Below the pieces are notes generated by a model, which made no database searches, had not been told where the DNA came from, and worked only from the letters and a program-made list of their open reading frames with translations. DNA of 17,032 nucleotides, taken from positions 1-17,032 of the forward strand of contig NW_021825004.1 of NCBI RefSeq assembly GCF_006345805.1, written 5' to 3'. Made by a program: the position numbers and the translations under genes. Positions 1 to 17,032 of this stretch are shown here, in pieces; positions within the stretch are counted from its first letter, which is position 1; the number at the start of each line of letters is the position of its first letter. The stretch comes from Octopus sinensis (taxonomy: Eukaryota).

Positions 1-261
1 TAATACACATATAGCTACAGACTTAGAGATCTGACGCAGGATTTAATGAAGTCACACTGGCAAAGCTATTTAGATCTTTACACTATTTTCCCTCTTTGAT
101 AATTATTCCAGTTTGTCGATCAATGGAAGAATCTAGCTACTCCTAGACTTAAGTGAAAGTAGGTTACTATTCCATAGACACTTGTACCTTTAACATAACC
201 CGCTAAACGTAATCATTTGAATTAAAAGATACACCGTCCAACTGACTGACTGACTGACTAT

Positions 262-425
262 TTTCCTCTCAGTTCCCGCGACCGGTTCCACAAGGTTTTG
301 GTCGATCGTGGTTTGGGTAATATTATTATATACTAGCCTGAAGTTCCGTGCAGTGAGATCGAAGCTGAACAATCCTGATTGTTAAATAACGTGTTAATCT
401 TTCAACCATGACTGTACCCATGTAG
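262..425 (-). mobile_element. Highly degenerate head-side fragment of tRNA-derived SINE family A
   Basis: CTCAGTTCCCG..CCACAAGGTTTTGGTCGATC..CCGTGCAGTGAGATCGAAGCTGAAC aligns by eye to the clearer copies at 3480-3600 and 10780-10890. Confidence 0.45.
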
Positions 426-891
426 TGTAAATTTTACCACACATGCATGCACACAAATAAGGCTCTAGTAAACCTAGTATAGTTTTGAGTTGAACTATGG
501 CATGCATCGAGACACAGAGAAATGAAATATGTTCCATCCAGATACTCATTATACAATGCATAGGGAAATAGCAAGTGATGTTGTACTATGGAAAGTGAAA
601 TAACGTTGATACTGAAAAAGTACTGATAGTGTCATATAGAAGGGACATTTACACAACGCTGGCTGATAATGCTAGAGAATGAATAATGAAATAAAATATA
701 TTGATAATGTTTATACAGCCAATAGAGAAATAACGTGTACATGTAATGCTATAGAATAATTAGTCAAGTAGCGTGTACTACAAATATTTTACAATGATTT
801 ATGATGTAGGGTCAGCAAATATTAATACTATAGCAGAATGAATGCATAGTGAATATTAGTGATATAGCATGTACTATTACGCATAATGTAC

Positions 892-1535
892 AGTGAAACA
901 CTGTGTACTGTCGTACAAGAGACATTGAAATAGTATGTAATGTTATACAATAGACAACGAAATAATGTGTACTGTTTATACAATGGCGAGTGAAATATTG
1001 TGCATTGTTATACATTAGACAATGAAATAGCGTGCACTGTAATACAATGAACAATAAAATAGTGTATACTGTTATACGATAGTGTGTGCTGTTATACAAT
1101 AAACAATGAAATAGTATGTACAGTTATACAATAGTGTGTGCTGTTATACAATTAACAATGAAATAGTATGTCCTGTTATACGATAGTCTGTGAAATAGTG
1201 TGTGCTATTATACAAAAGTGTGTACTGTTATACAATAAACAATGAAATAGTATGTACTGTTATACAATAGTGTGTGCTGTTATACAATAAACAATGAAAT
1301 AGTATGTACCGTTATACGATGGTCTGTAAAATAGTGTGTACTGTTATACAATAGAGAATGACAATGTGTACTGTTATACGATAAAGAATGAAATAATGTG
1401 AATGATTATACGATAGAGAAAAAATAATGTATACTGTTATATGATAGAGAATGAAATAATCTGTACCATTATACAATGGAGAGTGAAATAGCATGCAACC
1501 TTATACAAGAGATAATGAAACATTGTGTACTGATA
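892..1535. repeat. 32-bp minisatellite (consensus ~AATGAAATAGTGTGTACTGTTATACAATAGAC) with 20-bp deletion units; degenerate units extend to ~720 and ~1680
   Basis: About 20 units readable directly, each with a GTGTACTGTTATAC-like core. Confidence 0.93.
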
Positions 1536-1891
1536 TAAAAATAGACTGATGTGTACTGCTATGCAATCTAGCGTGTAATAGCAAATGGTGTTATACAATG
1601 TATTGTAAAATAGTACGTTCTGTTGGTGTAATGTAATGAAAAATTTAAAAGCATGCACTGATGATGTTATACAATGGAAGAGAAGAAACAATATTTACAT
1701 AACATTTGTATTAAAAAATATTTGTACTTTAAGGATGCTTTGTAAGCTCACAAAAGATGAAAGCTTTACATACAGATGACTAATGTGCATTTAAATTTAT
1801 ACAAGCGCACGCACATAAGCATACACATATATTATAAATATATATAACATAGCTACATCTGCACTTTCTTCACACAAACATACATACATGA

Positions 1892-1930
1892 GTGTGTGCA
1901 TGCGCGCGCGCGCGCGCGTGTGTGTGTGTG
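1892..1930. repeat. Alternating purine-pyrimidine tract with a (CG)8 core (Z-DNA-prone)
   Basis: GTGTGTGCATGCGCGCGCGCGCGCGCGTGTGTGTGTGTG, 39 nt of uninterrupted alternation. Confidence 0.85.
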
Positions 1931-1972
1931 AATGTGTTTAAAAGCTGAAGTAGTTGGTACTATAATCTATCA

Positions 1973-2264
1973 TAGTGGTTTTCAACCATTTTTTTCCTAT
2001 GGACCCCTTTGATTTCTATTTTGCTCTACAGGACCCTAATCAGTATTCGTTTGTTTTATTTTTTAAAAATCCCGTTATGTTTCTAGAATTAAATATTATC
2101 AGGAATTGAATTTAAAAAAAACATTGAAATATTTTGTGTATCGTAGAATTACATTCAATTTATTGATAAAATTTTTCACAACAATATCTTATGTAGACCC
2201 CTAAGAATCCCTAAAGGTGACATGGAACCCTAAGAGTTATATGGACCCCTGTTGAGAGTTACTG
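1973..2264. mobile_element. Putative hAT (Charlie-like) MITE, degenerate
   Basis: Left end TAGTGGTTTTCAACC and right end GTTGAGAGTTACTG are imperfect TIRs resembling CAGTGGTTCTCAAC. ATGGACCCC occurs subterminally at both ends. The 8-bp flanks ATCTATCA and GTCTGTCC match at 5/8, as a decayed TSD might. Confidence 0.55.
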
Positions 2265-2337
2265 GTCTGTCCAGTGTCATACAAATTTAACATTCTTCTA
2301 AAGGTACACACAAATGAATCAACACATCCATACATAC

Positions 2338-2340
<3 letters not shown>

Positions 2341-2410
<70 letters not shown>

Positions 2411-2434
2411 TTATCTTTCTATCTTTCTATCTTT

Positions 2435-2514
<80 letters not shown>

Positions 2515-2515
2515 T

Positions 2516-2548
<33 letters not shown>

Positions 2549-2648
2549 ATCTATCTATTTATCTTTCACATTACACACACACGCACAAACACACACACAC
2601 ACCACCACACACACACACACACACACCACACACACCACACACACACAC
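2341..2648. repeat. Compound microsatellite (ATCT)n followed by (CA)n
   Basis: Direct reading; it produces the IYLS and HT pseudo-ORFs. Confidence 0.98.
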
Positions 2649-2762
2649 ATATATATATTGATTTATATATATATGTATTGATTTATATATGATTTCATTC
2701 AATGTATAATATGAGCAAGTAAATGCAATTTTATCACGTGTTTATGTATGTTATATTGTATA

Positions 2763-2819
<57 letters not shown>

Positions 2820-3096
2820 CATATAATATAATATTGGTTAGTGATTTACAATAAATATGTGTGTGTGTGTGTGTGTGTGGACATATATGTAGAATGTTAT
2901 TACTAATTAGACACAGTATAGTGAAATGCCAAATTTATGAATGCAGTCATATAACATAATTTCGCAAATTCATCTTTCACATTAAGAATCTCGAAGTACA
3001 AACGACGAAGATATGAAGTACATAGGCAATGTGCGAGTGTGTGTGAGTGTGTGTGTGTGTGTGCATTTATATGTGTGTGTAGGTATGTGTATAACA

Positions 3097-3127
<31 letters not shown>

Positions 3128-3310
3128 CGTCTGTGTGTACATTTATAGATTGACGGATGTATATGTATATATTAAATAAAATCAATAAATCAATTTATCT
3201 ATGTATATACATATACACACACACACACACACACACATATCTATGTATATATGAATATACATACATACATACGTACATGCATACATACATACACACAAAC
3301 ATACATACAT

Positions 3311-3600
3311 CTTTTATCTTTTACTTGTTTCAGGCACTGTTTTTTAAAGCCTGGTACTTATTCTATCGATCTGTTTTGCCGAACTGCTATGTTACATAAA
3401 CACACCAACATTGCTTGTCAAGCTGTGGTGGGGGAAAAACACAGATGAAAAGAGACAGACATATAGCTATATACGAGGGATTCATTCAGTTTCCGTTTAC
3501 CAAATCCACTCACAAGGCTTTGGTCGGTCCGAGACTATAGTAAAAAATACTTGCCCAAGGTGCAACGCAGCGGGACTGAACCCGGAACCATGTGGTTCGG
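3311..3600 (-). mobile_element. tRNA-derived SINE family A (resembles octopus OR-type CORE SINEs), internal deletion, head truncated
   Basis: The minus strand has a B box GGTTCAGTCCC, the CORE-like motif ACCTTGGGCAAGT and the tail AAACAAGTAAAAGATAAAAG. Colinear with 10519-10895. Confidence 0.85.
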
Positions 3601-3630
3601 AATACATACGTACATATATTTTTGCATAGG

Positions 3631-4477
<847 letters not shown>

Positions 4478-4802
4478 GTTGAAATTTACATAAATATGTA
4501 TGTATAGCGTACGTGTGTGCGTGTGTATGCATAATGTATGTATAGAAGAGTATTATGTATTTGAAGAAATGAATAGAAATGACTTTTTTTTTCCACTTTA
4601 GTAATCAGATGTTTATAAGTTTAATTATTGAAGTGAAAAATGTTCAGAAAGGCCATTTCTCATAATTAATATATATATATATACACGTATATACAAACAT
4701 ATGTATGTTTGTGTGTGTGTATGTATATATATATATAGGTATGTATACACACATATATATAAACATATGTAACCATATATATATATATATATATGTATAT
4801 AT

Positions 4803-4944
4803 ATTTATTTTATAGAAGGAGTTTCTACAGGACTAGAACTGTTTCATTCAAATGAAGCTCCTTCTATAAAATAAATTAATTTACTCTGCTATGTATTGAG
4901 TACCTTATTTACTGTGGTTAACCCCGACTCAACCCGGGACCTAC
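4803..4944 (+). mobile_element. Short fold-back retroelement (PLE pseudo-LTR-like), truncated copy of the 13911-14108 family, in (TA)n
   Basis: Near-identical to 13911-13958 and 14018-14108. Inverted arms 4803-4825 and 4854-4876 pair at 22/23 plus one G-T. TA-rich repeats flank both sides. Confidence 0.85.
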
Positions 4945-4945
4945 A

Positions 4946-5037
<92 letters not shown>

Positions 5038-5127
5038 ATATACATATATATGCATACATATATAAATCCATCCATATATATATATATATGTGTGTGTGTG
5101 TATGTGTATGTATGTATGTATGTATGT

Positions 5128-5327
5128 TGGCAAATCAAAGAGGTAAAACAAGCAAAAGTCAATATGACGTACGCAAGAGGTACATTATAGATGGACACTC
5201 GGCGAAAATCTTCGATGGAAAAATGGGTATGGATATGACGTTTCGGGCATGACTCTTCGTCGGAAAGGAGAACAGTGCAGAAAGAACAGTCCAGTAAGGA
5301 ACAGATAGTCTGGATAAAAGCCGGGGA
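5128..5327 (-). mobile_element. Probable decayed PLE-type fragment with a degenerate hammerhead-like motif
   Basis: Minus strand 5268-5237 reads CCTTT CCGACGA AGAGTCATGCCC GAAAC GTC. It is a unique island between microsatellites; helices I and II pair poorly. Confidence 0.35.
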
Positions 5328-5385
5328 ATGCATACATGCATACATACATACATACATACATACATACATACATACATACATACAT

Positions 5386-5456
<71 letters not shown>

Positions 5457-5460
5457 GCAT

Positions 5461-5602
5461 GGGAGGTTTCCTTCAGTTTCCGTTTACCAATCTATTCACA
5501 TGTAAGAGACCCTTGCCCATGGCGTACATAGTGTCACGCAGTGAGACTGAACCTGGAACTGTGTGCTTGGAAGCAAACTTCTTACCATGCAGCCATGTAT
5601 GC

Positions 5603-5606
<4 letters not shown>
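5461..5606 (-). mobile_element. SINE family A, tRNA-head half, rearranged
   Basis: TTCAGTTTCCGTTTACCAA..TTGCCC..GCAGTGAGACTGAACCTGGAAC..CTTACCATGCAGCC; A- and B-box-like motifs on the minus strand. Confidence 0.8.
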
Positions 5607-5667
<61 letters not shown>

Positions 5668-6317
5668 TGCGTGCGAACCCACACATACCCACACATACAC
5701 AGACACACATATATGCACGCATACATAATTTATTGTTCGACTATAGTATATATTTATCGAGATGCTATGCTTGAGAATCGAACTCGGTTTCACGTGTTTG
5801 GCAAATATCTTCGTTGCCTACCAATGCTGACCGTTGGTTTGTTATGTTGTTGTTTTATGCCATCTTCCCCCCTTTCATCCAAACAGATAAACACTATATG
5901 ACGTATGTTACTCTTTTCTAGGAATTTCACTTGTCATCGTAGCTTGTTTCTTTATGTGATGTCTGTGTAAATGTCTATGCTCCCACCGCCACTTTTCTTT
6001 TATGCATGACGATGGCTGCTTCTCGTAGTTTTTTATGGTTACTCTTCATACTATTCACAAATGTAATTTATGGCAGTCATCTTTTAAAATGTGTATATGT
6101 GTACACTCTTATTAAGATATTAAGTCCGTCGTCTTCTAGGACGTATACATTTTTCTCTCGATATGTGTGTATGTATGTCTATGTATGCATATAGGCTTGT
6201 ATCATTTCTTTCGCATTTCTTTTTATAGTTTCTTACACAAATATATATTTTTTCCAGAGGCACAAATATATACACACACATACACTCTCTTAATCTATGC
6301 ATACGCACATCTTAAAT

Positions 6318-6361
<44 letters not shown>

Positions 6362-6591
6362 GCAAATCGAAATTATGTATATAGTTATCTACTCGTCCCT
6401 CCACCCAGTCACTCACGCAGCCAACTATCTTCTCCTCCCTCTCGTCTTCCAGCCATCCAGCCATCCATCCATCAGTCCGTCCGACCGTCGTCCAATTTTC
6501 TGTCCTTTCATGCCCGTTCCATAAGATCTGAGCTAAACAGTAGCAGCAACAATAACTGCAACAACAATACCAACACCAATTGTAAATAAGA

Positions 6592-7014
6592 AGACCATGT
6601 GGTCACTCGACCTGCTAGAAGTAGTAATCAAGTTAACCGCGCTGCCTGAACAAGGAAGGAAAGACTCATTGGATTGTATGATGTAAGATACAGAATGTCA
6701 ATTAAAAAACAGGATGCTCGTAGCTGGAACACATTTCATCATAGCTTTCTGTTCCACATGGACTTGAGACTAAACAACAACAACAACAACAGTAGCTGTA
6801 ACCAACAAATCAACGAATGCATGCTTAGAATGCCACTCGCCTGCTAGAAAGAGTAGTCAAATCGCTTTCTAATCAAACTCTTCCGCCACAAGGAAAACAC
6901 ATTATATAGATGTTCTTCCATAATGCACAATGGTAGAAATGATGCGACGGTTGTAAGTAGACCATCGTTGATCATAGTTCTACTTTAAGATGGTTGGTTA
7001 AACATTTATACAAC
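6592..7014 (+). mobile_element. Two tandem ~200-bp copies of retroposon-tail family B ending in CTAAAC(AAC)n
   Basis: Both have TCG(A)CCTGCTAGAA (6607 and 6837), a TTGATCATAG-like motif (6735 and 6968) and a TAAAC+AAC-type end. Homologous to 11040-11680. Confidence 0.7.
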
Positions 7015-7322
7015 AGACGTTATAATGGGTTCTGTTATTCGGAGATGGCTGGTCCCGTACCTCTTCAAGACATGCACCCTCGACCCACTCGTCCATTCTC
7101 CACTCATTACCCTTGCTATGGCCGGACCTCCTAGTTTGGCACTAATTGCTATGTCCAGTTTTCATTCCTCCACAAGAACACCGGCTCCTTAGACTTTCCT
7201 TCTTAATTATATCTTTCTTGCAGGTGTCGACCTGCAAAAGTATAAACAGAACCTTGACGACATCAACCAACCTCAGCGGTGACGGAGACCAAGAATATGT
7301 CATAAGCACTGCCTCTCCTCCA

Positions 7323-7438
7323 ATCATCATCATCATCATCTCATCATCATCATCATCATCATCACCATCACCACCATCATCATCATCATTATCATCATCA
7401 CCATCATCATCATCATCGTCGTCATCATCATCATCATC

Positions 7439-7479
<41 letters not shown>

Positions 7480-7590
7480 GTCGTCATCATCATCATTCAA
7501 CGTCCAATTTTCCGTGCTTGCATTGGTCAGCGTGAAATTTGTGGCGGCAGATGTTCTTCCTGTTGCCAATCTTTACCTGTTTCCAGGTAA
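7323..7590 (-). mobile_element. 3' end of a LINE or LINE-tailed SINE (RTE-type tail) with an expanded (GAT)n tail
   Basis: The minus strand GATTGGCAACAGGAAGAACATC..GCAAGCACGGAAAATTGGACGTTGAA runs directly into TGATGATGA. The (ATC)n tract at 7323-7497 is therefore the tail. Confidence 0.7.
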
Positions 7591-7662
7591 TGTAATAAGT
7601 AAGCCCATAGATAAATAAATAAAACTATTAGTAACCAAAGATACTAAATACTAAATATATTA

Positions 7663-7723
<61 letters not shown>
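7663..7723. repeat. (TAC)n microsatellite
   Basis: About 20 perfect units. Confidence 0.98.
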
Positions 7724-7724
<1 letters not shown>

Positions 7725-7730
7725 AAAACA

Positions 7731-7950
7731 GGTCAGTAGGCAGAATCGTTTGAACGTCGGACAAATGTTTTGTGGTCATTGTTCTGGCTCTTCACGTTTT
7801 CTGAGTTCAATTCAGGCCGAGGTCAAAACTGTAGCTTTCATCCTTTTCAGACTGATGTAATAAAGTACCAGTCAAGTGCTTCAATCAACAATATTGACTG
7901 TGACCTCTCTTTCAAAACTCCTGACCTTGTGCCTAAATCAGAAACCAGTT
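7731..7950 (+). mobile_element. tRNA-derived SINE family C with a Nin/Deu-domain-like core
   Basis: A-box-like TAGGCAGAATCG, B-box-like GAGTTCAATTC and core CTTTCATCCTTTTCAGACTGATGTAATAAAGTACCAG. Homologous to the minus-strand copy at 11936-12149. Confidence 0.75.
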
Positions 7951-7969
7951 GTTCTGATTCTTCTTATCT

Positions 7970-8070
7970 GTGATTTTTCCAATTCCGCTGGGGTTAGCTC
8001 TACCTTCCATTCTTTCAAGATCGATAAGCAGAGCACCAGTCGAGTACTAGAGTGGATTTTTCTATCTCAT
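7970..8070 (+). mobile_element. Second, more degenerate family C fragment
   Basis: AATTCCGCTGGGGTTAGCTCTACCTTCCATTCTTTCAAGATCGATAAGCAGAGCACCAGTCGAGTACT parallels the family C core. Confidence 0.5.
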
Positions 8071-8084
8071 TATACAGGGGATAT

Positions 8085-8285
8085 GTCATTGGAGGTGGAA
8101 GTGGGAGGAAAAACTTACAACGTCTCTTGCTTCCAAGAAACGGAGGTAGGGTGAGCGAGGAGCTAGCTGTCATTTCTCATTTAGCGAGATTTATAAATCA
8201 TTGAAAGAAACCAGAAAAAAGTGTTCATGGATAAACCGACATGATGTACAACACGCTATGATTAAAAAAAAACAAAACTGGTAAA
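8085..8285 (+). mobile_element. Possible decayed C-terminus of an RLE-type non-LTR retrotransposon ORF
   Basis: GKTYNVSCFQETEVG*ARS resembles the EVG(A/C)RG motif of RLE domains, and a downstream AMIKKKQNW* resembles their terminal W motif. Weak, with stops. Confidence 0.3.
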
Positions 8286-8751
8286 TAGAAAATACGTTAT
8301 ATACCTCTTTAGCCAGGAAGGTGTTACAAATTCAAATCAACCCTTCGCAGATCTAAGCAAATTGTTTATTTTAATGTTGTTATTAGTGTCTATTTCTTTT
8401 AATTTTATGCTTTTTCAAAACTTATACAGTTAATTAATGATTGATACATTTAAATAATCGAGAAAAAAAAAAAAACAGTGCCCCGGTTGAAATTTTGCCT
8501 TCGGCCGATTCTCCGCTATGTAACAACATTTTTACTTATTACAAAGACATGTCAGGCTGAAGAACTAAACCCATTGAAATATGAATAAGTTGGTACCTTC
8601 AGGCTAAGATCAATACTCTATGAAGCATAGAGAAAATATGGCAACTGTTCTTTTTCGTACACTGAACTTTACTGCCCTATACTGGATGTGTGTGTATGTG
8701 CGTGTGTGTGTGTGTGTGTTGTGTATATATTAATAGAAGAAGCACTGGACG

Positions 8752-8826
8752 CAAGGGTCGAGAGGTTCATGTGTTTCGTTCGATAAATGCCAACGCACGA
8801 ACTCTCGGCCCTTGAGTCACTCTGTG
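8752..8826. repeat. Fold-back element family D, copy 1 (61-nt hairpin)
   Basis: Arms 8753-8775 and 8792-8813 pair with one bulge, one mismatch and two G-T. Homologous in opposite orientation to 9714-9801. Confidence 0.8.
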
Positions 8827-8858
8827 GCATCAGATAAATATTAACAAATACACACACA

Positions 8859-8906
<48 letters not shown>

Positions 8907-8984
8907 GTGTGTGTGTATGTATGTGTGTTTATGTGTGTGTGTGTGTGTGTTTGTAATTATATATATATATATATATATGTATTA

Positions 8985-9182
8985 TACCGGAGTAAACACA
9001 TAAATGTGAAACAAGGTGGAAAAAAGAGTACTCAAATACCAGTGGTATTCAACAAAGCCTGTTACTCTGAGTTTCCCGTTGCCGTTCATCGGACAGTTTT
9101 TCTAGCAAAAACTGTCCGATGAACGGCAACGGGAAACTCAGAGTAACAGGTTTTGTTGAATTTTCTGCTGCTTTAAATAAAG
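8985..9182 (-). mobile_element. Fold-back PLE pseudo-LTR-like element in (TA)n containing a 115-bp palindrome
   Basis: 55-nt arms 9047-9101 and 9107-9161 (54 Watson-Crick pairs, one G-T) around a CTAGC loop. A tail extends leftwards; the short arm ends at AATAAA (9176-9181). (TA)n on both sides. Confidence 0.8.
9107..9154 (+). ncRNA. Type I hammerhead ribozyme motif, U4C core variant (mirror copy on the minus strand at 9101-9054)
   Basis: Helix I AAAAACUGU/ACAGGUUUU (8/9), core CCGAUGA 9116-9122, helix II CG-GCAA-CG, GAAA 9133-9136, helix III ACUC-A-GAGU, triplet GUA, predicted cut 9145/9146. Confidence 0.7.
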
Positions 9183-9188
9183 TATATG

Positions 9189-9255
<67 letters not shown>

Positions 9256-9297
9256 TCATAGTTTGAGTTCTATTTTTCCTGTTTGCATTTATCAGGC

Positions 9298-9337
<40 letters not shown>

Positions 9338-9692
9338 TTAAACTGAATAATTACTTTATACGTATTGGTTATACTTATTGTTATTTTTTACAGGAAGAGT
9401 GGGGAAAGTGACTTCGATGTTTCAACCTGTTAGCCATCGTCGAAGAAGATGGGCGAGGTACATAGTACAGCCCTTGATATACCCACAAAAAATGGGATAG
9501 TCATTGTTGGTTTTCCTTTCCTTATAGGGCTTCGCTTAATCAAGGCTGTACGTTAGAATTTCACATAACATGAGTTGAAACATGAGTGCACATACACAAA
9601 CACACTCTGTATACATACATACATACATACATACATACATACATACATACATACATACATACATACGTACATATATATAGCGTGTGTGTGTG

Positions 9693-9822
9693 TTATTATT
9701 ATTAATCGGCAGAAGTTATAGAGTGACTCAAGTGCTGAGAATTAAGTGCATTTGCACTTATCAATACACGAAACTCTTGACACTTGAGTTACTCTGTAAC
9801 TCCACCCGATTAGTAATAATAA
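9693..9822. repeat. Fold-back element family D, copy 2 (130-bp imperfect inverted repeat)
   Basis: 21-nt arms 9714-9734 and 9781-9801 (two G-T), outer 17-nt arms 9693-9709 and 9806-9822 (one G-T), inner hairpin AAGTGC-ATTT-GCACTT. Confidence 0.85.
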
Positions 9823-10220
9823 CTATCCACCTAGGTATCCTTAACCTCTAAAACGAGCACAGGAGATACATTTTAGATTTCAAGCAAGCCGTAAAGGGAT
9901 GTTTTGTCAATTAATCACGTGGATAATCTCAGTTGATTGAAGATTTTCCAGTTCTTTGTATTAAATAAACAAGCCCCTCTATTGCTTGTCCTTTTAATAC
10001 GTAGAATGTTCCTTCGAGATATTTCGCCTTTTGTACATTATGTAAGATATATGTAGGAGGTGTATTTCTGGTTTTGAACTTTTCGCAGAGGCAGTTAAAA
10101 CTGTCTTGGATTATTGTAATTTTAGAATGTCATTACAAACTGACCTGCCAATTTTTTATTCCACATTGAAGGAGACGCCTTTTACAGTACTTTGAACACA
10201 CCTTACTAAACACTACTTGT

Positions 10221-10470
10221 CACAGTTCTAGATTGGTAACCAACTACTTGACAGAGATGGACATCAAAACTGTCCCTCGCCCTCTCCATAGCCCAGACTT
10301 GCTTCCTGTGACTTTTGGCTGTTTCCAAAGTTGAAGGAGAACCGCAGGAGCAGTCATTTTGAAGACGTTGAAAGCTGTGACAAGGGTCCTGGACACTTTC
10401 ACTTTGGAAGATTTTTCATGGGGTCTTCACGAAGTGCATTGAAGTCAGAAGATGCTATTTTGAAGGAGAT
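10221..10470 (+). mobile_element. Mariner (Tc1/mariner, DD34D-type) transposase C-terminal relic, frameshifted
   Basis: Across frameshifts: HSSRLVTNYLTEMDIKTVPRPLHSPDL / ASCDFWLFPKLKENRRSSHFEDVE / AVTRVLDTFTLEDF / HGVFTKCIEVRRCYFEGD. This matches the mariner YSPDLAPxD motif and the terminal YFE motif. Confidence 0.9.
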
Positions 10471-10518
10471 TTAGAGTTTTGTACTTCTTAAAAATTAATG
10501 CATCTAACTCCTGAAAAA

Positions 10519-10895
10519 TACTCTTTTAGTCTTTTACTCGTTTCAGTCATTTGACTGTGGCCATGCTAGAGCAACGTCTTTAGTCGAGCAAATCGACCCC
10601 AGGAATTATTCTTTGTAAGCCTAGTACTTATTCTATCAGTTTCTTTTGCCGAACCGCTAGGTGACGGGGACGTAAACACACCAGCATCGGTTGTCAAGCG
10701 ATGTTGGGGTGACAAAAATAGACACACAAGCATATATACACATAAATACATATATATATACATATACACATTGGGCTTCTTTCAGTTTCCGTCTACCAAA
10801 TCCACTCACAAGGCTTTGGTCGGCCCTAGGCTATAGTAGAAGACACTTGCCCAAGGTACCATGTAGTGGGACTGAACCCGGAACCACACAGTCAC
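10519..10895 (-). mobile_element. SINE family A, near full length, with an internal (CA/TA) microsatellite and a deletion between the A and B boxes
   Basis: Minus strand: GTGACTGTGTGG (A-like) abuts GGTTCAGTCCC (B), then ACCTTGGGCAAGTGTCTT (CORE-like), microsatellite, body, hairpin CAGTC-AAAT-GACTG and a (GAGTAAAA)-like tail. Confidence 0.92.
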
Positions 10896-11039
10896 AAAAC
10901 TTTTAGAATGCTTCTCGTATATAAACAAAAACTAGTCTGCAGAACATCTCGCCATAATTTTTCTTTCGTTTCTTTTTTTATATATCTCTTCAAAACAACG
11001 AGAACAATGTCTGTGATGAACCAAAGTGATAGCTACAAT

Positions 11040-11680
11040 TACTTTGGTCGTTGACCTGTTGAAAATAACAAATTTCCTTCAAATCACAGTTTAGGATCTT
11101 AAAATGTAATGTTATTAATGTCTAGCAATGTCTGAAAATTAATATATGAGAAGGTGACAGCCGAAATATCTTTGAACAGAGCTGACGATAAGTGAAACAC
11201 AGACAACACCAATAAAAACGTACGTGGCTAGTCGTTCAATCTGCTGGAAATAGTGACTATATCTTCAATTTACACCCTATCATCTTATCAATAAGAATGA
11301 CAAGTAATCTAAATATACTAAAAGATGGTAGGGCTAAAGCTGGGATGATTTTGGTCATGATTTACAACAAAACAAAAATATAAACAACCACAAGACAACT
11401 GTTATGACATCTAAACGATCAACGAAATTATCATAACCAACAGCTGTATCTAGATCTTTTAGGAAGTCACCAAATCTATTAGAAGTACCAAGAGATCTTC
11501 CTCAAGTAACAGACACTACCGTCTTGAATACATGAGGCATTGTAGTTATAGTTATAGATACAGAATGTCTGCATAAAAATAAGTAAATATACAAATGAAT
11601 AAAAAGACTAGAGCGTCATGGGTGGAGCTACCTTGATCAACGAACAGCATGAATTTAGTCTAAACAATTAAAAACAATAA
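11040..11680 (+). mobile_element. Three tandem degenerate copies of retroposon-tail family B
   Basis: GTCGTT(C)GACCTG(C/T)T(A/G)GAAATA-like starts at ~11046, ~11230 and ~11465, each ending in a TAAACAAC-like A/C-rich run. Confidence 0.6.
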
Positions 11681-11690
11681 TGCCTACAAC

Positions 11691-11860
11691 TAAGGCTGTC
11701 TTCATAGAATTACAACTTCCCGGGCAAATTAAAGCACTGGACCCCATAGTATTTATTTATTGAAAGTAAACCACAGCATACATAGATCTGTACGGGGCCC
11801 CTAAATTTTTGAGACCCCCTGGGCAACTGCCCAGTGTGCTCATACCTAAAGACGGCCCCG
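11691..11860. mobile_element. Putative non-autonomous DNA transposon (MITE), superfamily unassigned
   Basis: Imperfect TIRs AAGGCTGTCTT (11692-11702) and AAGACGGCCCC (11849-11859), with subterminal GGGGCCCC and TGGGCAACTGCCCA palindromes. No clear TSD. Confidence 0.5.
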
Positions 11861-11935
11861 ACTACAGCAGCTTTATTAAAGCGGCTTTTCTGATACCACC
11901 ACAATAAAAGAAACTCCAATGTCACAGCATTGTAT

Positions 11936-12149
11936 ATAATATTGGTTTCAAATTTTGGGACAAGAGCAGCAGTTTCGTGGGGGAGGAAAAATCGATTATA
12001 TCAACCTCAGTGTTCAGCTTGTACTTATTCTATCGACCTCGAAAAATGAAATGCAAAGTCAACCTCGGTGAACTCAGAACATAAAGACGGATGAAATGCC
12101 GTTAAGCATTTTACCCGGCATGCTAATGATTCTGCAAGCTCACCTCCCT
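11936..12149 (-). mobile_element. tRNA-derived SINE family C with a Nin/Deu-domain-like core
   Basis: Minus strand GGTGAGCTTGCAGAATCATTAGCATGCCGGGTAAAATGCTTAACGGCATTTCATCCGTCTTTATGTTCTGAGTTC..TTTCATTTTTCGAGGTCGATAGAATAAGTACAAG..TTTGAAACCAATATTAT. Confidence 0.85.
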
Positions 12150-12173
12150 TGCATTATATATAATATTACCATG

Positions 12174-12219
<46 letters not shown>

Positions 12220-12585
12220 TTTGTTTAAAGATTCATGTTATCGATATTCTGAGATGCCCATTTCCCGTACCTCATCGTACAGTGACATTTCCCTTACCTA
12301 ATCGTCTTTCGGATCCTTCAAATTCAAAATCTGGTCCCTTTGCCCAGTTGACTTAGTTGATGATGATCCAGTTCCAGCTTGCAACCCAATTGTGACAAAC
12401 CATTGGTTTGCCTTCTTTAACCAAAACCACCCAATGAATTTCTTTGCAATCCTTTATAGATCTCTTCGCTGCTCCAGTCAGGCATTTGCAGAATGAACGG
12501 CCCTAAAAACATCAACAGGTGCCTGCAAACCCCGTATTCTGCACTGTTCTACCAGATCCTGGTATGTGGCAAACTTTCACTCATA
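12220..12585 (-). mobile_element. 3' relic of an RLE-type non-LTR retrotransposon (HERO-like), including 3' UTR
   Basis: Minus strand across frameshifts: E*KFATYQDLVEQCRIRGLQAPVDVF / GRSFCKCLTGAAKRSIK / IAKKFIGWFWLKKANQWFVTIGLQAGT. This matches the KYQELVEQCR..P(V/I)EV..GRSL.K..TGAAKR.AIK..W.W.KR...W pattern of RLE C-termini. Confidence 0.72.
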
Positions 12586-12725
12586 TACCATATACATGCA
12601 TTCATGTACATACATAATAGATACATACATACACACACACTCGTATATATATATAAATATATATAACTTTAATATAAATTCATACATACACATGCATACT
12701 TATATGAATACGCATGTATACGTAT

Positions 12726-12757
<32 letters not shown>

Positions 12758-12937
12758 TATATACATATGTATCATAATACATATATTATACATGAAAGTG
12801 AATGTGTATATATATGTATTATAATACACAAACATATATACATGAAAATGTATGTGTAAATATATATATGTGTGTGTGTGTATGTGTATTATGTATAATA
12901 TATATATACATGAAAATGAATGTATGTATACATGTAA

Positions 12938-13002
<65 letters not shown>

Positions 13003-13009
13003 ATATATA

Positions 13010-13130
13010 GCAATTAAGGACAACTTCTTAATTGCATTCGGTGGGATTAGTAAAATTTTTGGTAGAAATGACTAATTTTGTCCCTCTTAGCGTGTGGCAT
13101 GTATTGTATAATAATGCCTTCTATATATAA
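13010..13130. mobile_element. Small unique insertion in (TA)n with a terminal hairpin, family unassigned
   Basis: GCAATTAAGGA-CAAC-TTCTTAATTGC at 13010-13035 (10 Watson-Crick pairs, one G-T) abuts (TA)n. TA repeats also lie on the right. Confidence 0.4.
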
Positions 13131-13226
13131 ATTTATATATATAATATATATATAATCTGTATTTAATAAATATATATATATATATATACATGAAACTGAA
13201 TGTATGTATACATGTACGTATATATA

Positions 13227-13289
<63 letters not shown>

Positions 13290-13867
13290 CTATAATACAT
13301 ATATTTGCAAATAAATAAATATATATTCATATATATACACATCAAAATAAATGTGTATGCATATGTATATGTTGGTATATATATGTATGTATATGTTAAT
13401 ATTTACGCATGTGTGTATAGTATTCAGGAACTATCCAGTACTTTGCATAAAATATAGGCCCTCCTCGTTTTCTATTTATTTTTTAAAGAAATATACCCCA
13501 TCGATTATAAAACTTTCTTTTCCGTATGGGGTTCTTTAAACAATACGGTAACAAAAACATACACTACTAAGAAAAAAATAGAAGTATCAACAATACACAT
13601 TTAGATCCCTACCCATGGAACATGCGTACATATACCATTTCTCTATGTATAGACAAAATACAGCCATAAATTTTCATGCATACACACACACATATGCATA
13701 AAAATATATGTTTATATATGTATATATACGTATATGTCTATATAATACACACGCACAGACACATGTATATATATATATATATATATATACATTATACAGA
13801 CATATACGTAAATGCATATACGTATATTCTGTATAATGCGCACGCATACACATATGTGTTTTGTCTG

Positions 13868-13910
<43 letters not shown>

Positions 13911-13916
<6 letters not shown>

Positions 13917-14105
13917 TATATAGAAGGAGCTTCTACAGGACTAGAACTGTTTCATTCAGAGAAATCTTCAGGAACTTCCTGAAGATTTCTCTTGAATGAA
14001 ACAGTTCTAGTCCTGTAGAAGCTCCTTCTATATAATAAATTAATTTTACTCTGCTATGTATTGAGTACCTTATTTCTGTGGTTAACCCCGAATCAACTCG
14101 GGACC

Positions 14106-14108
<3 letters not shown>
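13911..14108 (+). mobile_element. Fold-back PLE pseudo-LTR-like element in (TA)n containing a 130-bp palindrome
   Basis: Arms 13911-13974 and 13976-14040 are perfectly complementary except for one bulged T (13992). A 68-nt tail follows, ending in hairpin CCCGA-ATCAAC-TCGGG. Pure (TA)n on both sides; second copy at 4803-4944. Confidence 0.85.
13970..14026 (+). ncRNA. Type I hammerhead ribozyme motif with canonical CUGANGA/GAAA core (mirror copy on the minus strand)
   Basis: Helix I AGGAACUUC/GAAGCUCCU (8/9), CUGAAGA 13979-13985, helix II UUC-UCUU-GAA, GAAA 13998-14001, helix III ACAG/CUGU with an 8-nt loop centred on CUAG, triplet GUA, predicted cut 14017/14018. Confidence 0.8.
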
Positions 14109-14152
<44 letters not shown>

Positions 14153-14332
14153 TTATATGTGTGGTGTGTGTATGTACGTATGTATGTATTATACAGACAT
14201 ATACGTAAATGCACATATATGTATATGTCAGGCAAAAATAGTACGTATTGTACATTGTTATATATATTATATCATATTATATTATATATTATATTATATT
14301 ATATTATATTATATATATATATTATATATATA

Positions 14333-14393
<61 letters not shown>

Positions 14394-14548
14394 CATTAAT
14401 ATGTGACATATACGTATAGAGGTGTGTGCATACATATATAAATATATTAGCTATAGGTAAGTACGGTGCAGGGATCCAAGTGGAGGAATTTAGTATCGTA
14501 TTATATATATATGTGTATATGTATATGTATATATATATAAATATATAT

Positions 14549-14579
<31 letters not shown>

Positions 14580-14962
14580 ATACGCACACATGCATATGTA
14601 TACACATATACAGAAGATTAGAGGAGGCTTTATGGTGACGCACAAACACTCAGCTGTGAGTGCGCTGCATTTCATAGCAGAAACACCTGTAAGCTAATGC
14701 AGTTGATAACGTAATTTCATTCCCCTTGTTATTTCTTTTATTTAAATTCATATGTAAATATATCTATATAGATACACACACACATATATACACTTATCTA
14801 TATATTGTATGCATATTTATTAGAGGGGTCGAATTATTTTTTCATTAAATACATAATTTATTGGAGTCATTCAATACTAATTTACAATTAATACTCATAT
14901 ATACTTATCTACTATGCATATTCATAGAGTATAGAATATTCATTTATATAATATATGCATAT

Positions 14963-15027
14963 AAATCCTCTAAATCCTTTAAAATGTTTTAGCCCGAAGG
15001 CCGCGGCCATGCTGGGGCACCACCGCT
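14963..15027 (-). mobile_element. 3' tail of a SINE or LINE related to the family A tail
   Basis: Minus strand GGTGGTGCCCCAGCATGGCCGCGGCC-TTCG-GGCTAAAAC followed by an (AGGATTTA)-like tandem tail. Confidence 0.7.
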
Positions 15028-15054
15028 GTATATGGTATATACATATATATATGT

Positions 15055-15300
15055 GTGTTTCTTCCCAGGAATGTAATACTCTTAGCTTATTTTTCCTTGG
15101 GGCTGGCCAGATTGGAGCAATCTCTATTATAACCATCCGAAATTGCAAAGATAATCTGGAACTCGACTGAGGATAGAAAACTCCGAGTGATCCGTCCTTG
15201 TTTTCCTTGTATCGTCTGTCTAGTTATTTTGTTCCTCCTTTTTTTTTTGTTTCACCTAACTGTCTGGATGCTTTGCGTTCTTGTCCCATTTTTGTATTTA
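15055..15300. mobile_element. Unassigned repeat-like insertion between TA/TG microsatellites
   Basis: Complex-sequence island with short inverted repeats (CCAGATT/AATCTGG, ACTCG/CGAGT). Only one copy in the window. Confidence 0.35.
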
Positions 15301-15348
15301 TATATATTATGTATGTGTATATATATATTATATTATATATATATATAA

Positions 15349-15386
<38 letters not shown>

Positions 15387-15665
15387 ATCCACCGAGATTA
15401 GTTAAAATATTTTACTATGCATTTTCAACTTATATTTTCCTATATATATCTACCCGTGTGAAATAAAATATCTTTGTTTTCTATACACATATACTACTTC
15501 TACACACCGCTTTCCTTGGATAATGGAATTACAACTGTAACATCTTTATATATTTTTATTTTGATTTCTACATTATTTCATTATATACTACTAATTTCCA
15601 TCTTTTTCCAAAATAACTCCTTATATTGAACTCTACTGTTTCCTTCTATTTAACCATCTCACATC

Positions 15666-15713
15666 GCCTATGATGAAGGGATATCCCTAATATCCTAGAA
15701 ACAGCTGTAAGAC
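15666..15713 (+). ncRNA. Type I hammerhead-like motif with a C3A core change, probably an inactive relic within a PLE-like fragment (~15470-15780)
   Basis: GCCU AUGAUGA A GGGAUAU-CCCUA-AUAUCCU A GAAAC AGCU GUA AGAC: 7-bp helix II, 2-bp helix III with palindromic AGCU loop, helix I 3/4. Confidence 0.6.
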
Positions 15714-15837
15714 TAACTTTCTTTTTATAAATGTCCTGAAAGTCCCAGGCAGCCTTGCCTTTGTTGTCTTATTTTATTTAGCGCGCGCTCACACATACAT
15801 ACACACACACACAATACACACAGACACACGCACATCT

Positions 15838-16153
15838 ACATTCTTTCATTTGATTCAGTCATTTGAGTGTGGCGAACAAAACGACCCCACGACTTATTCA
15901 ACTGGTATCCTTTGCCGAACCGTTATGTTACGGGGACGTATAAACACCAACGTCTGTTGTTAAACGATAGTGGGGGACAGCACACACACACACACACACA
16001 GACGCGCATATACACACATGCATGACTATATACTATATATATATATATATATATATATAAATTATTATTTGAGGGAATAAATCAAAACTTACAAGGAAAA
16101 AATTCAATTTAGAAATACTAAATTTCACACCACATATAATGTATAATTATTAT

Positions 16154-16211
<58 letters not shown>

Positions 16212-16420
16212 TATATATACATATACGACTGGCTTCTTTCCGTCTACCAAATCAATTCATAAGGATTGTATGCGGTGTGTATCTGTGTGTGTGTGTATAT
16301 ATATATATATAATATATATATAGTAGAAGACACTTGCACAAGGTACCGTGCAGTGGAACAGAACCCGAAACCATATGGTCAGGAAGCAACCTTCTTTCTA
16401 TACAGTCACGCCTGCACCTA
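15838..16420 (-). mobile_element. SINE family A, full span, inflated by microsatellite expansion and a nested insertion
   Basis: Tail and body at 15838-15980, GGCTTCTTTCCGTCTACCAAATC at 16231, TAGTAGAAGACACTTGCACAAGG..GAACCCGAAACC..CAGTCACGCCTGCACC at 16321-16418. Confidence 0.85.
16060..16145. mobile_element. Short insertion nested in the (TA)n of the SINE
   Basis: Non-microsatellite sequence TTTGAGGGAATAAATCAAAACTTACAAGGAAAAAATTCAATTTAG.. is absent from the other family A copies and has (TA)n on both sides. Confidence 0.5.
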
Positions 16421-16954
16421 AATATATACATACGCAATATTTATATATGTACATATGCACAATATGTGTGTGTGTGTATATATAAAATATAAATTAGAGA
16501 TAAAACCAGTATTATGCATATATAAAGTATATGTAAACACACGCACACATACACACACACAAACGCCCAAACGCGCGCCGACACGTGTGAAATATATTAC
16601 TGGACACATATTTATTGACTTCCAGCGTGTCCCAACTGGCAATAGACTTTAATGATGAAGTATATACTCACTTACATGTATATGTAATTTTCTAAGTATG
16701 TACATACATATATATAAATATATCTGGAATATAAATTAATAAAATATATAATGTATATCGAGTTTTTAATAAATGGTTTATTAGTATGGCTATGGCGAAG
16801 CAAATCATAAATCATATGTGTGTGTGTGTGCATGCACCTGCCTCTCTCTCTTTCTCTCTCTATCTCTCTCTCTCCCTCTCTCTCTGCAAATGTGTCTGTG
16901 TATATGTGCGTGTGTGCCTATTTGTATGAATATATGTGTGCGTGTATATGTATG

Positions 16955-16999
<45 letters not shown>

Positions 17000-17032
17000 T
17001 ATATTATATATATATATATATTATATTTAAAT

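What the first reader, a model, noticed from the sequence alone, without database searches (positions are those of the whole stretch)
13911..14108. 130-bp near-perfect palindrome built around a canonical-core hammerhead ribozyme with a dimer-competent helix III
Seen in sequence: 64/64 paired arm positions with one bulge, CUGAAGA and GAAAC cores, 8/9 helix I and a GUA triplet. The 16-nt helix III region ACAG-UU-CUAG-UC-CUGU is symmetric about CUAG, so two copies can pair at 12/16 positions. Established: PLE pseudo-LTRs carry minimal type I HHRs with palindromic helix III loops that cleave as dimers, and PLE insertions often have an inverted partial pLTR. Inference: this is a non-autonomous or truncated PLE insertion that could cleave transcripts from either strand. 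Caveat: an RNA spanning both arms would form a long hairpin that competes with the ribozyme fold, and the outer half of helix I comes from the inverted arm.
Basis: partly seen in the sequence, partly recalled or inferred. Interest (0 to 1): 0.85.

Follow-up and report, generated by a model that had tools for sequence, protein, structure and literature searches.

The report
Head-to-head Penelope-like insert with hammerhead-like motif
The 130-bp palindrome is real, but it is the ordinary footprint of a Penelope-like retroelement that inserted two truncated copies head-to-head into a TA repeat. Each copy carries a weak, atypical hammerhead-ribozyme-like motif whose activity is unproven.

Summary
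Positions 13911-14040 form a 130-bp palindrome with one bulge, followed by a 68-nt tail (14041-14108) and flanked on both sides by (TA)n.

It is one copy of a dispersed family. There were 611 first-look candidates in this 2.72-Gb genome, and 40 of 40 scored hits were full length at 91-98% identity. The right arm plus tail is the 3' end of a longer, non-coding element of about 2.2 kb.

The family has constant 3' ends, variable 5' truncation and two alternative 3' ends (short, or long with the 68-nt tail). Every head-to-head pair I examined joins one short and one long copy, always in (TA)n. This matches the published Penelope-like element (PLE) insertion architecture.

The hammerhead core and helices I and III are present, and the motif sits just upstream of the two 3' ends, where PLE hammerheads lie. 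Helix II is weak and lacks the G10.1-C11.1 pair. Rfam gives no hit, and a model built from this genome's true hammerheads scores it at noise level. No compensatory changes were seen.

Earlier notes of this scan (s1-111426, s1-111393) describe the same kind of insert elsewhere in this genome.

Verdict: a new member of a known kind, of modest interest.

The parts
13868..13910 (.). Left (TA)n flank, the target microsatellite
   Evidence: (TRF). In all 30 aligned copies the element is flanked on both sides by TA-rich/(TA)n sequence. A strict script found a pure (TA)n run on both sides in 23 of the 29 copies it could score, with a median of 23 bp on each side.
13911..13974 (-). Left arm: an inverted, 5'-truncated copy. 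Its outer end is the family's 'short' 3' end (...CTTCTATATAATAAAT read on the minus strand).
   Evidence: In 44 loci the inverted partner ends at ref 272-283, with no tail.
13975..13975 (.). Palindrome centre, the junction of the two copies. It lies just 5' of the motif, beside the self-complementary AGCT of the parent element.
   Evidence: the centre varies by indels between copies; most copies turn round at ref 208-212.
13976..14040 (+). Right arm: a 5'-truncated copy of the parent element's 3' region, up to the short 3'-end site
   Evidence: in L041, L053, L055, L057 and L059 the same 65 nt are preceded by about 200 nt of conserved parent sequence instead of an inverted arm.
14041..14108 (+). 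68-nt tail ending ...GGGACCTAC, the 'long' 3' end, present on one side only
   Evidence: In every head-to-head pair one copy has the tail and the other lacks it.
14109..14150 (.). Right (AT)n flank, the target microsatellite
13970..14026 (+). Hammerhead-like motif. Helix I: 13970-13978 with 14018-14026. Core CUGAAGA: 13979-13985. Weak helix II: 13986-13997. GAA: 13998-14000. Helix III: 14001-14016. A17: 14017. Predicted cut: 14017/14018.
   Evidence: Sequence and descriptor hit. No Rfam hammerhead hit at E<=10. Model R1 scores family copies 11-12.6 bits against 75-77 bits for true ones, and this window's copy falls below E=10.

Best explanation
The palindrome is the junction of two 5'-truncated copies of one non-coding, non-autonomous retroelement, inserted head-to-head into a (TA)n microsatellite. 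The mechanism is the one known for Penelope-like elements (PLEs).

Inferred mechanism, from PMC11167929:
- The PLE enzyme cuts both strands of AT-rich DNA and primes reverse transcription on both.
- It starts at either of two internal sites on the RNA.
- One cDNA here started at the 'short' site, giving the left arm. The other started 68 nt further downstream, giving the right arm plus tail.
- Both cDNAs ran only about 65 nt beyond the short site and were then joined.

Shown here: the family, its two 3' ends, the 5' truncation, the pairing of one short with one long copy, and the (TA)n flanks.

Inferred: dependence on a PLE RT/GIY-YIG enzyme.

The hammerhead-like motif lies 23 nt upstream of the short 3' end and 91 nt upstream of the long one. 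PLE hammerheads sit in the same place. I think it is probably a diverged descendant of a PLE hammerhead (about 0.6). Its helix II is degenerate, so efficient self-cleavage is doubtful (about 0.3). In the palindromic copies the 63-bp hairpin would lock the motif away.
For: Family and parent element:
- Dispersed family: 611 first-look candidates, and 40 of 40 scored hits are full length at 91-98% identity.
- In all 30 aligned copies both sides are flanked by TA-rich/(TA)n sequence. A pure (TA)n run on both sides was scored in 23 of 29 copies.
- The right arm plus tail is the 3' end of a longer element.
- That element is about 2.2 kb and non-coding. Its long open frames are TG/TA low-complexity artefacts with no Pfam hit.

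Insertion architecture:
- 3' ends are constant, at q1271 or q1324, while 5' starts range from q4 to q1059.
- About a dozen head-to-head pairs and 44 loci each join one short and one long copy.
- The two arms of a locus shared the subfamily markers I scored in all but 2 of 44 loci.
- A partial tandem with an inverted copy lies at C13:71406839-71410652.
- This architecture is described for PLEs in PMC8557442 (inverted 5'-truncated copy, tail at one end, (TA)n preference) and PMC11167929 (both strands cut and extended, two RT start sites producing the tail, hammerhead just upstream).

PLEs in the same genome:
- PLEs are abundant: 5030 GIY-YIG candidates and an RT-then-GIY-YIG copy in L073.
- True type-I hammerheads are present.
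- Those hammerhead elements also end in (TA)n shortly after the hammerhead.
- A true hammerhead-bearing 394-bp palindrome of the same build is at L019.

The motif itself:
- All core nucleotides are present.
- Helix I has 6-7 bp in the parent, and the three-way junction costs -8.8 kcal/mol against an MFE of -9.0.
- Variants shared by 3 or more of 51 copies fall only at N7, loop 2 and loop 3, and at none of the 33 core or stem positions.
Against: - No autonomous RT + GIY-YIG element sharing this 3' end was found.
- The tail is 68 nt, against the 30-40 nt published.
- At least 40 copies turn round within a few nt of the same point. Independent truncation does not predict that.
- Helix II has a U.U pair where G10.1-C11.1 is expected, plus only 3 weak pairs.
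- There is no Rfam hammerhead hit, and R1 scores 11-12.6 bits, level with random AT-rich hits.
- No compensatory change was seen, because the stems do not vary.
- The shared-variant pattern amounts to only about 3 independent events (p about 0.03).
- The hammerhead fold is not the MFE in a 121-nt context, and the z-score is 0.06.
- No 5' ends were seen at the predicted cut site.
Confidence: 0.75

Rival explanations
1. The insertion is PLE-type, but the hammerhead-like motif is a chance or fully decayed resemblance with no catalytic or structural role.
For: - No Rfam hit.
- R1 gives noise-level scores.
- Helix II lacks G10.1-C11.1, which PMC4209133 lists as highly conserved in PLE hammerheads.
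- The relaxed descriptor predicts roughly 100-400 chance matches genome-wide.
- No covariation was seen.
- The fold is no more stable than shuffles.
- Hammerhead mutants do not impair PLE insertion in vitro (PMC11167929).
Against: - The motif sits exactly where PLE hammerheads sit, just upstream of the two 3' ends. A chance match within a given 100 nt is expected about 5e-6 times.
- Shared variants avoid all 33 core and stem positions.
- It shares CUUC-CUGAAGA ... GUA|GAA with another true hammerhead type of this genome.
Confidence: 0.35
2. It is a MITE or foldback DNA transposon that targets TA dinucleotides, and the palindrome serves as its terminal inverted repeats.
For: - A long perfect inverted repeat, TA-rich flanks, small size and high copy number.
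Against: - The unit is asymmetric: the 68-nt tail is on one side only.
- The arm is the 3' end of a longer element whose copies have variable 5' truncation and a fixed 3' end.
- Turn-round points differ widely between copies, as in L043, L044 and L070.
- No transposase or TSD was seen.
Confidence: 0.04
3. The 198-bp palindromic unit is itself the amplifying template. Under this view it is a SINE-like hairpin RNA copied as a whole, or a 134-nt RNA with a fixed 5' end at the palindrome centre whose palindrome is rebuilt at each insertion. The copies would not be independent truncations of the 2.2-kb parent.
For: - At least 40 copies share the same turn-round point within a few nt, at ref 208-212, at 91-98% identity.
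- Subfamily markers are symmetric in both arms.
- The centre carries small, variable extra nucleotides, as expected where two cDNA ends are joined.
Against: - No promoter or RNA 5' end was demonstrated.
- The runs available were contigs only, so RNA ends cannot be read.
- The recurrent 1-nt deletion in the short arm occurs in several subfamilies, so it does not mark a single master.
Confidence: 0.3
4. The palindrome is a hairpin-RNA or microRNA-type gene.
For: - With relaxed thresholds the hairpin matches several miRNA precursor models at 54 bits.
- The hairpin is very stable, at -116.6 kcal/mol.
Against: - All those matches are far below their gathering scores (54 against 68-119 bits) and reflect only generic long-hairpin shape.
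- The hairpin is a multi-copy transposon by-product.
- There is no evidence of small RNAs.
Confidence: 0.05

Closest known systems
Penelope-like element insertions, including Naiad/Hydra-type elements in (TA)n and their non-autonomous derivatives (Craig et al. 2021, PMC8557442; Frangieh et al. 2024, PMC11167929)
   Same: - Heavy 5' truncation with fixed 3' ends.
- An inverted 5'-truncated copy abutting head-to-head.
- An extra tail at only one end, consistent with two RT start sites.
- Partial tandems.
- Insertion into (TA)n or AT-rich DNA.
- A hammerhead position just upstream of the RT start sites.
   Different: - No ORF: the body is a TG/TA-rich non-coding stretch.
- The tail is 68 nt rather than 30-40 nt.
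- The autonomous partner is not identified.
- Most short copies turn round at one preferred point.
Minimal type-I hammerheads of metazoan PLEs (Cervera and de la Pena 2014, PMC4209133; Rfam RF00163)
   Same: - Type-I topology.
- Full CUGANGA / GAAA / UH core.
- Helix I of 6-7 bp.
- A partly palindromic helix III region that could pair between two copies.
- N7 varies (A/U) between subfamilies.
   Different: - Helix II is U.U plus 3 weak pairs, not 4-8 bp closed by G10.1-C11.1.
- Helix III is 4 bp with an 8-nt loop, not 1-2 bp with a 2-4-nt palindromic loop.
- Covariance-model scores are at noise level.
- The true hammerheads of this same genome all keep G10.1-C11.1.
The hammerhead-bearing 394-bp palindrome at L019:681-1074 in the same genome
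   Same: - Two inverted arms, each with a hammerhead.
- A short 3' end on one side and a longer one on the other.
- (TA)n flanks.
   Different: - Its hammerhead is recognised by the model (30.6 bits) and has a long helix II closed by G-C.
- Its arms are 195 nt.
- I saw no sequence similarity to the family studied here beyond the core and the CUUC/GAA helix I start.

Membership tests
Hammerhead ribozyme, type I (RF00163 / PLE min-HHR) | Invariant core: C3 U4 G5 A6 N7 G8 A9, G12 A13 A14, A15.1-U16.1, H17 not G | tested here: met
   CUGAAGA at 13979-13985, GAAA at 13998-14001, U16.1 at 14016 and A17 at 14017.
Hammerhead ribozyme, type I (RF00163 / PLE min-HHR) | Helices I and III flanking the core | tested here: met
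   Helix I pairs 8 of 9 positions in the window and has 6-7 bp in the parent. Helix III has 4 bp.
Hammerhead ribozyme, type I (RF00163 / PLE min-HHR) | Helix II of 4 bp or more, closed by the conserved G10.1-C11.1 pair (PMC4209133) | tested here: not met
   The helix II stretch is UUUCUCUUGAAU: U.U at the closing position, then U-A, U-A and C-G. The strict descriptor finds nothing in the window.
Hammerhead ribozyme, type I (RF00163 / PLE min-HHR) | Score at or above the gathering threshold of a hammerhead covariance model | tested here: not met
   No Rfam hammerhead hit, even at E<=10 on 251 nt. Model R1, built from this genome's true hammerheads, gives family copies 11-12.6 bits against 75-77 bits for true ones.
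Hammerhead ribozyme, type I (RF00163 / PLE min-HHR) | Compensatory base changes in the helices among relatives | tested here: inconclusive
   Among 51 copies the stems do not vary. Shared variants lie only at N7, loop 2 and loop 3. The copies laid from other runs showed no differences.
Hammerhead ribozyme, type I (RF00163 / PLE min-HHR) | Site-specific self-cleavage | not testable with these tools
   Only assembled contigs were available, so RNA ends cannot be read.
Penelope-like element insertion (non-autonomous) | Fixed 3' ends with variable 5' truncation | tested here: met
   5' starts run from q4 to q1059, and ends fall at q1271 or q1324.
Penelope-like element insertion (non-autonomous) | An inverted 5'-truncated copy adjacent head-to-head | tested here: met
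   44 loci held here plus about a dozen pairs.
Penelope-like element insertion (non-autonomous) | A tail extension at only one end (two RT start sites) | tested here: met
   Every pair joins one copy ending at ref 272-283 and one ending at about ref 345. The length is 68 nt, against 30-40 nt in the literature.
Penelope-like element insertion (non-autonomous) | A preference for AT-rich or (TA)n targets | tested here: met
   All 30 aligned copies are flanked on both sides by TA-rich/(TA)n sequence. A pure (TA)n run on both sides was scored in 23 of 29 copies.
Penelope-like element insertion (non-autonomous) | A 3' end shared with an autonomous element encoding a PLE RT and GIY-YIG endonuclease | tested here: inconclusive
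   No coding similarity in the parent element or in any held locus.
MITE / foldback DNA transposon | Both termini defined by inverted repeats, with a fixed-length TSD | tested here: not met
   The right terminus (the tail) has no inverted counterpart on the left. The arm belongs to a 5'-truncation series.
microRNA precursor families (RF03906, RF03208 and others) | Score at or above the family gathering threshold | tested here: not met
   Scores are 54 bits against thresholds of 68-119 bits, and nothing is reported at gathering level.

The most novel reading that the evidence does not exclude
The motif is a working, compact hammerhead variant: no G10.1-C11.1 pair, and an extended self-complementary helix III that a U-to-A subfamily change raises from 12/16 to 14/16 pairing. 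Together with the two RT start sites 23 and 91 nt downstream, it would form the minimal 134-nt RNA module that a PLE enzyme recognises and copies. That would explain why most short copies begin exactly at the 5' edge of helix I.
Probability: 0.15. Interest if true: 0.55.

Novelty: new member of a known kind. Interest (0 to 1): 0.3.

Why it matters
This explains a striking 130-bp perfect palindrome as a routine product of Penelope-like retrotransposition. That guards against reading such hairpins as new genes or new ribozyme systems. The family is a compact natural example of what may be the minimal PLE template: a hammerhead position, two RT start sites and a tail, with no ORF. It could help experiments on how PLE enzymes choose their RNA and on why hammerheads are kept next to the RT start sites. 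If the weak helix II variant does cleave, it would widen the sequence definition used to search for hammerheads.

Tried and rejected
- Rfam at gathering and at relaxed thresholds gave no hammerhead, only sub-threshold generic hairpin miRNA models.
- Long open frames in the 2.2-kb parent looked like genes. They are TG/TA microsatellite artefacts with no Pfam hits.
- I looked for an autonomous partner. A tail-only genome search returned only family copies.
- The GIY-YIG hit 3.4 kb from L048 belongs to an unrelated RT + GIY-YIG PLE copy separated by other repeats.
- tblastn of that PLE's ORFs against all held loci found nothing.
- A protein database search with its GIY-YIG ORF gave one 134-aa fragment on an 828-nt contig.
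- The sequencing-run search returned only assembled contigs with coded organisms. Laying four of them showed the arm plus tail and the parent form, but no variants and no RNA ends.
- Folding energies do not discriminate: this genome's true hammerheads also have weak z-scores.
- I first read the symmetric variants in both arms as selection for the hairpin. I rejected this, because copying both arms from one template explains them.
- I first read the shared 1-nt bulge as the mark of a single palindromic master. I rejected this, because it recurs in several subfamilies.
- A first random-sequence simulation timed out and was redone.

Full report
**1. The observation**

The window is contig C1475 of a 2.72-Gb eukaryotic assembly. 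It is non-coding and packed with microsatellites. Arms 13911-13958 and 13993-14040 are 100% complementary. The 34 nt between them continue the palindrome, with one extra T and a central C. As RNA the whole stretch is a single 63-bp hairpin of -116.6 kcal/mol.

- CUGAAGA at 13979-13985.
- GAAA at 13998-14001.
- A 4-bp helix III at 14001-16.
- GUA with A17 at 14017.
- Helix I pairing at 8 of 9 positions.

A descriptor relaxed just enough to admit this motif matches 0.02-0.07 times per Mb per strand of random sequence. It is therefore unexpected in one window, but some hundreds of chance matches are expected genome-wide.

**2. It is a repeat family**

The 198-nt stretch 13911-14108 recurs across the genome. 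There were 611 first-look candidates, and 40 of 40 scored hits were full length at 91-98% identity.

An alignment of 30 copies with flanks shows the unit: a 130-bp palindrome plus a 68-nt tail ending ...GGGACCTAC. In every aligned copy the unit sits between TA-rich/(TA)n runs, beyond which the DNA is unrelated. A strict script found pure (TA)n runs on both sides in 23 of the 29 copies it could score, with a median of 23 bp per side. The palindrome centre varies by small indels. Subfamily differences are mirrored in both arms.

**3. The arm is the 3' end of a longer element**

A search with the tail alone, followed by inspection of 20 hits, found two kinds of copy. Some have a single arm preceded by about 200 nt of conserved sequence (L041, L053, L055, L057, L059). 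Others are head-to-head pairs whose turn-round point lies 15 nt (L043, L054, L060) or about 180 nt (L044) further in.

Extending these copies defines a parent of about 2.2 kb. It has a degenerate TG/TA-rich body with small unique islands, a 345-nt unique 3' region (L070:5376-5720) and then (AT)n. Its long open frames are low-complexity artefacts and none has a Pfam domain.

**4. Architecture**

Hits to a 1324-nt piece of the parent begin anywhere from q4 to q1059. They end at one of two points: q1271 (...CTTCTATATAATAAAT, the 'short' end) or q1324 and beyond (the 'long' end, with the 68-nt tail).

About a dozen head-to-head pairs in that list each join one short and one long copy. So do all 44 loci I hold with both copies. 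One locus, C13:71406839-71410652, has an inverted copy, then a short copy, then a long copy in tandem. The two arms of a locus shared the subfamily markers I scored in all but 2 of 44 loci, as expected if both are copied from the same template.

The window's palindrome is thus an extreme case in which both copies are truncated about 65 nt from the short end.

**5. Comparison with what is known**

Craig et al. 2021 (PMC8557442) describe these features for Penelope-like elements (PLEs):
- Heavy 5' truncation and partial tandems.
- An inverted 5'-truncated copy abutting the 5' end.
- A 30-40-bp tail at one end only.
- For Naiads, a preference for (TA)n targets.
- Non-autonomous derivatives that share 3' ends with autonomous families.

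Frangieh et al. 2024 (PMC11167929) show that a PLE enzyme cuts and extends both strands of AT-rich DNA. It starts reverse transcription at two internal RNA sites, and the sequence between them is the tail. The hammerhead lies just upstream.

The family here meets each architectural criterion, except that its tail is 68 nt. The genome is rich in PLEs: there are 5030 GIY-YIG candidates, and L073 carries an RT-then-GIY-YIG copy. It also has true type-I hammerheads (sequences). Those true hammerhead elements also end in (TA)n shortly after the hammerhead. One of them forms a 394-bp palindrome of the same design at L019:681-1074.

I could not find the autonomous partner.

**6. The hammerhead-like motif: points in favour**

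- All invariant core nucleotides are present.
- In the parent, helix I is native (UAGCUUC with GAAGCUC) and does not depend on the inverted arm. The three-way junction costs -8.8 kcal/mol against an MFE of -9.0.
- The cut site lies 23 nt before the short 3' end and 91 nt before the long one, which is the PLE position.
- It shares CUUC-CUGAAGA ... GUA|GAA with another true hammerhead type in this genome.
- Among 51 tail-bearing copies, variants shared by 3 or more copies fall only at N7 (A/U), loop 2 and loop 3. None falls at the 33 core or stem positions, against 12 of 86 positions downstream.
- The loop 3 U-to-A change raises the self-complementarity of the helix III stretch from 12/16 to 14/16.

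**7. The hammerhead-like motif: points against**

- Helix II is U.U plus three weak pairs. PMC4209133 lists G10.1-C11.1 as highly conserved, and every true hammerhead I saw in this genome keeps it.
- Rfam gives no hit even at E<=10.
- A covariance model built from this genome's true hammerheads (A1, R1) scores family copies 11-12.6 bits. That is level with random AT-rich matches, whereas true ones score 75-77 bits. The window's own copy falls below the listing threshold.
- The stems never vary, so there is no covariation.
- The variant pattern reduces to about three independent events (p about 0.03).
- The hammerhead fold is not favoured in a 121-nt context.
- No copy is truncated at the predicted cut site.
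- On the minus strand of this window the motif lacks a usable helix I.
- Any transcript spanning both arms would be locked in the hairpin.

I conclude that the motif is probably a diverged descendant of a PLE hammerhead (about 0.6). Activity is doubtful (about 0.3).

**8. Open point**

At least 40 copies turn round within a few nt of ref 208-212, at a self-complementary AGCT just 5' of helix I. I see two possible causes and could not test either: a short template RNA with a fixed 5' end, or annealing of two identical cDNA ends at a palindromic tetranucleotide. A 1-nt deletion in the T run of loop 2 recurs in the short (inverted) copy of 17 loci across subfamilies. It looks like polymerase slippage rather than shared descent.

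**9. Other data**

Public runs were available only as contigs with coded names. They hold the arm plus tail and the parent form, without sequence differences, and cannot show RNA ends.

Two earlier notes of this scan describe head-to-head PLE inserts in (TA)n in this same genome (s1-111426 and s1-111393). I treated them as leads. My own tests agree on the architecture. I did not test their clade assignment. Their suggestion that the genome is an octopus fits my recollection of the SINE-like sequence in L073, but it is untested.

**10. Verdict**

The PLE reading is supported by architecture, but not yet by linkage to an ORF. The ribozyme reading is plausible as ancestry and unproven as function. 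This is a new member of a known kind, of modest interest.

Noticed in passing
L019:681-1074: A 394-bp palindrome (195-nt arms, 95% complementary). Each arm carries a model-detected hammerhead with a long G-C-closed helix II. It has (TA)n flanks and a longer extension on one side only. It is a bona fide counterpart of the studied structure, from another PLE family.
   Followed up: partly
L036:1498-1980 (G000:C16:25146363-25146839): Two identical minimal hammerheads 431 nt apart on the same strand, within a tandem repeat of about 432 nt flanked by (TA)n and (GA)n. This is a retrozyme-like or pLTR-like tandem.
   Followed up: partly
L017:1983-2074, L015:3073-3164, L064:1034-1126, L071:6073-6164: Further 91-nt hammerheads (CUUC-CUGAAGA, long helix II, GAAAC-ACGU-GUA) lie within 0.2-1.5 kb of family copies. 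Different PLE families seem to pile into the same TA-rich regions. In L064 one abuts a fragment of the studied family's tail.
   Followed up: no
ref 208-212 of L070:5376-5720; window 13970-13980: At least 40 copies turn round within a few nt of the same self-complementary AGCT just 5' of the motif. Long-parent pairs, by contrast, turn round anywhere. This is unexplained.
   Followed up: partly
window 13958-13959 versus 13992 (loop 2 T run): The same 1-nt deletion (TTTCTCTTGAAT to TTTCTCTGAAT) is present in the short, inverted copy of 17 loci from several subfamilies. It is almost never in the long copy. It looks like recurrent, strand-biased slippage.
   Followed up: partly
L041, L055, L070 (after the 3' (AT)n; for example L070:5771-5850): Three copies share conserved sequence beyond the (AT)n (GGGAGA..TTCAC, an A run, ...ACAGATGTATTAGTA). 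Either another repeat is a recurrent target, or a composite unit was duplicated.
   Followed up: no
L073:203-2197 and 4800-5580: A frameshifted PLE copy with RVT_1 followed by a C-terminal GIY-YIG domain. Downstream lie an array of tandem repeats of about 100 nt and a SINE-like sequence ending in (ATG)n, directly abutting (TA)n and a family copy.
   Followed up: partly
window 890-1545: An array of tandem repeats with periods of 32, 52, 84 and 136 nt (a satellite of the ...CTGTTATACAATA... type), unrelated to the finding.
   Followed up: no
L072:3610-5016 and the equivalent stretches of L066-L071: Stop-free frames of 370-470 codons are produced purely by the degenerate (TATG)n/(TGTATA)n sequence in the parent element's body. 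This is a trap for ORF-based annotation.
   Followed up: yes
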